Shown: in pieces, positions 1-64,000 of the stretch
How the letters are laid out: each line of letters opens with the position of its first letter
Numbering within the stretch: the stretch's first letter is position 1
Sequence record: CP080654.1
Reading direction: 5' to 3' (one strand)
DNA from: a plasmid
Length of the DNA stretch: 64,000 nt
Program-made: the position numbers and the translations under genes
Notes under the pieces: generated by a model
Databases searched by the model: none
What the model saw: only the letters and a program-made list of their open reading frames with translations
What the model was told of the DNA's origin: nothing

Positions 1-623
1 TAGCTGCGAAAACGCTCACGCACGAACCGCCACGCTTTTGCGATCAGCTCGTCCATCTCCAGCGGTTTCAGTTTCTGCTTTTTGCGCTGCAGGTTTTCCC
101 ACTCCACACGGCTGCGGCGCGCGGCCACCACAGCCACCTCAGAAACGTCAAGCGCGGAAAACAGAGCCGGGGTGAAGGTGATATCGGTCGGGATGTTACA
201 GCCGATCTGCGGGTCATATTCCGTCTGATAGGTGATGAGCCCCAGCTCCGCCAAAAACTTCAGCGCCCGCGTGGCACGGCTGACTGACAGGTTGCCGCTC
301 CTTGACTCGGTGGCCAGTCCACACTCGATGGCCATATTGGTAATCGAGCGCTGCACGCGATTGGCCAGCGGATCATAGTGAAAACACATTGCCTGCAGTA
401 GCGCGTCAATTGCACGCCGGCGCAACAGTGGTGGCATCCTGTGCCGCTTACCCAGCGAACGCAAAAACGCCACATGAATGGAAAAATCAAAACGGGACGT
501 GAAGCCTTCGGCTTTCGCCATCAGCTTACGGCAGAACGGCAGGGTCTTTTTCCCTTCTCGCGGCGTGAAAACCGGGTTCGGGTTTTTAACCTGTGAATAG
601 TGGTTTTGAAGGATATCAGTCAC
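1..623 (-). CDS. repA1: IncFII replication initiator RepA1. Only the N-terminal part is present. It starts with GTG at ~621-623 and runs off the left edge of the window.
   Basis: Hand translation of the minus strand gives [56 protein letters not shown]...[38 protein letters not shown]...[33 protein letters not shown]...[16 protein letters not shown]. This is near-identical in pattern to R100/R1 RepA1. The ORF continues past position 1. Confidence 0.9.
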
Positions 624-699
624 CGCTTCCTGCGCTTATGTTGCACAGAAGGAGCGAATGACACAGAAACTGATCTTGAAGTTTTCTGAGCATGTACAT

Positions 700-804
700 A
701 TACTCCCTGCATAGAGCAACACGTTCTATGCAGTTTATGAAGGCCCCGTTAATCTTTTCGTTCCGCCAAGATTGAAGAAGATTATCGGGGTTTTTGCTTT
801 TCTG
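700..804 (+). ncRNA. copA: CopA antisense RNA of the IncFII copy-number control system. It is complementary to the repA1 leader (CopT).
   Basis: Plus strand 735-804 (ccccgttaatcttttcgttccgccaagattgaagaagattatcggggtttttgcttttctgg) matches the R1 CopA stem-loop II and its U-run terminator as I remember them. An upstream perfect hairpin, ctgcatagagcaacacgttctatgcag (708-734), corresponds to stem-loop I. The position between copB and repA1 fits. Confidence 0.7.
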
Positions 805-924
805 GTCCCGGGTAGATACCTCATCAGAACCAGTTCCCTGCCACCTTACGGCGTGGCACACCAAAAACTCTACTCTCGCAGCAATTTAACACTCATCGGG
901 TAAAGGTTCAAGAAAGTAAGCCCA

Positions 925-1176
925 TTAAGCTATGTTTCTGGCTAATGCTTCGCGGTGGATCAACCGGGACAGTACTTCAGCCTGTGTTAACCCATCGTCA
1001 TGACACATTTTCATCAATATTTCTTTGAGCTGTGGTTCCAGAAACACTTTAACTTCTTTATGGGTGGCCCTTTTCTTTGCCACTGAAGATCGCTGTTTAT
1101 CAGCAGCGCTAAGTGGGTTCCCTTTTCGGTAGGGACGTTTCGATGAGGAAGTAACTCCGTTAACGACCTGTGACAT
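925..1176 (-). CDS. copB: CopB/RepA2 transcriptional repressor of repA1.
   Basis: Translation from the internal ATG gives MSQVVNGVTSSSKRPYRKGNPLSAADKQRSSVAKKRATHKEVKVFLEPQLKEILMKMCHDDGLTQAEVLSRLIHREALARNIA (~84 aa), which resembles IncFII RepA2/CopB. It lies immediately upstream of copA-repA1. Confidence 0.8.
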   Translation of the reverse strand: MSQVVNGVTSSSKRPYRKGNPLSAADKQRSSVAKKRATHKEVKVFLEPQLKEILMKMCHDDGLTQAEVLSRLIHREALARNIA

Positions 1177-1311
1177 CTCTGCCTCCTCAAGCATTAAACC
1201 AAATACCTGGACAAAGATACTACATGTCTTTATAGGCAGCGAGAGCACACATTAATTTAATGTAAAATACATTTTCCTGTTGGCGCAGAAAAAATGTGTT
1301 CAATGTGATCG

Positions 1312-1872
1312 TTAGTACGATGAATACCAGTCAGTACCGCCATTCCAGCGGGACTGCCAGTGCCGCAGATAGTGTTGAGCAACGACTGGAACATCCCACA
1401 CGACAAGCACGTTCTCTGAATTGACCCGATCAGCGGCTCGAGTGTAGTTAAAAGACCCCACTTCAACATTACGGCCGTCAGCAATAATGACTTTATCGTG
1501 CATGATTTTGTACTGCGACACTGTGCGAACCGGGATACCGGCATTGACCAGAAGATTCATGGCCGCCAGACTCGCCTTGTTTTGCCTGCCTGTATTGGCT
1601 TTCCAGTCCAGAACCACTTTCACATCGAGACCACGCTGTTTTGCCCTGACAAGCGCGCCGGCGACTTCGGGTGAGGTGAAGGAATAGCCCATCAGCCGGA
1701 TTTCCTGCTGTGCAGAATTAATAGTCTTCAGGACCAGCTGCAGAGCCGTTCCTTCCGGCGAATACCCCGTCTCGATGCTGGCGGCATACACGGCCGGAAC
1801 GGGTGCAAACAAAGACAGGCTGATAAGCCCGTACAGACAACATCTGCGGAGCGTACGGTTCATTTTTTTCAC
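1312..1872 (-). CDS. nuc: Secreted phospholipase-D-family endonuclease (Nuc / YigB-like).
   Basis: 186 aa with an N-terminal signal peptide (LISLSLFAPVPAVYA). An HKD-type motif context (KIMHDKVIIADGRNVEVGSFNYT) resembles pKM101 Nuc and the IncFII endonuclease found between finO and repA. Confidence 0.75.
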   Translation of the reverse strand: MKKMNRTLRRCCLYGLISLSLFAPVPAVYAASIETGYSPEGTALQLVLKTINSAQQEIRLMGYSFTSPEVAGALVRAKQRGLDVKVVLDWKANTGRQNKASLAAMNLLVNAGIPVRTVSQYKIMHDKVIIADGRNVEVGSFNYTRAADRVNSENVLVVWDVPVVAQHYLRHWQSRWNGGTDWYSSY

Positions 1873-1966
1873 AGTATTTCCTTAACGGGTGTTTAAGAAA
1901 CGCCGGGAGCGGGGAAACTGGCTTTTCCCCGTTCCCGGGGTTGGACAACGACGCGATGCGGAGGCG

Positions 1967-2275
1967 TCAGGATTTTGTGGTATGACGAAACCAGTAGCAG
2001 ACGGGTCCGTCGCCGGTATCGTGGACAGATCCCAGAAACCAGCCATCATCATCCGGTGGCTCCGGTATCCAGCCACGGGCATCCGGGGCTTCATCCGTAA
2101 ATCCGGCAGCGAAAGCTTCAGGCGCTTCATCGCGCATTGTCATCACAAAGCACTGTAGTTTATGGGTTCTGAGCCAGTAACTTAATTCTGCGGAAGTTTC
2201 ACAGCCACTTCGTACCAGCGCAGGATGTGTCCAGTACCCCTGTTCATCACGTTTCACTTCGGCGGCGATAATCAT
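1967..2275 (-). CDS. Hypothetical protein (102 aa) in the finO-repA interval.
   Basis: ORF with coding-like composition. Its start overlaps the stop of the downstream gene at 2272-2275. I see no recognisable motif. Confidence 0.45.
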   Translation of the reverse strand: MIIAAEVKRDEQGYWTHPALVRSGCETSAELSYWLRTHKLQCFVMTMRDEAPEAFAAGFTDEAPDARGWIPEPPDDDGWFLGSVHDTGDGPVCYWFRHTTKS

Positions 2276-2922
2276 TTTTCTTTCTCCTTGTGTTCGCTAT
2301 GCTTTGTCGTTGATTTCATAACGCTTATGGATTTTTCTTCAGCACCGGCTTCCCGGTATTTCAGAAACTCTACGACCTTTCTTACCAGACTCTCCGAATC
2401 CCGATCGCGTAGTAGTGGAATGCCGGCCTGCCTCAGAACCTCTTCCAGCAGAATATCGCGCCGGATACGGTGTTTTTTCTGGTGTGAGGCATCATCCAGT
2501 TCAACTGCGCCGATGATAGCGAAGGTATGGATGTCAACGATGACCACATCGCAGTGCCACTGTGATGCCATCCGGAAGAGTTGCCACCAGGTCCGGGATC
2601 GTGGCCGGATATGGGGAGAGAGTGTGGCAATATCTGCCACCCGGACCTGAGGACACAACAGCCAGCGTGTTCGGCTGGTATGCCTCAGCAATGCCCGGAA
2701 AAAATGTTGTTCCCGTGGCGTCATCAGTGTGTCATTACCCACCCAGACCCGCTGGCGACACAACCGTTGCTCAGCCTCTGAGGGGCGAATACCCAGGGCT
2801 TTCAGTGACCTCAGAACCGGGGAAGTCTTCGTTACTGCGCGTCCTTTCAGAAGCAGCACCAGAAATCCCAGCAAACTCAGCACAACAACGGTACTGCCCG
2901 CCATCATTAATATCTTTGCCAT
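2272..2922 (-). CDS. DUF2726-like (PD-(D/E)xK nuclease-fold) membrane-anchored protein.
   Basis: Internal ATG gives MAKILMMAGSTVVVLSLLGFLVLLL (N-terminal TM). The C-terminal CDVVIVDIHTFAIIGAVELDDASHQKKHRIRRDILLEEVLRQAGIPLLR fits the DUF2726 pattern (hvDFvl..lvIELDdssH..r.rD.f....gi.llR) as I recall it. Confidence 0.5.
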   Translation of the reverse strand: MAKILMMAGSTVVVLSLLGFLVLLLKGRAVTKTSPVLRSLKALGIRPSEAEQRLCRQRVWVGNDTLMTPREQHFFRALLRHTSRTRWLLCPQVRVADIATLSPHIRPRSRTWWQLFRMASQWHCDVVIVDIHTFAIIGAVELDDASHQKKHRIRRDILLEEVLRQAGIPLLRDRDSESLVRKVVEFLKYREAGAEEKSISVMKSTTKHSEHKEKEK

Positions 2923-2977
2923 GTATTTTATTCCCTGATGTTCCTTTCTTTCCCGATGCGTTTTCCTGTCGTCTTCC

Positions 2978-3622
2978 TCATCTTTCTGTCCCTCTTCTGA
3001 TAAGGCAGAACTCTGCCGGCAGCCTGTCGAGCAACGCGCGGCGAAATACATTCGGCAGTCCTCTCCCGGCTACAACATCAGCAATCAGAACTGATATGAC
3101 GCTAATCTGCAGGAAGTGGCACAGGACAAAACCAATCTGATGCACCAGTTCCGCAGCAGGCATATTACGAAGAGCATTAATCAGCCGGATGGCATCCTGT
3201 GGGGAACCCCAGGCGAGAATACCGATACCGACCAGCATCACCGCCGGCGTATACAACAGCCCCCGGCTGATAACCCGTCCGGTCAGGCCTGTAAGCTCAC
3301 ACCTTTGCTGGCGAAACACCTCATCATCCCGGAGGATTTCCCATTCCAGCCGGGCCTTTTCATGGCGCGGCACCTCGGCCACCACCTGAATACCGTCGCG
3401 AATACTGACCAGCGGTGAGACCTCTGGCTTTCTCATCCGGTCGATGTGCCGGGTGTACAGGGCCAGACCGGCCCAGAACAGCGCGACAGATAACGCAACC
3501 AGATAAAATCCGCTTGCCCGGGATACAGGAGAAAATAAAACCATCTGAACCAGTGCCAGCGCGCAGCCGTATAAATAACAGAATAACTGCTGCTCAGGGC
3601 GCAGAATGAAATATCTGAACAT
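2978..3622 (-). CDS. Hypothetical polytopic membrane protein (214 aa).
   Basis: Several hydrophobic segments (LFCYLYGCALALVQMVLF; YLVALSVALFWAGLALY; AVMLVGIGILAWG). Confidence 0.45.
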   Translation of the reverse strand: MFRYFILRPEQQLFCYLYGCALALVQMVLFSPVSRASGFYLVALSVALFWAGLALYTRHIDRMRKPEVSPLVSIRDGIQVVAEVPRHEKARLEWEILRDDEVFRQQRCELTGLTGRVISRGLLYTPAVMLVGIGILAWGSPQDAIRLINALRNMPAAELVHQIGFVLCHFLQISVISVLIADVVAGRGLPNVFRRALLDRLPAEFCLIRRGTER

Positions 3623-3671
3623 ATTGATTCCTTTTTAGATAAAAATAACATTCACAGCCGTCTTAATTTCA

Positions 3672-4274
3672 TTATCGCCAGACCACTGTTTTCTCATACA
3701 CCGCAATCACACCACGCCTGATTAATTCCTCTTTAACGCGACCATAAAGCGCCATGCCTTTTGTATTACCGGACAGGGATTTAATATAATTCATCAGGGA
3801 TGAAGTATTCGCCGGGCGGTTCCCTGCAGATTTTTTACTTAATGACTGGACTTTATCGGTCAGGTGCAGCACTTCATCGTTACTGATTACCATAGGTGCC
3901 GCCTTCGGTTTCTCTGCAGAGCAAGGCGATGGTATACGGCAACATCGTCTCCCCGCCCTGCATAGCTCGGCAATGACGCCATCATAGCCTTTATCATTCG
4001 AGATAATATGAAATATCGTCTCTTCCGGTGCAGTCGCGCTAAGTCTTCCCAGCTCAAACACCAGATGGAAGTCCACATTATTTTTTGACACATTTGCAAC
4101 CTGGAATACGCTTACCGATATATCACCTGCATACGTTACAGCTGGAAAACGTATAAACTCCTGCTGAGGCCCGGTAAATAAAATAAGGCGTTCATAACGG
4201 GACAGACGGACACTTTCAAGTGTACCAATATTTTCATAATCTACGAGAGCAATAATTTTTTCAGTCATCGTCAT
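3672..4274 (-). CDS. NYN/LabA-like (PIN-fold) domain protein (200 aa).
   Basis: N-terminal IALVDYENIG....LILFTGP ... HIISNDKGYDGVI resembles the NYN-domain signature (vfiDgeNl ... sgDsDf). Confidence 0.4.
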   Translation of the reverse strand: MTMTEKIIALVDYENIGTLESVRLSRYERLILFTGPQQEFIRFPAVTYAGDISVSVFQVANVSKNNVDFHLVFELGRLSATAPEETIFHIISNDKGYDGVIAELCRAGRRCCRIPSPCSAEKPKAAPMVISNDEVLHLTDKVQSLSKKSAGNRPANTSSLMNYIKSLSGNTKGMALYGRVKEELIRRGVIAVYEKTVVWR

Positions 4275-4434
4275 CCAGAATCTGTCTGCACGGACAGTTA
4301 TGATGCCGCAGCCTGTAATGCGGCAAATATAAAATGAATACCTGTTGCTATTTCAGGCATACCCTCAGCTAATTTTCGTTACATCTATTAGCTGAGGATT
4401 CCCAGGTATAATTATCAGGAATGGGTAAATATAA

Positions 4435-5028
4435 TTAAAGGGTCTGACTCATCTTTCGTTCAGCTCGCAGCAGCTCCTTCATCATGCGCTCACTGGCGTA
4501 CTGCGCTTCCTCTGCAGTGACGGTCGCAACGGCATTCCCCTGCAGATCATAGCGGGAGGCCCCCACCTTCATCCGGGACAGATAGCCCGCAGACCGGGTC
4601 AGACTCTTCAGGCACTTAATGACCTGTTTATGCGACAGCGGCAGGTCGCGGTTCACAATGTCGGCAAACAGCTGCTCGCGCATTCCCGTCGCCAGCAGAC
4701 GGGGTGAGTTTCCGTCGAACAGCTGTGGCCAGAATGCCTTCAGGGTCATGATGGCCTGTTCCGGCGGCAGCAGGCGAAGATAACGCACCGGAGGTGGCGT
4801 CTTTACCGCTTTATCCGGCGCCGGCGCAGCGTTGCGCGCGTCGGCTTCGGCCGCTTGTTTAGCCTTCTCAAGTTTCGCTTTCTTTGCCTTCCAGGCTGGC
4901 GGGGACGAGACCACCACGACCTTCTTTCGGCGCACCACACCAGGAGCAGGGGTTGCCTCTGCGGGGGCCGTGCTGTTCTCCGCCGGTTTTCGTTTCAGGC
5001 TCAGTACAGGGCGTTTTTCTTCTGCCAT
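4435..5028 (-). CDS. finO: FinO, the RNA chaperone for the FinP/traJ fertility-inhibition system.
   Basis: 197 aa. MAEEKRPVLSLKRK...PPAWKAKKAKLEKAKQAA...TLKAFWPQLFDG..PRLLA.G.R.....D......PLSHK parallels F/R100 FinO. It sits just downstream of traX. Confidence 0.85.
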   Translation of the reverse strand: MAEEKRPVLSLKRKPAENSTAPAEATPAPGVVRRKKVVVVSSPPAWKAKKAKLEKAKQAAEADARNAAPAPDKAVKTPPPVRYLRLLPPEQAIMTLKAFWPQLFDGNSPRLLATGMREQLFADIVNRDLPLSHKQVIKCLKSLTRSAGYLSRMKVGASRYDLQGNAVATVTAEEAQYASERMMKELLRAERKMSQTL

Positions 5029-5099
5029 AACAATTGCCTATCGTTCAGTTAATAAGAGCTACTATACCTGAACGGTATCACCCTTTCCTGCTCCTGCGT

Positions 5100-5825
5100 T
5101 CACATTGAGACGACAATACCCAGTACCGCCAGGTGCACAGCATAGAACATTGCGAAGAAATGCCGCGGCCAGAAACGTTTCACACGTTCTCCGGAAGATG
5201 AGCACACCATCAGCGTCAGCAGCGCAATCGCCAGCCCGGCCACTGATTCACTCACGTCATGCATATTCATCAGCAACACCATGAGGGCCCACAGCACCCC
5301 GTACACCAGCCGTTCCGGTGCATGCTGTGCGCGACAAAGCAGCCAGCTGGCGGCGAGCATGCCCACTCCGGCCATGCCGTAGCTGGCGGTCGACAGGGGT
5401 ATCCAGATGACCAGTAGTCCAGCCGCCGGGAGGGTGTAATACCAGGACGGCTGACTGACCCACCGCAGGACCTGGCCCGTGACGGCAAAGGCAAACAGAA
5501 TATTCCCGGAATACCACGGGTATCCAATAAGCATAAACGACACCTGGGCGACCAGCGCCCAGCCCCACAGGCTGTTCAGCTGCGACTGGCGTATTTCCGC
5601 GTGCCGGGCCAGGTTCATTCCCCATGCCAGACCGAACAGCGGAAAACAACCCCGTCCCAGCAGGCGCATCACTTCATTGTTTCCGGCCAGCAGTAAGCCG
5701 GTGTGGTCCGTCACCATCAGTACCAGTGCGACCGTTTTAATCATATCCGTTTGTCCCGGTGTCCAGGTCAGCAGGCGCTGAAGCCAGCTGTCTGTCGCGC
5801 CTGGAAATGTGTGTTGTGCTCTCAT
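5100..5825 (-). CDS. traX: TraX F-pilin N-acetylase (polytopic membrane).
   Basis: 241 aa. WLQRLLTWTPGQTDMIKTVALVLMVTDHTGLLLA matches the F TraX N-terminus. It is the last gene of the tra operon, after traI. Confidence 0.85.
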   Translation of the reverse strand: MRAQHTFPGATDSWLQRLLTWTPGQTDMIKTVALVLMVTDHTGLLLAGNNEVMRLLGRGCFPLFGLAWGMNLARHAEIRQSQLNSLWGWALVAQVSFMLIGYPWYSGNILFAFAVTGQVLRWVSQPSWYYTLPAAGLLVIWIPLSTASYGMAGVGMLAASWLLCRAQHAPERLVYGVLWALMVLLMNMHDVSESVAGLAIALLTLMVCSSSGERVKRFWPRHFFAMFYAVHLAVLGIVVSM

Positions 5826-5905
5826 GTTTTTTTTCCTTTTAGCGCTCCGGCAGACTGCCCGATTTTAATCGGGGAGGCTGCCGGAGCAGACAAGCCGCAG
5901 GCGCG

Positions 5906-8900
5906 TCAGTCGCCCCCGAGGGTTTTCTCGCGGTTCAGGTCGCGCACCATGTCCCGCTCCACAGCCTGCAGACGTTCACGCTGCAGACTTTCTGAGGCCA
6001 CCTGCTGAATCGCCGCCTCCTGGCGCCGGAACTGAGGATCATCCGGTAGCGTCGTTTTCTCCGTACCCGGCCGGTCACGCTCCAGTCCGCGAATGACGTC
6101 CCCGATAACCTCTTTCACCCGGTCCGCCGGCTCGCCGGCTTTACGCGCCTCCCCGGCCACTTCCCGGGCAGTCTGTTCCGCCTGTTTTTCCATTTCCCGG
6201 CGCTGCTGTTCTTCTGCCGCCCGCTGCGCCAGAACCTCTGGCGGGAGGATAATGTCAGCCCCGGCCTGCGGTACCGGAGCCACCGGCGCCGGTTCAGCCC
6301 ATACCCGCCCGCCGGTCATGGCCCCGGGGTTCCAGGGGCGGTCATCACCGGCCAGACGCACCACCACCCCGGTATCGGGATTGTCGCGGGCCATTCTGAC
6401 GCCCTCCCCCATATTCCCGGCCAGCAGGCTTTCACCGTTGCGGCTGTTCTGCAGCGCCACGAACCGGGCGTCTTCATTGCCCATAATTCGTCCCTCCCCG
6501 CCGATAGCCTCAAGCCGTCCGTCCCGATCGGTCAGTGGGCTGAGCCAGATACCGGCGGCTTTCCCGTTTTTATCAAATGCCGGCAGCGCCACATGCGGCT
6601 GAGGGTACTTTTTCCCCGGAGAAATGAATTTTCCTGGTGAACTTCCCTGTGCCAGACCGGACTGCTGCAGGGCTGCCCGGCCCGCGGCGGTTTCATCCAG
6701 TGGCCTTGCCCGACCGAACAGCAGATCTGCGCTTTTCACCGCCCGGTCGTTACGGGGTTCCAGAATATCGTGCGCCGTCGCTTTCTCAGGTGAATGCTGG
6801 ATGGCCTTTATCCAGCCCTCACGGCTGTCGGTGTAGACCTGAACATGCTGTTTCATGCGAGATAAAGCCACATAGGCAGACTCAAAGCTGGCCATCTGTT
6901 CCCGACCACCGGCCACCCCTTCCAGCGCGATGGCATACGGTTCGCTGGCCCCCTGGGCGCCGTGGGCGGTGATGGCGTAGGCGAGGTCGATATGCTGCTG
7001 CGCCTGATCCGCCTTCGGGGTCAGCGTGCGGGTTAGTTTGCCATCAGACAGCGTGACACTGTCACCCGAAACAGACTGCACCTCCCAGATACTGTTGGCC
7101 ACATAGCCGCGCTCCGGGTCACTTTTGCTGAAACGCATTCGGTCCCCCTGAGACACGGTGATCTTTTCCTGACGATAGAGCGTGACGCCTTCTGCCGATG
7201 CCTCCCGGGGTGAGATAAATCGCTCCTTTCCTTCACTGTCAGTCAGAGTGATCAACTGATTATCCTTATCCACTTTGCTGATACGGTGGTATACGTTATC
7301 AACCAGCGCCACCGCCTCCTTGTGAGCCGTCCAGGTCGACAATTTGCGCAGTTCACCGTCACGGATGTTACTCGTGACCAGCACCGGCAGGGTGATTTCC
7401 TCTTTGCCGGTTTCCCCGTTCTCCCGCCGTGCGTCATGGATCAGACTGTTCAGCGCCCGCCGGTCCTTATTCAGATGGGTGATCACCAGCGTCTGCGACT
7501 GTGCCTCCGGGGTCCGTCCGGTATAGTCCTTCACCAGCGCCTCGTAGAGCGACGCGGGCTGACCTGCCGGCAGGGTTTCCCCCTCGCTCAGTGCCTTTTG
7601 TATCGCCTTTTCCTGTGCCTGCGTGAATTCCACCACAGAACTGCCCGGCGCCCAGACGCCTTCTTTTCTCGGCACCTGTTCCGGCGTGACCTGCTCAATG
7701 GTGGTCAGGGCGCGGTGCACATCCCGCTCAATCAGGCTGTAGACCGCCGGTCGCAGCTCAGGCACCTGGCGCACAATCTCTTTCATGATGGCAACGTCGG
7801 CGGCGCTGCGCTGCTGCATCAGCCTGAACGGCTGGCCCGGCGCGATGGGCTGCAGCTGGTCGTTATCCCCACTGGACACCGCCCGTCCACCGCCGGCGAC
7901 GATGAGGGAGTGGGCTTTTGCCATATCGGCCAGCCCCACCATCGAGCTCTCGTCGAGCAGAAACAGGGTGTTGCTGAAATCGGGTGTCTGGCCATTGCGC
8001 TGCAGCAGCTGCGTGTCGTGGAGGAACGACGCCGTCGTGCGCGCCTCCACGCCGGCACTCTGCATTTCCCCGACCGCGCGATGCGTCGGCGCCAGACCGA
8101 TGACGCGCGGACGGGTCTCTTCCGGCAGCAGACTGATGGCACTCATGACTGCCCGGAACTGGGTGGTTTTCCCCACCCCGGCATACCCCTGAACCACCGT
8201 GAACCGATCCGTGCTTTCCAGAATCATCCGGGTCGCCGCCCGCTGTCCGGCGGTCAGGTCCGTCATCAGACTGGCCGGCACGCGGTCCATCAGGGGGGCC
8301 ACCGCGCCTTTACCTTCCAGCACGTGGGTCAGGATGCTTTTTTCGGCGTCCCAGGTCTGACGGGAAATCAGCAGGTCATTGCCGTAGCCGTGCGCCACCG
8401 GTGCATTCAGCAACTGCCCCGACCTGATTTGTGTCTGAATGGTCGTGTCGATGTCCGCCATCGGAACCTTCCCGCCCCCGGTTTCCAGCGCCGTCGCCAG
8501 CAGCTGGGGCCGGGAGAAGGTCAGTTTCTCACTTTCAAGCAGCGGGATGGCCAGGTGAATGGCCTGTTCTGCCGGGGTACGCAGTCCGGCCTTCTGCTGC
8601 GCAATGGCCGCATCCAGGTCCGTCTCGCCGGATCGGGTCTTCAGCTGCTCTGAGACCACGCTGAAGGAGGTATGCCGCGACAGCTTCTCCGTCGTGCGCG
8701 CCGCATCCTGCGCCGAGTACAGCCGGAGATGACTTCCGCTCTGCGCCAGCTGGTTGAGGGTGGCGTTATCCAGCTCACGCTGCGTCACCGACGCAAAGAC
8801 CGTTGCCGTCTCGCTAACCGACCTGCCGGGACTTTCCACCCAGCCGTGGCCGATTTTAATACCGTCAAACACGCCCGCGCCCACGGCCAGGGTCTGCGTG

Positions 8901-11167
8901 GTTTTCTGCCCCGGCCGCTGTACCGTCAGCTGCCCCTCCTCCACTTTCATCACCGTGATGCTTTCCCCGCCTTTCAGGCGTGTGTCCGGTATCTTCCCGA
9001 GCACCGCCAGACGTTCCCCCTCTGCCACCGGCAGTGTTTCTGCCCGGAACAGCGTCCACTGGCTGTCGACCGCGGAAACCTTCAGATCCAGACGGCCCCC
9101 TTCCCGGTCTTTCAGGGTCAGCATATTGCTGCTCGCGGTCACCCGGTCAATGACAAAGCGATCGTGCGTCCGGGTCTCCGGATCCCAGCGTTCCATCACC
9201 ATCCCCTCCCGGTAATAATCCCGCACGCCCCGGCTTTTGCTGTCCAGCCACACCGGCGTCAGGGCTGTAATAGTCGTGTCTTTCTCACCCAGCACCCCCT
9301 CCTGTCTGAGGGAGTCACGGATGAGGCCGTTGAGTACGCTCTGTTCACGGGTCCCGCTGATTTGGGCCACGCTTTTCTGCCCTTCACGCACGCTGACGGC
9401 AAACTCCTGTGCCAGCCGGCTGTAGCGTGCTCCTTTATCCGGTTCACTGATGATGTCGGCTGTGGTCTGATGGCCACCCTGCCAGCGATACGTATTCACG
9501 CCGCTGTCCTTCAGCACCGTCAGCGCGCTGCCGGTCCCGCTGCGCTTCCCGCTGTCGGAGAGCAGGACCTGCACGTTATGGCGCATCGCGCCATCGAGCA
9601 GGGAAATCGTTTCCTTCAGGCTCAGCTTCTCCGCCTGATCCACGATGAGTGTTCCGCCCGGAATAAACGCCGTCCCGTCCTGCAGGGCGGATTTACCGGT
9701 CACCGTTTCCCCGGCCAGACGCACATCACCGGCGAGAAAATCACGTGAGCGGTTATCGGCCGCCAGGATATGGACGTCACGCCCCTGCTCCCGGGCCATC
9801 AGGGTTAACTCGGCCACCCGCTCCCGCTGGCCGCTTGCACCGCCCTGACCGGAAACGATACCCATTACCGGGCGATCCTGCGCCAGCACGCTGACGGCAT
9901 CGCTGAAAGGGACCTGGCGCACCACAGACGCATCAGGCGTGACTGAGACATGATTATGGCGCTGCACCTCCTGACTCAGGGCTTTGACGGCGAGTTCATC
10001 GAGAACGTGGATGTTTGAGGTGAACAGGCCTTTCTCGCGATCGAGAGGGATAAGCTGCTCCCGTTCAATGGCGGCATCGATGCCCTTTCTCGCCAGCTCA
10101 AACATACCGTCCTTCGCCTCCAGCTGGCCGACCGTGCGTGCCAGCAGGTCGGCATACGTGAACTGCACCTTGCGGTCGCTGAGACCGGCAATCGCTTTCG
10201 TCACCACATCCGTGATATCCGGACCGTCAGTGTTCACCGGCGCGGCAGGTGCACGGGCCAGCTCTGCGGCTCGCGCATCGGCGGCCTCACGGTACCCCCG
10301 GATGTCAAACCCGGTCTCCTTCAGCGTGTTCATCCACTCCACCATCTTCTCTGCCGGATCGATGGCTTCTTTCGACTTGCGGGTATCGAGCGCGGCCACA
10401 TCCCGTGACTTCAGGGAGGCATCGGGCCCTGCGGCCTCCCTGACCTCCTGAGACCGGGTGGAGAACGGTTCCACAGGGACCCCTTTCATCTCCCACATCC
10501 CGTGTTTGCCCACAACTTCCGTCTCATAGCCAAGCTTCTCAACCAGGGGTTTGAACGCCTCCCGGTAAAGCTTCCCGAACGCTATCTGGTTCGCGTACAC
10601 GTTCTCGATAAAACCTGTTTTACCGATCTTATCTGTGCCGAGAGACTGCCATTTGTCCCCGTTCTGCGTGGCGTTAATGACGACGGCATGGGTGTGTATC
10701 TGAGGTTCCTGGTTACGGTTCGTGTCGTGGTTGAATTTCGCCACAATCAGATTTCCGGTCAGCACCGTTTCGCTTTTACCGTCCGTCATGACCCGGGTCG
10801 CGGCCAGCGTCTCCAGTTGCCGCACCGCTTCGGTTACCGCCTGGTTGTGGGCATCGATAAGGCGTTTATCGCCGCCCAGCATCGCCATGACCGACACGCT
10901 TTTGGGGGCCGAGAAGGTCAGGTCATAACCGGGCCGGTGCTTGTTGGCGCCGTCCTGTATTCGGGTCAGGTCGCTGCCATCCGGCAGCTTCCCTTTCAGC
11001 AGTTCCGTAAACAGCGCCTTATCCACGGCTTTCCCGTCGATCCCCAGCGCCTCAGCCCCCTTACCCTGCCAGCGTTCGTCCATGCTCCCTATGACGTAGT
11101 AATTATCCTTATCCGTATAGTAATTACCGGCACTGCCCGCCGATTTAACGGAGCCAATCGACATCAT
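5906..11167 (-). CDS. traI: TraI relaxase-helicase (MOBF12 type).
   Basis: 1753 aa. The N-terminus [42 protein letters not shown] closely matches the F TraI relaxase. The histidine triad is HTHAVV and the helicase Walker A is GYAGVGKT. Confidence 0.95.
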   Translation of the reverse strand: MMSIGSVKSAGSAGNYYTDKDNYYVIGSMDERWQGKGAEALGIDGKAVDKALFTELLKGKLPDGSDLTRIQDGANKHRPGYDLTFSAPKSVSVMAMLGGDKRLIDAHNQAVTEAVRQLETLAATRVMTDGKSETVLTGNLIVAKFNHDTNRNQEPQIHTHAVVINATQNGDKWQSLGTDKIGKTGFIENVYANQIAFGKLYREAFKPLVEKLGYETEVVGKHGMWEMKGVPVEPFSTRSQEVREAAGPDASLKSRDVAALDTRKSKEAIDPAEKMVEWMNTLKETGFDIRGYREAADARAAELARAPAAPVNTDGPDITDVVTKAIAGLSDRKVQFTYADLLARTVGQLEAKDGMFELARKGIDAAIEREQLIPLDREKGLFTSNIHVLDELAVKALSQEVQRHNHVSVTPDASVVRQVPFSDAVSVLAQDRPVMGIVSGQGGASGQRERVAELTLMAREQGRDVHILAADNRSRDFLAGDVRLAGETVTGKSALQDGTAFIPGGTLIVDQAEKLSLKETISLLDGAMRHNVQVLLSDSGKRSGTGSALTVLKDSGVNTYRWQGGHQTTADIISEPDKGARYSRLAQEFAVSVREGQKSVAQISGTREQSVLNGLIRDSLRQEGVLGEKDTTITALTPVWLDSKSRGVRDYYREGMVMERWDPETRTHDRFVIDRVTASSNMLTLKDREGGRLDLKVSAVDSQWTLFRAETLPVAEGERLAVLGKIPDTRLKGGESITVMKVEEGQLTVQRPGQKTTQTLAVGAGVFDGIKIGHGWVESPGRSVSETATVFASVTQRELDNATLNQLAQSGSHLRLYSAQDAARTTEKLSRHTSFSVVSEQLKTRSGETDLDAAIAQQKAGLRTPAEQAIHLAIPLLESEKLTFSRPQLLATALETGGGKVPMADIDTTIQTQIRSGQLLNAPVAHGYGNDLLISRQTWDAEKSILTHVLEGKGAVAPLMDRVPASLMTDLTAGQRAATRMILESTDRFTVVQGYAGVGKTTQFRAVMSAISLLPEETRPRVIGLAPTHRAVGEMQSAGVEARTTASFLHDTQLLQRNGQTPDFSNTLFLLDESSMVGLADMAKAHSLIVAGGGRAVSSGDNDQLQPIAPGQPFRLMQQRSAADVAIMKEIVRQVPELRPAVYSLIERDVHRALTTIEQVTPEQVPRKEGVWAPGSSVVEFTQAQEKAIQKALSEGETLPAGQPASLYEALVKDYTGRTPEAQSQTLVITHLNKDRRALNSLIHDARRENGETGKEEITLPVLVTSNIRDGELRKLSTWTAHKEAVALVDNVYHRISKVDKDNQLITLTDSEGKERFISPREASAEGVTLYRQEKITVSQGDRMRFSKSDPERGYVANSIWEVQSVSGDSVTLSDGKLTRTLTPKADQAQQHIDLAYAITAHGAQGASEPYAIALEGVAGGREQMASFESAYVALSRMKQHVQVYTDSREGWIKAIQHSPEKATAHDILEPRNDRAVKSADLLFGRARPLDETAAGRAALQQSGLAQGSSPGKFISPGKKYPQPHVALPAFDKNGKAAGIWLSPLTDRDGRLEAIGGEGRIMGNEDARFVALQNSRNGESLLAGNMGEGVRMARDNPDTGVVVRLAGDDRPWNPGAMTGGRVWAEPAPVAPVPQAGADIILPPEVLAQRAAEEQQRREMEKQAEQTAREVAGEARKAGEPADRVKEVIGDVIRGLERDRPGTEKTTLPDDPQFRRQEAAIQQVASESLQRERLQAVERDMVRDLNREKTLGGD

Positions 11168-13479
11168 CAGAAGTTCCCCCCAATCTCGACATCATCCTGT
11201 TCATCGTGGCGGTGGCTGTGGTTGATATTGACCTCTTCACGCCGCTGCATATCCCGCTGTGTCTGCTCATCTGCCAGCCAGGCGTCATACGCCTGCATGT
11301 CCTCGATGACGCCGTCCTCGTTCATGCCGGCCGGCAGCATGTCCTGTCCCTGTTCCGCTGACTGCTGCGCCAGTTCCTGTTCTGTCCCGCCTGCAGCTGC
11401 CGCAGGGGCACCGGCAGAGGATGCTGTTGAGGCAGCAGTGGCCGCTGCGGCTGCTTTTGGTTTGATCAACGGTACGGTCGTGCCCCGCAGGACGGGAGGC
11501 TCCGTTGCTCTGACGGAAGGCTCCGCTGCCGGACGCTTTGTTGTCGGCGGCGATTTTACCGGTGCAGGAGTTACCGTCATTACTGCTGGCGCAGGCGGGC
11601 TGACCGGCTCAGGTTGTTCACTGGCGTGACTGTCTGTATCAGCTGGCCCGGGTTCCGGCGTATCCGGCGTGAAAAGCGCCCGGGCAAGGCTGCCTTCAGC
11701 TTCCCGGGCCTCAAGCAGCGCACTGAGCCGTGCATCCACCCGCGCATCGAGAGTGCGAGGAATAAATCCCTCGGCAATTTTCGGACGCGGCTTGTATTTG
11801 AGGGCCAGTTTCACGGCCGGATACGGCCCGGGCAGCGTGACGTAACAGGACAGGTCAGGCAGCGTCTGAATATCGGAGTAACTGACCAGCGTTTCCCGCT
11901 CTTTTTCTTTCCCGGTCGATACACCATCACGCACCGGGTCAGCACCGTAGGAGTACTGCTCGCTGGCCTTGAGGATTTCCTTCTCACCAATTTCACCGGC
12001 AGCAAACTCCGCAATCTCTTTACTCGGGGAGCGGAAGAAGGCCCGGGTGTTCATCACGTCAAAGAGCGTGGCGGCAGGCTTAACGCCATAGATGTCTTCC
12101 AGCTGGGCATAAGACTGAATACCGAACACATAACAACCACCAAATTTACGCGCCTCCGGGAGGATTTCGACCAGGTCCGGCAGCTTGTGCAGCGTGGGAA
12201 GTTCGTCAGCGAAGATCCACACACGCCGGTTACGGTTCTCGCCCATCGCCAGGAGGCCGCGGATGGCAATCGACAGCCACATCGAGATAACCGGCTTCAG
12301 GGAGGCATGGGTGTCAGCATTGGAGGAGATAAACAGCCAGCCATTGGGTCGGTCCTCACGGACGCCGCGCATCCAGTCCCGGATAGTGAACGGCTCGCCG
12401 TTCTTCTCAATGCCCTGCAGGTAGCGAATAGCCTTGACGTAGTTGGTCAGCACAGCTCGAATGGAGATGGCGGTTTTCTCAATTTTCTCTTCAACCAGGT
12501 TCGCTGCCGGCGTGTTCTGCAGATAGGCGCGCAGCTTGTCGATCTTAATGGACAGCATGGTATCGACCAGCTTCTCGTAGCTCCGATCGTCGTCTTCGCG
12601 CATCAGATACGCGCCTTCGGCAAAGATAGTGCGACCGGAGCCCTGCCAGAACGGATCTTCTTTGGTACCCATCGGGATAAGGGTGTTGGAGATGTTGTCG
12701 AAGTCCGGCAGCGTCAGGCACTCTTTCCACAAATCCCAGGCTGCACAGCGCGAGTCCAGCGGGTTGAGGATTTTATCCAGTGACGGGTCGTAATAGCTTT
12801 TGACGAACTCACAGGAGCGATCGTAAATGATGGCCATATCGCCCCGGGCACGCACGTAGTTCAGTAGCCGGCGTATAACTTCGGATTTACCGGAACCCAC
12901 GGTACCGTGGAGGCAGAAGTTCTGAATTTCGGAGTTTTTAAGAATAGGCAGGTCGCCAATCTTAATATCGGAGGCCACTCCATCACGCTTCATCTGGCGG
13001 GCCACTTCTTTGGGCTTATCGGAAAGCTGGCGCCCGCCGGTGTTCTCATCCTCACTCTGCTGTTTCCCCTGGCGGCCCAGCACCCAGCTGGCGATGAAGA
13101 ACGTCACGATACAGATAACAAGAGAAACCACGGCAGCAAAGGCGAAACCAGTCCACAGCTGCTCTCCGCACCAGATAGTATATTTATCGGCCAGGATTTG
13201 TTCTGAGGTATATTCCAGCGACTGGCCGTAATACTGAATGGTGTATACCGGCTGGGAACGAATAATATCGCGCATCGGACCCAGCGTCGTACACCACCAG
13301 TATACGCAGCCGTTCACAAAGGTTTGCCAGCTGAGCCGGTACATCAGCATCAGTCCGCACAGCACCCAGAATAAAATAAACAGCACGTAGAAAATAATAT
13401 TGGCAATCTGACCAAACATGCGAAAGCGCATATTGGCGATCTGACCGCCCTGCGTCATATCTTTGGCATTGAAACTCAT
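11167..13479 (-). CDS. traD: TraD type IV coupling protein.
   Basis: 770 aa with N-terminal TM segments, Walker [12 protein letters not shown] and a low-complexity Q/A/P-rich C-terminal tail, as in F TraD. It overlaps the traI start (ATGA). Confidence 0.95.
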
Positions 13480-13607
13480 GGCACTAATCCGTCAGTAAAG
13501 TATTAGGGTCGGAAGGACAAATTAATCAGCGGAAATACACCGGCACAGAAAACAGGATTACAGTCATGCCCGGATCCATAGATGACCAGGCCGGATACTT
13601 ATTGCTA

Positions 13608-14354
13608 TTAAGAGGTTATGCAGAAGGAATAGCCCTCTGAGCCAGGGCAGTGCCCGCCTTTAATATACGACTTCGCCACCTGCCGTCCGGCCTCATCGAC
13701 CAGGGCATGCAGTGTGGATGGCAATGTTTCAGCCGTGTACTGCAGGCAGACGCAGTAGCATTTCACCGGAGGTTTAATCATATCCGGACGTTCAAACCAG
13801 CCGGTCGACGGGAAAATCCGTGTGCCGAAGAGCCTGTCAGAAGGAAACTGAGTCTGCACGGACCAGGCAAACACGTCGTCAGCGCTGTCGCGGCGATTGA
13901 CGCCGGGGATATACAGATTTTCTGCTTCGCGGACAACACGGGAGGCAAGAGAGGACAAGGCGGAGTCATCCGTGCTGGCCGGGCCTTCCACACATATGGA
14001 AAGATGGAAGTATTCCGGTTTGCTCTGTGCTTCTGGCTTTGTATCGGGAATAACTGACACCGTGTCTCGCTTACGCCCCGTGGAAGACGTCATTAATTTT
14101 CTAAAAAATACACCTGCAATGAAAACAAGCAGAAGAATAACTAACGCGCTGCAGATATACATGAAGTGGTCACTGAAGAGAGAACAGACCTCGCAATGTG
14201 ACAGGGAATAACTTTCCCCCACTGCAGGATGTGGGTAAATATCGCCAGGCATCAGTTCATGTGTATCAAGAGACCTGACAGGCTCAGATATTGTCATAAA
14301 TAACCTCTGTTCAAATAAAGACGAAAAACTCCGCCGAAGGCGGCAACGCCTCAC
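13608..14354 (-). CDS. Hypothetical single-TM protein inserted between traT and traD. The probable start is MTISEP.
   Basis: 248-aa ORF with a central TM (MYICSALVILLLVFIAGVFF) and a Cys-rich C-terminus. F itself has no gene at this position. Confidence 0.4.
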   Translation of the reverse strand: MRRCRLRRSFSSLFEQRLFMTISEPVRSLDTHELMPGDIYPHPAVGESYSLSHCEVCSLFSDHFMYICSALVILLLVFIAGVFFRKLMTSSTGRKRDTVSVIPDTKPEAQSKPEYFHLSICVEGPASTDDSALSSLASRVVREAENLYIPGVNRRDSADDVFAWSVQTQFPSDRLFGTRIFPSTGWFERPDMIKPPVKCYCVCLQYTAETLPSTLHALVDEAGRQVAKSYIKGGHCPGSEGYSFCITS

Positions 14355-14488
14355 AGATGCACAAATAAATTGCGCAACTGTTCACCGTTTAGATGTGGAA
14401 TTAACTGATTATTTGACGAATGAATTCTGACACGCCAGAAAGGTGATGCCAGTCTGGCCCGGAGTACCCGGGCCGTGGAATAGAACGC

Positions 14489-15220
14489 TTACAGAATATT
14501 AGCGATCGATTTTGCCAGCTGGTCTTCAAGAACAGGCTGGGCTTCAGGGAACTTGAGGTTAACTTTATTAGCGTTAGAGACGACGCGAGTCTGGTATTTA
14601 TGCTGATTACCCGTTTCCGTACTTGTCTGCACTTTTGCGCCAGATGTTCCCTGACGTAATACGGCCACGTTATCAGTCTGAACCTGTGTTTTGGTTCTTT
14701 CCGCGATCTGAACATCGGTGATCATGGTGTAGTTCACATCTTCCACCATCGCGTCAGCCGCCATCCCCACCAGACCGGCTGCAAGCCCTACCCCCAGGGT
14801 CGCTCCCGCAGAACTGGAGTTGTAAGCGGTAATCCCCGCCCCAAGAGCGGCGCCAGTCACTGCCCCCTCATAACCCCGGCTTAACCAACCCTGAGATTCA
14901 CGAAGGTCCATTTTATCGGCCTTGAGCACATTAGCCTGGATCCAGTAGCCCGCCGTATCCGGGTTACTGACGACCTGATATCCCTTTGAAGTGACGGCGC
15001 TGGCAATTTTTGCCTGCAGGCCACTCATATCCTTATCGGAGGTATTTTTGATTTGCAGATAAACCGTCTTATTATTTGAAGGTTCCAGCCAGATTGTTTC
15101 GCTCATCTGGGTTTTCACTTCCAGATTTCTCTTTTTAATAGCGGTTCCCATTGCACTACATCCAGACAACGCCAGCGCAGAGCTGACAACCATAACAGTC
15201 ATCAATTTATTAAATTGCAT
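14489..15220 (-). CDS. traT: TraT surface-exclusion / serum-resistance outer-membrane lipoprotein.
   Basis: Lipobox [32 protein letters not shown]... then near-identity to F TraT through ...[14 protein letters not shown]. Confidence 0.95.
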
Positions 15221-15403
15221 ACAAATTCCTTGTACCATAATCATTATGAGACATACACATTCCATTTCTGCATCCAGAATGCGCAGATACTATATCCAAC
15301 TTTTAATTTGAGTGGAAACTTATCAAAGTTAATAGACTAATGATTTCACGCATGAACTTTTAGCCTATTAACAAACTACCAGAATTAATAGGCTATGCGG
15401 TGC

Positions 15404-15952
15404 TTATTTTTCACTCTTACTTGTCTTGAAGGTCTCGAGAAGCGATGTTAAGGCTGTAAGTTGATAACGGCTCAAATCAACATTAACAATTTGCATCAAA
15501 CAAAATGAGAAACAAATAAATAATACCGTCGAGTATATAGCCCCATAAACCGGATAGGTACAAGAGATAATTAAAAAAACATACGTCAATAAGTATACAC
15601 GACAGTAAAATTTAGCCTTACCTACTATAAACTGACATAATGCTGATTGTTTACGATATGTGTCAGGAATGGAGAGGTACAATGCTCTGAAATTTACTAT
15701 ATACAACATCATAAACAACCCAGCAACAAAAGCCACCAATACAGAAGCTGCTATCCCCATCTGAGCTGCATTTGGTAATTCTACAAAAAATAACTTATAA
15801 CTAAACATGGCGATAGGCCATAATAGTAGCCAAAACATTGCAGCAAGGCCTGGCCAGAAGCAATTCCACATTGAAGGAATATCAGCTTCCCCATCTTTGA
15901 ATAGACGTGACAGTTGCTCGACCTCAGTAAGTATCTGTTTGTTAGTAATCAT
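15404..15952 (-). CDS. traS: TraS entry-exclusion inner-membrane protein.
   Basis: 182 aa, hydrophobic and AT-rich. It occupies the traG-traS-traT position. Confidence 0.7.
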   Translation of the reverse strand: MITNKQILTEVEQLSRLFKDGEADIPSMWNCFWPGLAAMFWLLLWPIAMFSYKLFFVELPNAAQMGIAASVLVAFVAGLFMMLYIVNFRALYLSIPDTYRKQSALCQFIVGKAKFYCRVYLLTYVFLIISCTYPVYGAIYSTVLFICFSFCLMQIVNVDLSRYQLTALTSLLETFKTSKSEK

Positions 15953-15964
15953 GTTTATACCCTT

Positions 15965-18814
15965 TTATGGTAATTTACCATCCATTTTCCTTGCAGATTC
16001 TTCAGCCTTCTTCCTGAACTCCTCAGTCGTGTTGCTTAGTGGATTGTTCACTTGACCATTCAATTCCTTATTATATCGCTCATTAAAGTCATTTCCTTCT
16101 TTTTTATGTAACATCTCAAAATCTGCATTCTGTTGTTTAATCCCTTCACCTTGCTCTTTGATATTGATTTTACCAGCATTATTTATCCTGGTGTTATCTT
16201 CCACCATAGAATCCACTTGATTTCTTACGTTCTCTTTAATACCAGAATTTCGTGACATTGACTCAATATCACCACTGTGCTTGCCAAAATCGCTAACAAC
16301 AGTTTGGTCACCTGGCGTCCCGGAAACACTTGCCATACCATTACCTATATCATTTCTTCCTTGTTCAAAGGAACTGTCGATTCGTGGTTCTACTTGAGCT
16401 TTCACAAACTCTCGTGCCAGCATCTCACGCTGCGCTGCAATTTCAGGAGAGCTTGTATTGGTCAGAATGGCCTCAGCATCCTGTGGAGCACGATGCTGAA
16501 CAAAGTTCGCAAATTGCTGAGTGAGATTCTCGCTCATCTGGCCAGTCAAACTCTCAGTTCTTGAAGCCATTTCACTATATTCATGGCTGCGTGTTCTACT
16601 GGTTGTGTACTGGTCGTAACTATTTTTAGCACTAGAAAGTGAAGCAGCAAACTGATCGACACGAGAGCTTGCATTGTTATCAGTTATATTACCTGAAGTA
16701 TTAGTTTTATGGCTAACAAGATAATCACTTGCCTCTCTAAAATCTTTAGCGGCCTGACTACTTATATCATGTCTGCTATCGCTGGAATGTCGACCAGACT
16801 GGCCAACAGTATCAGTTGATCCTGTGCTGCCGCTCCCACTTATTGATCCTTTTATGCCACCTTCTACACTGGCGCCTGTAGCCAATTTCCCAATTTTACC
16901 AGCAAGCTGATCTCCTGAACTCCATCTTGCACCCACATGGGCTTCACCTGTAACTGTACCTCTAGTGGATTCATCCATGAGATTCTGAAAGGACTGCTCA
17001 TTAGATATATTATTTGCTTTTGCATTAGCAACCACCGCATTCCACATCTTACTTTTAGCCATTGTGTCTTGCGACGACTCTGTATTATCTGCTCCAGTCG
17101 TCATTGAGGAACTGGTTCCTCTGTTGGTACCAAACTGCTTTAAAACATTCCAGGCACTTGTCACGCTGCTGTTATAGCCATGCAGCGCGCTTTCGGCCTG
17201 GACATCAGCCTCACGGGCCATCTGTTGCTGCGCACTGGCTATCTGACGACCGACGTTGATATCCACCGGCAGTTTTGACATTGCACCACCACTGTCCCAG
17301 ACCATCGAGCCATCCCGCGTCTGCGTGCTCATGCCTCCATTCGCCAGCTGCCGCGACATCTGTCCGAAACTGGTTGTGCTGTTGGTACCCCAGCTGTAGC
17401 CGCTGACGTTCTCCATCTGCATGTTGGCAAACGAGTAATTGCCATCCACCACGCCGGAAGCCGCCTGCGATGTTGCACCAAGCCCGGAAGAAGAAAAATG
17501 GCTGTAGGCACTGGAGAAGGCGGCTCCCATGCTCTTCACGATCCCCCACGACAAAGGCGGTATCATCACGGCAATATAACCCGCGGTGGTCGCAATATCC
17601 GAGTTTTTGAGCTGAACCTGCGACAACTCAGAGAGAACAACCGGGACGCCATTTTGCTTCGCATAGTAGGCCATTGCGCTGTTCAGGATGGCGAACAGTA
17701 ATGGCCACGTCTGCAGCCAGATAAGCGCAAACACATACCCCTTTAACACCTGCAGCGTCATCATATTAAACATGGCGGCCATCACCATGATCGGGAACAT
17801 CCCAATCATTATCCCCATGATAACGGTCTGCATCAGCGGAAGTGTGCGAAGCGCCTGGTGCCCCATTGTGGCCTGTGCCAGCCGCTGCTTTTCAAGGGAT
17901 GAGGTGTTAGCGATATTGACCAGACTGGCGGTATCGCCGCTGCGGGCTGCATAACTCTGGATCCCGCTGCGCAGGGCGTTCATCGTGACGTTCTGGCGGA
18001 TAATCTGCCCGGCGCTCTGTCCCGAGCTGTAGAAGTAATTGTAGCTGTCGCCAATCATCTGGCTGAACAGCAGATCGGGATTAGGTTTGCCGCCAAACAG
18101 CTGACGAACATAGTAGTTCCAGGTTTTACCGCCTGTCTGAGTATCCAGCGCAAGAGCCGATTTCAGATCCCGTGAGGCCTCCTCGCATGTCTGGAACTGG
18201 TTGTTTTTATCAAACACGCCACGCAGTGGACTCGGGTTAGCAAAAATCAGGGTATACGGATCAGGAGAATTCAGTAATTCTTCAAAAGAGTACTTATGAT
18301 TGAGGAAAATATCGCCCATCACACAGTTTTGTACGTAATCGGAAAACAGCGTCGTAATCTGAGGATTTTGTGACAAAAAATCCGTACTTTTCGCGACCAG
18401 ATTACTGCCAAATAACATCCCCGTTTTACTGTACGTGACGCTGTCCGGCAGCGCGAAGACCATCTCATAACTCTGGATAAGCGCGTTTCCCACCCTCGTT
18501 GTCAGCGACGCAGGAATGGCAAGACCAATAGGAACATTATCGACTTCATAGACCTGCGCAACGTTACTGTAATCGATGATCTGCACAGGGGTACGAATGA
18601 CAACCAGCATAGAGACCAGGGTGAGGGAAAAGACCCAGCCAATAAGGTCCATTACGTTGTGTTTTTTTACCCAGTTCCCCGCCACAATGAGTACCGAGAT
18701 GGCGATACACATCTTTTCTATAGTCGACCATGTGCTGGTCCCCATAAACGCCGCAATCGCGTTCAGGTTGCCCCGTAACCAGTCGCCGCCAGCAATGGCA
18801 TATATCTCAAGCAT
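15965..18814 (-). CDS. traG: TraG (F-type) mating-pair stabilisation / entry-exclusion partner.
   Basis: 949 aa. MLEIYAIAGGDWLRGNLNAIAAFMGTSTWSTIEKM parallels the F TraG N-terminus. Confidence 0.9.
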   Translation of the reverse strand: MLEIYAIAGGDWLRGNLNAIAAFMGTSTWSTIEKMCIAISVLIVAGNWVKKHNVMDLIGWVFSLTLVSMLVVIRTPVQIIDYSNVAQVYEVDNVPIGLAIPASLTTRVGNALIQSYEMVFALPDSVTYSKTGMLFGSNLVAKSTDFLSQNPQITTLFSDYVQNCVMGDIFLNHKYSFEELLNSPDPYTLIFANPSPLRGVFDKNNQFQTCEEASRDLKSALALDTQTGGKTWNYYVRQLFGGKPNPDLLFSQMIGDSYNYFYSSGQSAGQIIRQNVTMNALRSGIQSYAARSGDTASLVNIANTSSLEKQRLAQATMGHQALRTLPLMQTVIMGIMIGMFPIMVMAAMFNMMTLQVLKGYVFALIWLQTWPLLFAILNSAMAYYAKQNGVPVVLSELSQVQLKNSDIATTAGYIAVMIPPLSWGIVKSMGAAFSSAYSHFSSSGLGATSQAASGVVDGNYSFANMQMENVSGYSWGTNSTTSFGQMSRQLANGGMSTQTRDGSMVWDSGGAMSKLPVDINVGRQIASAQQQMAREADVQAESALHGYNSSVTSAWNVLKQFGTNRGTSSSMTTGADNTESSQDTMAKSKMWNAVVANAKANNISNEQSFQNLMDESTRGTVTGEAHVGARWSSGDQLAGKIGKLATGASVEGGIKGSISGSGSTGSTDTVGQSGRHSSDSRHDISSQAAKDFREASDYLVSHKTNTSGNITDNNASSRVDQFAASLSSAKNSYDQYTTSRTRSHEYSEMASRTESLTGQMSENLTQQFANFVQHRAPQDAEAILTNTSSPEIAAQREMLAREFVKAQVEPRIDSSFEQGRNDIGNGMASVSGTPGDQTVVSDFGKHSGDIESMSRNSGIKENVRNQVDSMVEDNTRINNAGKINIKEQGEGIKQQNADFEMLHKKEGNDFNERYNKELNGQVNNPLSNTTEEFRKKAEESARKMDGKLP

Positions 18815-20181
18815 TACAGATTCCCCCCAAAATGATAGTTATTCTGGTAGCGGGTCATCATGCGGGCAGAGACCTGCTGGCGCATGTAACTCATTTGCCT
18901 GTCAACCACAAGCAAGGCGTCCTGCTGAACCTGAACACGGGACTGAAAAGCGGCAATCTGGACACTCGCCTGATTGAGGTTTTCCATGATCATATCCATT
19001 GTCGACTGGGGATAATTACCGGTTGAAATCATCGCCCGGGCCTGCTGGATAAGTTCCTGAATGTACTGCAGCAGGATGTCGTAGCCGATATAGTCCGTCA
19101 GCTGGTAAATAAGTGAGTTAGACACCCCGAGCATCTGCGGATCGACCAGGTATTTGAATACCGGAATGGTGGTGCTGGAGATAAACCCTTTCTCCTGATC
19201 CGTCAGTTTTTCATCAGCCACTGCTTTATTCTGGATACTGCTTAACAAAGCGGAAATCTGGCTTTTTAGCGCTTTACTGGAAGTGATGGTCACGGTCGCA
19301 TCAGCAACGACCTTAAGACACTTATCCGAATCATTGCAGTGGTAGATTTTAGCCGTGCCGCCCTCCATCATGGCTCTAATCAGATCCTGGTCAGTGGTGC
19401 GTGCCGGCAGCGGCGTGATTTCACTGTTCTCCCCGAAAATCAGCGTACCGGTGAGCGTCATGATGAATTCCTTCAGCTCCTTATTGCCGTCGAAGAGCCG
19501 GTTCTTCGATAAGGCATTCCACATGATGTTGATGTTTTTCATCACACGTTCTTTGTCTTTATCGCTGGCCTTATCCTGGACGCTGTCCATCTTGCCGCCC
19601 ACCGTACAACCCTGGCGCGACGCGGCCCAGTCCGAAAAGATATTGCTTTCACCGGCAATGTCCTGGCAGACCTTTTGTTGAGCGACCTGGGTACGAGGAA
19701 ACAGGCCACCCACAATTCCCTGAGCAGCCTGGCAGGAACTGAGGTTCATGCTGTTCATGTCAGTGGCCATCTTTTGAAGGAAGTCCTTTGCGGTTTTAAT
19801 CTCCGGTACCGTGGTTTGCAAAGCGAGATCAAAAAAGTACCCCGCGGCGTTGCTCATGATTTGTTTTGCGAACCTCTGCAGCTGCTCGCTGTTGATATAG
19901 CTGAATGACCCCAGATAGGCATCAATCCCTCCGCAGCCGGCATTAATATCAGGGAGCGTCATGCTGACCAGCTGGATCGTTTTCACCTGCGTTCTGGCAT
20001 ACAGCGAACCGCCGGAGGCGTAACCCGCAGCCTGTCCCTGCCAGACCTGCGGCTGGCTGGTATTGGACGCAAAGCCCAGCTTATTGAAGAAGTTGTTCAT
20101 ATCGCCATTCACGTCGGCGGCGGCGCTAAATGACAGGCCAAGCACGGCACCGCAGAAGAGTGACAGAAGTTTAATTCGCAT
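18814..20181 (-). CDS. traH: TraH pilus-assembly protein (periplasmic).
   Basis: Signal peptide, then AADVNGDMNNFFNKLGFASNTSQPQVWQGQAAGYASGGSLYART, close to F TraH. The start was chosen at an internal M (MRIKLL). Confidence 0.9.
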   Translation of the reverse strand: MRIKLLSLFCGAVLGLSFSAAADVNGDMNNFFNKLGFASNTSQPQVWQGQAAGYASGGSLYARTQVKTIQLVSMTLPDINAGCGGIDAYLGSFSYINSEQLQRFAKQIMSNAAGYFFDLALQTTVPEIKTAKDFLQKMATDMNSMNLSSCQAAQGIVGGLFPRTQVAQQKVCQDIAGESNIFSDWAASRQGCTVGGKMDSVQDKASDKDKERVMKNINIMWNALSKNRLFDGNKELKEFIMTLTGTLIFGENSEITPLPARTTDQDLIRAMMEGGTAKIYHCNDSDKCLKVVADATVTITSSKALKSQISALLSSIQNKAVADEKLTDQEKGFISSTTIPVFKYLVDPQMLGVSNSLIYQLTDYIGYDILLQYIQELIQQARAMISTGNYPQSTMDMIMENLNQASVQIAAFQSRVQVQQDALLVVDRQMSYMRQQVSARMMTRYQNNYHFGGNL

Positions 20182-20614
20182 CCAGTCCTCCATTACGCAC
20201 AGCATTCTTTTTAACTCTGTCATTTCTCAGAATAAAAAGGGTCTTAAGGTGATAACTGAAAAAATTGCGGATTGCTAATGTCACTCCGGCAACAAAGAAC
20301 CCCACCCCAACAGCGATCAGCGCATAAGGGATGGCGTACATCATAATATTCCACAGGTCTTTTACTCGCAGGTCACCGCTGGCTATCCAGTCATCCACGC
20401 AGAGATTAAATAAAAATCTCATTATCCATAACAGCAGAGCACCTGCAGTGAGAAACACAATGAATAATTCCAGATAGATTTCCAGACGCCTTTCCCGGTG
20501 GATAAATTCCGGCTTCAGTTGTTCTATTTTTTCTGCTGCTGTCTGCCCGGAGTCCTTTAAACTGGCTGGAAATAAAAACGCATACAGTCCCGTCGAACGT
20601 ATATATTTGTTCAT
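20171..20614 (-). CDS. TrbF/TrbJ-like small inner-membrane Tra protein.
   Basis: 147 aa with 3 predicted TM segments. It sits in the trbJ/trbF slot immediately upstream of traH. Confidence 0.5.
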   Translation of the reverse strand: MNKYIRSTGLYAFLFPASLKDSGQTAAEKIEQLKPEFIHRERRLEIYLELFIVFLTAGALLLWIMRFLFNLCVDDWIASGDLRVKDLWNIMMYAIPYALIAVGVGFFVAGVTLAIRNFFSYHLKTLFILRNDRVKKNAVRNGGLDAN

Positions 20615-20659
20615 GGCTATTTTCCTTAATCACTTGCTAAGACCGGATATAACAGAGAC

Positions 20660-21202
20660 TCAGTGCATCATCTGAAATACCGTATCCACTCTGGCCATAA
20701 AGCCCTGTGCATCCGTGGCGCCCTGCAGGATTGGGTACGCTGCCAGCGTGTTTACGTTCACCAGAAACGTAGTCGGCGTGGCCACCGGGATATTGGGGAA
20801 AAAGGTCTGCATCACGTCAGGAGGCGCCGGCAGCGCTTCCGGAAACGCGTCATCACCCTGTCCGTCAATGGTGTAAGAGAACACGGAGAAGCCATACTGT
20901 CCGGCCAGCTGCTTCAGCACCGGGTCAAACTTATGACAGTAGGGACAGTGTCCCTGCATGAACAGCACCACTTTCCAGTCGCGCAGGTCCACCTGCTTTC
21001 CGTTGCTGAGTCGTAACCAGCGTGGCTGAGATGCCCCGCTCACCGCCTGGGGAGTGTCGCTCTGCGGGGAGGCCGTTTCAGTACCGGAGATTCCCCGCGG
21101 ATCCCAGAGCGACTTCACCTCATCGAGCGTTCCCGCATGTGCCATCCCGGCCAGAGCAAGGGAAAGAGCCAGTGCCGCCAGCGGCGTCTTAGCGAGGTTC
21201 AT
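20660..21202 (-). CDS. trbB: TrbB periplasmic thiol-disulfide isomerase (thioredoxin-like).
   Basis: Signal peptide MNLAKTPLAALALSLALAGMAHA. CxxC motif GHCPYCHKFDP. Confidence 0.85.
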   Translation of the reverse strand: MNLAKTPLAALALSLALAGMAHAGTLDEVKSLWDPRGISGTETASPQSDTPQAVSGASQPRWLRLSNGKQVDLRDWKVVLFMQGHCPYCHKFDPVLKQLAGQYGFSVFSYTIDGQGDDAFPEALPAPPDVMQTFFPNIPVATPTTFLVNVNTLAAYPILQGATDAQGFMARVDTVFQMMH

Positions 21203-21470
21203 CAGGCTGTTTTTCACAGGCTTTCTCCTCTTTTTCGGCTTCAGCAATCAGGGCGTTTAGAATGCGGTATCCCCCGAACACCACCATACCCAGCCCGAAG
21301 ATTTCCCCGGCCTGGACGGCCAGCTCAGGCTGTTTTCTGACAAGCCGGGCTATCAGGTGGAAAAACACGCCCACGGCCAGCACCCACATCCCGGTGATAT
21401 CTAAATCCGGAAAACGAATATTTCGCATGACACACTCCTTAGAAATTCGGTTTAAAGTCGCTGGAGACAT
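21189..21470 (-). CDS. traQ: TraQ pilin chaperone (inner membrane).
   Basis: 93 aa with TM WVLAVGVFFHLIARLV. Size and position match F TraQ. Confidence 0.65.
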   Translation of the reverse strand: MSPATLNRISKECVMRNIRFPDLDITGMWVLAVGVFFHLIARLVRKQPELAVQAGEIFGLGMVVFGGYRILNALIAEAEKEEKACEKQPDEPR

Positions 21471-22191
21471 AGAGGAACTGTTTCGCCAGGTCGTCCTGAC
21501 TGATAAAGCCGTAACTGAGAGGCTTCACCTGGCCACTTTTCGGGTTAACCAGCATCATCGCGGGGAAGAACTTCACGCCAAGCTGCTCTGCCTGGCCCTG
21601 GTCCGTCCGGCTGTCGGGCAGCATGGGGTTAATCACTCCGTCAACCGACACCGGTATCACGCTCAGGCCATAGGTTTCGCGAAAATTTTTAATCACCTGG
21701 ACCAGCTGGCCATCGATCGCTTCCCGGCCCCGGTAGAAGAACATCACGCCGTAGTGCTGTGCGAGGGTGGAGATAGCCTGTCGCTGTTCGGCATAGTCGG
21801 CAGCGAGCTGGTTTTTTACCGTGCCGTTGTAGTGGCTGTACTGCAGGTTGTAATCGAGTTCGGGGTTTTCCAGCATGGCTTTCTTCGCACTCATCGAGAA
21901 CAAACCTGCCTGCTGCGTCCAGTAGTTCTGCAGCCGGAAATACTTCACGAAGTTTTCAGACGATGGATACAGAATGGCTTCGTACAACGACCGTTTGGTG
22001 GCCGCCTGGAGTGTGGCGAGTTTCTCCAGAATATCCATTTGCGGCGGTGGTGCCGCTGGTACGGCTTTCCTGTCCTCATCACGGGGCTTCAGTTTCTCGT
22101 TGTACCACTGCCAGCCCGCGTCTTTGGCGAAAGCCGGCATCAGGGCGCAGCAAAGGCACCCCGCCAGCATGGCGGCATGTATTGTTCGCAT
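21439..22191 (-). CDS. traF: TraF pilus-assembly protein (thioredoxin fold, no CxxC).
   Basis: 250 aa with a signal peptide. Sequence and position fit between trbE-like and traQ. Confidence 0.85.
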   Translation of the reverse strand: MRTIHAAMLAGCLCCALMPAFAKDAGWQWYNEKLKPRDEDRKAVPAAPPPQMDILEKLATLQAATKRSLYEAILYPSSENFVKYFRLQNYWTQQAGLFSMSAKKAMLENPELDYNLQYSHYNGTVKNQLAADYAEQRQAISTLAQHYGVMFFYRGREAIDGQLVQVIKNFRETYGLSVIPVSVDGVINPMLPDSRTDQGQAEQLGVKFFPAMMLVNPKSGQVKPLSYGFISQDDLAKQFLYVSSDFKPNF

Positions 22192-22211
22192 GGCAAATAC
22201 CCTTTTATGAA

Positions 22212-22538
22212 TTAATGCGACTGGCGTGACAGATGCTGATAGACACTGTATTTATCGAGCTGGCGCTGTACCTTTCCTGCATCATCACGGGCTTCAAAGC
22301 GATAACCGCTGCAGTACAGAGGCAGATAATTTATCTGAAGGTCCACCCGCTCCCCGTCCCTGATCACCCACGCGGCCTGAGAAACAGTGTCGCACTGGAT
22401 CCCCCAGGCCCGGTTGGTTGTCATAAATGCGTTAACCTGCCTGTCCCGCCACAGGCTGTACGACATAATGCTGACCAGGAGAAAGACAAACACCCCGACA
22501 AACACCATGACCAGCCCGTATGCTTTTTTCTCTTCCAT
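22212..22538 (-). CDS. Hypothetical small membrane protein (108 aa).
   Basis: N-terminal TM LVMVFVGVFVFLLVSIMSY. Confidence 0.4.
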   Translation of the reverse strand: MEEKKAYGLVMVFVGVFVFLLVSIMSYSLWRDRQVNAFMTTNRAWGIQCDTVSQAAWVIRDGERVDLQINYLPLYCSGYRFEARDDAGKVQRQLDKYSVYQHLSRQSH

Positions 22539-22550
22539 TGACTCTCCTGG

Positions 22551-22817
22551 TCACATAATAAGGAATAGCGGCATGCTCAGTACTGAAGATATAAAAGCCT
22601 GCCGGTCCGCTGGCAGTTTCTGGAAAGCAGGTGAGTACTGAGCGGCCATCTGAACCAGTTCGGACGAGTTAATCAGGAACCTGTCTGTATGCAGAGAGAT
22701 ATCCGCAAGAACAGCCAGCACCATAACATGATGCTCCTGGGGTAAATTCTCTTCATTCAGAATGTCTATAAATTTCTCAATCGTGATATATCGATTCATC
22801 TTTGCTTTTCCTTGCAT
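22551..22817 (-). CDS. Hypothetical protein (88 aa).
   Basis: ORF between traN and traF. No motif. Confidence 0.35.
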   Translation of the reverse strand: MQGKAKMNRYITIEKFIDILNEENLPQEHHVMVLAVLADISLHTDRFLINSSELVQMAAQYSPAFQKLPADRQAFISSVLSMPLFLIM

Positions 22818-23031
22818 TTATAACTTTCTCCAGGACTGAGAAAAACAAATAACACACAGACATGGCAAACCCAGCCATAAGAATAAAGACCACACTTTCG
22901 ACATAATCACTTCCCGACGTCCCTTTGACGGCATCCCAGGAGAAATAAATCACCGGAGAAATAATGATTATTGTTAGCGTTAATCTCAGGACAAAATCAA
23001 TAACAGGCTTTTTGTGAAAACTCATTTTCAT
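22777..23031 (-). CDS. TrbE-like small membrane protein.
   Basis: 84 aa, 2 TM. It sits in the trbE position immediately downstream of traN. Confidence 0.45.
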   Translation of the reverse strand: MKMSFHKKPVIDFVLRLTLTIIIISPVIYFSWDAVKGTSGSDYVESVVFILMAGFAMSVCYLFFSVLEKVINARKSKDESIYHD

Positions 23032-23062
23032 GATTATCGGTCTCTTTATTAGGCAGCATGGT

Positions 23063-25018
23063 TTATTGCGCGGATTGCTGACTCATGATTTCCTTAATTC
23101 GTTCTCTGGTCTTATTGGTGAGCACATCGTTTTCCGGTATTTTTTGATTTTTCATCAGGTCGTCCATAAAGTTGGTGAAATCCAGCTTGTTAAAATCAAT
23201 CCCCTGGAGTTCCGCGACGGTAATGCCCCGACAGTCAGGACTGCTGGCGCCGCCAAAACCGATATGCAGCTGACCGTTTCTTCCCTGCTGCTGAACGATC
23301 TGCGCCAGTTTTGAGTCGAACTGGCAATAGCTCCTTTTTTTCTCCAGGCAAATCCCCAGAACCTTTTTAGAGCAGAATTCCCCTATACTGACCGTCAGCT
23401 TGTCTTTTTTCGCTTTGGCCAGCGCCTTTTCCTCGCTGCTGCAGCGTGCCAGCCCCACATCCTGGCCCCAGCCGCTGTCTTTGCAGCAGTTACTGAAGCC
23501 GGCAGCAAACTTCTTACAGAACTTCGCTTTTCCGGTGAATGCCCGGACATCCACCCCGTTCAGTGCCGCGACGTCCTTCCCCGCGGCAGCCAGTGCCGCC
23601 AGCTCAGACACCGCCTGCCCAAAGTCGTTGCTCTTCCCGGACGTGGCTTTGTCACATTCACCATCAAGGCAGAAGACATCACCGCCGCAGATCATTTGCT
23701 TGCCACTCGTCCTGGTTTCGCAGGAATACGTTGCATATTCATGCAGGCACGTGCCTTCCTCGCTGGAGAAGGCGCACTGGCGGGATGACAGAGTACAGGC
23801 CGTATTTTTCATCAGGCTTTCACAGGAGCCGTTGTCCGCCGGCTGCGTGAGCCAGGTATCCTTATATTTCCAGCAGGCCTCCGTGAACGAGTAATCCCTG
23901 CCTCCGAGGGTGATGGTTCGCGTTCCTCCCGGACTGATACATTCCTCGCCCGTTTTTTTTCCTTCATCCTTACTGAACGGACAGCTTTCAACCCAGACGA
24001 CTTCAGGTGCATAGACGGTTTCGGTTTCTTCCATCACCAGGGTGACCGTGACCTGTACGGGTTTCTGGCTGGCCGATGATACGGTCCGTGATGTTTTGCT
24101 TACTGAAAAGTTCTGCCCAGCAGTGACCGCTTTGTCCACACCAAACGACTGATGAATCTTCCCCTTCCCGTCATAGGTATATTTCGTACAATGCGTGTTC
24201 TGACCGCCTGAACACATCGATTCTGAACGTGGCCAGTTGATCACATCAATGGGGAACGTTCGTTCAAAGAGGGTCAGGCTTTCACTCACTGCACTCTTGC
24301 AGCTATCCCGCACCTTCCCTTCGGAATCGCATTCTTCAATCCAGGGGATCACCAGAGGCTCACCATCCACCGAGGCATTCAGCAGACGACCGTTGGTCGG
24401 GATCGTCAGGTTGCCACTCCATTGCCGGGTACTCCGGGCATAATTCAGCGTCACCACCTGCTGATAGGTTCGGTTAACTTTCTGTGTGGTGGCGTTATCC
24501 TTCAGGGTCGCTTCCCGTGTGCAAAAATTTTCCACCTGCAGATCACGTTCGCAGGTATGGTTTGTGAACTCACTGCGGTTCACAACCTGGGCGGTACAGG
24601 ACTGTCCGGTATCGCCGACAATGCTGTCGGCACGGGATTCTGTATCCTTTGCGGCCTGAATAAACGGCGCATCCTGAGATATCTGATCCGGTGGCCGGTT
24701 CGTGAACGACTCCGTAATCGCTTTGCCGGTATCTCCCTGGCTGAACTCCAGGGCTGAATCGCTTTTCAGAGAGCTGTCTCCGCTGGCAGTGACGCCGCCA
24801 TAGTATTTTGTCTGATCAGGGCTGTCGGTATACCCCGGCAGGTTTTGCTCACCACTGAAATTTTTCAGTGAGTTCAGACCATTGCCCTGCACCTGTTTCG
24901 CAAAATCCGAACCAGCTTTATAGTCGCTTCCTCTGTCAGCACAGGCTGGGGATGCCAGCCAGATAAAGGCGCTCAGGACAAAAAAATGCGCAGTCAGCAC
25001 GGAAATAACCGTCTTCAT
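23063..25018 (-). CDS. traN: TraN outer-membrane mating-pair stabilisation protein (Cys-rich).
   Basis: 651 aa with a signal peptide and a very cysteine-rich C-terminal half (CGGDVFCLDGECDK...CCKDSGWGQD...). Confidence 0.9.
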   Translation of the reverse strand: MKTVISVLTAHFFVLSAFIWLASPACADRGSDYKAGSDFAKQVQGNGLNSLKNFSGEQNLPGYTDSPDQTKYYGGVTASGDSSLKSDSALEFSQGDTGKAITESFTNRPPDQISQDAPFIQAAKDTESRADSIVGDTGQSCTAQVVNRSEFTNHTCERDLQVENFCTREATLKDNATTQKVNRTYQQVVTLNYARSTRQWSGNLTIPTNGRLLNASVDGEPLVIPWIEECDSEGKVRDSCKSAVSESLTLFERTFPIDVINWPRSESMCSGGQNTHCTKYTYDGKGKIHQSFGVDKAVTAGQNFSVSKTSRTVSSASQKPVQVTVTLVMEETETVYAPEVVWVESCPFSKDEGKKTGEECISPGGTRTITLGGRDYSFTEACWKYKDTWLTQPADNGSCESLMKNTACTLSSRQCAFSSEEGTCLHEYATYSCETRTSGKQMICGGDVFCLDGECDKATSGKSNDFGQAVSELAALAAAGKDVAALNGVDVRAFTGKAKFCKKFAAGFSNCCKDSGWGQDVGLARCSSEEKALAKAKKDKLTVSIGEFCSKKVLGICLEKKRSYCQFDSKLAQIVQQQGRNGQLHIGFGGASSPDCRGITVAELQGIDFNKLDFTNFMDDLMKNQKIPENDVLTNKTRERIKEIMSQQSAQ

Positions 25019-25076
25019 TTCTGCCCTCCCTCATCCCTCACCATTTCCGGTAACGCTATGAAGTACGGTCTGTCTT

Positions 25077-25715
25077 TCATGGCTGGCTCCCGGCGGCATT
25101 CGAGGGCGCATCAAGCATCTGCCGGGCCACCTGTGCGCAGTCACCGGTTTGTGCCACTTTCTCCAGCGCCTGTTTGACGTGAATGTTACCGCGTACCACG
25201 TCATATCCGGCCTGACACCGTACCACCAGAGACGGCACACTCCGGATGCTGTACTGCGTGTACAGTGTCGGGTCGATCTGCACGCCGTCGGTCACGCCAT
25301 CCTTCACCAGCTGCAGCACCGCGTCAGTGGTGGTCTTCATGTCGTTATTGACGAGCCCACGCAGTGTCGCCGGAATGCCGTACTGCCGGGTTTCGTGCAG
25401 CATCCGCTTCAGCCCCTCTTCAGGTATCGAGAAGGAGACAAAGTACAGCGCCCCTTCTGCCGGCTTTTCCTGATTCGCCGCTTTCTGCTGGCTGACCAGA
25501 TTATCGATAAACTGGCGGTCTGATTTGGGCAGAGGATTACGGTTGATTTGCGCCTCAAGCTCCTGCTGCAGCTGTTTATCCGGATGCTGGCGCAGCTGTT
25601 CGCTGAGGGTCTCCTGCTGCTTCAGCCATTCTCTGTCTGTAACAGAGGAGGTTTCAGCCAACACCGCTCGTCCGGTCAGCAAAAGCATGACCATAAACAG
25701 ATTCATTAATTTCAT
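25077..25715 (-). CDS. trbC: TrbC periplasmic pilus-assembly protein.
   Basis: 212 aa with a signal peptide. It sits between traU and traN as in F. Confidence 0.8.
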   Translation of the reverse strand: MKLMNLFMVMLLLTGRAVLAETSSVTDREWLKQQETLSEQLRQHPDKQLQQELEAQINRNPLPKSDRQFIDNLVSQQKAANQEKPAEGALYFVSFSIPEEGLKRMLHETRQYGIPATLRGLVNNDMKTTTDAVLQLVKDGVTDGVQIDPTLYTQYSIRSVPSLVVRCQAGYDVVRGNIHVKQALEKVAQTGDCAQVARQMLDAPSNAAGSQP

Positions 25716-25727
25716 GAGAGACTCCTG

Positions 25728-26717
25728 TCAGAGAAAGACACAATTGCGTTTACGCCACATCAGATAGCCATAGTTCTTACGGGTGTTGGGTGGATTTTTA
25801 CCGGCCTCCCAGCGCATCACGCTGCGCCCCACGGGATGGCATTGGCCGCTGTCCGGGTACATGTTCACCATCTGATAGCGCCAGCGCTCTTTGGGGATGA
25901 TCGGGGACGGATACTCATAGCAGACCGCCTTGTCCTTCCCGATGCTCTCCATAATTTGTCCCTGCCGGTGAAGCTTGTACGCCATGCGCTCGCTGACAAG
26001 TAACGAGGACTGCAGCGGACTGGACTCGTTGCTTACCCAGCCGCTAAACGGGTACATCGAACCCTGAGAGCCGGCACACCAGAACAGAATATCGAGTGGC
26101 ATATGAAACGCGCTGGCCATAGCGTCAGCCGCGCACGCCCCCTGTGCGATGGGGTTGGCAAACAGGATGGCTTCCGGATTCAGAATGGTGGTGAGGCTGC
26201 TGTCCACCCAGGTCGGGTCAATCTCGGACAGATAGGCTATATCCATGTCTCCGCCTTCCAGACACCCTGCCGAAGTGATGATGTTCAGCCAGTACGTCAG
26301 CGGGTACTTGTACCAGTGAACGTGATAGAAGGCGCCGTTCACCTGCTTATCGTCCTTTCTCGCGGTCCCCATGCCGGTCTTGCCGAGATTGATACTGAAG
26401 CCCCCCAGATTGACCATACAGCCTGGCGAACGGCTGACGTCCGTCATGGCCATCGGTTCCCAGTACCCGATGGCCAGGCCGGGACGAACAAAAAGCGGTG
26501 GCGGCGCCGGACACAGCTGCAGGGGACTACCCGGATTGCTGGTATCAGGCAGATCGCCTTTACCAACCTGCACGCTGCCGAGTGATAAAGGAAATATGCA
26601 GCGCCAGCACACATCGGTGATCGGGTTGACGAATCGACCTTCACACGACGGATCTGCATGTACCTGAGGGACTAACGAAAAAAACAGGAGGATAAACAAA
26701 AATGATATTTTTCTCAT
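25728..26717 (-). CDS. traU: TraU.
   Basis: 329 aa with a signal peptide. The order is F-like. Confidence 0.85.
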   Translation of the reverse strand: MRKISFLFILLFFSLVPQVHADPSCEGRFVNPITDVCWRCIFPLSLGSVQVGKGDLPDTSNPGSPLQLCPAPPPLFVRPGLAIGYWEPMAMTDVSRSPGCMVNLGGFSINLGKTGMGTARKDDKQVNGAFYHVHWYKYPLTYWLNIITSAGCLEGGDMDIAYLSEIDPTWVDSSLTTILNPEAILFANPIAQGACAADAMASAFHMPLDILFWCAGSQGSMYPFSGWVSNESSPLQSSLLVSERMAYKLHRQGQIMESIGKDKAVCYEYPSPIIPKERWRYQMVNMYPDSGQCHPVGRSVMRWEAGKNPPNTRKNYGYLMWRKRNCVFL

Positions 26718-27148
26718 TGATTATCCCTTCCCCTGAATTTTTCCCAGATGTTGTTTACACCATCGATTATTTCTTTCTGCTTTTTTAAATCCTGTCCCTT
26801 AGCGAACTCCTTCAGCACACTGGAAATAAACTCCAGCCTGTAAACCTTACGCCAGAACGAGTCCTCATCATGTGGTTTTAAAAGAAAAAGCTCATCCAAA
26901 TCCTTTTCCATATCGCTGATGAGATACTTTGCTTTTCCTTCAACATACCGACAATACCGCCCCTTCTGTATTTCATAATCGTCAATTCTTTCTTTCAGAA
27001 GTCTTTCACATTCACGTCGGTGGTTAATTTCTTTATTTTGTCGAACCACCGTAAGCCACTGAACAACAATTAATGCTGCGAGAGCAATCTCGGTAATAGT
27101 CATATAATCACCTGACAAATAATCGTAATTCGGAATCGTACGGGTCAA
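26714..27148 (-). CDS. Hypothetical N-terminally anchored protein inserted between traW and traU.
   Basis: 144 aa, AT-rich. TM ITEIALAALIVVQWLTVV is followed by a charged soluble domain. There is no F equivalent, since traW and traU are adjacent in F. Confidence 0.4.
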   Translation of the reverse strand: MTRTIPNYDYLSGDYMTITEIALAALIVVQWLTVVRQNKEINHRRECERLLKERIDDYEIQKGRYCRYVEGKAKYLISDMEKDLDELFLLKPHDEDSFWRKVYRLEFISSVLKEFAKGQDLKKQKEIIDGVNNIWEKFRGRDNQ

Positions 27149-27771
27149 CGGACGGGAAACACCTCAATATTCAGCCGTTCACCGGAGGGCGCCGGCGTGA
27201 TCCGCGCCGGGACCGCCGTCAGGCCAAATCGCTTGCTCAGTACACCGTTCTGGTCGAAATAGATCCGGCTGTCCAGCGCTGCGGAGGTGTCCGGGATACT
27301 GCCACGCACCAGGATAATTTTGCTCATCAGGGTTTCCGGCACCTGACGCTTCATCCAGGCCAGCTGGTCGGCATCGTCTCCATTGATGAAGTACAGGGTC
27401 TGGACAAACGGTACGGTTTTAAGCGGGTTCACCACATCGCCCTTGCGGGCAAACACCCGCCCCTCATTGTCCTTCAGGTCTTCGGTCAGGCGGATGCTGG
27501 GATCAAACCAGCGCTGCTCGTATTTCTCCGCACGCTTAATGCCCTCCACCGGTGCCGGACGCTGACTGTTCTCGATAACCCGCTGCTTAAACGCATCCAT
27601 CGTCTGGTCCCACTGGCCAGAAGATTGCAGCGACTGCAGACGCTGCGTGATGAGCTGCAGCATGTCCTGCTCCCGGACGGGCCATAAATCCCCCCAGGTA
27701 CCGAGATCAGCCGCCTGAGTCAGCGGCGATAGCAGACAGGCGGCGAGCAGACAGCCTTTCAGTCGTAACAT
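27145..27771 (-). CDS. traW: TraW.
   Basis: 208 aa with a signal peptide. Position trbI-traW-traU. Confidence 0.85.
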   Translation of the reverse strand: MLRLKGCLLAACLLSPLTQAADLGTWGDLWPVREQDMLQLITQRLQSLQSSGQWDQTMDAFKQRVIENSQRPAPVEGIKRAEKYEQRWFDPSIRLTEDLKDNEGRVFARKGDVVNPLKTVPFVQTLYFINGDDADQLAWMKRQVPETLMSKIILVRGSIPDTSAALDSRIYFDQNGVLSKRFGLTAVPARITPAPSGERLNIEVFPVR

Positions 27772-28163
27772 TACTGTTCTCCTTTCATGCGGCGGGCAAT
27801 GTCGTGCTGGATGTTGCGGGTCACATCGGGCGCGCCCTGAACCACGGCAGGTGAAACCAGAATGACCACATGATGCTGCTGCTGATACTCCGCCAGACTC
27901 TTCTCCAGCGCGTCGTTAAACCGGTCAGAGAGCGCTTTTGACTGCGCTTCTGTCAGCTGCTTCTGACTGACACTGTCCATAAAGCTGTCGAGCGTCTTCT
28001 TCATATCAAAAGCCACCACCCGCGGCGTGGAGTACTCCAGAACCACGCGCGAGAGAAACGCGCTGGTTGCCAGGGCGAAAAACACGAGAGCAACGATGAC
28101 GGGTATCCGGCGAAAGGGATGAGAGGTCGTACTGACCGGTTGTTCGGTGTTGTTTTTCATCAC
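27771..28163 (-). CDS. trbI: TrbI.
   Basis: 130 aa with an N-terminal TM. It is immediately downstream of traC, overlapping by 4 nt. Confidence 0.8.
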   Translation of the reverse strand: MMKNNTEQPVSTTSHPFRRIPVIVALVFFALATSAFLSRVVLEYSTPRVVAFDMKKTLDSFMDSVSQKQLTEAQSKALSDRFNDALEKSLAEYQQQHHVVILVSPAVVQGAPDVTRNIQHDIARRMKGEQ

Positions 28164-30799
28164 TGTTTATCCTCGATGTCATTCACCGGTATTCGGGATT
28201 CAAGCTCTGCCATTTCGTCTTTAAAGTTGCGGCACGCCAGTCCGTATACCGCATCGTGGATATCGACCCCCTCCTGCCGGCGCGCTTGCATGTACTCAAA
28301 ATCCGGGCCTTTGGAGGAGTACATCGCCCGGCTGAGCGGGTCAACGAACAGGCGGTGCCAGGAGCAGTTCGCTTCCACCTGCAGCATAAAAGAGGAGAAC
28401 CACTGCTCTTTGGCCGAACCGAAGCCGTTAATCATGTCTTTCTCCAGCTTGCTGAACTGATCCGGGTACAGCTGGTTATACTTGGCAAATTCCTTCGCTG
28501 ACTGCTTCAGAATGGCCTTGTACGACGAGTTCCCCCACGCTGCACGTGCGGCGCTGGAGGCGGTCGGGGAGTCGAAGTCGACGATGTTCTGCGTGATGGT
28601 GATGTATGCGCCGGTATGTCGACGCGCGGTACGGTAGCCTTTCTCGATAAACTGCCCCACTTTTTCATTCTTGAAATCAAGGAGCTTCCAGCCCTCATCG
28701 ATGACGTTCAGTTTTTTCAGGCCACGCGGTGACTGATACATCCTGTTCTCGATGTAAATAATCAATGAAAACATCACAGCGATAAGCAGAGAGGGCCTCG
28801 ACTCCAGGCCACCGAGTTCCAGTACCACCATCCGGGCATCATCGTGGAGTGTTGGTTTATCTGAGTTGAAATAGTCCCCGTAGATCCCATTCACCGTGTA
28901 CTGATCGAGCAGGATTATCATCTCGTCCAGACGGCCCCGGATTGTCGGGGAATCAGCATATTCATCGCTGTCCTTCGCGTCCTGTAAAAACTGCACTACG
29001 TCATCAACGCGTGCATGATTACGCTTGCTTAACCAGGCCGCCTGCACTGCCTGCAGAAGCAGGCCTTCATGGACTTCATCGAGGTTGCCGTTCGGACTGG
29101 CCATGACAGACATCTGATCGCGTATACGTTCTGCTGACATGTCGAAGTGAGCATCATCCAGCACGTTGGCGAACGGGTTAAACTTGAGGGTATCGCCATC
29201 GAGGTATACGCCCCCCATGTTTTCACACAGGGACTTATAGCCATCGCCCATGTCGAACACCCAGGCAAACCCGCCGGAGTCGAGCACACTGCGAATGAGG
29301 GGCTGAATCAGACCGGTTTTACCCGCCCCGGACGTCCCGCAGACTGCCATGTTGAAATTGGTATTGTTCATTCCCTCGTAGAACAGGTCGATGAACGCCA
29401 GCTGATTTCGGTAGGTGGGCGCCAGGAGTCCCGCCGGCGCCAGCGGGCTGTCAGCGACGATCGGCAGGAGGTTAGCCACCTGGAACGTCTCCGCCCGCTT
29501 CACCACGCCTGCCGCCTGCAGCTCTTTAAACAGGCCCTCACCACACTTGAACGGCATCATGGCCAGAAAGTTACGCAGGTGATGGTAGCGGGCCGGGATC
29601 AGCTGGAAACCGCCTTTACGGTAACTGTTGAGCACCTGCTGTTCAGCGGCGAGAGAGGCCTCTGTGCTGTCTGCGGTGTACGTGGTGATATTAAAGAAGT
29701 AGGACACCAGGGAGGTCTGGTTGGTCGCCAGTCGCTGGCGGATATCGCCCCACTCCTGCATTTCCTTTATCACGTTCGGAAAAAACTTCGCGTAGGAGGT
29801 TTTGCTTTTCTTCTCCACGTCCATGAATTTCATGTTGGCTTCATTCTGGGTCTTCACCTGGTCCTCCACCATCAGCGTCAGCGTGATGACAAAGGGGCAG
29901 GAGATGGAGAGCTCCGGGTTAAGCAGGTTGGCGTAGTTATCCGCGGAGGTCCAGAGGAATGCCATTTCCGGATCACTCTCCAGATGGTAGCTCGTCACCC
30001 GGGTTACGCACTCTTTCCCGTCACGCCCCAGGCGGCCAATTTTCAGATGACCGGCGGTGACCTGCATATCAAAGCTGTCATCGACACACTGATAGTTCAG
30101 ATCCTGATAGGGGTCCAGCTTATACGGTACGCGGTACATCTCGTGCGGGTCCGGGTTTATAAGCTCGCGCATCAGTTCGACCAGCCCGGCAGCATCAAGG
30201 ATACGCGTCGGAATATAGGCACCGCCCAGTGACGCCCGCAGGATTTTAATCTGGTTCTCCATCTCCACAATTTGCGTGGTGGAGTTTTTCTTCCGGGGCA
30301 CGCAGCAGGAGATGTACACGCGGTAGTTACGCAGCGTCAGGGGTAAATCCAGTGCAGGAGGCAGGGGGAACTTCGTCTCCGCTGCCCGGAGATAGTAGGC
30401 CTGGGTGATGGCGTTAAACTTCTTAGCCTGTTTACCGCTCCAGCGGAATTCACGCAGACCGTAGTCGATATCATTGCCGACCAGTTTGCTGGAGACCAGA
30501 TGAAAACTGACCGGGACGCCCCGTGGAAGTTTGCTGCGCAGTAAATGCTCCAGTGTGGCGACGATACTTTTATCCGCACCGGGTAAAGGACGCGCCTCAA
30601 ACATAAAACCGATGGTTTTGTTATTAATAAACAGCCCGGTCGCGGAATCATAATCCTTATAGGGCAAAATACGGCTGAACTGGGGGAAATTCATGCTGCC
30701 CAGCGTGTCATTGGCTTTCGCGGATTCGTCGGGCAGCTTCAGTGCTGATACCAGTGAATTCACTGCCTGGGTGACGGCATCGATGATGTTATTACTCAT
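28160..30799 (-). CDS. traC: TraC VirB4-family ATPase.
   Basis: 879 aa. Walker A GTSGAGKTG. Confidence 0.95.
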   Translation of the reverse strand: MSNNIIDAVTQAVNSLVSALKLPDESAKANDTLGSMNFPQFSRILPYKDYDSATGLFINNKTIGFMFEARPLPGADKSIVATLEHLLRSKLPRGVPVSFHLVSSKLVGNDIDYGLREFRWSGKQAKKFNAITQAYYLRAAETKFPLPPALDLPLTLRNYRVYISCCVPRKKNSTTQIVEMENQIKILRASLGGAYIPTRILDAAGLVELMRELINPDPHEMYRVPYKLDPYQDLNYQCVDDSFDMQVTAGHLKIGRLGRDGKECVTRVTSYHLESDPEMAFLWTSADNYANLLNPELSISCPFVITLTLMVEDQVKTQNEANMKFMDVEKKSKTSYAKFFPNVIKEMQEWGDIRQRLATNQTSLVSYFFNITTYTADSTEASLAAEQQVLNSYRKGGFQLIPARYHHLRNFLAMMPFKCGEGLFKELQAAGVVKRAETFQVANLLPIVADSPLAPAGLLAPTYRNQLAFIDLFYEGMNNTNFNMAVCGTSGAGKTGLIQPLIRSVLDSGGFAWVFDMGDGYKSLCENMGGVYLDGDTLKFNPFANVLDDAHFDMSAERIRDQMSVMASPNGNLDEVHEGLLLQAVQAAWLSKRNHARVDDVVQFLQDAKDSDEYADSPTIRGRLDEMIILLDQYTVNGIYGDYFNSDKPTLHDDARMVVLELGGLESRPSLLIAVMFSLIIYIENRMYQSPRGLKKLNVIDEGWKLLDFKNEKVGQFIEKGYRTARRHTGAYITITQNIVDFDSPTASSAARAAWGNSSYKAILKQSAKEFAKYNQLYPDQFSKLEKDMINGFGSAKEQWFSSFMLQVEANCSWHRLFVDPLSRAMYSSKGPDFEYMQARRQEGVDIHDAVYGLACRNFKDEMAELESRIPVNDIEDKQ

Positions 30800-30870
30800 G
30801 CGGGCGTTCCTTTAAGAGCATTTCAAAATAACAAGGGTAATAAATGGCAAGAAGAATATTCATATCCGCA

Positions 30871-31269
30871 CTAGAATCTCCTTCTTATAATGGAAAGCAC
30901 TGGAATAAAAAACAATAAACACATGGAGGCAATAATCTGACCCATAAAGATCGAATCCAACAACACCTCCCCTTGCCACAAACAAATAAGCAGAGTGATA
31001 AATAATAAAACCACATGAAAGAAAACAATCAGGAACAGAATGTTCGCTGAGAACTCCCCATCACCAACTTCCACCTCTAAGCAGAAAAAATAAAATACAC
31101 ACAGACTACAGATAATATAGACGCCTTCATGTCGAATACCCTGAAGGAAATCAGCAGAAAACTCTCCTGTCAGTCCATTGTAAGTCAACCGGGCGCCCAG
31201 ATAGATGAGCCAGTAGACTGGAGGGATAAACAAAAATCCATACTTTCGAAGAAACAGCATCATATCCAT
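30871..31269 (-). CDS. Hypothetical polytopic membrane protein (132 aa, AT-rich insert).
   Basis: Hydrophobic segments. Low GC compared with flanking tra genes. Confidence 0.4.
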   Translation of the reverse strand: MDMMLFLRKYGFLFIPPVYWLIYLGARLTYNGLTGEFSADFLQGIRHEGVYIICSLCVFYFFCLEVEVGDGEFSANILFLIVFFHVVLLFITLLICLWQGEVLLDSIFMGQIIASMCLLFFIPVLSIIRRRF

Positions 31270-31276
31270 CCCCTGA

Positions 31277-31687
31277 TTATTTGCTCATATCGTTCAGTGC
31301 GTTAAGTTGTTTTTCACGTACTGCTTTAATCTCTTCTTTATCCTTGCATTCTGATGCCATCTTTTTTGCGTCACCAAAAGTTAATGTTGCTGACGAAGTC
31401 ACAGTATTAGTTTGAAGAGCCATCCGAAAAGCCTCACCCGCGCAAGGCGCATCATGAATAATACTTTGCAGTTGTTCTGGAGTGGCGGGCTGCATATCGC
31501 GAAAATCTTCATACTGCACAAAAAAATATCCAGCTAACCAAAAAAAAAGAAGAATCAAAAAAATACCATATGGCAGATCAAAACGTTTCAATTCTTGCCT
31601 TTCTTTTTCATCGGCCTTTATTATTAAATCCCGGGAGCGCTCTTCAATTTCTTGTTGTCTTTCCATTGTTCCATCCCTACCGGTCAA
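31277..31687 (-). CDS. Hypothetical single-TM protein (136 aa, AT-rich insert).
   Basis: TM GIFLILLFFWLAGYFFV. Confidence 0.4.
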   Translation of the reverse strand: MTGRDGTMERQQEIEERSRDLIIKADEKERQELKRFDLPYGIFLILLFFWLAGYFFVQYEDFRDMQPATPEQLQSIIHDAPCAGEAFRMALQTNTVTSSATLTFGDAKKMASECKDKEEIKAVREKQLNALNDMSK

Positions 31688-31708
31688 TCCAGTTTGTTAA
31701 TCAGCATT

Positions 31709-32143
31709 TCATTTTGAGTTAGCTTTATATAATTCCCACTGATGGATATAGGAATAATACTGCCCCCCAGGCACATTAATGATGATGCCATCACAGTCCA
31801 GTTTATTAACAGGGCTGGTAAAAGCGCCTGTCGGCATGTTTACCTCAAGTGTCCGGCAGTCATCTTTCCAGTGTCTACCTGCTTCAAGTTCATCCATCGA
31901 AAATGAGTGAATGGAGATAACGAACATCCCGGAAAACCCAACCACCGCTATAAGCGCACAGTATATGAATGTATCGCCTCTGTTAACTCGAAGATTGAAT
32001 TTTTCAGGGATGGCAACCATTGCCATCGCACCGACCACACCAATAACAAAAAGAATCAGGCATATACCGTTAAGCCATGCAACGTTATGTCCAAGTATAT
32101 AGTACGCTTTCACTTTCTTATTCCTTATGCTGCATACTTTCAA
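31709..32143 (-). CDS. Hypothetical membrane protein (144 aa, AT-rich insert).
   Basis: 3 hydrophobic segments. Confidence 0.4.
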   Translation of the reverse strand: MKVCSIRNKKVKAYYILGHNVAWLNGICLILFVIGVVGAMAMVAIPEKFNLRVNRGDTFIYCALIAVVGFSGMFVISIHSFSMDELEAGRHWKDDCRTLEVNMPTGAFTSPVNKLDCDGIIINVPGGQYYSYIHQWELYKANSK

Positions 32144-32179
32144 ATAACGTGAGATTGTTAATACTGACCATCGGTCTTT

Positions 32180-32491
32180 CTATTCACCTTCCCCCATCCG
32201 ACAAAAGGAATAAATCAAGACATAAAACATATAAAAGATCACTGTGGCCGTAAAAAACCCCGTTATTACTGACAGCGTCAAATCAGGAGAGCCGCTCCAC
32301 ATACTTTTATCCTTAAATACAACGAAAGAAAAGAAAGCACTGAACCCAACAAGACCCAGTAACATTAAAATATGAGTAAGGGTATCCTTTACAAAAATGC
32401 TCATAACTATATACCCGTAACCACAGATAATGATTGCCATTGCAAAAAAAAGTCGAACAAAACCATCAAAACTTAACTGGTATTCAGCCAT
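32180..32491 (-). CDS. Hypothetical membrane protein (103 aa, AT-rich insert).
   Basis: 3 TM segments. Confidence 0.4.
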   Translation of the reverse strand: MAEYQLSFDGFVRLFFAMAIIICGYGYIVMSIFVKDTLTHILMLLGLVGFSAFFSFVVFKDKSMWSGSPDLTLSVITGFFTATVIFYMFYVLIYSFCRMGEGE

Positions 32492-32710
32492 TTACCCACC
32501 CTCACTCAATGTTTCCATCACGCTGCTCAAAGGCTCGCGGGTTTTAATTTCAATGCACTCTCCTGTATTACTTCCGTAACCTCTGCCTCCACGTTCTTCG
32601 AGTACCCGTAGCATTTTTATGCAGACATCAGTATTAGGCATGGGAGTAATATCCCAAATACCACCGCCACTACTCGGTGTCATCAGTACCAGAAAAATAA
32701 ATGCATGCAT
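32492..32710 (-). CDS. Hypothetical secreted/small protein (72 aa).
   Basis: N-terminal hydrophobic leader. It lacks the CxxC...CxxC zinc ribbon, so it is not TraR. Confidence 0.3.
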   Translation of the reverse strand: MHAFIFLVLMTPSSGGGIWDITPMPNTDVCIKMLRVLEERGGRGYGSNTGECIEIKTREPLSSVMETLSEGG

Positions 32711-32815
32711 ACTTTATTGCCTTTATTTATATACTTGTCAGTAGAAAAAAACAGGCTATATCCTGCCAATAAAAATAACAGCGCCATCTTCCATTTGAAT
32801 AATTCATCCATAACG

Positions 32816-33268
32816 TTACTTACCTTCCGTGCGAAGTTTATTAACCGCTGTCTTATCCCTGTATTTCACATCCATATACCGTGTTACGCCATCCGGGCAA
32901 GACCAGGCATCTTTTGCTTTAGCCAGAAACCCTGCCTGCTGTGCTTCAAATGCGGAGACTCTGCAGTTTTTCAGGGTATAGATGACATCCTGTTTATTGG
33001 TTTGAATCTGTTTGTATGTTGACTCAGGCTCAATAAAGACAAACACTTCTGTTATCGCGACGACAATACACATTATCAGAATGATTGCCTTACCCCACCA
33101 GGACACAAACAACCGCTGTAAAAAGAAAGACATAACTGCGGCAGTGCCAACAATCAGCATCAACATAAAAATATATGACGATTCCTCGCACAAAAGCATC
33201 CAGAGATATTTAATTGACTCAGTCACTTTCGAAATCCTTTCATTTTTCGTAATCAGTTTTAAGTTCAC
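32816..33268 (-). CDS. Hypothetical membrane protein (150 aa, AT-rich insert).
   Basis: 2 TM segments. Confidence 0.4.
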   Translation of the reverse strand: MNLKLITKNERISKVTESIKYLWMLLCEESSYIFMLMLIVGTAAVMSFFLQRLFVSWWGKAIILIMCIVVAITEVFVFIEPESTYKQIQTNKQDVIYTLKNCRVSAFEAQQAGFLAKAKDAWSCPDGVTRYMDVKYRDKTAVNKLRTEGK

Positions 33269-33357
33269 ACGCTACCGCCCATCCCTTTCAACGCAGAGGG
33301 CACTCGTTATAATTCAGAAATGTAAACTTACTGCAGCGCCAGTAATGGCGCTGTGAA

Positions 33358-33942
33358 TCAATTAAGGCGAGGCTGTCCCCACGCCGATGGTTTTACGACA
33401 AAAAGAACCGTTGCTGGCTGGTGATATACATCATCTGAGTCCACATACGGCGCTATCCACAATGACGTTGTCTCCTCCCCTTTTCTTAATGGACGAGGAT
33501 AATTACCTGGCGGTGTTGACGGTGACGTAAACGTTGACGCCACTACTGGTAAAGACATTTTCACTACCGGCAAAGACTGGAGCCTTTTCTCGGTTTCGAA
33601 ATATGTTGCCTCATTCTTTGCCGTTGGATTATTTAGGTACACTGCACGTGCTCGATCTTTCTCCGCGGCCACTCTGGCCTGGGTCAGGTTGGACTGTGGC
33701 GGCAACGGGTACGAATTCACTGACGTGGTTCTGAAATTACCCTCAGCCAGTTGTGGCAACCCGGCCGCAGCCGGCTTTGCATCACTGCGTTCCTCTTTCA
33801 GCTTCGCTTTTTCATTTGCCTGCTCCATCGTCATACAGGTATCCGACGTCGTGGCATTACATTGAAATTCAGTCTCTGTGCCCGCGCACCCGGTTAAGAG
33901 CAAAGCGCCGCCCAGAGGAATTAACAGCATTAATTCCTTCAT
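33358..33942 (-). CDS. traV: TraV outer-membrane lipoprotein of the F-type T4SS core.
   Basis: Lipobox LLLTGCAG with conserved Cys pairs (FQCNATTSDTCMTMEQ). Confidence 0.85.
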   Translation of the reverse strand: MKELMLLIPLGGALLLTGCAGTETEFQCNATTSDTCMTMEQANEKAKLKEERSDAKPAAAGLPQLAEGNFRTTSVNSYPLPPQSNLTQARVAAEKDRARAVYLNNPTAKNEATYFETEKRLQSLPVVKMSLPVVASTFTSPSTPPGNYPRPLRKGEETTSLWIAPYVDSDDVYHQPATVLFVVKPSAWGQPRLN

Positions 33943-34055
33943 GATATTTCTCGCTATTTATCGGTTATTTTTCAGGTTCATCCTGATTGGGTTATTTGCC
34001 TTAATTGCCCGGTGTAATTACCCTCAGCGCTGACAGGGCAGCCGTAATAAGAGAC

Positions 34056-35480
34056 TTAGCCATTATTTTCCCCCTGCGGCGCTGCGCCCGGAGAGAACTC
34101 CCGCGGATCAAGTTTGCCCAGCTTCTTCAGCATCTCGTCAGTATTGAATCCGTTCATACCGCCGCCTGACTGATGATGGGCATCAGCCTGCGGTGCCGGC
34201 CCCGCCTCCTGATTCTGAGCCTGCTGTTGCCCGTTCTTTTCCGCTTCCAGCTCTTCAATCGTTTTCAGCTGGAATCCATCCTGGAACACGACAGTCACTT
34301 CGTTGCCGGCACCAATCGGAATGACCGGGTGATACTGCTCGGCCCTTTTGATGTAGTACTCGCTCAGCGTCTGCGCAGCTTTAGATGCACCACCGCCGAC
34401 CCCCATTTTCAGAACGTCACCGGCGCCAACAGATGCGGTTGCCCCCAGGCCAACAGCCGGCTGTGAAGCCCGTTCCATGCCCTGACCAATCCCGTCAACA
34501 AAACCGGCCCCCCATGCCCAGCCGAGGATTTTTCCGTTACGCATCACCACCTCTCCCTTAACCCCGTTTTTCCCCATAAAGGAAATGTGGCCGTTAATGG
34601 GCTGATCGATGGTTTTATCACCTTTGATACAGCTGATATTGCGGGTACGGACAATGGCGCGTTCGCTGGAGACATCGCCCCAGGCTTCAAGGCCCACAAA
34701 ACACCCTGTCAGGTCGTAGGTTTTGCTGTTTGGCATTTCCACGCGACCAGTGATACGCAACTGCATCGGTACAGTTGATTCATTCCCGGTAACAGACGCG
34801 TTGGCATCTGCCCCCTCGATAAGCATACTTTTTGCAAAGCTCCCCGACGGAATGTACGGCAATGACTTCGTTTTTTTTCCTTTGTCGTAACTGAACGTTT
34901 TACGCTGTATCTGGTTTGGTACCGGTACAGACTGGTAGCTGACCTGCGGCGGCGGTGTCATACCATTCCCCGGATAGAATGCCGTCGGAGGCGGTACCGC
35001 GGCGCCGGTTTGCGGCGGATAACTGGCTGGCTGCGGCTCCCCTTCCGGACCGGGTGGCGGTGACGGAGGAGTCGGCGCGGGCTCGCCACCAGAGACAGCC
35101 GGTTTCACGCCCAGTGCCTTCAGCTGATTCTGCATGGCTTCATTGTCACTGCTGAGCTTGTCGATACGTATCTGGTCAGCGGTTCGCGCCTTACTCAGCA
35201 GGTCCACTTCCCCCTGCAGGGAGTCAAAACGCTTGTTGAGATCAGCGGCAGTCGCCTGCATTTCTGTTGTCGCGTGCTGCTCCACCTTACTGTTGAAGCT
35301 GCTGTCGACCACCCCGGTCATATCCGGTGCGGGTTCGCCCTGAGCCGGGGCTTCCTCATCAGAGCTCATGTTCAGATCTGACAGATACAGCCCGCCTCCG
35401 ACTGCTGCCGCGCCGCCCGCCAGAATGAGTCCCAGCCAGATATATTGCTTACGTTTGATCAGCGTGTTGAAGTTGGCCAT
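34056..35480 (-). CDS. traB: TraB (VirB10-like).
   Basis: 474 aa with an N-terminal TM, a coiled coil and a Pro-rich linker (PAPTPPSPPPGPEGEP). Confidence 0.9.
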   Translation of the reverse strand: MANFNTLIKRKQYIWLGLILAGGAAAVGGGLYLSDLNMSSDEEAPAQGEPAPDMTGVVDSSFNSKVEQHATTEMQATAADLNKRFDSLQGEVDLLSKARTADQIRIDKLSSDNEAMQNQLKALGVKPAVSGGEPAPTPPSPPPGPEGEPQPASYPPQTGAAVPPPTAFYPGNGMTPPPQVSYQSVPVPNQIQRKTFSYDKGKKTKSLPYIPSGSFAKSMLIEGADANASVTGNESTVPMQLRITGRVEMPNSKTYDLTGCFVGLEAWGDVSSERAIVRTRNISCIKGDKTIDQPINGHISFMGKNGVKGEVVMRNGKILGWAWGAGFVDGIGQGMERASQPAVGLGATASVGAGDVLKMGVGGGASKAAQTLSEYYIKRAEQYHPVIPIGAGNEVTVVFQDGFQLKTIEELEAEKNGQQQAQNQEAGPAPQADAHHQSGGGMNGFNTDEMLKKLGKLDPREFSPGAAPQGENNG

Positions 35481-36220
35481 CAGCGCTTCACTCCTTCATC
35501 TGACGTCGTGACCCAGATCTGCATGCGACCACCGGCAGTCAGCAGGCCCGCCGGGGTACTGAACATGACGGCACGTGTTCCGGGCTGCCAGAAATCGCTT
35601 TCACGCACCATACGGGCCGACAGGGAGACATTGTCCAGACTGTAACGGACGACTTTCAGGTGGTGGCCGACCCAGACCCTGTCGGCAGTGGCGCGCAGAC
35701 CAGCCGGCACCTGCAGCACTTCAGAAGTGACGGGGACAGACTGATACTCATCGGGTACGCTGCCCTGACGCACGGCGCGATTCAGCGAAACCAGTAACGA
35801 TTCATAGGGGTTCGACTCTTCCCAGGCTTTTGCCGGACCGGGGGTACCCGCCAGCTCGCTGACCAGCTGAATTGTCCGGCCTGAGCCCGCACGGGGCACG
35901 GCACGAATGGAGAAGTTCAGCCCGCGTTCGGTTTCCACAATGAAGGTGAATGGTTTTTTACTGACGGTCGCCAGAATGGCACCGCCGCTGTCGGTCTGCT
36001 CCTGGTTTGTCAGGCCACCGTCCAGGCTGTTTATCGCCGTGATGCGATCTCCAGGTACTGTGAACAGATTCGGGTCGGTGTTACTCACGGCAATATTTGC
36101 CTGACCACCATTGGTGAGGGGGACCACTGTCGGCGCCAGCGTACCGCTGAGGGTCGCGGACATCGCGGGGGCGACCAACAGCAGACAGCCTGAAATAAAT
36201 AACGGGTTAATTTTTTTCAT
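35480..36220 (-). CDS. traK: TraK (VirB9/secretin-like).
   Basis: 246 aa with a signal peptide. It is translationally coupled to traB. Confidence 0.85.
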
Positions 36221-36773
36221 TATTTATTTCTCCAAAACGCGCCAGCCAGCTGACACCATCGACACGACTGAACTGAATGACATAGCTTTTAATTTCACTG
36301 TAGGGTTTGGAATCCCCAATCCACGTTTTCAGCTCACCCCGGATATCCACGCGGTTCTCTGCCGGCCAGGCACGCATCGACGTCATATAAAAGGTGGAAT
36401 TAACGTTATTGTCTTTAATGCGTTTCGCATCTTCAGCCAGCTGGACCTTGAGGCTGTTCTGCGAGGCGGGTAATACATACCGGAGTAGCTGCTGATGCTG
36501 GGCATCAACCGTTTCCGGCGTGACATTCAGACGCAGGGCAACGAAGGACAGGCCCAGCTGCTCAATATAAGAGGCGTCAGCCTGGTTCTGAGACACCGCA
36601 AAGGGTGCACGGAATAACATCGGTGTCACCGCCACTTTCTGTTCCGTCTGCAGACGGTAATTATTTATGCCCTGGATAATATTGGTCGCAAGACTGAGGG
36701 TCAGGAGTGTCCCCAGACTGATAAATCCCACAGCGATAACGCGGGTGGTATTTTGTCTGGCACCATGTTCCAT
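36207..36773 (-). CDS. traE: TraE (VirB5-position inner-membrane pilus-assembly protein).
   Basis: 188 aa, the same length as F TraE, with an N-terminal TM. Confidence 0.85.
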
Positions 36774-36792
36774 ATGTTATTTCCCCGTTGAT

Positions 36793-37098
36793 TTATTTAA
36801 TCCACTGCCGGAAACAGGAGTCCGGAACATCATGAAAGAAACCTTTAAGAAGGGAGGTTGGCAGATACCAGTAAATCAGGTCGCGTAGCCAGGAACTGCC
36901 CCGCCCTTTTTTCAGTTTCTTGATACCCCAGAAAACCAGTACCGCTGAAGCTATGCCAAAAATGAACTTGCTGGTCCAGAAACCCCAGCCGAGACAAATC
37001 ACGGCCGGGATAAGTTCATCGAGATATAAGCCAAACCAGCGGGACTGGTTAGTCAGTGTTTCCGGGAAACGGTATCGCTTTAATTCGTCTCCCGTCAT
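36793..37098 (-). CDS. traL: TraL.
   Basis: From the internal ATG: [38 protein letters not shown]...[16 protein letters not shown]...DSCFRQWIK, near-identical in pattern to F TraL. Confidence 0.9.
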
Positions 37099-37111
37099 CA
37101 CGTGCTTCCTG

Positions 37112-37480
37112 TCAGTAACCGGCGACCGACATACCGATGGTGATAAAGGTGGAAATAATCGCGAAGCCAAACAGGAACTTCACGTTTTTGGTCATCATGT
37201 ACATGATGCCGCCGGCGACAACTTCTGCCAGAACCACCCATTTGACGACACTGGACTGCTTACCAAACGTGCCTTTAACGGTCGCATCCCCGGACTTCAT
37301 CAGGTCGGTTGCCGTGGTGGTGGCCATCGCAGCATCCGGGAAGAACGCCGCCACAGCAGCAACCGGCAGCGCAACTTTAGCGACTTTCAGGGCTTTCTTT
37401 TTATTGAAAACGCGAGACAGAAAAGACGGTTTGGTTTTTTCAGGGACAGCAGAGCCCTGAACACTTAATACAGCATTCAT
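37112..37480 (-). CDS. traA: TraA propilin (F-pilin subunit).
   Basis: [20 protein letters not shown]...[72 protein letters not shown] matches F propilin. Confidence 0.95.
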
Positions 37481-37533
37481 ATTTATTTCCTTTTAAATAG
37501 ATAATGTTTAAATGGTAATACCTTCGGGACTAC

Positions 37534-37920
37534 TTATGTTTCAGATTCAGACCTCCTTATCACTTCGACTTCAGAGCTATAAAAATCAGGAAATTCCAAC
37601 AGATGCGCTTTAAGGCGAAGGTAAACTTCGAGCGATTTCGAGCGTCCACTTCTGTTTTTTGCCTTAATTAACATTTTGTTAGTTTGTTCATCAAACCGAA
37701 GAAATAACCGTTTTTCTCGTTTTTCTTCAGCACAGTAAATTTTCTGAACATCGTAAAAATCAGGAAACTTCCTTAGATGATCATCAACACGCAGTTGAAC
37801 TTCCGTGCCTTTAACTCGACCACTCCTGCGTATTGCTAATGTCAGATGCTGATAAGTTTCATCGTCACAGGTAAAAACAACTGCACTACCTGCAGCAGGA
37901 CGATTAACAAGTCGTTTCAC
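37534..37920 (-). CDS. traY: TraY oriT-binding RHH protein.
   Basis: 128 aa with the tandem RHH signature (AKNRSGRSKSLEVYLRLKAHLLEFPDFY). Confidence 0.85.
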   Translation of the reverse strand: MKRLVNRPAAGSAVVFTCDDETYQHLTLAIRRSGRVKGTEVQLRVDDHLRKFPDFYDVQKIYCAEEKREKRLFLRFDEQTNKMLIKAKNRSGRSKSLEVYLRLKAHLLEFPDFYSSEVEVIRRSESET

Positions 37921-37998
37921 CTTAACCCCTCCTGGAAAAAGCTAAAAGAATTGTTCTCCATTTTCCAATAAAAGGCAATGGTGAAAATGTCATCGATT

Positions 37999-38685
37999 TT
38001 ATAACAATCTGTTAACATGCCGAGTGATAATATCCCTGACATTTTTCATTACCGGTTCCAACAGCTCACTTAGATGAAGAACGATGAAGGCATCATCACG
38101 ACTACTAATATTAAGCTTGGTTAGTATTTGACTGCTTTTATTTCTGGAAGATCCGTTTTCCAGTCCAAGAAACTGCCCCATAATCTTGTGACTTGCACCG
38201 CCTGCATAAAACCCAAAAAAATCATACTCACTTTTATCAAGCCTTTTGACAGCCCTCATAAAATTAACGACATCCGCATGCAGGGGAAGAGATCTTGTTA
38301 TTCTTTTAATGGAGTTTGATGCCCTTCCAAACTTCCATAAAAAGTGGACAGCACCATCACTGACAAATTCCTCGATCATAAAATCAAATTGCTTTCCATT
38401 GATATAAATACATCTTTCAATATGGAAGTTAGATTGTTCAATTTGAATCAGTAGTTCTAACTCTCGAAGTCCAAGAAAGGTGTCAGTACCAATCAGTTCC
38501 TCCCAACTTCGTTCGGACTGCAAAGCGCCCCCGAACTCATACAAAAATGCTGAATTGAATGCCGGAAATTCTCCTGACTGATTATGAATACAAACCGGGA
38601 AAGAATAGTGCATGATGAGCGCCTCAAGAGAAGAAGCGAGGGATTGACGGCAGGTGTCTTTTTCATTACGATCCATCGGATACAT
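37999..38685 (-). CDS. traJ: TraJ transcriptional activator of the tra operon.
   Basis: The internal ATG gives MYPMDRNEKD..., identical to the first residues of F TraJ (MYPMDR). There is a C-terminal HTH-like segment. Confidence 0.85.
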   Translation of the reverse strand: MYPMDRNEKDTCRQSLASSLEALIMHYSFPVCIHNQSGEFPAFNSAFLYEFGGALQSERSWEELIGTDTFLGLRELELLIQIEQSNFHIERCIYINGKQFDFMIEEFVSDGAVHFLWKFGRASNSIKRITRSLPLHADVVNFMRAVKRLDKSEYDFFGFYAGGASHKIMGQFLGLENGSSRNKSSQILTKLNISSRDDAFIVLHLSELLEPVMKNVRDIITRHVNRLL

Positions 38686-38694
38686 AGAGGCCTC

Positions 38695-38775
38695 CTTGTT
38701 AGGTCTACTATGGGCAGTAGGTATGAGAAGGTGAATGCTTCTCATACCTGCGAAACTCAAATTTTCACTTACTAT
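38695..38775 (+). ncRNA. finP: FinP antisense RNA (predicted), antisense to the traJ 5' UTR.
   Basis: Two adjacent hairpins on the plus strand, ctactatgggcagtag and gtatgagaag-gtgaatg-cttctcatac, followed by a T-rich tract. The location between traM and traJ is as in F. The ends are approximate. Confidence 0.5.
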
Positions 38776-38858
38776 TTGAAAAAATAATAATGCATTTATA
38801 ATTACATGTCATCTATAAAAGACCGAGTTTTATTCTTTTTATACCCTGTGCATCAGCA

Positions 38859-39257
38859 TTAATCATTAGTATTATTTACCTCATCCTCTTCAGGGAAATA
38901 CATACGCATAACTTCCTGCACGTCTTCCTGAATATTCTGAATGATCCCTTTCCATTGCCATCGAGGGTCATCCTTTACATGGGGACTGAGGCATTCAATA
39001 CCCAAAACTTTATTCATAGAAAACTGTGTTTTAACTACATATTCGAATAAAGCCTTATTGAATGCCATCTGATTGAAACCAGACTCCTTACGTTCCATTT
39101 GAGCTTCATACACACGAAGCCCAAGCTCAATGAGCATCGAACTGATACTTGAAAAATTCACATCCTTGTCCTTAGCACCGCCAGCACGACGCTGCTCAAT
39201 GATTGCATTGATTTTCTCAACAACCTGATCACTTATATAAACCTGCACTCTTGGCAT
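38859..39257 (-). CDS. traM: TraM oriT-binding relaxosome accessory protein.
   Basis: From the internal ATG: MPRVQVYISDQVVEKINAIIEQRRAGGAKDKDVNFSSISSMLIELGLRVYEAQMERKESGFNQ, a close match to F TraM. Confidence 0.9.
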   Translation of the reverse strand: MPRVQVYISDQVVEKINAIIEQRRAGGAKDKDVNFSSISSMLIELGLRVYEAQMERKESGFNQMAFNKALFEYVVKTQFSMNKVLGIECLSPHVKDDPRWQWKGIIQNIQEDVQEVMRMYFPEEDEVNNTND

Positions 39258-39329
39258 AGCAAATCCTTTCTTATTAAGAGTGAATACTAACAACACACAT
39301 ATAGAATTTTCGTCCAACAAACTCAAGAT

Positions 39330-39650
39330 TAGAGTCCAGACTACACTCTAGAGTCTAGAGCATAAAGTATCTCATCAAAAGGGACTACACTCTAGAGTGC
39401 AATCCCAATTATCCATCTGATTTTATAGACGATAGTCGTTATCGACTCTAAAAAGACTCTATCCAGACTCTATTTAGAGTCTGGATAGAGTCTGTTTATA
39501 CTTTCTAAATGAAAGAAACAGAAAGTTCACTCACATAAGCTCATAATTTAAAGGATAAATCTGCAAAATTTTAATTTTGCGTGGGGTGTGGTGATTTTGT
39601 GGTGAGGAGTGCATATATGTTGAGTCTCGGTCTTGGATGGGTTAAGGTTA
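39330..39650. other. oriT: oriT (F-type origin of transfer) with TraM/TraY/IHF binding repeats and the nic site.
   Basis: ttttgcgtggggtgtggtgattttgtggtgagg at ~39577-39609 matches the F nic region GCGTGGGGTGT|GGTG. Upstream are inverted repeats tagagtctagag / actctagagtg and direct repeats ctatccagactctatttagagtctggatagagtct, typical of sbm/sby sites. Confidence 0.85.
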
Positions 39651-39678
39651 TTCCGGGATTTGGCACGGAGGGGAATTC

Positions 39679-40164
39679 ATGAAGGGAGTAGCGTTTGGTA
39701 TCATCCTGTCTTTAATACCATTGTCATCAATGGCAGCAGACTGCTTTGATATGGCTGGCAGGGATTACAAAATTGATCCGGATCTCCTGCGTGCTATATC
39801 ATGGCAAGAATCACGATTTAAAATTGATGCGATTGGGCGTAATCCTGTTACGGGTTATGGATCAGGCTTGATGCAAATTGACTCGCAGCATTTCAACGAA
39901 CTGTCGCGATATGGAATAAAACCGGATCATCTTCTTAGCGATGCTTGTCTTAACATCTACACCGGAGCCTATTATCTGGCTCAGGCGTTTAAAAAGTGGG
40001 GCGTTTCGTGGGATGCAGTCGGGGCATACAATGCAGGCTTCAAAAAGACCCCGCGCCAGGCAGCAAGACGTTACGAGTATGCGAAGAAGATCCATTACTA
40101 CTACACGGCTATCAAAGCAAGCAAACGAACTTCTTCTAAAGATCAGAAAATCGCCATGAACTAA
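39679..40164 (+). CDS. Gene X / orf169-type lytic transglycosylase (P19 family).
   Basis: 161 aa with a signal peptide. [14 protein letters not shown]...GLMQI is the lysozyme-like SLT catalytic motif (ES...GLMQ). It is the first gene of the leading region, as in F/R1. Confidence 0.85.
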
Positions 40165-40196
40165 AAAGCCTTCTGATATAAGAAGGCTTGAATTTC

Positions 40197-40529
40197 TTAA
40201 AAATCTACGGCATCTATACCTGGATAATAATCGGCATCACTATCAAAATGAAAAAGCAGATACCCGCCCTCCCGGTGCATTAGTATGAGATTTTTGCGTA
40301 AAAATTTTGACACCCCACCTCTTTTTAGCGCCAGAAGATGGCGTTTGAAATCATACATCCTTATAACACAACCATAAGGTGTATCATGTATCCACTCTAA
40401 GTAACTATCGCAAGTTAGATAATTGGTTGTTGATGAAAGCACCTGAAGAACTCTGATATCACCTTCTTCCATATGTGAAATACTGATACAGACAGCTTTA
40501 AATTCAAACATAAGTATTCCCACCATCAA
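40197..40529 (-). CDS. Hypothetical protein (AT-rich, about 100 aa).
   Basis: ORF between gene X and the orf273-like gene. No motif. Confidence 0.35.
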   Translation of the reverse strand: MMVGILMFEFKAVCISISHMEEGDIRVLQVLSSTTNYLTCDSYLEWIHDTPYGCVIRMYDFKRHLLALKRGGVSKFLRKNLILMHREGGYLLFHFDSDADYYPGIDAVDF

Positions 40530-40558
40530 AACGCCGGACAGCTGCCCGGCGCTTATAA

Positions 40559-41380
40559 TTAGCCTTTAAGAGTGCGGAATTTCTCCGCAATTAACCACAA
40601 TGCCTTATTGAGTTTGACATCACCATCAATTGCTTTTACTGGCCGGGTTGTTGTTCTTTTCCCTTTTTCAGTTCGGCCAGGCAAACCGCCTTTAATCAGA
40701 TTTTCCTGGACCCTTTGATATGTAGTCCAGATGTCATATTTTTTATCTTCATAACGGCGCGGATGAATTATCTGTTCAATACTGACCGGAGATTTATTTT
40801 CATCTTCATATCGGTAGGTTAATGCAGCTTGTCCAAACAGACGCTGTTCTTCCTTGGTTAAGGCAATAGACTTCATGACATCAACGCCTTCAGTTATTTT
40901 ATCGAAAATTCCCAGAACTTCGTAAGCACCTTCGATAACCCTTCCCACAATATCACCTTTATGAGGTACACGAATCTCACCAAACGACGTACCGCACACA
41001 AGGCCATTTGTGCATACAAAACGGAACATACCCGGGATCATTTGATAACTGGACGATCCATCATGCGAGTTAAGAAGAATGATTTCGGGTACTTCTGTTC
41101 CTTTATTGGCCCCTTCACGGCGAAGTCTTACCATATGCTTAGTATGCCCCCGTTTATCCTCATCCCTTACTCGTGACTGACAGGCAAAAAATGGCTGGAA
41201 ACCTTCTTCACGTAATTTATCCAGCAGTGTAATGGTTGGAATATAGGTATAGCGATCACTACGTGAATTATGCTTTTCTTCTGAAAACACAGAAGGTACA
41301 ACCTTGACTAATTCATCGTTAGTCAGTGGGCGTTCCTGACGAATGGAATGAGTAAGTCCAAATCGGGATGCTAAACGCAT
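40559..41380 (-). CDS. Leading-region 273-aa protein (F orf273-like; DUF932-like by recollection).
   Basis: 273 aa from the internal ATG (MRLASRFGLTHSIRQERPLTNDELVKV...). The longer ORF upstream runs into the Frpo-like repeat and is an artefact. Confidence 0.7.
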   Translation of the reverse strand: MRLASRFGLTHSIRQERPLTNDELVKVVPSVFSEEKHNSRSDRYTYIPTITLLDKLREEGFQPFFACQSRVRDEDKRGHTKHMVRLRREGANKGTEVPEIILLNSHDGSSSYQMIPGMFRFVCTNGLVCGTSFGEIRVPHKGDIVGRVIEGAYEVLGIFDKITEGVDVMKSIALTKEEQRLFGQAALTYRYEDENKSPVSIEQIIHPRRYEDKKYDIWTTYQRVQENLIKGGLPGRTEKGKRTTTRPVKAIDGDVKLNKALWLIAEKFRTLKG

Positions 41381-41409
41381 TTTTTTCTCCTTAATTAGAT
41401 CTGAATTTT

Positions 41410-42160
41410 TTAAACCATCACCCGTTGAGTTGCCGGGGCCGCGGTTTTGACTTTGTGCGGGGACCTGCTGAACCTGCCCCCTGGATATAACCTTCACCCG
41501 TTTGAGAGCCGTTCGCCGCGAGGGCGTAAACGAGCACGGCCCGGTGCAGATGTCCGGGGGTGAGCGGGAAATTTTTTTCGGTCTAATGAAGCGGCAGCGG
41601 AATGGCCGGGAAAAATTTATTGCGAAAGGCTCTGCCGTCCCCTGGACAGCAAGACGGGTTGTGCTTGTCTCAGCCCCGGCGAATGGACTCAAACGGGTGA
41701 TACGGCGCCAGGGGAAAGGAGCAGGCACCCGCCGCAACGACGAAGAGCGCGGGCGCGAAACGGCGTTGCCCTGCAGAGTGCCGGCAGCTTTATCGCCGGC
41801 ACGGTGAAAGCGGCGCGACCGGAACGGTCGCAGCAAGCGCTGCTGTTGACCCTGACCTCAGACATCAGACACTAGCCGTCAGGCCCGAAACCGCGTAGCG
41901 GGTTCGGCGGAGCTTACCGCGTCTTTTCGCGGTTAGCGGAGTGTGGCTCGACGACCGGACAGCGCAGCTGGCCGGGAGCCGAAGGTGTCCAGTATGGGTG
42001 TGCTTTTAAAGCCTTTAAGGGTTAAAAAGAGACATCACAGCAGAAAGAAGAAGAGAAAGCAGGAAGACAGGGGGCAGCAAACAGGGAAAACGCGGAAAGG
42101 AAATACGGGCGGCGCGTGAGCGCGGCCCGGTTTTCCCGGCGACGCAGGCGCGCGGCCTTT
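41410..42160 (-). promoter_or_regulatory. Frpo/ssi-like repeat copy 1: a large imperfect inverted repeat able to form a ssDNA hairpin promoter, with a conserved upstream segment.
   Basis: A >90% identical sequence recurs at ~44118, ~50286 and ~53680, in the same orientation, each immediately 5' of a minus-strand gene block. Arm catcacccgtttgagagccgttcgccg pairs with cggcgaatggactcaaacgggtgata. Confidence 0.7.
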
Positions 42161-42200
42161 TAGCGCAGTCGGGCAGGTGATCCCCTGCCCTTTCGGTTAT

Positions 42201-43034
42201 TTACGCGGCCTCCTGTATTCCGCGCAAAAAGTCCCGCATGGCCCTGAACCGGCGAAGATCTGCCAGTCGCTTTTCAAAGGCATTCAGGTAGTAAACCGGG
42301 GTATACCTCACCCGCCGGTACTGCATCGTGAGCGTGTTACCCGTCACCACTTCCGCCGCTATCCCCAGCAGTGACAGCTGGATGAAGGCCATATCTGCCG
42401 CTACCGGATCGATGTCAATGCAGCTGCCGAACATGTGCATTGAGGGGTTGATATCGGCTTCAAGCAGGCACTCTGCATAGGCGATCAGCATCCCGGCAGC
42501 CCCACACGCCGGATCGCTGACTGTGGCAATCCCTTCCCGGCGGATAGTGTCTCTGACACCTGGCATTAGCATCCGCGCCATCAGACACTGCACTGAATAC
42601 GGGGTAAAATACTGCCCGCGAAAATTATCGCCCAGCTCCAGCTCCATAAAAATAGCGCCGAGGAAATCATGAAATTTCGCCTCCAGCGCACACACCATCA
42701 GGCAGAACATTTCCTGCATGTTCGCGATGTCGGTGGCCCCGTACCGGGCGCAGATTTTCCGGCAGTTCTCCATGCTCTCCGGCGTTCGTATCCGGGCCAT
42801 ATCCAGCTCGCTGGCGGCAAGCGACAGAAAATCACTGAACACTTCCCAGCGCCCCAGATGGCGGCCCGTATCCTTAAATACGCGGATAAAACGGCTCCGG
42901 CTGTACTGCTCGCTCATCATACGCTGAACCGTGGGCACCATTTCCGCGATCTGCTGCCCTGCCTGAATGACAGGGCTGTTATCAGCGGCTTCTCTGGCCA
43001 TATTGAACACATCGGCAAAACTCAGTTGTGACAT
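42201..43034 (-). CDS. HsdM-like (gamma-class N6-adenine methyltransferase-like) protein that lacks the catalytic NPPF/Y motif.
   Basis: 277 aa. Motif X GQYFTPYSVQCLMARML and motif I SDPACGAAGMLIAY are present, with an HsdM-like segment GSCIDIDPVAADMAFIQLSLLGI. No (N/D)PP(F/Y) occurs before the C-terminus. Confidence 0.6.
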   Translation of the reverse strand: MSQLSFADVFNMAREAADNSPVIQAGQQIAEMVPTVQRMMSEQYSRSRFIRVFKDTGRHLGRWEVFSDFLSLAASELDMARIRTPESMENCRKICARYGATDIANMQEMFCLMVCALEAKFHDFLGAIFMELELGDNFRGQYFTPYSVQCLMARMLMPGVRDTIRREGIATVSDPACGAAGMLIAYAECLLEADINPSMHMFGSCIDIDPVAADMAFIQLSLLGIAAEVVTGNTLTMQYRRVRYTPVYYLNAFEKRLADLRRFRAMRDFLRGIQEAA

Positions 43035-43084
43035 GAAACATTCTCCGGTAATGCCGCCCCCTTCAGGGGGCGGCGTTTTTCACA

Positions 43085-43231
43085 TCACGCGAGGCCGAGG
43101 CCAGCGTAAACCGCGGTCATGAACTGCTGCCAGTACTCCAGCTTTAAAGCGGGAACGCGGGCTCGCTGACCACTGCGAAGGGCATTTACAAACGCGTTCG
43201 CCTGTGCGACGATTTGCGGGTCGAAATTCAT
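43085..43231 (-). CDS. Possible small protein (~48 aa), not in the ORF track.
   Basis: Minus-strand ATG preceded by GGAGAttaaacc. Hand translation gives MNFDPQIVAQANAFVNALRSGQRARVPALKLEYWQQFMTAVYAGLGLA*. It sits in the gap between the 277-aa and 115-aa genes. Confidence 0.3.
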   Translation of the reverse strand: MNFDPQIVAQANAFVNALRSGQRARVPALKLEYWQQFMTAVYAGLGLA

Positions 43232-43325
43232 GGTTTAATCTCCATGTTTATTTTGTGTATGCCGGATGCAAACTTTTGCGGGTGTCACATCCGGCGTGGA
43301 ATGAGCAGGCGAAAGCCTGCTTTTT

Positions 43326-43673
43326 TCATTTTTCGGTCAGGTTAAATCCCTCCTTAATGCGCGTTGTGATCTGCGCATGGCTCAGGTTACACACATCCCG
43401 CAGCCGGAAATATCTGGCTCCGTAGCGGGCATAGATCTCTGTCACGTCACCGCAAACCATCTCCTGCAGCATGAACGTTTCCCACTCGCCGTTCTCACTC
43501 GTTGACCAGTTGAGCGGATACATCAGGCCCAGCGCGTCATGGAATGTGTGAACGTCGATTTCTGAGGGGGCTTTTACCGCTGCTTTCTGCAGGCTCAACC
43601 AGTATTCGCGCTCTGCTTCTGCTGTAGCCAGCATTCCCGGATGGGCTGAGGATTCGGTGAGGAGTAAGTGCAT
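43326..43673 (-). CDS. Hypothetical leading-region protein (~115 aa).
   Basis: MHLLLTESSAHPGMLATAEAEREYWLSLQ... It is co-oriented with and downstream of Frpo-like copy 2. Confidence 0.45.
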   Translation of the reverse strand: MHLLLTESSAHPGMLATAEAEREYWLSLQKAAVKAPSEIDVHTFHDALGLMYPLNWSTSENGEWETFMLQEMVCGDVTEIYARYGARYFRLRDVCNLSHAQITTRIKEGFNLTEK

Positions 43674-43729
43674 GGGGTTCTCCTTCAGGTTAAGGGTTGG
43701 CAGTACCAAACCGCCACCCGATTAGGTCA

Positions 43730-44083
43730 TCAGTAATCAGCTGCCAGCTCGCTCATAAGGTCGGCACATTCATCATGAGCACGTTCTTCTTCCGCCAGCG
43801 TCAGCATGTAACCCCGTTGAGCCGCCGCGCCAATGAATACCGGACGATCTTTCAGCGGCAGCTTTTCCAGGTAAATCATAGCCATACTCAACAGACGGGA
43901 CGCATAAATCTCGTAGTACAAACCACACCCACGACTTGCCTGTTTTTCCATACGAGCCAGCACCACATCAGCGCGGATCACATCGAAAGGGTTACGGGAA
44001 TGAATGTTGCGCACAAAACAGTCAGTCCGGAGGGTTGTGCTTTCTTTGGTGGAGGGTTTTACGTTGACGTTTTGTATGCTCAT
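43730..44083 (-). CDS. Hypothetical leading-region protein (~117 aa), the first gene after Frpo-like copy 2.
   Basis: MSIQNVNVKPSTKESTTLRTDCFVRNIHSRNPFDVIRADVVLARMEKQ... An ATG lies ~35 nt from the repeat end. Confidence 0.45.
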   Translation of the reverse strand: MSIQNVNVKPSTKESTTLRTDCFVRNIHSRNPFDVIRADVVLARMEKQASRGCGLYYEIYASRLLSMAMIYLEKLPLKDRPVFIGAAAQRGYMLTLAEEERAHDECADLMSELAADY

Positions 44084-44117
44084 CCTACTTTCTCCTCTGT
44101 CTGTTTTTCTGTCTTTT

Positions 44118-44700
44118 AAAACCATCACCCGTTGAGTTGCCGGGGCCGCGGTTTTGACTTTGTGCGGGGACCTGCTGAACCTGCCCCCTGGATATAACCT
44201 TCACCCGTTTGAGAGCCGTTCGCCGCAAGGGCGTAAACGAGCACGGCCCGGTGCAGATGTCCGGGGGTGAGCGGGAAATTTTTTTCGGCCTAATGAAGCG
44301 GCAGCGGAATGGCCGGGGAAAATTTATTGCGAAAGGCCCTGCCGTCCCCTGGACAGCAAGACGGGTTGTGCTTGTCTCAGCCCCGGCGAATGGACTCAAA
44401 CGGGTGATACGGGTACCAGGGGAAAGGAGCAGGCACCCGCCGCAACGACGGAACGCGCGGGCGCGAAACGGCGTTGCCCCGCAGAGTGCCGGCAGCTTTA
44501 TCGCCGGCACGGTGAAAGCGGCGCGACCGGGACGGTCGCAGCAAGCGCTGCCGTTGACCTTTCAGACATCAGACACTAGCCGTCAGGCCCGAAACCGCTT
44601 TGCGGGTTCGGCGGAGCTTACCGCGTCTTTTCGCGGTTAGCGGAGTGTGGCTCGACGACTGGCCAGCTTTGCTGGTCAGGAGCCGAAGGGGTCCAGTGTT
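44118..44700 (-). promoter_or_regulatory. Frpo/ssi-like repeat copy 2 (shorter: its distal segment is truncated).
   Basis: Same sequence as copy 1 from aaaccatcacccgttgagttgccggggccgcgg through ...gcggttagcggagtgtggctcgacga. Confidence 0.7.
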
Positions 44701-44712
44701 GTTATGCCTTTC

Positions 44713-45063
44713 TTAACGTTCCAGGCGTTCGACGGTGGCCAGCAATTGCGGATAGGTCGCTGAGTAACACTTTTCGTACAGTGATTTAGCTGCGGGTATC
44801 CCTTCCAGATAATCATCCGAGTCCCGAATTTCCTGAGCCAGATATTCAATAAAGGCGGGTTCCACAACGGAGCCACTCAGCACATTAAGCAGAACCTGTG
44901 TTTCGTCGTCATCGAGAGGAAGGGCACAGGCCCGAACCAGATGCGCATAGCGATCAAAGATATTATTCAGCCTTTCAGTCACCCCTTCCCTGTGGGAGTT
45001 CAGATGTGCTCGCAGCTTAGGCGAAGGCGTGAAAGAGGGGTTGCGGGAGATCTCTTTTTTCAC
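44713..45063 (-). CDS. Hypothetical protein (116 aa).
   Basis: It overlaps the upstream 97-aa gene by 4 nt (ATGA), so the two form an operon pair. Confidence 0.45.
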   Translation of the reverse strand: MKKEISRNPSFTPSPKLRAHLNSHREGVTERLNNIFDRYAHLVRACALPLDDDETQVLLNVLSGSVVEPAFIEYLAQEIRDSDDYLEGIPAAKSLYEKCYSATYPQLLATVERLER

Positions 45064-45353
45064 TGGTTATCCTCAGAATACTGGCCCGACATCATTAAGA
45101 ATTTGCGCCGCTCCCTCACGAACTGTCGATACCATTTACGGGCAACACTGGCCAGATCGTCCTCAGAAGCGTCACAGTACAGCGTACTGCCCATAAACCC
45201 TCCCCCACGGCAAATCTGAGCACCTGTGTTACCAGAGTGTCCCGGGGACTCCAGGTGGACATAACCGCCACTCTCGGGTGCGTAAAAACTGAAAATTTCG
45301 CCGGTTTTACGGGATTTTATCGTGAAGTTCATGCTGGCTCTCCTTTGGCTCAC
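45060..45353 (-). CDS. Hypothetical protein (97 aa).
   Basis: Translationally coupled to the 116-aa gene. Confidence 0.45.
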   Translation of the reverse strand: MSQRRASMNFTIKSRKTGEIFSFYAPESGGYVHLESPGHSGNTGAQICRGGGFMGSTLYCDASEDDLASVARKWYRQFVRERRKFLMMSGQYSEDNQ

Positions 45354-45379
45354 CCGCGACTGCGCTTCGCCTCACTGAG

Positions 45380-45739
45380 TTAAGTGGAAAAATTGCTGTT
45401 CATTACACAATCAACTGTATGACAGATGTCATACATAATCAACAAAAAAAAGCCGGCTAACAATTGCGTTGATTCAGTCACTCCGGCAACATCAATAATT
45501 AACATCCACATAGCTATGGCAAATAACTGGCATGCAATTATCCTTGCGTTCATCATAGAACCACCTAATAAAGACACTGTTGCGGCCATAGTTATAATCC
45601 ACATTCCAGCAAAAGCAGCAAAAATAGCTGAAATGCTGAACCCCAAAAATGTAAACACTATCGATTCACGCACGGTAAGCCCGTAAAATCCATAAAGCAC
45701 TAAAATCACACAAATAAATACCACCATAAACTTCATCAT
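45380..45739 (-). CDS. Hypothetical polytopic membrane protein (119 aa, AT-rich).
   Basis: 3-4 TM segments. Confidence 0.4.
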   Translation of the reverse strand: MMKFMVVFICVILVLYGFYGLTVRESIVFTFLGFSISAIFAAFAGMWIITMAATVSLLGGSMMNARIIACQLFAIAMWMLIIDVAGVTESTQLLAGFFLLIMYDICHTVDCVMNSNFST

Positions 45740-45849
45740 AATCCCTCGCTTTCCTTTAAAATCTGCACACCCAACTTATTTCAATCTAAATTCATTAATC
45801 CATTGCCGTTTGATACATAACCCTTAAATCTCGCTGAGTTTAATATCAT

Positions 45850-46176
45850 TTAACGGACTGTTTTACCGCTAAAATAATCAGGCCGAGCCTCCAGTTCTCT
45901 TTCGATGAGTTCATCAGCAAACAGTGGGGCGGTACGATATACTCTTTTCGCCAGATTGCGTCGGCGAGCTGCAGCTTTTTGTTCTTCACTCCAGCGACGG
46001 ATCGGCTTGTCCCCACAAAAATCCAGGCACACAGCATACCCTGCCCCTGCCACCCACAAATCCATAACTGATGCTGGCGCTGGTTGTCCTTCCTCAACTT
46101 GTTCCGAAGCGAGCACCTCCACTCCTGGACACGGAGAAGGTAACTTCCAGCGCAGCGAATAGCGCCATGTCATCAA
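45850..46176 (-). CDS. Hypothetical protein (108 aa) immediately downstream of psiA.
   Basis: ORF abutting the psiA stop (46177). Confidence 0.4.
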   Translation of the reverse strand: MMTWRYSLRWKLPSPCPGVEVLASEQVEEGQPAPASVMDLWVAGAGYAVCLDFCGDKPIRRWSEEQKAAARRRNLAKRVYRTAPLFADELIERELEARPDYFSGKTVR

Positions 46177-46899
46177 TTATCCTCTGCAGATAAGTTTGTT
46201 TGGTACCAGCCAGCGCTCCCTCTCAAGGATGGCCTCTTCCGATTCCTGAACGATGAAACGGATTTCATGCATAACCTCATACAAGGGGGCATGAGCACAA
46301 AGGAGCCAGCGAAGATCCCTGAGAGATGTAAATCGCGTCTGCCAACGCCAGAAGGCCGGTTCAAGCTCACTCGCGTCAAACTCGTCGCTCCACCGGCGGT
46401 ACCAGCTGTTAACCGTTTCCGGCGACTGGAAATTTAGCTCAGTGACAGCCTGCCCGAGCAAATTCTGGCGCAGTAGCCATGACTGTTCAACCTTCCGCGC
46501 TTCCCGCCGCATTTTGCGGGTGAATGCGATGTTCTGACGCTGAGTTCTCCGCTCTCCACGGGCGTGCCTCACCTCCGGGAACAGTTCAGACTGCACATCC
46601 TGCGACAATGGCAAAGGACAATACTCGCCATTGCTGGCAATCAATACATCCAGCGCTTCTTCCACCTGCTTCAGGTTTGAGAGTCGGTCCTTTGGATCAC
46701 GATATAAGCCGGGAATGCGTCGCGGCACTTCGTTGTTAATGCGGCCGCTGCCCGTCAGCAGGCGCAAAAAAGTTCGCACATGTGGCATCGATGGCAGACG
46801 AGCGCCGCGCTGGCGAGCATCTTCCACAGTCATGATGGCCTGCAGTGCAGCCTGTCGAGCAGGTTGCAGGGTAACAAGGGAACGGGATGAATGGATCAT
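46177..46899 (-). CDS. psiA: PsiA (plasmid SOS inhibition A).
   Basis: 240 aa. It is coupled to psiB (4-nt overlap), with the canonical psiB-psiA order. Confidence 0.85.
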   Translation of the reverse strand: MIHSSRSLVTLQPARQAALQAIMTVEDARQRGARLPSMPHVRTFLRLLTGSGRINNEVPRRIPGLYRDPKDRLSNLKQVEEALDVLIASNGEYCPLPLSQDVQSELFPEVRHARGERRTQRQNIAFTRKMRREARKVEQSWLLRQNLLGQAVTELNFQSPETVNSWYRRWSDEFDASELEPAFWRWQTRFTSLRDLRWLLCAHAPLYEVMHEIRFIVQESEEAILERERWLVPNKLICRG

Positions 46900-47327
46900 T
46901 GTTCGCCCTCCTGTTTCAGGGTGTTGATGATGCTGGCAAATGAATATCCGTCCTCATCGAGGCGCGCGATAAGGGACAGCGCATGGTTAATCCGTTCCGG
47001 GTTATATCTGGCCATCGAGCAAACGACAGAGAAAGGCTGGCCTCCACGGGTAATAAAGACGATTATCCACACAGGACTGAGATCACCCGGACTGCATACT
47101 GCTACATCGAAATGGTCATGAGACGGGCTAAACCGGAGCTGGACAGGAAAGAACCCCCCAAATTCGGCCCGGTATTCCGCATTTACTGCCCAGCCATCCG
47201 GTACCGTTAAATCGCGCATGACTGCATGGCTCAGTTCACGACGAAAATCCTCACCGGCGTTACGATAGTCTTCCAGTTCTTCGGTAGACATGGTTTTCAG
47301 AACATCAAGATTCAGCACAGTTTTCAT
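46896..47327 (-). CDS. psiB: PsiB (RecA/SOS inhibitor transferred early in conjugation).
   Basis: MKTVLNLDVLKTMSTEELEDYRNAGEDFRRELSHAVMRDLTVPDGW...EFGGFFPVQLRFSPSHDHFDVAVCSPGD, a close match to F PsiB. Confidence 0.9.
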   Translation of the reverse strand: MKTVLNLDVLKTMSTEELEDYRNAGEDFRRELSHAVMRDLTVPDGWAVNAEYRAEFGGFFPVQLRFSPSHDHFDVAVCSPGDLSPVWIIVFITRGGQPFSVVCSMARYNPERINHALSLIARLDEDGYSFASIINTLKQEGEQ

Positions 47328-47372
47328 AGTATTGTCTCCCTGCTGCCGCCCCTGACGGGGCGGCTCTGGTTA

Positions 47373-49382
47373 TCAGGCGGCGCAAGCCGTGTTGTCTTCG
47401 TTATCAGCATCGGTATCGGGCGTCGTTGTCGAACCCGATTTTTTCGTATCCCGTGGCTGCATCCAGCCTGGTACCCAGCGGGTGTCTGACAGAGAACGCT
47501 CTGCAAGGATCGCCGCATCTCCCTTTTTCAGCTTCGCCGCTTCGACGGCGACTGAATCCAGCCCAGCTTCCTGTAACGCCTCCACTATCTGGTTTTTACT
47601 GAGCAGGCCGAGGAAGTTTTCAGCAGTGGGCTGCCACCAGTCACGCAAATTGAATCCGATCGCCGTCTCCACCTCATCAAGGTTGCTACGGCTGGTATGC
47701 CCATGCTCACGGGTCTGAACCCCATCAACGGAACAGGCCGTGCAGAACGCCATCAGAGCCATCAAGGTCTGACCGTCCAGTGTGAAAAATGTGGAAAAGT
47801 CCTTCTTCCAGCCTTGCGGTAACAGGCCTTCAAGACGGTTTTTCTCCTGCATAAGAGTTTGCCACGCCAGACCGTCTTTTCCGGTCGGGGCTTCGCTGAC
47901 CAACCCACTGTGATGAACATCCATCCGCATTACAAAGGGGTGACGGGTGGTAAGGCAGTATTCAAATACGCAGGAGCACAGCCGCCAGACCATCAGGGCC
48001 ACTGCTTTCTGTGGCTGTTGTACCAGGGCAGCCTGAACAGCCAGTGTGCGTTCGGAAGACATTTTTTTGAGTAAGGGCAGACTGATCCCTTCTGCGGCAT
48101 CCGGCTCTTTACGGTCGATCACATGCAGATCACGGCTGGTCGCCTGCGTAGCGGCATCCGCCTCCCCGGGCGTTTTAACCTTCTTCTGAATCCCGCGCAA
48201 AATGCAAAGCTCACCATTATGAAGACAGGCTACTACGCCACAGCTTGCCTTCTGTTCGTCAGTCCATTGACGGTGTGCCGCCTGACTTTCTATTTCGTCG
48301 ATCAGAACCTGAATAGCGGCTTCATCCTCGTAGGTTTCCGTTGCCGCCTGTGTAGCGTACAACTCGTCGAGTCGTTGCTGTTCGTCCGGTGTGTACTGCG
48401 GTTCTGGCACAGGAAGCAGAAGGTAATTTTCACGATCTTCACCATAGTTCTGCAGTGGGTTTTCCCGCCCTATTGACCATGACCAGTCTTCGTTCAGTTC
48501 AATTGCCAGTGCAGCAGTCTCCAGTTTTTCCATAACCAGACGGTCTACGAGCACGCGATCTGCAGTACCGTCATTCTCCTCCTGGCTAAATAAATCTTCA
48601 CGAACCACACCACCTGCTGCTTCGTAGGTTTCTCGACCAATGAAGACAAAGCGAGGATGTGTAACGGAAATTTCCGTTTCTGTAATTACCCGCTTGATGA
48701 GATGTGCCGAAACCGTGCTGTAAGCAGCTTTCACCTGTTCATATACCTGCACCTGACGCGCCTGATCACTTTCCAGACTCAGTGCCTGGCACTGCTCCAC
48801 ATCAAGGGTATTGTTTGCCAGCAGTTCGAGGATTTCCGGGGCGAGATGAGCCAATTTCAGCATGCGCTGAACGTGGCGACTTCCATACCCCAACTGGTCA
48901 CCAATCTGCGCCGGGCTTTTCCCTTGTTCGGAGAGTTTGCGGAATCCGGCAATTTGTTCTGCCGGATGCATGGCCACACGCTGGTTGTTTTCCACCATTG
49001 AGGCCACAACCGCGAGTTCGTCACTAACCCGCTTAACGATCACCTGATACCCGGCATCGATGCGGTTTTCAGTGAGTAATAACTGCAGGGCTGCAAGACG
49101 CCGACCACCTGCAGCCACCCCTGACATACCTTCCGGGAGAGTATGCACAACCAGATTCTGAATCAGACCAATGGTCTCAATGGATTCAGCCAGTTCCCGG
49201 ACACTCTCAACCGGGTACGGGATAGTGCGAACGTTCAGTGGCGATTTAATCAGCGCAGACAGCGGCACCAGTTCAATCTGTGCTGCTTCAAGCGCCTCTT
49301 TCAGAGCCGCTGCTTCGGCAGGTTTGACGTTTTTTTTGCTGGTTTTGACAGATGTTTTTGCTTTAGACTCGGTCACGGACAT
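47373..49382 (-). CDS. ParB-like nuclease-domain protein (669 aa) of the leading region.
   Basis: N-terminal ParB/Srx fold signature LVPLSALIKSPLNVRT...ETIGLIQNLVVHTL...GGRRLAALQLL. Its size and position between ssb and psiB are as in F-like plasmids. Confidence 0.75.
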   Translation of the reverse strand: MSVTESKAKTSVKTSKKNVKPAEAAALKEALEAAQIELVPLSALIKSPLNVRTIPYPVESVRELAESIETIGLIQNLVVHTLPEGMSGVAAGGRRLAALQLLLTENRIDAGYQVIVKRVSDELAVVASMVENNQRVAMHPAEQIAGFRKLSEQGKSPAQIGDQLGYGSRHVQRMLKLAHLAPEILELLANNTLDVEQCQALSLESDQARQVQVYEQVKAAYSTVSAHLIKRVITETEISVTHPRFVFIGRETYEAAGGVVREDLFSQEENDGTADRVLVDRLVMEKLETAALAIELNEDWSWSIGRENPLQNYGEDRENYLLLPVPEPQYTPDEQQRLDELYATQAATETYEDEAAIQVLIDEIESQAAHRQWTDEQKASCGVVACLHNGELCILRGIQKKVKTPGEADAATQATSRDLHVIDRKEPDAAEGISLPLLKKMSSERTLAVQAALVQQPQKAVALMVWRLCSCVFEYCLTTRHPFVMRMDVHHSGLVSEAPTGKDGLAWQTLMQEKNRLEGLLPQGWKKDFSTFFTLDGQTLMALMAFCTACSVDGVQTREHGHTSRSNLDEVETAIGFNLRDWWQPTAENFLGLLSKNQIVEALQEAGLDSVAVEAAKLKKGDAAILAERSLSDTRWVPGWMQPRDTKKSGSTTTPDTDADNEDNTACAA

Positions 49383-49450
49383 AATTGATACCTCACTGGA
49401 TTAATGATTGTCTGCCGGGTAGTCCCCCTACCCGGCGCCTTCTTACTTCA

Positions 49451-49693
49451 TTACTTCGTTTTACGGATGCCATAGAATTCGATGTAGCGGTTGAGCCAGT
49501 AGGCGGCCCCTTTTTCAAAATTCCACCCCCGCCAAATCATTTCACCGTCTCGACGAACAACCAGCCGGAAATGTGTACCCTGATCGTCTTCAATGGTGAC
49601 ATTCTGAAACTGTTCTGCCACCGCTGTGGCTTGTTCGCGTGTGAACGAGCCATCGGCGAGGCACTTAAGTAATGTGTTCGTGTTGTCTGTCAT
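49451..49693 (-). CDS. Hypothetical protein (80 aa) downstream of ssb.
   Basis: [32 protein letters not shown]... Confidence 0.45.
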
Positions 49694-49740
49694 GGTTTTT
49701 CTCCTGTAAAAGCCCCTGCATCAGAGGCTTTTCTGCGTCA

Positions 49741-50253
49741 TCAAAAGGGGATCTCATCGTCAAAATCGTGACCCGGATCAGGCTGCGAAGGTGGTTGCTG
49801 CGGAGCAGTGTTAGATTTTTTACCTGCAGCCTTACCTTTCCCTTTCGCTGCACCGGAGGTGGCAGGAGGTGGCGTTTGCGGATCAGATTGAGGCTGACTT
49901 TCACGGCGGCCGCCCAGCATCTGCATGGTGCCCCCAACGTTAACCACAACTTCTGTAACGTACTTCTCCAGACCAGATTGATCAGTCCACTTGCGGCTAC
50001 GTAACTGACCTTCGATATAGACCTGAGCACCTTTACGCAGATATTCCCCGGCCACTTCGGCCAGTTTTCCAAACACAACAACACGGTGCCATTCAGTGTT
50101 TTCGCGCATTTGTCCATCCTGTTTGTCACGCCATGTTTCTGACGTGGCCAGGGTGAAATTAGCCACTGCGCCACCGGAAGGCAGATAACGAACTTCGGGA
50201 TCTTGTCCGAGATAACCGACAAGAATGACTTTATTGACGCCACGTGTTGCCAT
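49741..50253 (-). CDS. ssb: Plasmid single-stranded DNA-binding protein.
   Basis: From the internal ATG: [48 protein letters not shown]...[39 protein letters not shown], ending with the acidic tail DFDDEIPF. Confidence 0.95.
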
Positions 50254-50285
50254 AATGAATCTCCTTAATCTGTTGTTTTGCCTTT

Positions 50286-51055
50286 TAAAACCATCACCCG
50301 TTGAGTTGCCGGGGCCGCGGTTTTGACTTTGTGCGGGGACCTGCTGAACCTGCCCCCTGGATATAACCTTCACCCGTTTGAGAGCCGTTCGCCGCAAGGG
50401 CGTAAACGAGCACGGCCCGGTGCAGATGTCCGGGGGTGAGCGGGAAATTTTTTTCGGCCTAATGAAGCGGCAGCGGAATGGCCGGGAAAAATTTATTGCG
50501 AAAGGCCCTGCCGTCCCCTGGACAGCAAGACGGGTTGTGCTTGTCTCAGCCCCGGCGAATGGACTCAAACGGGTGATACGGGTACCAGGGGAAAGGAGCA
50601 GGCACCCGCCGCAACGACGAAGAGCGCGGGCGCGAAACGGCGTTGCCCCGCAGAGTGCCGGCAGTCCTTCGCCGGCACGGTGAAAGCGGCGCGACCGGGA
50701 CGGTCGCAGCAAGCGCTGCCGTTGACCTTGACGTCAGACATCAGACACTAGCCGTCAGGCCCGAAACCGCTTTGCGGGTTCGGCGGAGCTTACCGCGTCT
50801 TTTCGCGGTTAGCGGAGTGTGGCTCGACGACCGGACAGCGCAGCTGGCCGGGAGCCGAAGGTGTCCAGTATGGGTGTGCTTTTAAAGCCTTTAAGGGTTA
50901 AAAAGAGACATCACAGCAGAAAGAAGAAGAGAAAGCAGACAGACAGCAGGCAGCAAACAGGGAAGACGCGGAAAGGAAATGCGGGCGGCGCGTCAGCGCG
51001 GCCCGGTTTTCCCGGCGCCGCAGGCGCGCGGTCTTTCGAGGCGCGGCCAGACGGG
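50286..51055 (-). promoter_or_regulatory. Frpo/ssi-like repeat copy 3 (full length), immediately upstream of ssb.
   Basis: Near-identical to copies 1 and 4 across ~750 bp. Confidence 0.75.
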
Positions 51056-51084
51056 GACAGGTGCCCCGCCGGCTTAACGTGTCA

Positions 51085-51648
51085 TCAGACGGTTATTCTG
51101 AGAATGGCGGTCGCTACCTGGGTATACGTGAATGTTCCCCGCGGCAACGGCTCCCAGACGTCCGCCAGGGACTCCAGCGCCTTTTGCTGACGCGGGCCGT
51201 CCAGACATATTCCAGTCAGAATCCCGCCAGGCTCAAGCAGAGTTAATGCCCGCCGGATATGCCGGATATCATCACCGCGATGAAACGGCGGATTCATGAT
51301 AATTCGTGTATACCGGCGCTCCGGATGATATTCGAGAAAATCTCCGCACCAGATCCGGACCTCCGGGAAATGCGCCTGCAGGTGACGGGCTAACCCGGCG
51401 TGCAGCTCCACGGCGTCACACTTCGCCCGGGGGACTGCATCCCTGATCGCCTGCAGTATGGCGCCCGTTCCGGCACTGGGTTCCAGAATGCGATCGGTTT
51501 CCCGGACATCAGCCAGCTCAACCAGCCGGCGACATTCCGGGGAGGGGGTGACAAAAAGTTGCGAGCTACCCTGAATTTCAGCGACAGGGGCGCGCCCTTC
51601 CAGTTTGTCCCGCATCGCCTGAATACGGTGTTTAAGGTCATGATGCAT
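51085..51648 (-). CDS. SAM-dependent methyltransferase with NPPF motif (putative N6-adenine DNA methyltransferase).
   Basis: Motif I ILEPSAGTGAIL and motif IV IIMNPPF. About 187 aa from MHHDLKHRIQ. Confidence 0.7.
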   Translation of the reverse strand: MHHDLKHRIQAMRDKLEGRAPVAEIQGSSQLFVTPSPECRRLVELADVRETDRILEPSAGTGAILQAIRDAVPRAKCDAVELHAGLARHLQAHFPEVRIWCGDFLEYHPERRYTRIIMNPPFHRGDDIRHIRRALTLLEPGGILTGICLDGPRQQKALESLADVWEPLPRGTFTYTQVATAILRITV

Positions 51649-51695
51649 GAATGTACTCCCTGACCTCCCCGGCAAGATGCCGGGGAGCCTTCCTG

Positions 51696-53051
51696 TTATT
51701 TTTTCGGAATTTCAACGGTTTTCATGTCTGTGATATACACATTCACGAGCGTACAACCGTGCGTCATGCACCGGCGGAAGCGATAGGCGCCGTGTGTTTC
51801 GGTTTCTGCAGCACCCCGCACGCCTTTATAATCAGCGGGTAATTTCGCCCACTCGGCTTTTGTCATTTCCCGGAACCCTTCCCCCGGATAATTGACGATC
51901 GGTGGGCGCTTCGCCGCTTTCTTCGCGTCGCTGGCTTCCTCCGCTGTCGGGGCTTTGTAGTCCGTGATACGGTCGGGCGTGAGTTTCATCGTGCCGCTGT
52001 AGCCCAGAAAGCGATAACCGGGCGTTTCGACTGAACTCACCTCCCCCTTACTCCGGTTAACCCGGAGAATGGTTAACCATTCTCCCCGACTCAGTACCTG
52101 CCCGCCTGGTTCAAATTCCTGTGTTCGGGTGACAACGCCACCGTTTTCATTGAGCATCGCGCGTTCGTAGGCCAGGCGGTTCTGGTAATGATTCACCCAG
52201 CGCTGTTGGTGGTTAATCGTGCGCTCATGACAGCGGATCGCAATATCACGCGCCTGTTCAAAAGTAATGATCTCCTCAGACAGGGCAGAATGGAGAGACA
52301 TCGAGCCCTCATACTGGCTTTTCTCTGCCGGGCGGGGGTATTTGTCGAGCGTGAAGCAGGCATGAATATGATCATAATTACTGACCAGTAACGCCATTTT
52401 CAGATCGAGCGTCTGCGCACGCCACATCGTCATATACTTTTCAGACCGGGCAATGTGCTTTTGGGACTTGCGTAATTCCGCCTCGATTTTTTTGATACGG
52501 CGGTAACGCACATCCGGACGCTCCTTGTATTTCGCGTGCCGCAGAGAGGCCTGCGCGCGCTGTTCCCAGTATTCGGCGCGCTCGAACAGCATCACCGCAC
52601 GTTTCATGCCGTTCTCAATTTTCTGCGCATGCCGGCGCGCGCGGCGCTCGCTGTGGTGGCCTACCAGGATCGGCTGTCCCAGCGGGACAGCCGATGCCAG
52701 CGAATCAACATGCGCAAGCGCCTGCTCCGATTCAACCGCCCGCCGGTCACTGTAGTCACTGAACCGCCCGGCGCGCTGCTCCTGGCGATCAAACAGGGTG
52801 CTGTCCTCGTCCTCGATATCACCGGCGAGGGAAAGCAGGACATCCTCCCGCCCCGGCGTCCAGGCTGGCGCCACAAAAAGTTCCTGTTTGGGCGCCCAGC
52901 GAAAGCCTGCTTTGTTGATCAGGGAATACGTTTCTTCATCGAGCCGTAATGATGCGTAAAGTCGCAATTTATTATCATCGGGTGAATAGGTTGCCCGGTA
53001 AGTCTGGCCTGCGGTGTTTTCCGTCATGATCTGTGCGGTAGTCGGTGCCAT
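51696..53051 (-). CDS. Hypothetical leading-region protein (451 aa), possibly DUF3560-like.
   Basis: Long ORF with coding-like composition. I have no motif-level identification, and the family recall is uncertain. Confidence 0.5.
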   Translation of the reverse strand: MAPTTAQIMTENTAGQTYRATYSPDDNKLRLYASLRLDEETYSLINKAGFRWAPKQELFVAPAWTPGREDVLLSLAGDIEDEDSTLFDRQEQRAGRFSDYSDRRAVESEQALAHVDSLASAVPLGQPILVGHHSERRARRHAQKIENGMKRAVMLFERAEYWEQRAQASLRHAKYKERPDVRYRRIKKIEAELRKSQKHIARSEKYMTMWRAQTLDLKMALLVSNYDHIHACFTLDKYPRPAEKSQYEGSMSLHSALSEEIITFEQARDIAIRCHERTINHQQRWVNHYQNRLAYERAMLNENGGVVTRTQEFEPGGQVLSRGEWLTILRVNRSKGEVSSVETPGYRFLGYSGTMKLTPDRITDYKAPTAEEASDAKKAAKRPPIVNYPGEGFREMTKAEWAKLPADYKGVRGAAETETHGAYRFRRCMTHGCTLVNVYITDMKTVEIPKK

Positions 53052-53102
53052 TGTGTTTTCTCCTTCCTGCAGTTGCCGCCCCTCGCGGGGCGGCTCACCT
53101 CA

Positions 53103-53333
53103 TCAGTTAAATGCGCGTTTCAGTTCCAGCGTGCGGAGTACCTGCCCGAGGGCGGTATTTTTCATCGCGGGGATGTGGACACCGCGCCCTTTGCGGTGAC
53201 TTCTGGCGATATGACGCCCGAAAGCTCTGAGAGCGGGATCAATCTCCGGTGCGGTGATATCTGCGCGCAGAATGCGCGAATGACGACGGGGCTTTACAGC
53301 GCCTGCGGAAGGTGAAAAAATAGAAACGATCAT
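53103..53333 (-). CDS. Hypothetical small basic protein (76 aa).
   Basis: ORF within the block downstream of Frpo-like copy 4. Confidence 0.35.
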   Translation of the reverse strand: MIVSIFSPSAGAVKPRRHSRILRADITAPEIDPALRAFGRHIARSHRKGRGVHIPAMKNTALGQVLRTLELKRAFN

Positions 53334-53424
53334 AAAGTTGACTCCTTATGGTAGTTAACGAAGCCGGAAAAACCGTTCGTGCGATTTTTACGGCGTGGGA
53401 GAAGCAGGGTTTACCCTGCTTTTT

Positions 53425-53652
53425 TCATATCTGCGGTTTGCTTCCCGCTTCTTCTTCCTCCTTCTTAAGCTGATCGGTAATGTCTTCCGGTTCGCCCAGA
53501 AGCCAGCCTTTGACGGGTTCACAGCGTTCAATAAACGCTTTTATCGCCCGTTTTCCGGTCGTGGCCTGCACCCGGGTAAACATCGGCAGATTGCCGCTGG
53601 CATTGCTTCCCAGAAATGCGATCCGATACGTTCGCAATGAAGGATCCTGCAT
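53425..53652 (-). CDS. Hypothetical small protein (75 aa), the first gene after Frpo-like copy 4.
   Basis: ATG ~30 nt from the repeat end. MQDPSLRTYRIAFLGSNASGNLPMFTRVQATTGKRAIKAFIERCEPVKGWLLGEPEDITDQL... Confidence 0.4.
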   Translation of the reverse strand: MQDPSLRTYRIAFLGSNASGNLPMFTRVQATTGKRAIKAFIERCEPVKGWLLGEPEDITDQLKKEEEEAGSKPQI

Positions 53653-53679
53653 TTTTCTTTTTCCTGATTTTTAAAGAAC

Positions 53680-54335
53680 ATCACCCGTTGAGTTGCCGGG
53701 GCCGCGGTTTTGACTTTGTGCGGGGACCTGCTGAACCTGCCCCCTGGATATAACCTTCACCCGTTTGAGAGCCGTTCGCCGCAAGGGCGTAAACGAGCAC
53801 GGCCCGGTGCAGATGTCCGGGGGTGAGCGGGAAATTTTTTTCGGCCTAATGAAGCGGCAGCGGAATGGCCGGGAAAAATTTATTGCGAAAGGCCCTGCCG
53901 TCCCCTGGACAGCAAGACGGGTTGTGCTTGTCTCAGCCCCGGCGAATGGACTCAAACGGGTGATACGGGTACCAGGGGAAAGGAGCAGGCACCCGCCGCA
54001 ACGACGGAACGCGCGGGCGCGAAACGGCGTTGCCCCGCAGAGTGCCGGCAGTCCTTCGCCGGCACGGTGAAAGCGGCGCGACCGGGACGGTCGCAGCAAG
54101 CGCTGCCGTTGACCCTGACGTCAGACATCAGACACTAGCCGCCAGGCCCGAAACCGCGTAGCGGGTTCGGCGGAGCTTACCGCGTCTTTTCGCGGTTAGC
54201 GGAGTGTGGCTCGACGACCGGACAGCGCAGCTGGCCGGGAGCCGAAGGTGTCCAGTATGGGTGTGCTTTTAAAGCCTTTAAGGGTTAAAAAGAGACATCA
54301 CAGCAGGAAGAAGAAGAGAAAGCAGACAGACAGCA
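53680..54335 (-). promoter_or_regulatory. Frpo/ssi-like repeat copy 4.
   Basis: catcacccgttgagttgccggggccgcggttttgactttgtgcgg... is identical to the other copies. It diverges after ...gacagacagcagg. Confidence 0.7.
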
Positions 54336-54435
54336 GGGAGCAAGCCGGAAACGTAAAGATGCAGGCTGGAGAGAATATGTTTTTCATGCCGCCGGAAAGA
54401 AGCCATGATAAACCGGCGGCATACCAGACGGGGCG

Positions 54436-54753
54436 TCAGGAACGGAGCTTATTTTCCTTCCTGAACTGCGCAACGCTATACCAGATTGAAGCCAGGAAAG
54501 CGAAAACGGTGATCAGGACACGAAATTCGTCACCCGGCTCTTTCCCCTTCAGCATCAGCGTTATGATGATGCCGGCAACGATAATCCACGCAATACCACT
54601 CCAGAGGCGCAGCTTATCCGCCACGACATTAATCAGAACAAAAGCAACGGCCAGGATAGCCCCCCACAGAGCCGGAACAGGCTGAAACGGAATAAAAAAC
54701 AGGTTAATACCTGTTAAAAGCGTCACGGCAGCAAACATCAGAGACATACGCAC
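54436..54753 (-). CDS. Hypothetical polytopic membrane protein (105 aa).
   Basis: 3 TM segments. Confidence 0.4.
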   Translation of the reverse strand: MRMSLMFAAVTLLTGINLFFIPFQPVPALWGAILAVAFVLINVVADKLRLWSGIAWIIVAGIIITLMLKGKEPGDEFRVLITVFAFLASIWYSVAQFRKENKLRS

Positions 54754-54787
54754 AGATTACCCTCCCTGGACACACTGAGTAAGAAAA

Positions 54788-55042
54788 TCAATTCTGCTGA
54801 TCATCGCCCGGTTTATTATATTCGGGCGCATTTGCGCGCGGCAGCTGCTGACTGTTCAGTCGATGTACGCGGAGCCGTTCATGGAAATATTCGCGCAGGT
54901 GTTCAGGCTGTTCCCGTTCAACAAGTTCCGGCACGACGGGCTTGTTCATGCGCTCCTGCCAGGCAACAGCAGCAGCCACCTTATCGACGGCAACTTTATC
55001 CTGCTCCTCCTTTGAAAAAGAGGCGATATTCCACTTTGACAT
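54788..55042 (-). CDS. Hypothetical protein (84 aa).
   Basis: ORF MSKWNIASFSKEEQDKVAVDKVAAAVAWQERM... Confidence 0.4.
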   Translation of the reverse strand: MSKWNIASFSKEEQDKVAVDKVAAAVAWQERMNKPVVPELVEREQPEHLREYFHERLRVHRLNSQQLPRANAPEYNKPGDDQQN

Positions 55043-55229
55043 ATGCTTTACCGGTCTGCTTTACAGGAAGATATCCCTGATAATACGCGAATTCCGGGGC
55101 AACAGCGACTGACAACGGAGAGGAGAGTGCGCGGCGCCGGAGGCGCGGCGACGTCTCTCTCCGGCAGGCGCAGCCTGCCCGGGTTTTCGCGCGGCCGGAA
55201 GCGGCAGAGGTTCCCCCCTGCCCTGTGAT

Positions 55230-55421
55230 TTATCGTGCCTTTCCCCCCTGAAGAATGAAATGGCCGCCAATATAGACGGCACACTGACAGGTCATGTATT
55301 CACAGATTTCATCCATCACCTGCGCAGTGGTCAGTTCCCGCTGACCGGCATCGCGGCGGCGGGCATTAATCAGGGCTTTGTACTGTCGCAGGATATCGCG
55401 GCTTTGTGGTGCAAGTTTCAT
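55230..55421 (-). CDS. Hypothetical protein (63 aa).
   Basis: ORF immediately downstream of ardA. Confidence 0.35.
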   Translation of the reverse strand: MKLAPQSRDILRQYKALINARRRDAGQRELTTAQVMDEICEYMTCQCAVYIGGHFILQGGKAR

Positions 55422-55463
55422 GTGCGTTCTCCTTAACCGGCGGGCTTCCCCGCCGGATAGTAA

Positions 55464-55970
55464 TCAGTTGCTGAATACATAGCCTTCATGGAAGACATAG
55501 CCGCTGCTGAACAGATCCCGCGCATAAGCCTCATAATCGAAATAGACGCGCAGGGATTCAGGCACCTCGTTTAACAGGCCGTGATCCTCCACAAAGCCAT
55601 AAGCAAAATCCGCCTCGCTTTCAGCCTCGCCACAATACGCCTCATCAAAGGCGTCATAGTCGCACTCGCCGGTATAGTCCGCCCAGGCCACAAACGCGGC
55701 AGCGCGTCCTTCGTCCTGCGCCTGCCGGAATGCCTCGATAAACGCCCACTTAACAGAGGATTCAGAGGCAAACTGAGACGGGATCCCTTCCCAGTCCTGA
55801 AACATAAACTCGGGGTCATCCTCGGCGGCATGCAACGCCCGGCAGGCGTCATAAAATTCGTCTTCGTCGTCGAAGTCGGTTAAATCAAACCATTTGCCAA
55901 AAATACTGCCGCCGTTGTACTGGTGATATGTGCCCACGTAGACGGCCGGAACGGTTACTGATGAAGTCAT
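55464..55970 (-). CDS. ardA: ArdA antirestriction protein (DNA-mimic inhibitor of type I R-M).
   Basis: 168 aa and strongly acidic. PAVYVGTYHQYNGGSIFGKWFDLTDFDDEDEFYDACRALHAAEDDPEFMFQDWEGIP matches the ArdA N-terminal consensus. Confidence 0.9.
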   Translation of the reverse strand: MTSSVTVPAVYVGTYHQYNGGSIFGKWFDLTDFDDEDEFYDACRALHAAEDDPEFMFQDWEGIPSQFASESSVKWAFIEAFRQAQDEGRAAAFVAWADYTGECDYDAFDEAYCGEAESEADFAYGFVEDHGLLNEVPESLRVYFDYEAYARDLFSSGYVFHEGYVFSN

Positions 55971-56012
55971 TTTTGTCTCCCTGCGGGGCGGTGTAACCGC
56001 CCCGGTCGTTAA

Positions 56013-56443
56013 TCAGTCCAGCGCGGCGTAAATAGCACTGCATTCGGGGTGAAAGGTGATGTGATTCCAGAGCTGGGCATCACGCAGCATATAAAGGCGA
56101 GTCAGCGCCGGGTTACTGCTGTCATGATGGGCCGCCAGACGGCGATTAATCGCCAGGCTGGTCAGAATAATGCCCGCCGCGTCGGCGCTGACAGTGCGAT
56201 CAAACCAGTTTTCGCTACTGACCAGATGTACCCGGCCACAATCCGGCATCATGTAGCCGCCCCCCTCCGGCAGGCGAATAAAATGCCAGAAGCCGCCCTC
56301 ATAGCCGGGCATCCATTTTTTGGCCAGAGCGTACACCTGTAATTCCGCGAGCATGAAATCCGTGCCGAACAGGTACGGCATAAAAGACAGGCGGTCGGAC
56401 TCCTCAACATTCAGGACCGGGCATGTATTCACATACTGCATGG
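56013..56443 (-). CDS. KlcA/ArdB-family antirestriction-like protein (~143 aa).
   Basis: From the internal ATG: MQYVNTCPVLNVEESDRLSFMPYLFGTDFMLAELQVYALAKKWMPGYEGGFWHFI... The family assignment is from memory of Pfam 'Antirestriction'/KlcA-like leading-region proteins. Confidence 0.55.
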
Positions 56444-56459
56444 ATAAACCTCCGTAATC

Positions 56460-57060
56460 ACATAGACTGCGGCACCGGGTTGTGCCGTGCCGACACGACA
56501 GCCCGGCGAAAAGCGGAAGATGCAGGGGCGACACCGGAGGCCGCAGCGCAGATATAGCGCGAAGCTGGTCTGGACGGTTTTCGAGCGAAACCTGAGCGAG
56601 AAAACGACGGGAAGAACGGCGAGCATCATAAAAAACCTGCGACCGGGCGAGGATGGCGGCGTCAGCGCACCCTTGCATCTGCAGCGGCCGGGCTAAAGTG
56701 AAGGCACGGCACAACCCGTCGCGATGCAGGAGGTTGAATACAGGGTTTCTCTCCCCCGTTTTTCGACCACCGGGAGAAAAGCGGAAGCAGATGTCGCAAC
56801 GCGACAGACGCAGGAATAAGGCCACAGACCGGAGGGATGGGGCCGGGTGAAGCGGAGCCGGCGGCAACGGCAAGCCGGCGACTGCCTTATCCGGGGATGG
56901 CGGCGCCAGCGAACTCCAGCCTCTGCGGCTGCCGGGCTAAAGTGAAGGCACGGCAAAGCCAGCACACGGCACGGCGATAACAGAGGGTTGTGTTCACCCA
57001 AAAGGCCCGGAAACCGGGCCGGGTGGACGCGGAGCCGGCACGGCGACATCCTTATCGCAC
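56460..57060. repeat. GC-rich non-coding region with ~2.5 imperfect direct repeats (unit ~175-240 bp).
   Basis: ctgcagcggccgggctaaagtgaaggcacggcacaacc (56680) recurs as ctgcggctgccgggctaaagtgaaggcacggcaaagcc (56921). ggccgggtgaagcggagccggcggcaacgg recurs as ggccgggtggacgcggagccggcacggcg. gaaaagcggaag occurs twice. Confidence 0.6.
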
Positions 57061-57120
57061 CACACCTCCTGTGCCGGCAAGCTGACAAGGGAGGGTCCCC
57101 TCCCCTGATGCGCCGGGCTG

Positions 57121-57888
57121 TCACTCCTGAGTTCTGCTGGCGCGGGCCTCCCTCACCATTTCCCTTAAAACCCGGCGATCAAACCAGCGCCGGACCGGAG
57201 TGTCCGTAAAACGCAGCTGATCAGCGATAACCCCTGCGCTCCTGATAGTTTCCTCCCGCTCGTTAACCAGGGTGAGCAGGACCGGGCAGAATCGCGCATC
57301 GCGAATCAGAATGGCATCGAGGACCTGATCCAGCCTGTCGGTTTCGTCTTCGTCCAGGCAGTTATCATGATCATACTCCACGGCCAGCAAGCGCCAGTCA
57401 CCGATCCGCCTGTCCATCAGACGGGGAGTGACGGACGGCGTAAGCGCGGCGGCGATGCGCTTCGTATCCCGGTGGACGATTTCCGATATCTGCGTGAGGG
57501 AGGCTTTCAGGAAGGCCAGCAGATCGTCACATTCCGCCGCTGTCAGCCACTCCTGAGCGTAAGGCAGGCGGATAACCTGACAGTCAGCCAGCCGCTCCGG
57601 ATGCGGATATGCCTGCACCGGAAAGAGATGCAGACGAGCCGGGGTTCCCGCCAGCCGCCGGGCGCTGGCGAGCAACAACGCTGCCCGGCCATACGTCAGC
57701 GGCTGACAAAGCTGTTCCGTAAGCGTGAGGATTTCCACGCCACTGAGAGAGCCGCAGGCGGCAAGCCAGCCGGGTACGGTTTCGGGGGCGACGGGCGCCA
57801 TATCAACAGTGTCGGGCCAGCCAGCCTGGCGCAGCATCCGGTCGCCGTGACGCAGAATAAGCGTGTTAAGGGTTTCTTTTTTCATCAT
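57121..57888 (-). CDS. Hypothetical protein (~256 aa).
   Basis: From MMKKETLNTLILRHGD... The upstream extension lies in the GC-rich repeat region and is probably not coding. Confidence 0.45.
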   Translation of the reverse strand: MMKKETLNTLILRHGDRMLRQAGWPDTVDMAPVAPETVPGWLAACGSLSGVEILTLTEQLCQPLTYGRAALLLASARRLAGTPARLHLFPVQAYPHPERLADCQVIRLPYAQEWLTAAECDDLLAFLKASLTQISEIVHRDTKRIAAALTPSVTPRLMDRRIGDWRLLAVEYDHDNCLDEDETDRLDQVLDAILIRDARFCPVLLTLVNEREETIRSAGVIADQLRFTDTPVRRWFDRRVLREMVREARASRTQE

Positions 57889-57941
57889 TATCGTCTCTGT
57901 CCGGGTTATATCACCCCGCCGCGTGGCGGGGCGATCTGCTG

Positions 57942-58361
57942 TCAGCTTTTCAGTAATGCCCGCACTTTTGCTGTATCCGCCAGGCGGCGCATTACGCTTT
58001 CCGGCACCGGGAGATTGCGATCCCGTGCGGTCCATTCCCTGTCCCACAATGCCTGTTCGGCGGTAATCAGCAGGGTTTCAAGCAGGTCAACCGGCACAGT
58101 CACCCTCTGCCCGTTCTCTTTCACCTGGTCTATCAGTGCCATCACCAGGCCGGCTGACACGCCCGACTCAAGCCGTTGTTCTTCCGGTATAGTGTCCATG
58201 CGTTCCAGTACTGCCCTTACGTCATGTTCTGAAAAGGAATATTCCATCCCGTCAGCCAGTGCTTCAATATCCGCCGGGGTCCAGATAATCAGGTTCAGCG
58301 GGGTTTCTGCGGGATATTGCTCATTCAGCATCCTGCAAAGATCTTCACGGGTTCCGTACAT
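57942..58361 (-). CDS. Hypothetical protein (139 aa).
   Basis: ORF MYGTREDLCRMLNEQYPAETPLNLIIWTPADIEALADGM... Confidence 0.4.
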   Translation of the reverse strand: MYGTREDLCRMLNEQYPAETPLNLIIWTPADIEALADGMEYSFSEHDVRAVLERMDTIPEEQRLESGVSAGLVMALIDQVKENGQRVTVPVDLLETLLITAEQALWDREWTARDRNLPVPESVMRRLADTAKVRALLKS

Positions 58362-58370
58362 GTTCTCTCC

Positions 58371-58592
58371 TCAATCCAGAAAGCTTTCATCGAGCATCAG
58401 TGCAATATTGAACGCCTCATCCATCAGGACGCTGAGACGTCGCAGACTGATACCGGCAAGCCGTTCCGCCAGTCCGTCGTACCGGTAGTGGTACGTGTCT
58501 TCCAGCACTTTCAGGGTGGTTTTCAGGTCGCAAAGATTGTTCGCCAGCCCGGCCATATCGCGGCGCAGGGCTTCGTGTCCGTCGTAATTCAT
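58371..58592 (-). CDS. Hypothetical small protein (~74 aa).
   Basis: Starts MNYDGHEALRRDMAGLANN. It lies directly downstream of the methyltransferase gene. Confidence 0.35.
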   Translation of the reverse strand: MNYDGHEALRRDMAGLANNLCDLKTTLKVLEDTYHYRYDGLAERLAGISLRRLSVLMDEAFNIALMLDESFLD

Positions 58593-59293
58593 TACGCGGC
58601 CTCCGGGAGCCATTCATCGTTCGCCGCCGGGGTATTTACGGCCCGGTGCATGGCGGCCAGTCGTTCGGTTCCGGCCCGGTGGTACTGCGCCAGCATTTCG
58701 ATGCCGATATAGCGGCGTCCGGCACGGTATGCAGCGACGCAGGTCGAACCGCTTCCGGCAAACGGGTCGAGAACAATCGCGCCCGGGGCGCTGAATGACT
58801 CAATCAGCGGCTGTAGCGCCTCCACCGGTTTCTGCGTCGGATGCAGGGTATTACCGGTATACGGGAAGGGCAGCACATCCGGCAGCGGTTTAAGGGGCGG
58901 CACGGGGCGGCCTTTGGCAAGGACATAAGCCCCTTCATGGCAGTAGTCCACAAATCCGCGTCGGGCCCTGGCGTTACGACGGTTGGAGGCATAGTTTTTG
59001 GTGAACACAAGCTGGCCCACGGCATAGAATCCTGCCGCCTTCCACGCGGCCATAAAGCGGTCCACACGGTTCCAGCTGTAGAAGCTCACCATCAGTGCGT
59101 CTTTTTTAAGGACGCGGTACATCTCCAGCGTGGCCGGTTGCAGCCATTCGTCCGTCACATCCCCGGCAATCTGTCTGCCCTGACGGTCCTTAAAACCGAC
59201 GAGGTAAGGCGGATCGGTCACAATAAGGTCCACGGCACGGTCGGGGAATCCGCGCATCACATCAATACAGTTCCCGAGAATGAATCTGGACAT
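58592..59293 (-). CDS. Beta-class N6-adenine/N4-cytosine DNA methyltransferase (orphan; YhdJ/Dam-like).
   Basis: Motif IV (VTDPPYL) precedes motif I (VLDPFAGSGSTCVAAYRAGRRYIGIE), the circular permutation typical of beta-class MTases. About 233 aa from MSRFILGNCIDVM. Confidence 0.8.
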   Translation of the reverse strand: MSRFILGNCIDVMRGFPDRAVDLIVTDPPYLVGFKDRQGRQIAGDVTDEWLQPATLEMYRVLKKDALMVSFYSWNRVDRFMAAWKAAGFYAVGQLVFTKNYASNRRNARARRGFVDYCHEGAYVLAKGRPVPPLKPLPDVLPFPYTGNTLHPTQKPVEALQPLIESFSAPGAIVLDPFAGSGSTCVAAYRAGRRYIGIEMLAQYHRAGTERLAAMHRAVNTPAANDEWLPEAA

Positions 59294-59729
59294 GGCAGCA
59301 CTCCTGTAGTCTGAGGGGGCAGGAGGCATCACCGCGATACCGTTCCCTGCCGCACGCTGCCTGTTCATCGCGTCCGGTCACGGGTCAGGCCGACCGTGGA
59401 ATACCGCAGCCGTCCGTCTTTTGGACGGCAAGGATATGCCGCGAAAGCGGCTTGAAGGGCGTTCCTTAAAAGGGCGAGGGACTGGCGCACACTCTCAACG
59501 ACGCCGGGCCGGAGCGGAAAAACCGCCCGTCCCGTACCAGACCGGACGCGAGACACTGGCAGCGGGCGGCAGGCTTGCGTTAACTCCAGGCGAACGGGGA
59601 ATTACCGGCATACCTGTCCACAAATCCGGGGCTTAAGATTGTGGATAACCTGAAGGCAAACGACGGAGAAGCGCGGGAGAACAGACGCCACCACGCCTGT
59701 TCTTTTTTTGAACAACCGGAAAGTTTATA

Positions 59730-59960
59730 TCAGCGGTTCAGGGATTTATCCCCGGCCAGTGACAGGCCAATATAGACGCCCGCCCCCCAGATGACCTGCG
59801 ACAAAATGAAAACCCACTGCGGAACGTCGAAAACCAGAAGCGGAAGCAGACATACCGTCACAATGCCAATCAGCCGGCTGCCAAATTTTCTGCGCACCGG
59901 TTCACTGCTGTCGACGGGAATGCGGGCGAGACGGAGAACATTTCTGAATCCTGGTGACAT
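59730..59960 (-). CDS. Hypothetical small membrane protein (76 aa).
   Basis: 2 TM segments. Confidence 0.35.
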   Translation of the reverse strand: MSPGFRNVLRLARIPVDSSEPVRRKFGSRLIGIVTVCLLPLLVFDVPQWVFILSQVIWGAGVYIGLSLAGDKSLNR

Positions 59961-60020
59961 GAGAACCTCCCTGGGATGCCAGTCATTTGAAATCGGTGTA
60001 GTAGTGGATGTGATTCGTTG

Positions 60021-60692
60021 TTAGTCACCGAATGCACGCCGCATATTTTTCTTTATTTCCCGGGTATCCGACCCGGACACCGGCGCGGCAGATGCTGTCG
60101 GCGTATCCGGTACTGCAGCTGCAGCCCTGTTCACGTCAGCGGTGCCGGCCATCTGCTGAACCAGTGCCTGCAGCTCACTGACCGAGGTGGGCGGTACCGG
60201 CATACTGGCCAGCAGGCGCGGCAGCTCCGGTGCCGTCGTGTGGAGGGCAAGACCGGTGATAATCAGGTTTCTCAGCAGATCGCCACGCAGACGGGATGAC
60301 GCCTCCGTCAGCACACTTTCCACCCGTTCTCCACTCCGGCCATTCTGAAGCGTCAGGGTGTAACGCCGGCGCTGGTATTCCGTCTCCGGTGACACGGGCA
60401 GAGCAGCCCCACCATTTTCGGGCTCATCCGGAAGGCCGGTGAGTGAGGACCAGGTTCCGGAGACCAGGGCCATCACGGCGCAAAGGCGGACAGCGCTCAG
60501 CTGCCCGGCAAAGAACACCGGGATCAGCGCCGGTAAACGGGCATCCACCTGGTATACCACCGCCCCGGCGGTGGCGGCGGTACGGATGAACTCACCGCGC
60601 AGGGGCTGTGAGATGGTGCTGATGGTTGCCATCGCCGCGATGTCGGTGCGATCGTCGCTGTGCAGATAGAAAGAATACTGGCCGTCCGGCAC
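60021..60692 (-). CDS. parR: ParR/StbB-like centromere-binding adaptor with an extended Ala/Pro-rich C-terminus.
   Basis: It is immediately downstream of parM. The N-terminal segment (DRTDIAAMATISTISQPLRGEFIRTAATAGAVVYQV) parallels the R1 ParR RHH region. Confidence 0.55.
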   Translation of the reverse strand: MPDGQYSFYLHSDDRTDIAAMATISTISQPLRGEFIRTAATAGAVVYQVDARLPALIPVFFAGQLSAVRLCAVMALVSGTWSSLTGLPDEPENGGAALPVSPETEYQRRRYTLTLQNGRSGERVESVLTEASSRLRGDLLRNLIITGLALHTTAPELPRLLASMPVPPTSVSELQALVQQMAGTADVNRAAAAVPDTPTASAAPVSGSDTREIKKNMRRAFGD

Positions 60693-60694
60693 GT

Positions 60695-61669
60695 TTAGTC
60701 CTCTTTATTGTAAAGGGCAATCTCCCTGGCCAGCGCCATCTGCGGATCGCCTATAACCTCGATACGGTCATGAGCCAGAGGCCAGGCCTGACGGATAGCT
60801 TCTTCTATGAGGGAAGCCCCTCCCCCGACCAGGAATACCCGGTTAACGTTCCTGAAGGCCGTCAGCTCACTGGTGACACGCGCCCCCAGGGAAGTGATTG
60901 CCTCTGTTATTTTGTTCCGAACCTCGTCAATTTTACCGGCATCGTTGATCACACGCTGCAGATACTGACGATCATTGCGGTTGCGGATGACAGTGTCAGC
61001 GATGAGGGCGCTGGTTTCGCTGTCTGCCGCACGCAGCGCGCCTGCAGCTGCGCGGGTGACCTGTGACACGCCGACAGACGGATTACCGTGCACCGCACTG
61101 ATATCATCAAACTGGCCGACAATCACACCGGCATCGAGCGTGGTACCACCGAGATCGATAATCAGGGTGGTCTCAGCGGGGCCGGGTTTCAGCTCCGCGA
61201 GACGGGAGAACGCCGCCGGTAGTGATTCCGGCATCACCTTCACGTCCGTTACGGTAAATGCCCTGCCCTTATTCAGAACCAGCTCACGCATCAGGTTTTC
61301 CCGTTTGCGTCGTATGTTCTCCTCGTTCCGCTGGCAGTCCCCGTCGTAATACTCACTCAGGGGCAGCGTCACGGTCAGGCTCACCGGCTGCGGCTCCAGT
61401 CCGCTGTTCAGCAGCGCATGATGCACGGCCAGCAGGTTGAGATCACCGTACTGATATTCCACGTTTGTTGTCGGGATGGCATCCCGGCTGACGCTGTCCC
61501 AGGTGTATTTCAGCGTACCCACCTGATAGTTGAACGTTGCCGCACTGAATTCCGCCACTTTCCAGCCATGCCGGAAGGAGTTCGCAGAAACCCGGGTCTG
61601 AAGCTCATCGCCTTCAAACCATGCCAGCTTAACATTAGTTGAACCATCATCGCAGTAAATATTCATCAT
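60695..61669 (-). CDS. parM: ParM/StbA actin-like segregation ATPase.
   Basis: MMNIYCDDGSTNVKLAWFEGD...NLLAVHHALLNSGL...VKVMPESLPAAF...LIIDLGGTTLD...VFLVGGGA parallels R1 ParM. Confidence 0.9.
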   Translation of the reverse strand: MMNIYCDDGSTNVKLAWFEGDELQTRVSANSFRHGWKVAEFSAATFNYQVGTLKYTWDSVSRDAIPTTNVEYQYGDLNLLAVHHALLNSGLEPQPVSLTVTLPLSEYYDGDCQRNEENIRRKRENLMRELVLNKGRAFTVTDVKVMPESLPAAFSRLAELKPGPAETTLIIDLGGTTLDAGVIVGQFDDISAVHGNPSVGVSQVTRAAAGALRAADSETSALIADTVIRNRNDRQYLQRVINDAGKIDEVRNKITEAITSLGARVTSELTAFRNVNRVFLVGGGASLIEEAIRQAWPLAHDRIEVIGDPQMALAREIALYNKED

Positions 61670-61850
61670 TATGCTCCGTCAATTACACTCAATTTGATAC
61701 ATATTATAAGAGCAAAATGAAAAAATAAAAGCCTTATTTCTCATTATGAGTAAAACTGATGAATCAAAATGATATTAATGAGCATTTTGAGTAATTTATG
61801 TTACTCATACTGTTCATGTCGCAGGCGATCTGGATTATCCTCACGCTGTT
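61670..61850. promoter_or_regulatory. Putative parC-like centromere/promoter region upstream of parM.
   Basis: AT-rich, with repeated tgagta / tactca-type motifs (tatgagtaaaac, tttgagtaattt, ttactcatac). Confidence 0.3.
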
Positions 61851-61855
61851 AAATA

Positions 61856-61875
61856 TACTGTATGCATAACCAGTA
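61856..61875 (+). promoter_or_regulatory. LexA (SOS) box upstream of the umuD-like gene.
   Basis: TACTGTatgcataaCCAGTA fits CTGT-N8-ACAG, ~22 nt upstream of the ATG at 61898. Confidence 0.65.
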
Positions 61876-61897
61876 TATTTAGACATCAGGAGGAAAG

Positions 61898-62329
61898 ATG
61901 AAACTGCAGCTTTTCAGCACCGGGAAAGAACTCCCGCCACAGGCCCATCCGTTGTTTGCAGACCTGGCCAGCTGCGGTTTTCCCAGCCCTGCAGCTGACT
62001 ACGTCGAGTCTGACCTGGATCTCCATGATTACTGCATACGGCATCCGAGCGCGACTTACTACCTTCGCGCCAGCGGTGACAGTATGTCCGACGGCAGCCT
62101 TTACAATGGCGATCTGCTGGTTGTGGACTGTGCCGAGAAGCCCCGGCATGGCGATATTGTTGTGGCCAGCGTGCAGGGGGAGTTTACGGTCAAACGGTTG
62201 CTGCTGACGCCACGACTGACGCTGCAGCCCATGAACGCCGCCTGGTCGCCGATTTATCCCGACCCGGACGATCTGGATATCTTTGGCGTCGTCACGCACA
62301 TCATCCACCGCCCGAGGGAGATGTACTGA
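61898..62329 (+). CDS. umuD: UmuD/MucA/ImpA-like S24 self-cleaving peptidase (translesion synthesis accessory).
   Basis: 143 aa. LexA-like fold signature ...[24 protein letters not shown]... with K at the expected spacing (VKRLLL). Confidence 0.85.
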
Positions 62330-63600
62330 TGTTTGCCCTGGCCGATGTGAACAGCTTTTATGCCAGCTGCGAACGTGTTTTCCGCCCGGATTTGAAAGGA
62401 AAGCCGGTTGTGGTGCTCAGCAATAACGATGGCTGCGTAATCGCGAGAAGTGCCGAGGCAAAGCCCTGGATCAAAATGGGTACGCCGTGGTTTCAGATGA
62501 AAAACGAAAGATACCCGGAAAAAATATACGCGTTCTCCAGCAACTATGAACTTTATGCATCCATGTCGGCGCGCGTGATGAGCTGCCTGGAGGAACTGGC
62601 TCCGGGGGTGGAACAGTATTCGATTGACGAGATGTTCCTCGATCTGACCGGTGTGGAGCACTGCATGGACCTGGAGGACTTCGGCCGGCAGCTGCGACAG
62701 CACGTGTATGACTGTACCCGTCTGACCATCGGTGTGGGCGCCGGACCAACGAAAACCCTCGCAAAATCAGCCCAGTGGGCCTCAAAGGAGTGGAAACAGT
62801 TTCGTGGTGTGCTCGCACTCACCCGGGGGAATCCACAGCGAACGCGGAAACTGCTTTCACTGCAGCCGGTCGAAGAGATCTGGGGCGTGGGAAACCGTAT
62901 TGCACGCAAGCTCAATGTTCTGGGCATCAAAACCGCGCTCGATCTGGCCCTGACGAACCCGGCCTTTATCCGCAAAAATTTCTCCGTAGTCCTTGAGCGA
63001 ACGGTACGCGAACTGAACGGGGAAAGCTGCATGTCGCTTGAGGAAGCCCCGCCAACAAAGCAGCAGATCGTCTGCAGCCGCAGTTTTGGAGAGAAAATCA
63101 CGGAGTACGATTCGCTCCGCCAGGCTGTCTGTCAGTACGCAGAGCGGGCCTCAGAAAAGCTGCGTAAAGAGCGCCAGTATTGCCGGCATATTTCCGTATT
63201 CATCAAAACGTCTCCGTTCGCCGTTAAAGAGCCTTACTATGGCAACGTGGCCACGGAGAAACTGCTTACCCCCACTCAGGACACCCGGGACATCATTGCG
63301 GCCGCCACAACGGCTCTGGAGCGTATCTGGAAGGACGGGCACCGGTATGCCAAAGCCGGTGTGATGCTGAATGACTTCACCGGCTCCGGTGTTTCGCAGC
63401 TGCAGCTGTTCGACGAACGTCCTCCACGTCCTCACAGCGCTGAGCTGATGAAGGTTCTCGATGGCATTAATCATTCCGGGCTGGGACAGCTCTGGTTTGC
63501 CGGACGAGGGATAGCGCCATCATGGCAAATGAAACGCGACATGCTCTCCCCTGCGTACACCACCCGCTGGAAAGATATCCCCATAGCGAGGATCAGTTAA
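62329..63600 (+). CDS. umuC: UmuC/MucB/ImpB-like Y-family DNA polymerase V catalytic subunit.
   Basis: 423 aa. [45 protein letters not shown] matches the UmuC N-terminus. It overlaps the umuD stop (ATGA). Confidence 0.9.
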
Positions 63601-63849
63601 ATTTCGCTTTTCAGAGAGAGCCAGTAGTGCTCGCCGCAGCCGAACGACAGGGCGAAGCCCGCGAGTGAGCGAGGAAGCACCAGGGAACTGCACGGATAAA
63701 TTCTGCTTACGCTCGAAGTTAAATGGACAACTTATCCAGTTATCCACCGGGCAGATCCAAATATCTGATCCAGCAAAGATCCATATAATGATCCAAACAG
63801 ATCCCGGTACGTTGAAAACCGCGCCATGCATAGGCTAACAGCCATTTCA

Positions 63850-63960
63850 TGTGTTTATAAGTCGGATATTTGTGTTTGTAAATCGGTATTCTGTGTTTAC
63901 AAAGCGGATATATGTGTTTATAAAACGGATTGCGCGTGTTTATAAATGGGATTACGCATG
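63850..63960. repeat. Iteron array (5 direct repeats, 21-22 bp period) of a second, iteron-type replicon origin.
   Basis: tgtgtttataagtcggatatt / tgtgtttgtaaatcggtattc / tgtgtttacaaagcggatata / tgtgtttataaaacggattgcg / gtgtttataaatgggattacg. Confidence 0.7.
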
Positions 63961-63986
63961 CTGTGTCTGTGGATGATCCTTTAACT

Positions 63987-63995
63987 GTGGATAAG
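63987..63995 (-). promoter_or_regulatory. DnaA box adjacent to the iterons.
   Basis: tgtggataa is the reverse complement of TTATCCACA. A second partial box, ttatccacc, is at ~63743. Confidence 0.5.
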
Positions 63996-64000
63996 TCCTT

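Follow-up and report, generated by a model that had tools for sequence, protein, structure and literature searches.

The leading region examined here carries four repeats, each of which very probably combines a class 1 single-stranded DNA (ssDNA) promoter of the Frpo/ssi (ssp1) family and some accessory sequence. In the window, that is, the whole 64,000-nucleotide plasmid stretch of record CP080654.1 that was analysed, a repeat search and a MAFFT alignment bore out the four direct, co-oriented copies reported in a first-pass annotation of this DNA, which had also likened them to Frpo and ssi elements. This identity is supported by full-length homology to ssiD of F, by a strand relation to the nick that is as in F, by a hairpin on the transferred strand, by covariation within its stem and by the position of the copies 5' of ssb and DUF932 gene blocks. 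The underlying biology is already established for F, ColIb-P9 and pESBL. Promoter activity of the repeats would follow from homology to the F element that has been tested, with which they share ~68% identity, and RNA polymerase binding, activity confined to ssDNA, priming and the exact -35/-10 boxes are likewise ascribed to them by analogy with F, ColIb-P9 and pESBL.

Layout of the leading region

The plasmid is pKpQIL-like and of type IncFII(K), and its leading region is included in the window; an annotated relative is typed as IncFIB/IncFII, MOBF and MPF_F. FinP was located with Rfam at 38679-38757, and an F-type oriT nick-region motif, TTTGCGTGGGGTGTGGTG, was read on the + strand at 39577-39594; the motif is identical in F, and its flanks, traM (minus) and an SLT transglycosylase gene (plus), match the F layout. 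By analogy with the F nick site we take the nick to fall between 39589 and 39590 on the + strand. Thus, the window above 39.6 kb would represent the leading region, and the + strand the transferred (T) strand, entering 5'-first towards higher coordinates. In F the nick motif and ssiD/Frpo lie on one strand, and the window shows the identical strand relation, with the four copies 1.8-14.1 kb downstream of the nick motif on the same strand. The leading genes are all on the minus strand and would thus be templated by the T strand, reading towards oriT.

The 0.6-0.75 kb unit originally described exists, but is refined here to a composite that comprises a ~370-nt Frpo-homologous core and a separable distal module. 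The cores, delimited on the + strand by repeat search, alignment, ssiD homology and folding, are located at 41405-41775 (copy 1), 44112-44483 (copy 2), 50281-50652 (copy 3) and 53667-54039 (copy 4), and are 96-99% identical to each other. The repeat search recognized a 300-nt core family (41407-41706, 44114-44413, 50283-50582 and 53670-53969; 98-100% identity), while additional repeat families span the sequence to its right. In the MAFFT alignment all copies have a common left boundary, ...AACCATCACCCG, the aligned stretch at this boundary being …AACCATCACCCGTTGAG…, and their right ends are unequal (~42165, ~44711, ~51040 and ~54351 for copies 1 to 4, respectively). The coordinates in the first-pass annotation were correct to within ~15 nt, copy 4 starting at ~53667-53670 rather than at 53680 and ending at ~54351.

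The repeats occupy nearly all of four long intergenic regions (820, 629, 831 and 783 nt), and the remainder of the leading region consists of tightly packed minus-strand genes. The view that the copies sit 5' of minus-strand gene blocks was confirmed, as each ends 18-31 nt from a start codon, with a ribosome-binding site in between. Copy 1 precedes a DUF932 gene (40559-41380, minus; Pfam) and a DUF5983 gene (40197-40529, minus), and by synteny matches the position of F Frpo1, which is ahead of a DUF932, ygeB-type, gene. The block of copy 2, all minus, contains a gene at 43730-44083, two small ORFs and an N6 DNA methylase gene (42201-43034). Copy 3 is followed on the minus strand by ssb (49741-50253), a DUF905 gene, a ParB-like gene, psiB, psiA and downstream ORFs (SSB, PsiB and PsiA were recognized by Pfam); its synteny, ahead of ssb...psiB-psiA, makes it the positional equivalent of F Frpo2. 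The block of copy 4, again all minus, includes genes at 53425-53652 and 53103-53333, a DUF3560 gene (51696-53051) and a methyltransferase gene (51085-51675). The leading region would in this way be divided into four early transcription units.

Homology was assessed against reference sequences that Samuel et al. 2024 (PMC11541004) give in their Supplementary Table 2. Positions 4-348 of the 351 of F ssiD/Frpo (4-347 for copy 1) aligned with every copy in blastn (~68% identity, E ~2e-20), the alignment spanning 41415-41771 in copy 1 and the equivalent positions in the others. The Serratia marcescens candidate Frpo' 1 was 97-98% identical to the copies over ~375 nt (blastn), and the left flank and core of copy 4 are reproduced without a difference at the start of the published Frpo' 3. 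With respect to curated RNA families, Rfam 15 returned no match within the repeat at the gathering threshold (30-64 kb) or at E<=1 (41300-42260), the only matches at the gathering threshold in 30-64 kb being FinP and AS-pc01.

The transferred-strand hairpin and candidate promoter boxes

The core folds into a single long imperfect hairpin, 41434-41757 in copy 1, which contains G·T wobbles and internal loops. The inverted repeat quoted in the first-pass annotation, CACCCGTTTGAGAGCCGTTCGCCG / CGGCGAATGGACTCAAACGGGTG, is real and constitutes the central part of this far longer structure. That annotation had staked its reading on the hairpin being favoured on the transferred strand; folding energies computed with DNA parameters favour the T strand by 14.7-16.3 kcal/mol in the four copies, compared with a background strand difference of -0.5 ± 5.9 kcal/mol for windows of the same size. 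For the 371-nt unit of copy 1 the predicted energies of the + and minus strands are -96.1 kcal/mol (z -6.0) and -79.8 kcal/mol (z -3.6), respectively, and the corresponding + and minus values are -102.7 and -87.3 kcal/mol for the core of copy 2, -103.1 and -88.4 kcal/mol for copy 3, and -103.4 and -88.3 kcal/mol for copy 4. Fold z-scores range from -4.6 to -6.0 against dinucleotide shuffles, well outside what chance would produce, and in a 300-nt sliding scan the four cores were, after GC correction, the most structured sites of 39.6-64 kb.

Covariation was evaluated in 17 homologues with pairwise identities of 55-99%; besides the four copies of the window and the two of F (Frpo1/2), these include eleven that were drawn from six plasmids of Salmonella, Raoultella, E. 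coli and Klebsiella. The consensus hairpin was paired in 95.9% of the cells. Both sides had changed in 15 pairs of a structure that was itself derived from the identical alignment of these 17 homologues; shuffles gave 7.8 ± 1.7 such pairs (0/500 reached 15) and slid controls at most 4. Stem cells contained 115 G·T wobbles versus 8 A·C mismatches; as the + strand was used to predict the structure, this count is biased. The outer segments are invariant across homologues down to 55% identity, and the apex, which carries an A/T-rich UP-like tract, is highly variable and absent from some homologues.

In the duplex form the repeats contain no sigma-70 consensus promoter on either strand, as is expected of an element that is silent when double-stranded. 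Within the hairpin a conserved 4x4 internal loop, in which gtaa (41526-41529, +) is opposite ctca (41670-41673), is a candidate for the pre-melted region of a promoter. There are three -35-like boxes within the paired stem, TGGACA (41644-41649), TTGAGA (41502-41507) and TTGCGA (41619-41624), the last of which sits behind an A/T tract, and internal loops occur 17-19 nt from these boxes. Three assignments may be considered. In the 5' arm, TTGAGA at 41502-41507 could be combined, over N19, with TAAACG, pointing towards the apex; in the 3' arm, the A/T tract could precede TTGCGA at 41619-41624, N17 and TGGACA, or TGGACA at 41644-41649 could be followed, after N17-19, by the ctca/gtaa internal loop. 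The TGGACA box is fully paired and common to F, ColIb and all the homologues; indeed, in an approximate sigma-70 hexamer scan across 21 homologues TGGAC(A/T/G) was the sole -35-like box present in all members, with a poor -10 partner. The ssiD counterpart of the 5'-arm assignment, TTGAGA-N17-CATACT, is absent from ColIb and scores well in the old ssiD entry, but less so in the complete F sequence. The scan of the 21 homologues yielded no -35/-10 pair that was both high-scoring and conserved, leaving the three candidates on two arms. Both 3'-arm assignments would make that arm the non-template strand, such that RNA polymerase would exit via the 5' arm into the gene, producing a leader of ~140-160 nt; with low confidence, this is the geometry we prefer. 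Two further pairs were rejected: TTGACT-N17-GAACCT, the top-scoring pair in the window, has a -10 box that is not conserved, and TTGACT...TATAAC does not qualify as a canonical pair, as the spacing is 33 nt in the 5' arm and ~29 nt in the 3' arm.

Based on what is known of F-type elements, we propose that during conjugation the + strand would pass into the recipient with its 5' end leading, starting at the nick near 39590, and that the four cores would follow in numerical order as part of the first ~14 kb. While the T strand is naked, each ~370-nt core would snap into its long imperfect hairpin, in which the stem would mimic duplex promoter DNA and the mismatched internal loops would supply a pre-opened region. 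Host sigma-70 RNA polymerase could then bind and transcribe the T strand nick-ward into the gene block 18-31 nt past the core, leading to expression of the DUF932 gene, the methylase block, the ssb-parB-like-psiB-psiA genes, and the DUF3560 and methyltransferase genes. The transcripts probably also prime complementary-strand synthesis, and conversion to double-stranded DNA would iron out the hairpin and switch the promoter off, limiting expression to a transient zygotic burst. Elements of this kind would time the first seconds of plasmid establishment, when the anti-SOS, ssb and methylase genes, among others, would be expressed from the incoming single strand. This bears on plasmids of the pKpQIL type, by which KPC carbapenemase is mainly carried in Klebsiella. 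In annotation, four apparently 'empty' intergenic regions of 0.6-0.8 kb, together with the hypothetical ORFs at times annotated in them, can be labelled as probable class 1 ssDNA promoters.

The distal module

The distal module of copy 1 extends on the + strand from 41776 to 42165 and comprises hairpins A and B, further hairpins and a purine-rich tract; alignment places its equivalents at 44484-44711 (truncated), 50653-51040 and 54040-54351. Hairpin A lies at ~41777-41803 in copy 1. Hairpin B, GCGACCG-GAA-CGGTCGC, occurs once per repeat, at 41815-41831, 44523-44539, 50691-50707 and 54078-54094, and these are exactly the four sites in the window, versus 0.24 expected by chance. It follows every class 1 core examined, both F copies included. 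All of its cells are paired (105/105; 100%), three of the seven pairs have changed on both sides, and the observed covariation score was reached in 0/500 shuffles and collapsed in slid controls. Beyond these two hairpins the module contains several short GC-rich hairpins, and differences among the four window copies are mostly confined to hairpin loops.

The far end of the module is rich in purines on the T strand (76-80% among the copies; 79% at 42020-42125 in copy 1), compared with a regional mean of 0.49 ± 0.07. A purine-rich tract accompanies every copy, and the tract in F is alike in composition and non-homologous. That the module is separable from the core is evident from Salmonella enterica candidates, in which its first part trails non-homologous hairpins, and from other plasmids, where it is found at sites without a class 1 match. 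The later part of the module occurs in at least two unrelated variants.

These features raise the possibility, which we advance only tentatively and consider rather improbable, that the distal ~250-400 nt found with every class 1 core are not a spacer but constitute a distinct functional module that acts at the level of the single strand, either as a barrier or in SSB/primosome loading. As a barrier, in the manner of ssp2 in F, the module might hold back synthesis of the complementary strand or transcription that reads through from the unit upstream; as a loading region for SSB or the primosome, it might keep each Frpo hairpin single-stranded and independent. The conserved hairpins on the T strand and the hexamer AAGCGG at 41808-41813, a sequence common in PriA-type (phiX174-type ssi) primosome assembly sites, are only suggestive of a site of this type. 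The strand bias in the folding of the module (3-6 kcal/mol) is inside the background spread and we thus make no claim as to the strand on which it acts.

Alternative readings and relation to known elements

It could be argued that the repeats are mainly, or only, ssDNA initiation (priming) sites for the complementary strand and not mRNA promoters. It was through its role in priming that the F ssiD/Frpo element was discovered, conversion is primed in vivo by ssp1/Frpo transcripts (Fraikin et al.; bioRxiv 10.64898/2026.01.09.698686), and the homology and the strand-specific hairpin are compatible with priming to an equal degree. It should be emphasized, however, that a ribosome-binding site and a start codon adjoin each core at a distance of 18-31 nt, and that early protein production in F requires the homologous Frpo1/2, deletions of which abolish early expression (PMC9849209). 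A role restricted to priming is thus unlikely, although the two roles are not exclusive and the distinction is one of emphasis. Less likely again is a function in double-stranded DNA, with the repeats serving as regulatory regions, terminators/insulators or sites for plasmid proteins and the hairpin being incidental. Such a function would be in keeping with repeats that fill whole inter-operon intergenic regions and with the short GC-rich hairpins of the distal module. The duplex, however, offers no sigma-70 consensus promoter, and a scan of 41300-42300 identified no intrinsic terminator on the minus (coding) strand, the single terminator match, at 42171-42190, lying outside the repeat and on the + strand. 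Furthermore, folding is biased to the T strand, the conserved G·T wobbles become A·C on the mRNA strand, and compensatory changes maintain a ~160-bp hairpin that duplex function does not need.

The 96-99% identity among the copies, and the mosaic pattern of their differences, which points to homogenization, could also be reconciled with selfish or neutral duplicated DNA, such as recombination scars or MITE-like sequences, kept alike by gene conversion and devoid of function. We regard this as very improbable, given that the location directly 5' of gene blocks is kept across IncF and IncI plasmids, that homologues with as little as 55% identity have invariant outer segments and covarying stems, and that a transposase, terminal inverted repeats and target duplications were not seen. 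Finally, the repeats might encode small proteins. Every copy does contain stop-free stretches of 100-140 codons (ORFs of 101-143 aa on both strands), and hypothetical proteins are annotated there in some database records; the repeat region is 60-65% GC and stops are thus rare. The first-pass annotation had dismissed these long ORFs as spurious and we concur, since homologues carry frameshifting indels, of lengths that are not multiples of three, and in-frame stop codons, with translations that diverge fully past the indels. A protein-coding gene was rejected, as the frame is broken in the F, Salmonella and Raoultella homologues, and coding for small proteins is scarcely credible.

Frpo was reportedly defined in F by Masai & Arai in 1997. 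Viewed as class 1 ssDNA promoters, the four repeats resemble F Frpo1 (ssiD; ssp1a) and Frpo2 (ssp1b) in their full-length homology, their strand relative to nic and their long imperfect hairpin, in the genes downstream of copies 1 (DUF932/ygeB) and 3 (ssb-psiB-psiA), and in the hairpins A and B and purine-rich tract that follow the core. They differ in sequence (~68% identical) and at the apex, which in the window includes a branched ~60-nt insertion; in addition, F has two copies and the window four, of which copies 2 and 4 serve blocks that lack a class 1 promoter in F. The Frpo' 1-3 entries of S. marcescens CP047692.1 are 97-98% identical to the repeats, and the island has a four-copy layout with one Frpo before ssb. 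These entries are from another host record, end ~30 nt into the distal module and are computational candidates; the Serratia plasmid island is described as having one Frpo and three Frpo' of near-identical sequence (PMC11541004). Wen et al. mapped six pESBL ssDNA promoters, which fall into three classes, by 5' RACE, class 1 starts included (PMC12672017), and by this literature ColIb-P9 ssi1-3 and the pESBL class 1 promoters are in the same class as the repeats. They share with the window the inner hairpin motifs TGTCCGGGGG...CCCCTGGAC and a dispersed arrangement ahead of leading-region operons, and a structural counterpart of hairpin A is present. In contrast to the window, ColIb-P9 has three copies, in which blastn detects only a 43-nt stretch (79%) and which lack the outer arms together with the TTGAC and TTTGAGA boxes in them that are invariant in the F-type family.

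The suggestion that four copies are unusual was not upheld. The 771-nt copy 1 matches 3,930 PLSDB records, mostly conjugative Klebsiella plasmids and usually at four places in each, and the 13-kb array of four copies is 99.8% identical in many Klebsiella, Citrobacter and E. coli plasmids. Among sampled plasmids, four places were counted in most of those of Klebsiella type, compared with two to four in E. coli IncF plasmids. Thus, four copies are normal for this plasmid lineage and typical of Klebsiella IncFII(K) plasmids. The literature consulted on pKpQIL/pKF3-94 leading regions does not mention the repeats. Samuel et al. 2024 identified 6,006 elements with, in total, 13,089 Frpo homologues (PMC11541004), and the query sequences of that study were used to annotate Frpo throughout PLSDB in a NAR paper of 2026. 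The repeat family and its four-copy layout are therefore already catalogued in Klebsiella-type plasmids, and what is new here is only the accessory hairpin with the purine tract and the homogenization of the copies. Regarding the latter, identity between paralogues is 96-99% in the window, compared with 84% for F and 66-81% elsewhere, which suggests that gene conversion keeps the four copies near-identical. If so, the leading region would amount to a cassette system.

Single-stranded hairpins also recruit RNA polymerase in the sso of rolling-circle plasmids and in the promoters of phage N4. Neither is homologous to the repeats: sso elements act in priming only, and the N4 promoters are hairpins of 5-7 bp read by the phage polymerase. 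The comparison is also made in a review (PMC7690428). The promoters of class 2 (ssp2/'Frpo3', ahead of klcA/ardB and ardA) and of class 3 (ssp3, ahead of M.EcoGIX) work on the same principle, with a T-strand hairpin acting as a leading-region promoter, and are not homologous in sequence to the four repeats; ssp2 is in addition a replication roadblock (bioRxiv 10.64898/2026.01.09.698686), an activity known for ssp2 and not for class 1. A class 2-like hairpin is present in the window at 56447-56736, ahead of an antirestriction gene.

Near-identity of the four class 1 cores

The hairpin cores of the four co-oriented Frpo/ssi repeats, which belong by homology to the class 1 single-stranded (ss) DNA promoter family (copies 1-4; 41405-41775, 44112-44483, 50281-50652 and 53667-54039), were compared with the paralogous cores of the F plasmid (L002, NC_002483.1) and of two other plasmids, L004 and L008. 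The paralogues within the window plasmid are 96-99% identical, whereas those of F share 84% identity; in the Raoultella/Klebsiella plasmids of this comparison the values are 66-81%, and the copies group by position. The few differences among the four window cores are common to copies in mosaic combinations. This mosaicism, together with the near-identity of the paralogues, suggests recent gene conversion or duplication among the cores.

Sequences flanking the class 1 cores

Each repeat contains one 7-bp hairpin (41815-41831, 44523-44539, 50691-50707 and 54078-54094). A hairpin of this type, with a variable loop, lies ~40-45 nt past the end of every class 1 core compared, both the two F copies and those from plasmids of Klebsiella, Raoultella, Salmonella and E. 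coli, and its stem is conserved through compensatory changes (GCGACCG/CGGTCGC, GCATCCG/CGGATGC and GCATCCT/AGGATGC). Copies 1, 3 and 4 each carry a purine-rich tract at their distal end (42020-42125, 50896-51001 and 54283-54351, respectively); on the predicted transferred strand these tracts are 76-80% purine, >4 s.d. higher than the mean of the region. In F, both Frpo1 and Frpo2 are followed at the corresponding position by a purine-rich tract that is not homologous to those of the window.

Downstream of copy 4, between two small open reading frames, the plus strand matches the Rfam family AS-pc01, antisense RNA to pHK01_035 (53328-53424; 97.7 bits, gathering score 79). Around this match (53150-53449) the plus strand folds better than the minus strand (-60.2 versus -49.6).

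In a relative that is otherwise near-identical (NZ_MT560073.1, region 16410-17390), ISKpn26 lies directly downstream of copy 1. The annotation next to this copy is without the DUF932 gene, oriT and proximal tra genes present in the window; in their place, trbE is the next annotated gene past ISKpn26.

A 1-nt indel distinguishes the older F entry of Frpo1, ssiD (D90178), from the complete F sequence (NC_002483.1, 13657-14004). Candidate (i) is the TTGAGA-N17-CATACT box pair on the 5' arm; the indel lies within its best -10-like hexamer, which reads CATACT in ssiD and CATCACT in complete F, and markedly alters the score of this hexamer.

A putative class 2-type element and other structured stretches

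The plus strand at 56447-56736 matches Frpo'4/Frpo*1, insect-metagenome sequences from Samuel et al. (PMC11541004), and by this homology is a putative class 2-type ssDNA promoter, the equivalent of ssp2/'Frpo3'. Located directly upstream of the PF03230 antirestriction gene (56013-56441, minus strand), it folds into a long hairpin (-72.4 kcal/mol on the plus strand, with z -4.8, and -65.1 on the minus strand). The element is partially duplicated at 56892-57054, a second copy of its 3' arm that is 84% identical and lies 244 nt beyond.

Upstream of the DNA methylase gene (about 58592-59293, minus strand), the GC-rich intergenic stretch 59300-59650 is strongly structured (-85.6 kcal/mol per 300 nt, GC-corrected Z -2.6) and may represent a class 3-like ssDNA promoter. 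At 61600-62000, which is AT-rich (33-40% GC), the single-strand structure predicted for both strands is unusually strong for the composition, with GC-corrected Z as low as -3.5.

Follow-up and report, generated by a model that had tools for sequence, protein, structure and literature searches.

A gene in the leading region of a Klebsiella pneumoniae plasmid very probably encodes not a DNA methylase but a conserved half-methyltransferase, non-catalytic and belonging to the early regions of mobile elements. The gene (42201..43034, minus strand) specifies a protein of 277 amino acids identical to WP_004152751.1, which is annotated as 'N-6 DNA methylase', and this protein derives, as a stand-alone form, from the N-terminal half of a methyltransferase of HsdM type (gamma-class N6-adenine). 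The protein has the anatomy of half a methyltransferase, is conserved under purifying selection, is associated with mobile elements, and also occurs fused to ArdC domains.

An intact gene without a catalytic motif

The window analyzed here, 64,000 nucleotides of sequence record CP080654.1, is 99.9-100% identical to pKPN4-type plasmids, which are conjugative IncFII(K)/IncFIB plasmids of Klebsiella pneumoniae. The 277-codon reading frame begins with ATG, with GGAG 10 nt upstream, and its product gives only a partial match to methylase models. Amino acids 139-238 align with profile positions 25-118 of 311 in Pfam N6_Mtase (E 5.5e-10), the match to PADLOC type I methylase models is confined to the same stretch, and the 15.4 bits obtained against TIGR00497 (hsdM) do not reach the curated family cut-off of 242.75. 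When the window was searched by tblastn with EcoKI HsdM, the C-terminal 260 residues of HsdM, HsdS and HsdR, the sole match paired HsdM amino acids 147-220 with positions 42617-42339, and neither hsdS nor hsdR was found in the window.

The original prediction described an HsdM-like protein devoid of the catalytic (N/D)PP(F/Y) motif, and this absence holds for the protein and for every downstream frame. No [NDS]PP[FYWH] occurs in the 277 residues or in three frames over ~900 nt downstream, and so there is no NPPF in continuity with the gene, which the prediction had named as the mark of an artefact. NPPF and DPPY occur in the window only within other genes (at 51294 and 59215).

A truncated pseudogene or frameshift artefact of a full-length methylase would account for the partial Pfam match, but for nothing else. 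A gene at least 99% identical is present in 153 PLSDB plasmids, at least 80% of the gene is covered in 518, and relatives down to 67% identity are 276-277 amino acids long. Furthermore, dN/dS lies within 0.06-0.18 in comparisons with homologues of 91, 79 and 70% amino acid identity, with 0.06, 0.12 and 0.12 for the three in that order, and the stop codon is conserved. The many plasmid copies (hundreds of them identical), the constant length and stop, the dN/dS values, the lack of a C-terminal remnant in any frame and the spread of the family across phyla together refute this explanation, to which we give practically no credence. They favour a conserved pseudo-enzyme, which the original prediction had also suggested, over a sequencing artefact.

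Position in the leading region and expected expression

The tra operon (minus strand) extends up to traM (38859-39326), and the interval from traM to the SLT transglycosylase gene (39679-40164, plus strand) contains oriT. All leading-region genes are on the minus strand and are thus transcribed towards oriT. The genes for DUF5983 (40197-40529) and DUF932 (40559-41380), both on the minus strand, enter the recipient first and are followed by the half-methyltransferase gene, three small open reading frames, further small open reading frames, and psiA and psiB. Next come a 669-amino-acid ParB-like protein (47373-49382, minus strand) and ssb, and then a 196-amino-acid methyltransferase with an intact NPPF (51085-51675, minus strand) and a DUF3560 protein. 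Beyond the DUF3560 gene are those for ArdA (55464-55970), a PF03230 antirestriction protein (56013-56873) and an N6_N4 methyltransferase with an intact DPPY (58592-59368). The half-methyltransferase gene is therefore located on the leading side of oriT, ~3 kb away from it, in the same orientation as ssb and psiB and behind an Frpo/ssi-type element, in agreement with the early-transferred block that had been proposed for it.

This element is one of four copies of a ~600-700 nt repeat, at about 41404-42092, 44114-44711, 50260-50968 and 53667-54355. Over their cores, the repeats share 97-98% identity with a candidate Frpo sequence of Serratia marcescens (CP047692.1) and 68% with F ssiD (both from PMC11541004, supplementary file 4). 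The second copy (Frpo-like single-strand promoter element at 44114..44487, minus strand) shares 98% identity with candidate Frpo sequence no. 1 (CP047692.1) and 68% with F ssiD, and four open reading frames follow it as one unit. The first three, of 117 (43730..44083), 115 (43326..43673) and 48 (43085..43231) amino acids, are on the minus strand and have no Pfam family, and the half-methyltransferase is the last. The first copy (Frpo-like element at 41404..41779, minus strand) is downstream of the half-methyltransferase gene and heads DUF932 and DUF5983. Class 1 Frpo promoters of F and pESBL are transcribed early in conjugation, in the recipient (PMC12672017). Because the promoter element is homologous to Frpo/ssiD, the half-methyltransferase would probably likewise be transcribed early in the recipient, from single-stranded DNA.

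Retained and missing parts of the methyltransferase

An AlphaFold2 model based on a 113-sequence alignment reached a mean pLDDT of 89 and a pTM of 0.83. It predicts a disordered segment (amino acids 1-41), five helices (42-131), strands beta1 (170-174), beta2 (201-207), beta3 (226-233) and beta4 (238-244), and a last helix (253-276). The modelled fold is half of a Rossmann-like methyltransferase fold with a helical lid. In the model, the seven-stranded fold with its motifs V-VIII is incomplete: four strands and one helix are followed by the stop codon. The nearest structures in a fold search were type I M subunits, and neither sequence-profile nor fold searches found a solved structure of the half-methyltransferase family.

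All parts of the protein given here are encoded on the minus strand. The N-terminal segment (amino acids 1-41; 42912..43034) is modelled with low confidence (pLDDT 49-63) and is variable in alignments, with conservation only inside the enterobacterial subfamily. It is followed by a helical domain (amino acids 42-135; 42630..42911) ending in D123-F-L-G, which corresponds to the last part of the HsdM N-terminal domain. Motif X, G140-Q-Y-F-T-P145 (42600..42617), is conserved in the alignment of representatives (G in 123/133, Q in 132/133, F in 132/133, T in 128/133 and P in 129/133). Strand beta1 leads into motif I, D174-P-A-C-G-A-A-G-M182 (42489..42515), which aligns with 'DPAAGTAGF' of EcoKI. 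The acidic residue of motif II is located in D207-I-D209 (42408..42416) at the end of beta2, with D207 present in 132/134 sequences, and motif III, G232-N-T-L235 (42330..42341) at the end of beta3, is the same as 'GNTL' of EcoKI (G in 127/133, N or D in 131/133 and L in 124/134). The motif strings quoted in the original prediction, GQYFTPYSVQCLMARML for motif X and SDPACGAAGMLIAY for motif I, are indeed present at amino acids 140-156 and 173-186, and the HsdM-like II/III segment was also found (CIDIDP...IQLSLLGI...VVTGNTL).

Motif IV was placed by hand alignment to EcoKI HsdM together with the predicted strand beta4. In this alignment, the EcoKI stretches 'FIGLELVPGTRRLALMNCLLHDI', 'IRLGNTL' and 'HIVATNPPF' pair with 'FGSCIDIDPVAADMAFIQLSLLGI', 'VVTGNTL' and 'RRVRYTPVYY', such that T245-P246-V-Y248 (42291..42302), right after beta4, replaces N-P-P-F. 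Among family members, this degenerate motif IV has T in 131/134 and P in 115/134 sequences, whereas its fourth position is Y in 51, H in 50 and F in 12. It had been claimed that the protein terminates before motif IV. NPPF/Y is indeed missing, but the chain does reach the position of the motif and ends 32 residues after its T, compared with a family median of 55 residues and 263 in EcoKI HsdM. A basic C-terminal helix (amino acids 253-276; 42207..42278), with a segment pI of 11.3, closes the protein where the methyltransferase strands beta5-7 would come, and in this helix W/F253 and R/K256-L257 are conserved while the remainder is variable.

Near-invariant positions across 133 representatives and the query are D123-x-L-G, G140-Q-F/Y-F-T-P, E/D174-P-x-C-G-x-G-G-M, D207, M215, Q219, G232-N/D-T/S-L, T245-P and W/F253, all of which are common to HsdM except T245-P and W253. 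In gamma-class enzymes, the elements shared with HsdM jointly form the S-adenosylmethionine (SAM) pocket, and in EcoKI motif I contacts AdoMet (PMC2647291). The retained part under the strongest constraint is the cofactor pocket, and the conservation of these motifs suggests that the protein binds the cofactor. The protein has kept the helical lid and strands beta1-beta4, which form the SAM pocket with motifs X, I, II and III. Strands beta5-7 are gone, as are the half for target-base and DNA binding and the tail for HsdS binding, and NPPF has been replaced by T-P-x-Y/H.

Family distribution, fusions and neighbours

A profile search of 1.84 billion representatives yielded 4187 proteins at E<=1e-3 and 609 at E<=1e-30, the latter being clusters at 50% identity. 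The best 150 are almost all 230-300 amino acids long and match query positions ~45-260. A canonical motif IV is absent in 149 of these 150, and the lone example lies inside a second, fused methylase domain. Although the 134 aligned family sequences are 30-40% identical to the window protein, their pocket motifs and T245 are near-invariant. A search for related loci using a 9-sequence alignment found the family in Melainabacteria, Firmicutes, Campylobacterota, Alpha-, Beta- and Gammaproteobacteria, Actinomycetota and Lentisphaerota. It is encoded by 2167 of 72,556 PLSDB plasmids, 1475 of them conjugative, and by a few phages, and the plasmids include epidemic ones of Klebsiella (IncFII(K)), Enterobacter, Acinetobacter and Pseudomonas.

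Source names for family members are only 'N-6 DNA methylase', 'type I R-M methyltransferase subunit' and 'hypothetical'. The truncated form is widespread, clinically placed and mis-annotated under 'DNA methylase' names, and its proposed function is deduced from context. We found no description of it in the literature searched, which reached few subscription journals. A survey of leading regions (PMC11541004) appears to count the family among orphan methylases, as judged by matching labels.

The domain is found both as a solo gene near transfer genes and in fusions. In three representative clusters of 651-656 amino acids (P0135, P0141 and P0151) it forms the C-terminal module, preceded by an ArdC N-terminal ssDNA-binding domain, an MPTase-PolyVal zincin and a CbtA-like segment. 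The same layout is seen in phrog_23459 (649 positions), and PHROG 5696 represents the solo form; neither is assigned a function in PHROG. This architecture is that of polyvalent early-conflict proteins of conjugative elements (PMC5512222).

Neighbours were surveyed at 73 diverse chromosomal or plasmid loci. A small tyrosine recombinase was present at 20 loci, a ParB-like protein of ~650 amino acids (a homologue of 47373-49382) at 10, DUF932, a VirD4-like coupling protein and ParA at 6 each, and SSB at 4, with ArdC or PF03230 homologues as occasional neighbours. A Lar-family restriction-alleviation gene is 1.2 kb from the family member on P. aeruginosa pIHMA87, the family gene comes first after SLT and oriT on a Salmonella IncF plasmid, and it precedes parAB on Acinetobacter pMC23.1. 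Many chromosomal copies sit in integrative elements with a recombinase as sole neighbour, an arrangement that says little about function. A split enzyme, in which a neighbour would supply motifs IV-VIII, was rejected because NPPF-type reading frames occur at 8/73 loci and none is adjacent or recurrent.

Discussion

An ordinary DNA methylase is ruled out by the lack of a catalytic tetrapeptide, of the second aromatic residue, of half the sheet and of a target-recognition element. Because the catalytic parts are gone while the cofactor pocket is the most constrained part, the protein reads as a pseudo-methyltransferase that has retained its pocket. Residual methyl transfer or a new SAM-directed chemistry may be present. 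The explanation that we tentatively prefer is that the protein acts in the recipient as a non-methylating establishment or anti-defence effector, whose activity would depend on the cofactor pocket and whose targets would be SAM-dependent HsdM-type defence modules (type I restriction-modification and relatives). The anti-defence role is suggested by association and the target by ancestry; given this ancestry, the position of the gene and the ArdC fusions, a role against HsdM-type modules is the most economical guess. However, the region already has ArdA and the PF03230 antirestriction protein, and therefore a further anti-type-I function is not needed a priori. Moreover, a route for interference with a type I complex is hard to see, since the HsdM interfaces for HsdS are absent. 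The antirestriction role proposed in the original prediction is thus consistent with a set of associations (leading region, Frpo-like element, ArdC-N/zincin fusion, and Lar, ArdC, ParB-like, DUF932 and SSB neighbours), but the two mechanisms put forward for it, a decoy and a SAM sink, are not supported.

Several other explanations deserve to be weighed. If the protein were an active methyltransferase with a variant T-P-x-Y motif, perhaps working as a homodimer that rebuilds the sheet, its substrate might be incoming single-stranded DNA or a non-DNA molecule. We consider this unlikely, although the pocket motifs show full conservation, motif IV keeps an aromatic residue in fourth place, and the first position varies in known enzymes, with the N4-cytosine class having Ser in place of Asn/Asp. 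Leading regions are also rich in orphan methylases (PMC11541004). Nevertheless, the second proline of motif IV is lost, strands beta5-7 and a target-recognition element are lacking, the chain continues for a median of just 55 residues beyond the T, and our PDB searches gave no known active enzyme of such a shape. In addition, non-catalytic paralogues such as METTL14 typically have a degenerate motif IV. Were the protein active after all, its database name would be roughly right. Slightly more doubtful is a role as a non-catalytic partner that targets or activates the minimal orphan methyltransferase of the same plasmid (51085-51675), in the manner of METTL14-METTL3 or DNMT3L-DNMT3A. Both genes are behind Frpo-like elements, and in one protein of 645 amino acids (P0255) the half-methyltransferase domain is joined to a C-terminal methylase of MTS type, which shares 36% identity (E 3e-21) with the 196-amino-acid methylase of the window. 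This fusion, which is the sole support for a partnership with an adjacent methylase, was seen once, on a single phage-like contig, and the domain is missing from its relatives (367-416 amino acids). A methylase homologue of any kind occurs within 7 kb at 1/73 loci, and a neighbour with both motif I and motif IV at 0/73, on which grounds we rejected a partnership with an adjacent methylase.

The protein could also lower or divert SAM, either as a sink or as a new SAM-cleaving enzyme, and so disarm type I and type III restriction-modification and BREX, much as T3 SAM lyase disarms SAM-dependent defences. The cofactor pocket is the only part of the methylase kept and conserved, and the invariant polar residues Q141, D207, Q219 and T245 could be catalytic. 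However, SAM is present at roughly 0.1 mM or more and a stoichiometric binder cannot deplete it, two SAM-requiring methylases with intact catalytic motifs are encoded in the same early region, and no similarity to known SAM lyases or hydrolases was found in Pfam, NCBIfam or PHROGs. Both stoichiometry and the presence of complete methylases nearby would argue against the sink of the original prediction, and SAM removal in any form seems very unlikely to us. The other mechanism of that prediction, an HsdM decoy that occupies HsdS or HsdR and blocks assembly of the restriction complex, strikes us as highly improbable. In its favour, the nearest relative in sequence and fold is HsdM. The N-terminal helical domain of HsdM forms the bridge between both M subunits of M.EcoKI (PMC2647291), and some of this domain has a structural counterpart in the protein. 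In a variant of this model, the retained N-domain helices may cap the M-M bridge of the host enzyme. On the other hand, EcoKI HsdM holds HsdS by its C-terminal amino acids 470-529 and by loops 430-433 and 464-470, and removal of ~43 C-terminal residues abolishes HsdS binding (PMC2647291). The decoy is weakened because these C-terminal and catalytic-domain parts, like most of the HsdM N-terminal domain, lack counterparts in the half-methyltransferase. Furthermore, conservation is concentrated in the cofactor pocket rather than in a putative interface, and type I systems differ greatly between the phyla in which the family occurs.

If the preferred reading of a pocket-dependent, non-methylating effector points in the right direction, a more specific and improbable form of it would be a new anti-defence class. 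The protein would then be a cofactor-loaded 'poison half-subunit' acting on HsdM-type modules of the host, or else a sponge or enzyme for a SAM-derived molecule. Targets of a 'poison half-subunit' would be type I restriction-modification systems and possibly BREX PglX or type IIG enzymes, and docking through the retained N-domain helices or the exposed beta4 edge would lock such modules in an inactive state. Should either version be true, a broad counter-defence would be hidden under the 'DNA methylase' annotation in ~3% of sequenced plasmids. The leading region is the part of a plasmid that decides establishment in a new host. If the family does not methylate, 'methylases' make up a smaller share of leading regions than has been assumed, and a widespread early function is being missed. 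Being small, well predicted and easily tested, the protein is a practical choice in the search for a new function in anti-defence or establishment on antibiotic-resistance plasmids.

Comparison with known systems

The closest known system is HsdM (EcoKI M; PF02384, TIGR00497), which has NPPF where the half-methyltransferase has TPVY. In comparison with HsdM, the half-methyltransferase is without beta5-7, the F345-type second aromatic, the C-terminal HsdS-binding helix and most of HsdM_N, and it contains no counterpart of EcoKI HsdM amino acids 270-529. In EcoKI, F345 is the second aromatic residue that sandwiches the flipped base (PMC2647291). Common to gamma-class HsdM and the half-methyltransferase are motif X, motif I, the acidic residue of motif II and motif III. 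Three defining features of HsdM/N6_Mtase members were looked for and are lacking, and thus the protein is not a functional member of this group but a derivative of it. The orphan methyltransferases of leading regions, such as M.EcoGIX (MTase class, PMC11541004), share its niche and early-promoter context. Unlike the half-methyltransferase, they have complete catalytic domains, as do the two methyltransferases encoded at 51085-51675 and 58592-59368.

Among other proteins of mobile elements, ArdA/Ocr, ArdB/KlcA and ArdC are not families to which the protein belongs, because its only matches in Pfam, NCBIfam and PADLOC are of N6_Mtase type. A DNA mimic is unlikely on charge, since the protein is not strongly acidic (pI 5.5, with a family median of 5.4, vs 4.05 for the ArdA of the window). 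The likeness to Ral/Lar and to T3 SAM lyase would be functional only, in that these factors come from mobile elements and modulate type I systems or the cofactor of such systems; Pfam, NCBIfam, PHROGs and the fold search gave no relationship to either in sequence or fold. Non-catalytic methyltransferase paralogues are represented by METTL14, which has EPPL at motif IV, and DNMT3L, both of which have the whole fold and form an obligate complex with an active paralogue. A degenerate motif IV, the methyltransferase fold and purifying selection would be points of analogy with the half-methyltransferase, but the latter has half the fold and usually no methylase neighbour.

The remaining comparison is with the ArdC-type polyvalent effector domains (PMC5512222). 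The methylase module described there is a complete N6A methylase joined to an SF2 helicase (DarB type), unlike the half-methyltransferase, and we found no mention of the truncated form in the text of that study. The half-methyltransferase nevertheless shares with the ArdC-type effector domains the C-terminal position after ArdC-N and the MPTase zincin. Moreover, like other domains of polyvalent proteins (PMC5512222), solo half-methyltransferases adjoin T4SS and early genes.

Fusions and genomic neighbours of the half-methyltransferase domain

The domain of the half-methyltransferase (the 277-aa HsdM-like pseudo-methyltransferase at 42201-43034 (-), which is without catalytic motif IV) also occurs fused to other proteins. 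One representative, P0255 (locus L083, 8001-9938), is a 645-aa fusion of this domain to a homologue of the window's minimal methyltransferase (51085-51675 (-)), with which its methyltransferase part shares 36% identity. The fusion is encoded on a single phage-like contig, and the N-terminal half-methyltransferase domain is absent from relatives of P0255. Two further representatives, P0135 and P0151 (locus L084, 566-2521), are polyvalent proteins with ArdC-N and zincin domains that carry the half-methyltransferase domain at the end. In both, a further segment matches CbtA-family toxins (PF06755, with an E-value of about 1e-7), which is a component out of the ordinary in an anti-restriction protein.

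On pIHMA87 of P. aeruginosa, a member of the half-methyltransferase family is clustered (locus L086, 4404-9372) with a Lar-family restriction-alleviation gene and with C5 cytosine methyltransferase, Gp37/Gp68-family, PAPS-reductase-like and DUF262 genes, an arrangement that looks like a counter-restriction island. The leading region that holds the half-methyltransferase in the window encodes, farther along, ArdA (55464-55970 (-)), a protein of 286 aa whose C-terminal domain belongs to the PF03230 antirestriction family (56013-56873 (-)) and a complete N6_N4 (DPPY) methyltransferase (58592-59368 (-)). In addition to the half-methyltransferase, the plasmid therefore combines three or more recognised counter-restriction functions.

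The minimal methyltransferase itself is a 196-aa MTS-type protein in which FxTP, EPSAGxG and NPPF are all present and no target-recognition domain is recognisable. Its gene comes directly after that of a 451-aa DUF3560 protein (51696-53051 (-)), which may be its partner, and both genes lie behind the fourth copy (53667-54355) of a repeat resembling the single-strand promoter (Frpo) elements of plasmid leading regions.

Small ORFs and Frpo-like repeats

Seven small leading-region ORFs (43085-43231, 43326-43673, 43730-44083, 44713-45063, 45060-45353, 45380-45739 and 45850-46176, all (-)) have no match to any Pfam family. Three of them, oriented like the half-methyltransferase, apparently share its transcript, and the product of 45380-45739 looks, from its sequence, like a multi-pass membrane protein. 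Between a 48-aa ORF and the half-methyltransferase start sits a G+C-rich hairpin (43046-43077, GCCGCCCCC-TTCA-GGGGGCGGC), with a T-run on the + strand, where no + strand gene ends. This hairpin may serve as an attenuator, an RNA-stability element or a bidirectional terminator.

Long mechanical ORFs that cross the Frpo-like repeats (40559-41836 and 44085-44510 (-); 41502-41807 and 44209-44640 (+)) are almost certainly not genes, and gene callers could be misled by them. For example, the TTG-started extension of the DUF932 gene gives 425 aa, while the true start is the ATG at 41380.

Each of the four repeat copies, of about 600-700 nt (41404-42092, 44114-44711, 50260-50968 and 53667-54355), heads a leading-region gene block. 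Pairwise identity among them is 89-100% across most segments, with one 144-nt segment at just 65-66% in two copies. On its promoter-distal side the repeat runs on past the Frpo core for about 300 nt. The cores themselves share 97-98% identity with a candidate Frpo element published for Serratia and 68% with F ssiD.

Follow-up and report, generated by a model that had tools for sequence, protein, structure and literature searches.

Organisation of the locus

We examined a 64,000-nucleotide stretch of plasmid DNA (sequence record CP080654.1), referred to here as the window. Positions 44713–45353 are filled exactly by two open reading frames (ORFs), both on the minus strand (ORF listing and reverse-strand sequence). 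The features of this locus are collected in Table 1. A preliminary description, made from the sequence alone, reported ORFs of 97 and 116 codons that overlap by ATGA. The coordinates, the lengths and the 4-nt overlap all stand. However, the pair is encoded by the minus strand, where the sequence across the junction is ...CAG TGA / GTG AAA.... The overlap is GTGA, made up of the GTG start of the 116-aa ORF and the TGA stop of the upstream ORF. The start of the first ORF also has to be moved, giving a product of 90 aa.

Table 1. Features at and around the two-gene locus, in window coordinates
Feature	Coordinates	Strand	Remarks
ORF-A, longest reading	45060..45353	-	97 aa from GTG 45353 (ORF listing)
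acrIE9.2	45060..45332	-	90 aa; ATG 45332, TGA 45062-45060; AcrIE9-family anti-CRISPR
acrIE10	44713..45063	-	116 aa; GTG 45063, TAA 44715-44713; bifunctional Acr-Aca
Candidate -35, TTGATT	45437..45442	-	17-nt spacing to TACAGT; predicted from sequence reading
Candidate -10, TACAGT	45414..45419	-	overlaps right arm of operator; predicted from sequence reading
AcrIE10 operator (putative)	45416..45435	.	perfect inverted repeat TGTATGACA-NN-TGTCATACA; 20 bp with 2-bp spacer (9+2+9)
Conserved 5′ UTR block, possible small hairpin	45347..45371	-	outer stem GGC/GCC, inner stem CGC/GCG; just upstream of Shine-Dalgarno
Frpo-like repeat copy 2	44114..44711	-	starts 2 nt past acrIE10 stop codon; context, outside operon

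The longest reading of the upstream ORF was rejected. Its GTG codon has no Shine-Dalgarno sequence and is inside a conserved 5′ UTR, and the databases hold a 90-aa protein. The ATG at 45332 is preceded, at a distance of 7 nt, by the Shine-Dalgarno sequence AAGGAG. In RefSeq, the first gene encodes 90 aa (WP_004152661) and the second 116 aa (WP_004153414). The exact 90-aa sequence is also present in the protein collection, where most cluster members are 90 aa long among the matches listed. Furthermore, the alignment with AcrIE9, described below, starts at residue 2 of the 90-aa form. We conclude that ATG 45332 is almost certainly the true start. The downstream gene has its own Shine-Dalgarno sequence, GAGGA, 6 nt before its GTG codon. 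Its translation is probably coupled to that of the upstream gene via the GTGA overlap.

Between positions 44000 and 46200, the DNA is 100% identical to many plasmids of Klebsiella, Raoultella, Citrobacter and E. coli. These include pKPN4 of K. pneumoniae MGH 78578, a conjugative IncFII/IncFIB plasmid (MOBF, MPF_F). The surrounding genes make up a classical F-like leading region, all on the minus strand and reading toward oriT. Briefly, ssb is followed by a DUF905 gene, a ParB-like gene, psiB, psiA, a 108-aa ORF, a 119-aa membrane ORF and then the pair. Next are a repeat, ORFs of 117, 115 and 48 aa, an N6-methylase gene and a further repeat. Beyond this second repeat are DUF932 and DUF5983 genes, an SLT gene and finally traM.

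The two products match the anti-CRISPR proteins AcrIE9 and AcrIE10

Searches of Pfam, NCBIfam, PADLOC and PHROGs returned nothing useful for either protein; the sole match, a weak one (E 0.0013), was to a PHROG of unknown function. Identification came only from a PDB sequence search. The 116-aa protein is identical to chain D of entry 8JI9 at 114 of 116 positions (E 8e-73). It also matches 9M7T (113/116), 9UER and 9M71, and all of these structures are named AcrIE10. The 90-aa protein matches 9WDL, which is AcrIE9 of Pseudomonas aeruginosa (E 1.2e-12). Here, residues 2–73 align to residues 8–79 of the structure, and 30 of the 71 aligned residues are identical. The earlier view that neither protein belongs to a recognisable family can be set aside, since both match named anti-CRISPR proteins with solved structures.

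AcrIE10, discovered on a Klebsiella conjugative plasmid, acts on the type I-E* system by binding its Cas7* (Jiang et al. 2024, PMC11317147). As a result, Cascade is not assembled and crRNA is not loaded. With AcrIE10, targeted DNA can again enter by transformation, phage infection or conjugation, and conjugation of targeted plasmids is raised (PMC11317147). Contacts with Cas7* are made by Q56, N63, S65, E68, Y74, E78, D83 and R116, of which E78 is essential (PMC11317147). Seven of these eight residues (Q56, S65, E68, Y74, E78, D83 and R116) are kept in the window protein, while N63 is replaced by S.

AcrIE10 is also a regulator. The gene acrIE9.2 is transcribed together with acrIE10 (Tsui et al. 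2026, PMC13530269). AcrIE10 is an Aca of the ribbon-helix-helix (RHH) type that represses the acrIE9.2–acrIE10 promoter, and it contacts DNA via R7, N8, S10, F11 and V28/T29 (PMC13530269). Every one of these residues, including F11 in the β-strand, is present in the window protein. The stretch R7–P13, together with T29, is invariant over five diverged AcrIE10 homologues. We took the RHH fold of the window protein from the solved structures. Given the literature on proteins only 2–3 residues apart, the AcrIE10 encoded here is expected to be both a type I-E* inhibitor and a promoter repressor.

The 90-aa protein shares the motifs SRKxG, QICxGG..MGSTL and RxWYR with members of the AcrIE9 family in a multiple alignment. 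In the same alignment, the enterobacterial proteins have a 17-residue C-terminal tail that runs past the AcrIE9 region. The window protein has the features of the enterobacterial form: it carries the C-terminal extension, is plasmid-borne and is encoded directly upstream of acrIE10. A full-text literature search with its N-terminal peptide found no match. AcrIE9.2 was reportedly first described by Wang et al. in 2023. The gene is carried on pKpQIL plasmids and counters I-E immunity during conjugation (Genome Medicine 2025, PMC11781037). By binding Cas7 within Cascade, AcrIE9 keeps the complex from binding DNA (Taranenko et al., bioRxiv 10.1101/2025.05.07.652737). According to the same authors, Kp_AcrIE9.2 is ~35% identical to the Pseudomonas protein, and the latter is without the C-terminal extension. 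In their census, AcrIE9 and AcrIE10 are co-encoded in ~96% of loci, forming the most widespread Acr locus in Enterobacterales. In one study, isolated Cas7e was not bound by purified Pseudomonas AcrIE9 (PMC12740422), which makes the exact target surface of AcrIE9 less certain. Of the two products of the operon, AcrIE9.2 acts as the main Acr (Tsui et al. 2026, PMC13530269).

The pair had also been likened to toxin–antitoxin or inhibitor–chaperone modules. For a type II system, the RHH protein would be the autoregulating antitoxin of the upstream protein. The outward form is similar: there are two small overlapping genes, an autoregulating RHH repressor and stoichiometry-dependent de-repression. 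Indeed, RHH antitoxins of CcdA, RelB and ParD-type systems show conditional cooperativity, and regulation of this operon resembles that. However, neither protein matches a toxin or antitoxin family in Pfam, NCBIfam or PADLOC. The ligand that de-represses the AcrIE10-controlled promoter is host Cas7*, not the product of the upstream gene. Moreover, knockout of acrIE10 in the native strain is viable; acrIE9.2 transcript rises ~80-fold and plasmid copy number is unchanged (PMC13530269). Targeted plasmids are stabilised by AcrIE9.2 alone (PMC13530269). Finally, the same repressor is found behind unrelated genes in three other contigs (L007, L009 and L103, described below). We consider a toxin–antitoxin or chaperone module highly improbable, and we treat the pair as an anti-CRISPR operon.

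A putative operator overlaps the predicted promoter

Upstream of acrIE9.2 is a perfect inverted repeat. Its coding-strand sequence is TGTATGACA-TC-TGTCATACA, and it is positioned 84 nt before the ATG codon. The 64-kb window has no second copy of the repeat, even when up to three mismatches are tolerated; 0.02 matches are expected by chance. AcrIE10, as a dimer of dimers, binds a 20-bp inverted repeat that overlaps the -10 and -35 elements, and the 2-bp spacer is required (PMC13530269). The repeat at 45416–45435 fits this published description in its length, its spacer and its predicted overlap with the promoter. Two alternatives to the candidate -35 element were considered, a second TTGATT at 45414–45409 and the sequence ATGACA. 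These were ruled out on spacing or because of a poor -10. Transcription would begin from a sigma-70-type promoter (-35 at 45442–45437, -10 at 45419–45414) arranged around the operator. The transcript would have a leader of ~80 nt, after which acrIE9.2 and then acrIE10 would be translated.

The leader contains a conserved block with the consensus GAG[G/C]CGAAGCGC(N3–6)GCGRGTGAG[C/G]CAAAGGA. In alignments of five lineages, 6/6 pairs of the possible hairpin are kept, with one compensatory GC<->CG exchange, one G-U pair and a variable loop. Among shuffled sequences, 43/500 score equally well, and the z-score for folding energy is not significant. The pattern is only suggestive of a conserved hairpin. 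At the gathering threshold, Rfam placed no RNA, hok/sok or otherwise, near the pair.

The cassette is common in Klebsiella plasmids

We compared the window with hok-type plasmids, represented by pc15-k. Homology extends from within a T-run, just upstream of the -35 element, as far as the acrIE10 stop codon. Hence, the cassette comprises ~45458→44710 and is 95.5% identical between the two. Of 72,556 plasmid records, 2295 carry the 728-bp cassette. Identity is at least 95% for 2248 of these, and 2204 are from Klebsiella. The window allele, defined by at least 99% DNA identity, is found in ~140 of the carrier plasmids. The two-gene arrangement is not due to chance because the cassette recurs so widely and because co-transcription is published (PMC13530269). 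In every annotated record among the matches listed, the genes of the cassette are labelled "hypothetical protein". Public annotation of acrIE9.2–acrIE10 plasmids lags behind the literature.

The DNA adjacent to the cassette differs between plasmids. In the window, the segment at 45459–45849 is AT-rich, with a GC fraction of 0.34–0.37 compared to 0.53 for the window, and encodes the 119-aa predicted membrane ORF. The last codons of this ORF overlap the acr promoter and operator. In pc15-k-type plasmids, the same place is occupied by ISKpn28 and hok. These plasmids also have a 105-aa gene after acrIE10, which is probably the "AcrIE9/10a" of the AcrIE9 census (bioRxiv 10.1101/2025.05.07.652737). 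Using tblastn, we found no hok and no homologue of the 105-aa AcrIE9/10a protein in the window.

The adjacent Frpo-like repeat points away from the operon

The window has four Frpo-like repeats of 600–690 nt, at 41407–42092, 44114–44711, 50283–50968 and 53670–54355. Each copy aligns with the two Frpo regions of plasmid F at ~67–68% identity (E down to 1e-31). In F, one such region is just before ssb and the other is between hok/flm and the gene preceding DUF932. For all four copies, the orientation of the alignment equates the minus strand of the window with the coding strand of F. Folded as single-stranded DNA, copy 2 forms a long hairpin on its plus (T) strand (-166 kcal/mol, z = -8.96). Synteny with F indicates that the plus strand is the one transferred and that it serves as template. 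Hence, the four elements should fire toward lower coordinates. On this basis, copy 2 would drive the genes for the 117-aa, 115-aa and 48-aa proteins and the methylase (44083→42201), rather than the pair. Two proteins encoded after copy 2 have no match in PDB, Pfam or PHROG.

These orientations bear on a further part of the preliminary description, which had the pair immediately downstream of copy 2 and expressed within a second Frpo-driven block. Copy 2 does adjoin the pair, beginning 2 nt past the acrIE10 stop codon. However, the pair is downstream in plus-strand coordinates only. In the direction of transcription it is upstream; transcription of the pair runs toward copy 2, which is 3′ of acrIE10 and itself fires away toward 44083→42201. 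The alignments to the two Frpo regions of F, with window-minus equal to F coding strand throughout, contradict the proposed arrangement. So do the low-coordinate ends of the repeats, which enter the starts of downstream minus-strand genes; the copy before ssb runs into ssb itself. After copy 2 there is a 132-aa ORF, and fragments in its protein cluster are annotated as partial SSB. We give expression of the pair from copy 2 virtually no credence.

Along the direction of transcription, only one Frpo-like element precedes the pair, namely the copy before ssb (50283–50968), ~4.9 kb away. Besides using its own promoter, the operon could be expressed very early, on the incoming single strand, by read-through from this element. 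The path, via ssb, the parB-like gene, psiB, psiA, the 108-aa ORF and the 119-aa ORF, has one strand and one orientation. A simple scan of the window identified no intrinsic-terminator-like site on the minus strand from psiA to the acr promoter. In hok-type plasmids, a canonical terminator, GCCTGCTTTTTAAGCAGGC followed by a T-run, is directly before the -35 element; in the window, the AT-rich insert replaces the stem. Leading-region Acr genes under Frpo control strongly raise conjugation into CRISPR-positive recipients (PMC11541004). Against this, the distance to be read through is long, and in most plasmids the terminator and ISKpn28 intervene. Furthermore, for AcrIE9 operons the census authors were unable to predict upstream single-strand promoters (bioRxiv 10.1101/2025.05.07.652737). 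We regard read-through as possible in this allele but unlikely. If it does occur, the operon would be expressed before second-strand synthesis.

The same operator and repressor accompany other genes

A scan of a genome collection with AcrIE10 recovered only 3 loci. One further set of loci came from searching with the repeat. L007, a Pseudoalteromonas contig that encodes an AcrIE10 homologue with 62% identity and has the same repeat, was located via the protein, not the repeat. Two viral contigs (L008 and L009) and a metagenome contig (L103) were located by searching for the repeat itself. In these three, a gene for an AcrIE10-like protein (52–71% identical) is just downstream of the repeat. 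Upstream of the AcrIE10-like genes of all four loci, the repeat has the invariant core GTATGACA-NN-TGTCATAC. The geometry of the window promoter is also repeated, with a TYGAY -35, 17 nt and a TACNNT -10. The counterparts of the -10 are TACTAT (L007), TACACT (L008), TACAAT (L009) and TACTAT (L103). The operator is 84–87 nt away from the first start codon in L007, L008 and L009; L103 keeps the repeat, the -35 and the -10.

When metagenomes were scanned for the 16-base operator core, 120 loci came up, only ~10 of which have an AcrIE10-like gene. The remaining loci, with no such gene, were dismissed as chance palindromes.

The genes accompanied by the operator, leader and repressor vary. In L007, the cargo consists of 80-aa and 193-aa proteins, encoded at 2129–2371 and 2423–3004 of that contig. 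In L009 it is a very acidic 172-aa protein, encoded at 3572–4090, and in L103 a 69-aa protein, encoded at 465–256. None of the L007, L009 and L103 cargo proteins has a match in Pfam, PHROG or PDB.

The AcrIE10-type cassette consists of the RHH repressor, the GTATGACA-NN-TGTCATAC operator and a conserved leader of ~85 nt with a possible hairpin. Tentatively, and with less than even confidence, we propose that this cassette is a portable module not tied to AcrIE9, and that loss of the terminator in the window might also allow Frpo read-through. If this is true, the unrelated cargo genes are new anti-defence or anti-CRISPR candidates through guilt by association.

Discussion

We conclude, with a probability of roughly 95%, that these two genes form the anti-CRISPR operon acrIE9.2–acrIE10, carried by the leading region of a conjugative Klebsiella plasmid of the pKPN4/pKpQIL-like IncFII(K) type. 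Homology, position and matching descriptions are what identify ORF-A as the likely AcrIE9.2, and 45416–45435 as the likely published operator. The preliminary suggestion that the genes are anti-defence effectors in a plasmid leading region was well founded: one product is AcrIE10 and the other an AcrIE9 homologue (AcrIE9.2), both with published anti-CRISPR activity.

Our model draws on the published work for near-identical proteins. AcrIE9.2 would be the main inhibitor, acting on Cas7 in assembled type I-E or I-E* Cascade to block DNA binding. The AcrIE10 dimer would place its C-terminal helical domain in the crRNA groove of free Cas7*, so that Cascade does not assemble. The N-terminal ribbon-helix-helix of AcrIE10, as a dimer of dimers, would occupy the promoter repeat and repress transcription ~80-fold. 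Cas7* lifts this repression in a stoichiometry-dependent manner (PMC13530269). Excess Cas7* would do so by disrupting the dimer-of-dimers contact, leaving the operon de-repressed. Since Cas7* de-represses the operon, Acr output should be tuned to the CRISPR level of the host. A naive recipient contains no repressor. Hence, the operon should fire once its promoter becomes double-stranded, and would then shut itself down.

The pair is already known as an experimentally characterised Acr/Aca operon of Klebsiella IncFII resistance plasmids. The work was published between 2023 and 2026, and the window brings no new biology for the pair itself. Our re-analysis maps the operator and promoter in this allele, and the position of the pair relative to the Frpo-like repeats. 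From other contigs, it adds a few uncharacterised genes that share this repressor. Modestly new material is limited to such side leads, namely the same-operator cargo genes and the possible leader hairpin. The locus carries clinical weight. Through it, blaKPC plasmids and other resistance plasmids of the IncFII group can enter and persist in Klebsiella clones with type I-E or I-E* CRISPR-Cas. The CRISPR-Cas systems of such clones target those very plasmids.

Comparison with known systems

The closest relatives are the AcrIE10 proteins of the K. pneumoniae Kp7450/R41 plasmids (GenBank OQ389520). As there, the window protein has 116 aa and its gene has a GTG start; 9UER was deposited with V1. 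In both cases the gene follows acrIE9.2 directly, and the plasmid is a conjugative IncFII element of Klebsiella. The window protein has E115 where the R41 protein has D. Compared to AcrIE10 of 8JI9, the pKPN4-type allele in the window has N63S, at a residue that hydrogen bonds with Cas7*, and Q101Y.

For the upstream protein, identity to Pseudomonas AcrIE9 is 42% over the aligned part and 33% over the full length. Compared to the pc15-k-type allele, ORF-A is 93% identical, with 6 of 90 residues different. The AcrIE9.2 allele of the window has E20, S34, R42, Y52, D54 and M80. Like enterobacterial AcrIE9.2 (Ec_AcrIE9), it has a C-terminal extension and is paired with acrIE10, as in the great majority (~96%) of loci.

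In its neighbourhood and strand, the pair resembles the Frpo-driven leading-region genes of F and ColIb-P9, such as ssb, psiB and ardA. As for those genes, the template is the incoming T-strand, and four Frpo-like repeats are nearby. In contrast, the pair has no Frpo-like element directly upstream and has its own predicted double-strand promoter and operator.

In its regulation, the operon resembles those of AcrIIA1, AcrIIA13-15, AcrIF24 and Aca1–Aca10, since these acr operons are negatively autoregulated via an inverted repeat that overlaps the promoter. Unlike these bifunctional Acr-Aca proteins and Aca1–Aca10, however, AcrIE10 binds DNA with a ribbon-helix-helix rather than a helix-turn-helix domain, and its de-repression is set by the amount of the target protein, Cas7*.

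Operator and leader are shared by modules with other cargo

The operator, promoter geometry and leader of the acrIE9.2–acrIE10 pair recur at three loci with different cargo. These are a Pseudoalteromonas contig (L007), a viral contig (L009) and a metagenome contig (L103). Each module encodes an AcrIE10-like RHH protein, 52–71% identical. The cargo ORFs that these elements control are unannotated and unrelated, and searches of Pfam, PHROG and PDB returned no matches for any of them. It is possible that they are new anti-defence genes. A second viral contig (L008) has an acr-like pair behind the same operator as the window. Here, the acrIE9-like gene is diverged (46% identical) and the acrIE10-like gene is 63% identical. 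The two genes are separated by 42 nt, whereas those of the window overlap. Hence, conservation of the module does not extend to the gene overlap.

The leader contains a conserved block before the Shine-Dalgarno sequence, with a candidate two-stem hairpin. In the leader alignment (A4), all six pairs are kept across five lineages, with one compensatory GC<->CG change and one G-U. The loops are variable, that of L103 being a GAAA tetraloop. Among shuffled controls, 43/500 scored equally well, and the folding z-score was approximately 0. Statistical support for the hairpin is not convincing.

Frpo-like copy 2 drives a different gene block

The preliminary description placed the acr pair in a block driven by Frpo-like copy 2. 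The block actually driven by this repeat is on the minus strand at 42201–44083. Two of its products, the 117-aa and 115-aa proteins, had no matches in Pfam, NCBIfam, PADLOC or PDB. They are better candidates for unknown early leading-region effectors than the acr pair. All four Frpo-like repeats of the window have the same orientation and each ends where a minus-strand gene block starts. Their cores are ~90–100% alike, and the single-stranded DNA fold of copy 2 has a z-score of -8.96. The repeats share ~67–68% identity with both Frpo regions of plasmid F. Elsewhere in the window, an Rfam search at the gathering threshold identified four RNA features.

Features of the window and related loci
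Feature	Locus	Coordinates	Strand	Remarks
CopA-like RNA	window	711-799		Rfam; replication control
AS-traG	window	18010-18095		Rfam
FinP	window	38679-38757		Rfam
Frpo-like repeat	window	41407-42092
N6-adenine methylase	window	42201-43034	minus	copy-2 block
48-aa ORF	window	43085-43231	minus	copy-2 block
115-aa ORF	window	43326-43673	minus	copy-2 block
117-aa ORF	window	43730-44083	minus	copy-2 block
Frpo-like copy 2	window	44114-44711
5'UTR block	window	45347-45371	minus
AT-rich insert	window	45380-45849		GC 0.34–0.37 (window 0.53)
119-aa ORF	window	45739-45380	minus	within AT-rich insert
108-aa ORF	window	45850-46176	minus	abuts psiA stop codon (46177)
Frpo-like repeat	window	50283-50968
AS-pc01	window	53328-53424		Rfam; between the Frpo-like repeats at 50283-50968 and 53670-54355
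Frpo-like repeat	window	53670-54355
Module	L007	2025-3351		cargo: 80-aa and 193-aa ORFs
Module	L009	3467-4494		cargo: 172-aa ORF, acidic
Module	L103	573-2	minus	cargo: 69-aa ORF
acrIE9-like and acrIE10-like genes	L008	700-1455	minus
105-aa gene	L003, L004	4243-4560		directly 3' of acrIE10

Carrier plasmids differ on both sides of the pair

Among the 2295 carrier plasmids, all annotated rows listed label both acr genes 'hypothetical protein'. Neither NCBIfam nor Pfam has a model for either protein. The 2023–2026 literature on the pair runs ahead of public annotation.

Upstream of the pair, the AT-rich insert encodes a predicted multi-pass membrane protein of 119 aa, with a good Shine-Dalgarno sequence. 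The 3' end of this ORF overlaps the acr promoter and operator. At the same site, pc15-k-type plasmids have an ISKpn28 and hok segment, and their hok terminator stem is replaced by the insert in the window. These plasmids likewise keep the 108-aa ORF after psiA; no family matches were found for it.

On the other side, no homologue of the 105-aa gene of pc15-k (L003) and a second carrier locus (L004) was found in the window. This gene is probably the published 'AcrIE9/10a'. In the majority of carrier plasmids it follows acrIE10 at once, whereas in the window acrIE10 is followed directly by the Frpo-like repeat.
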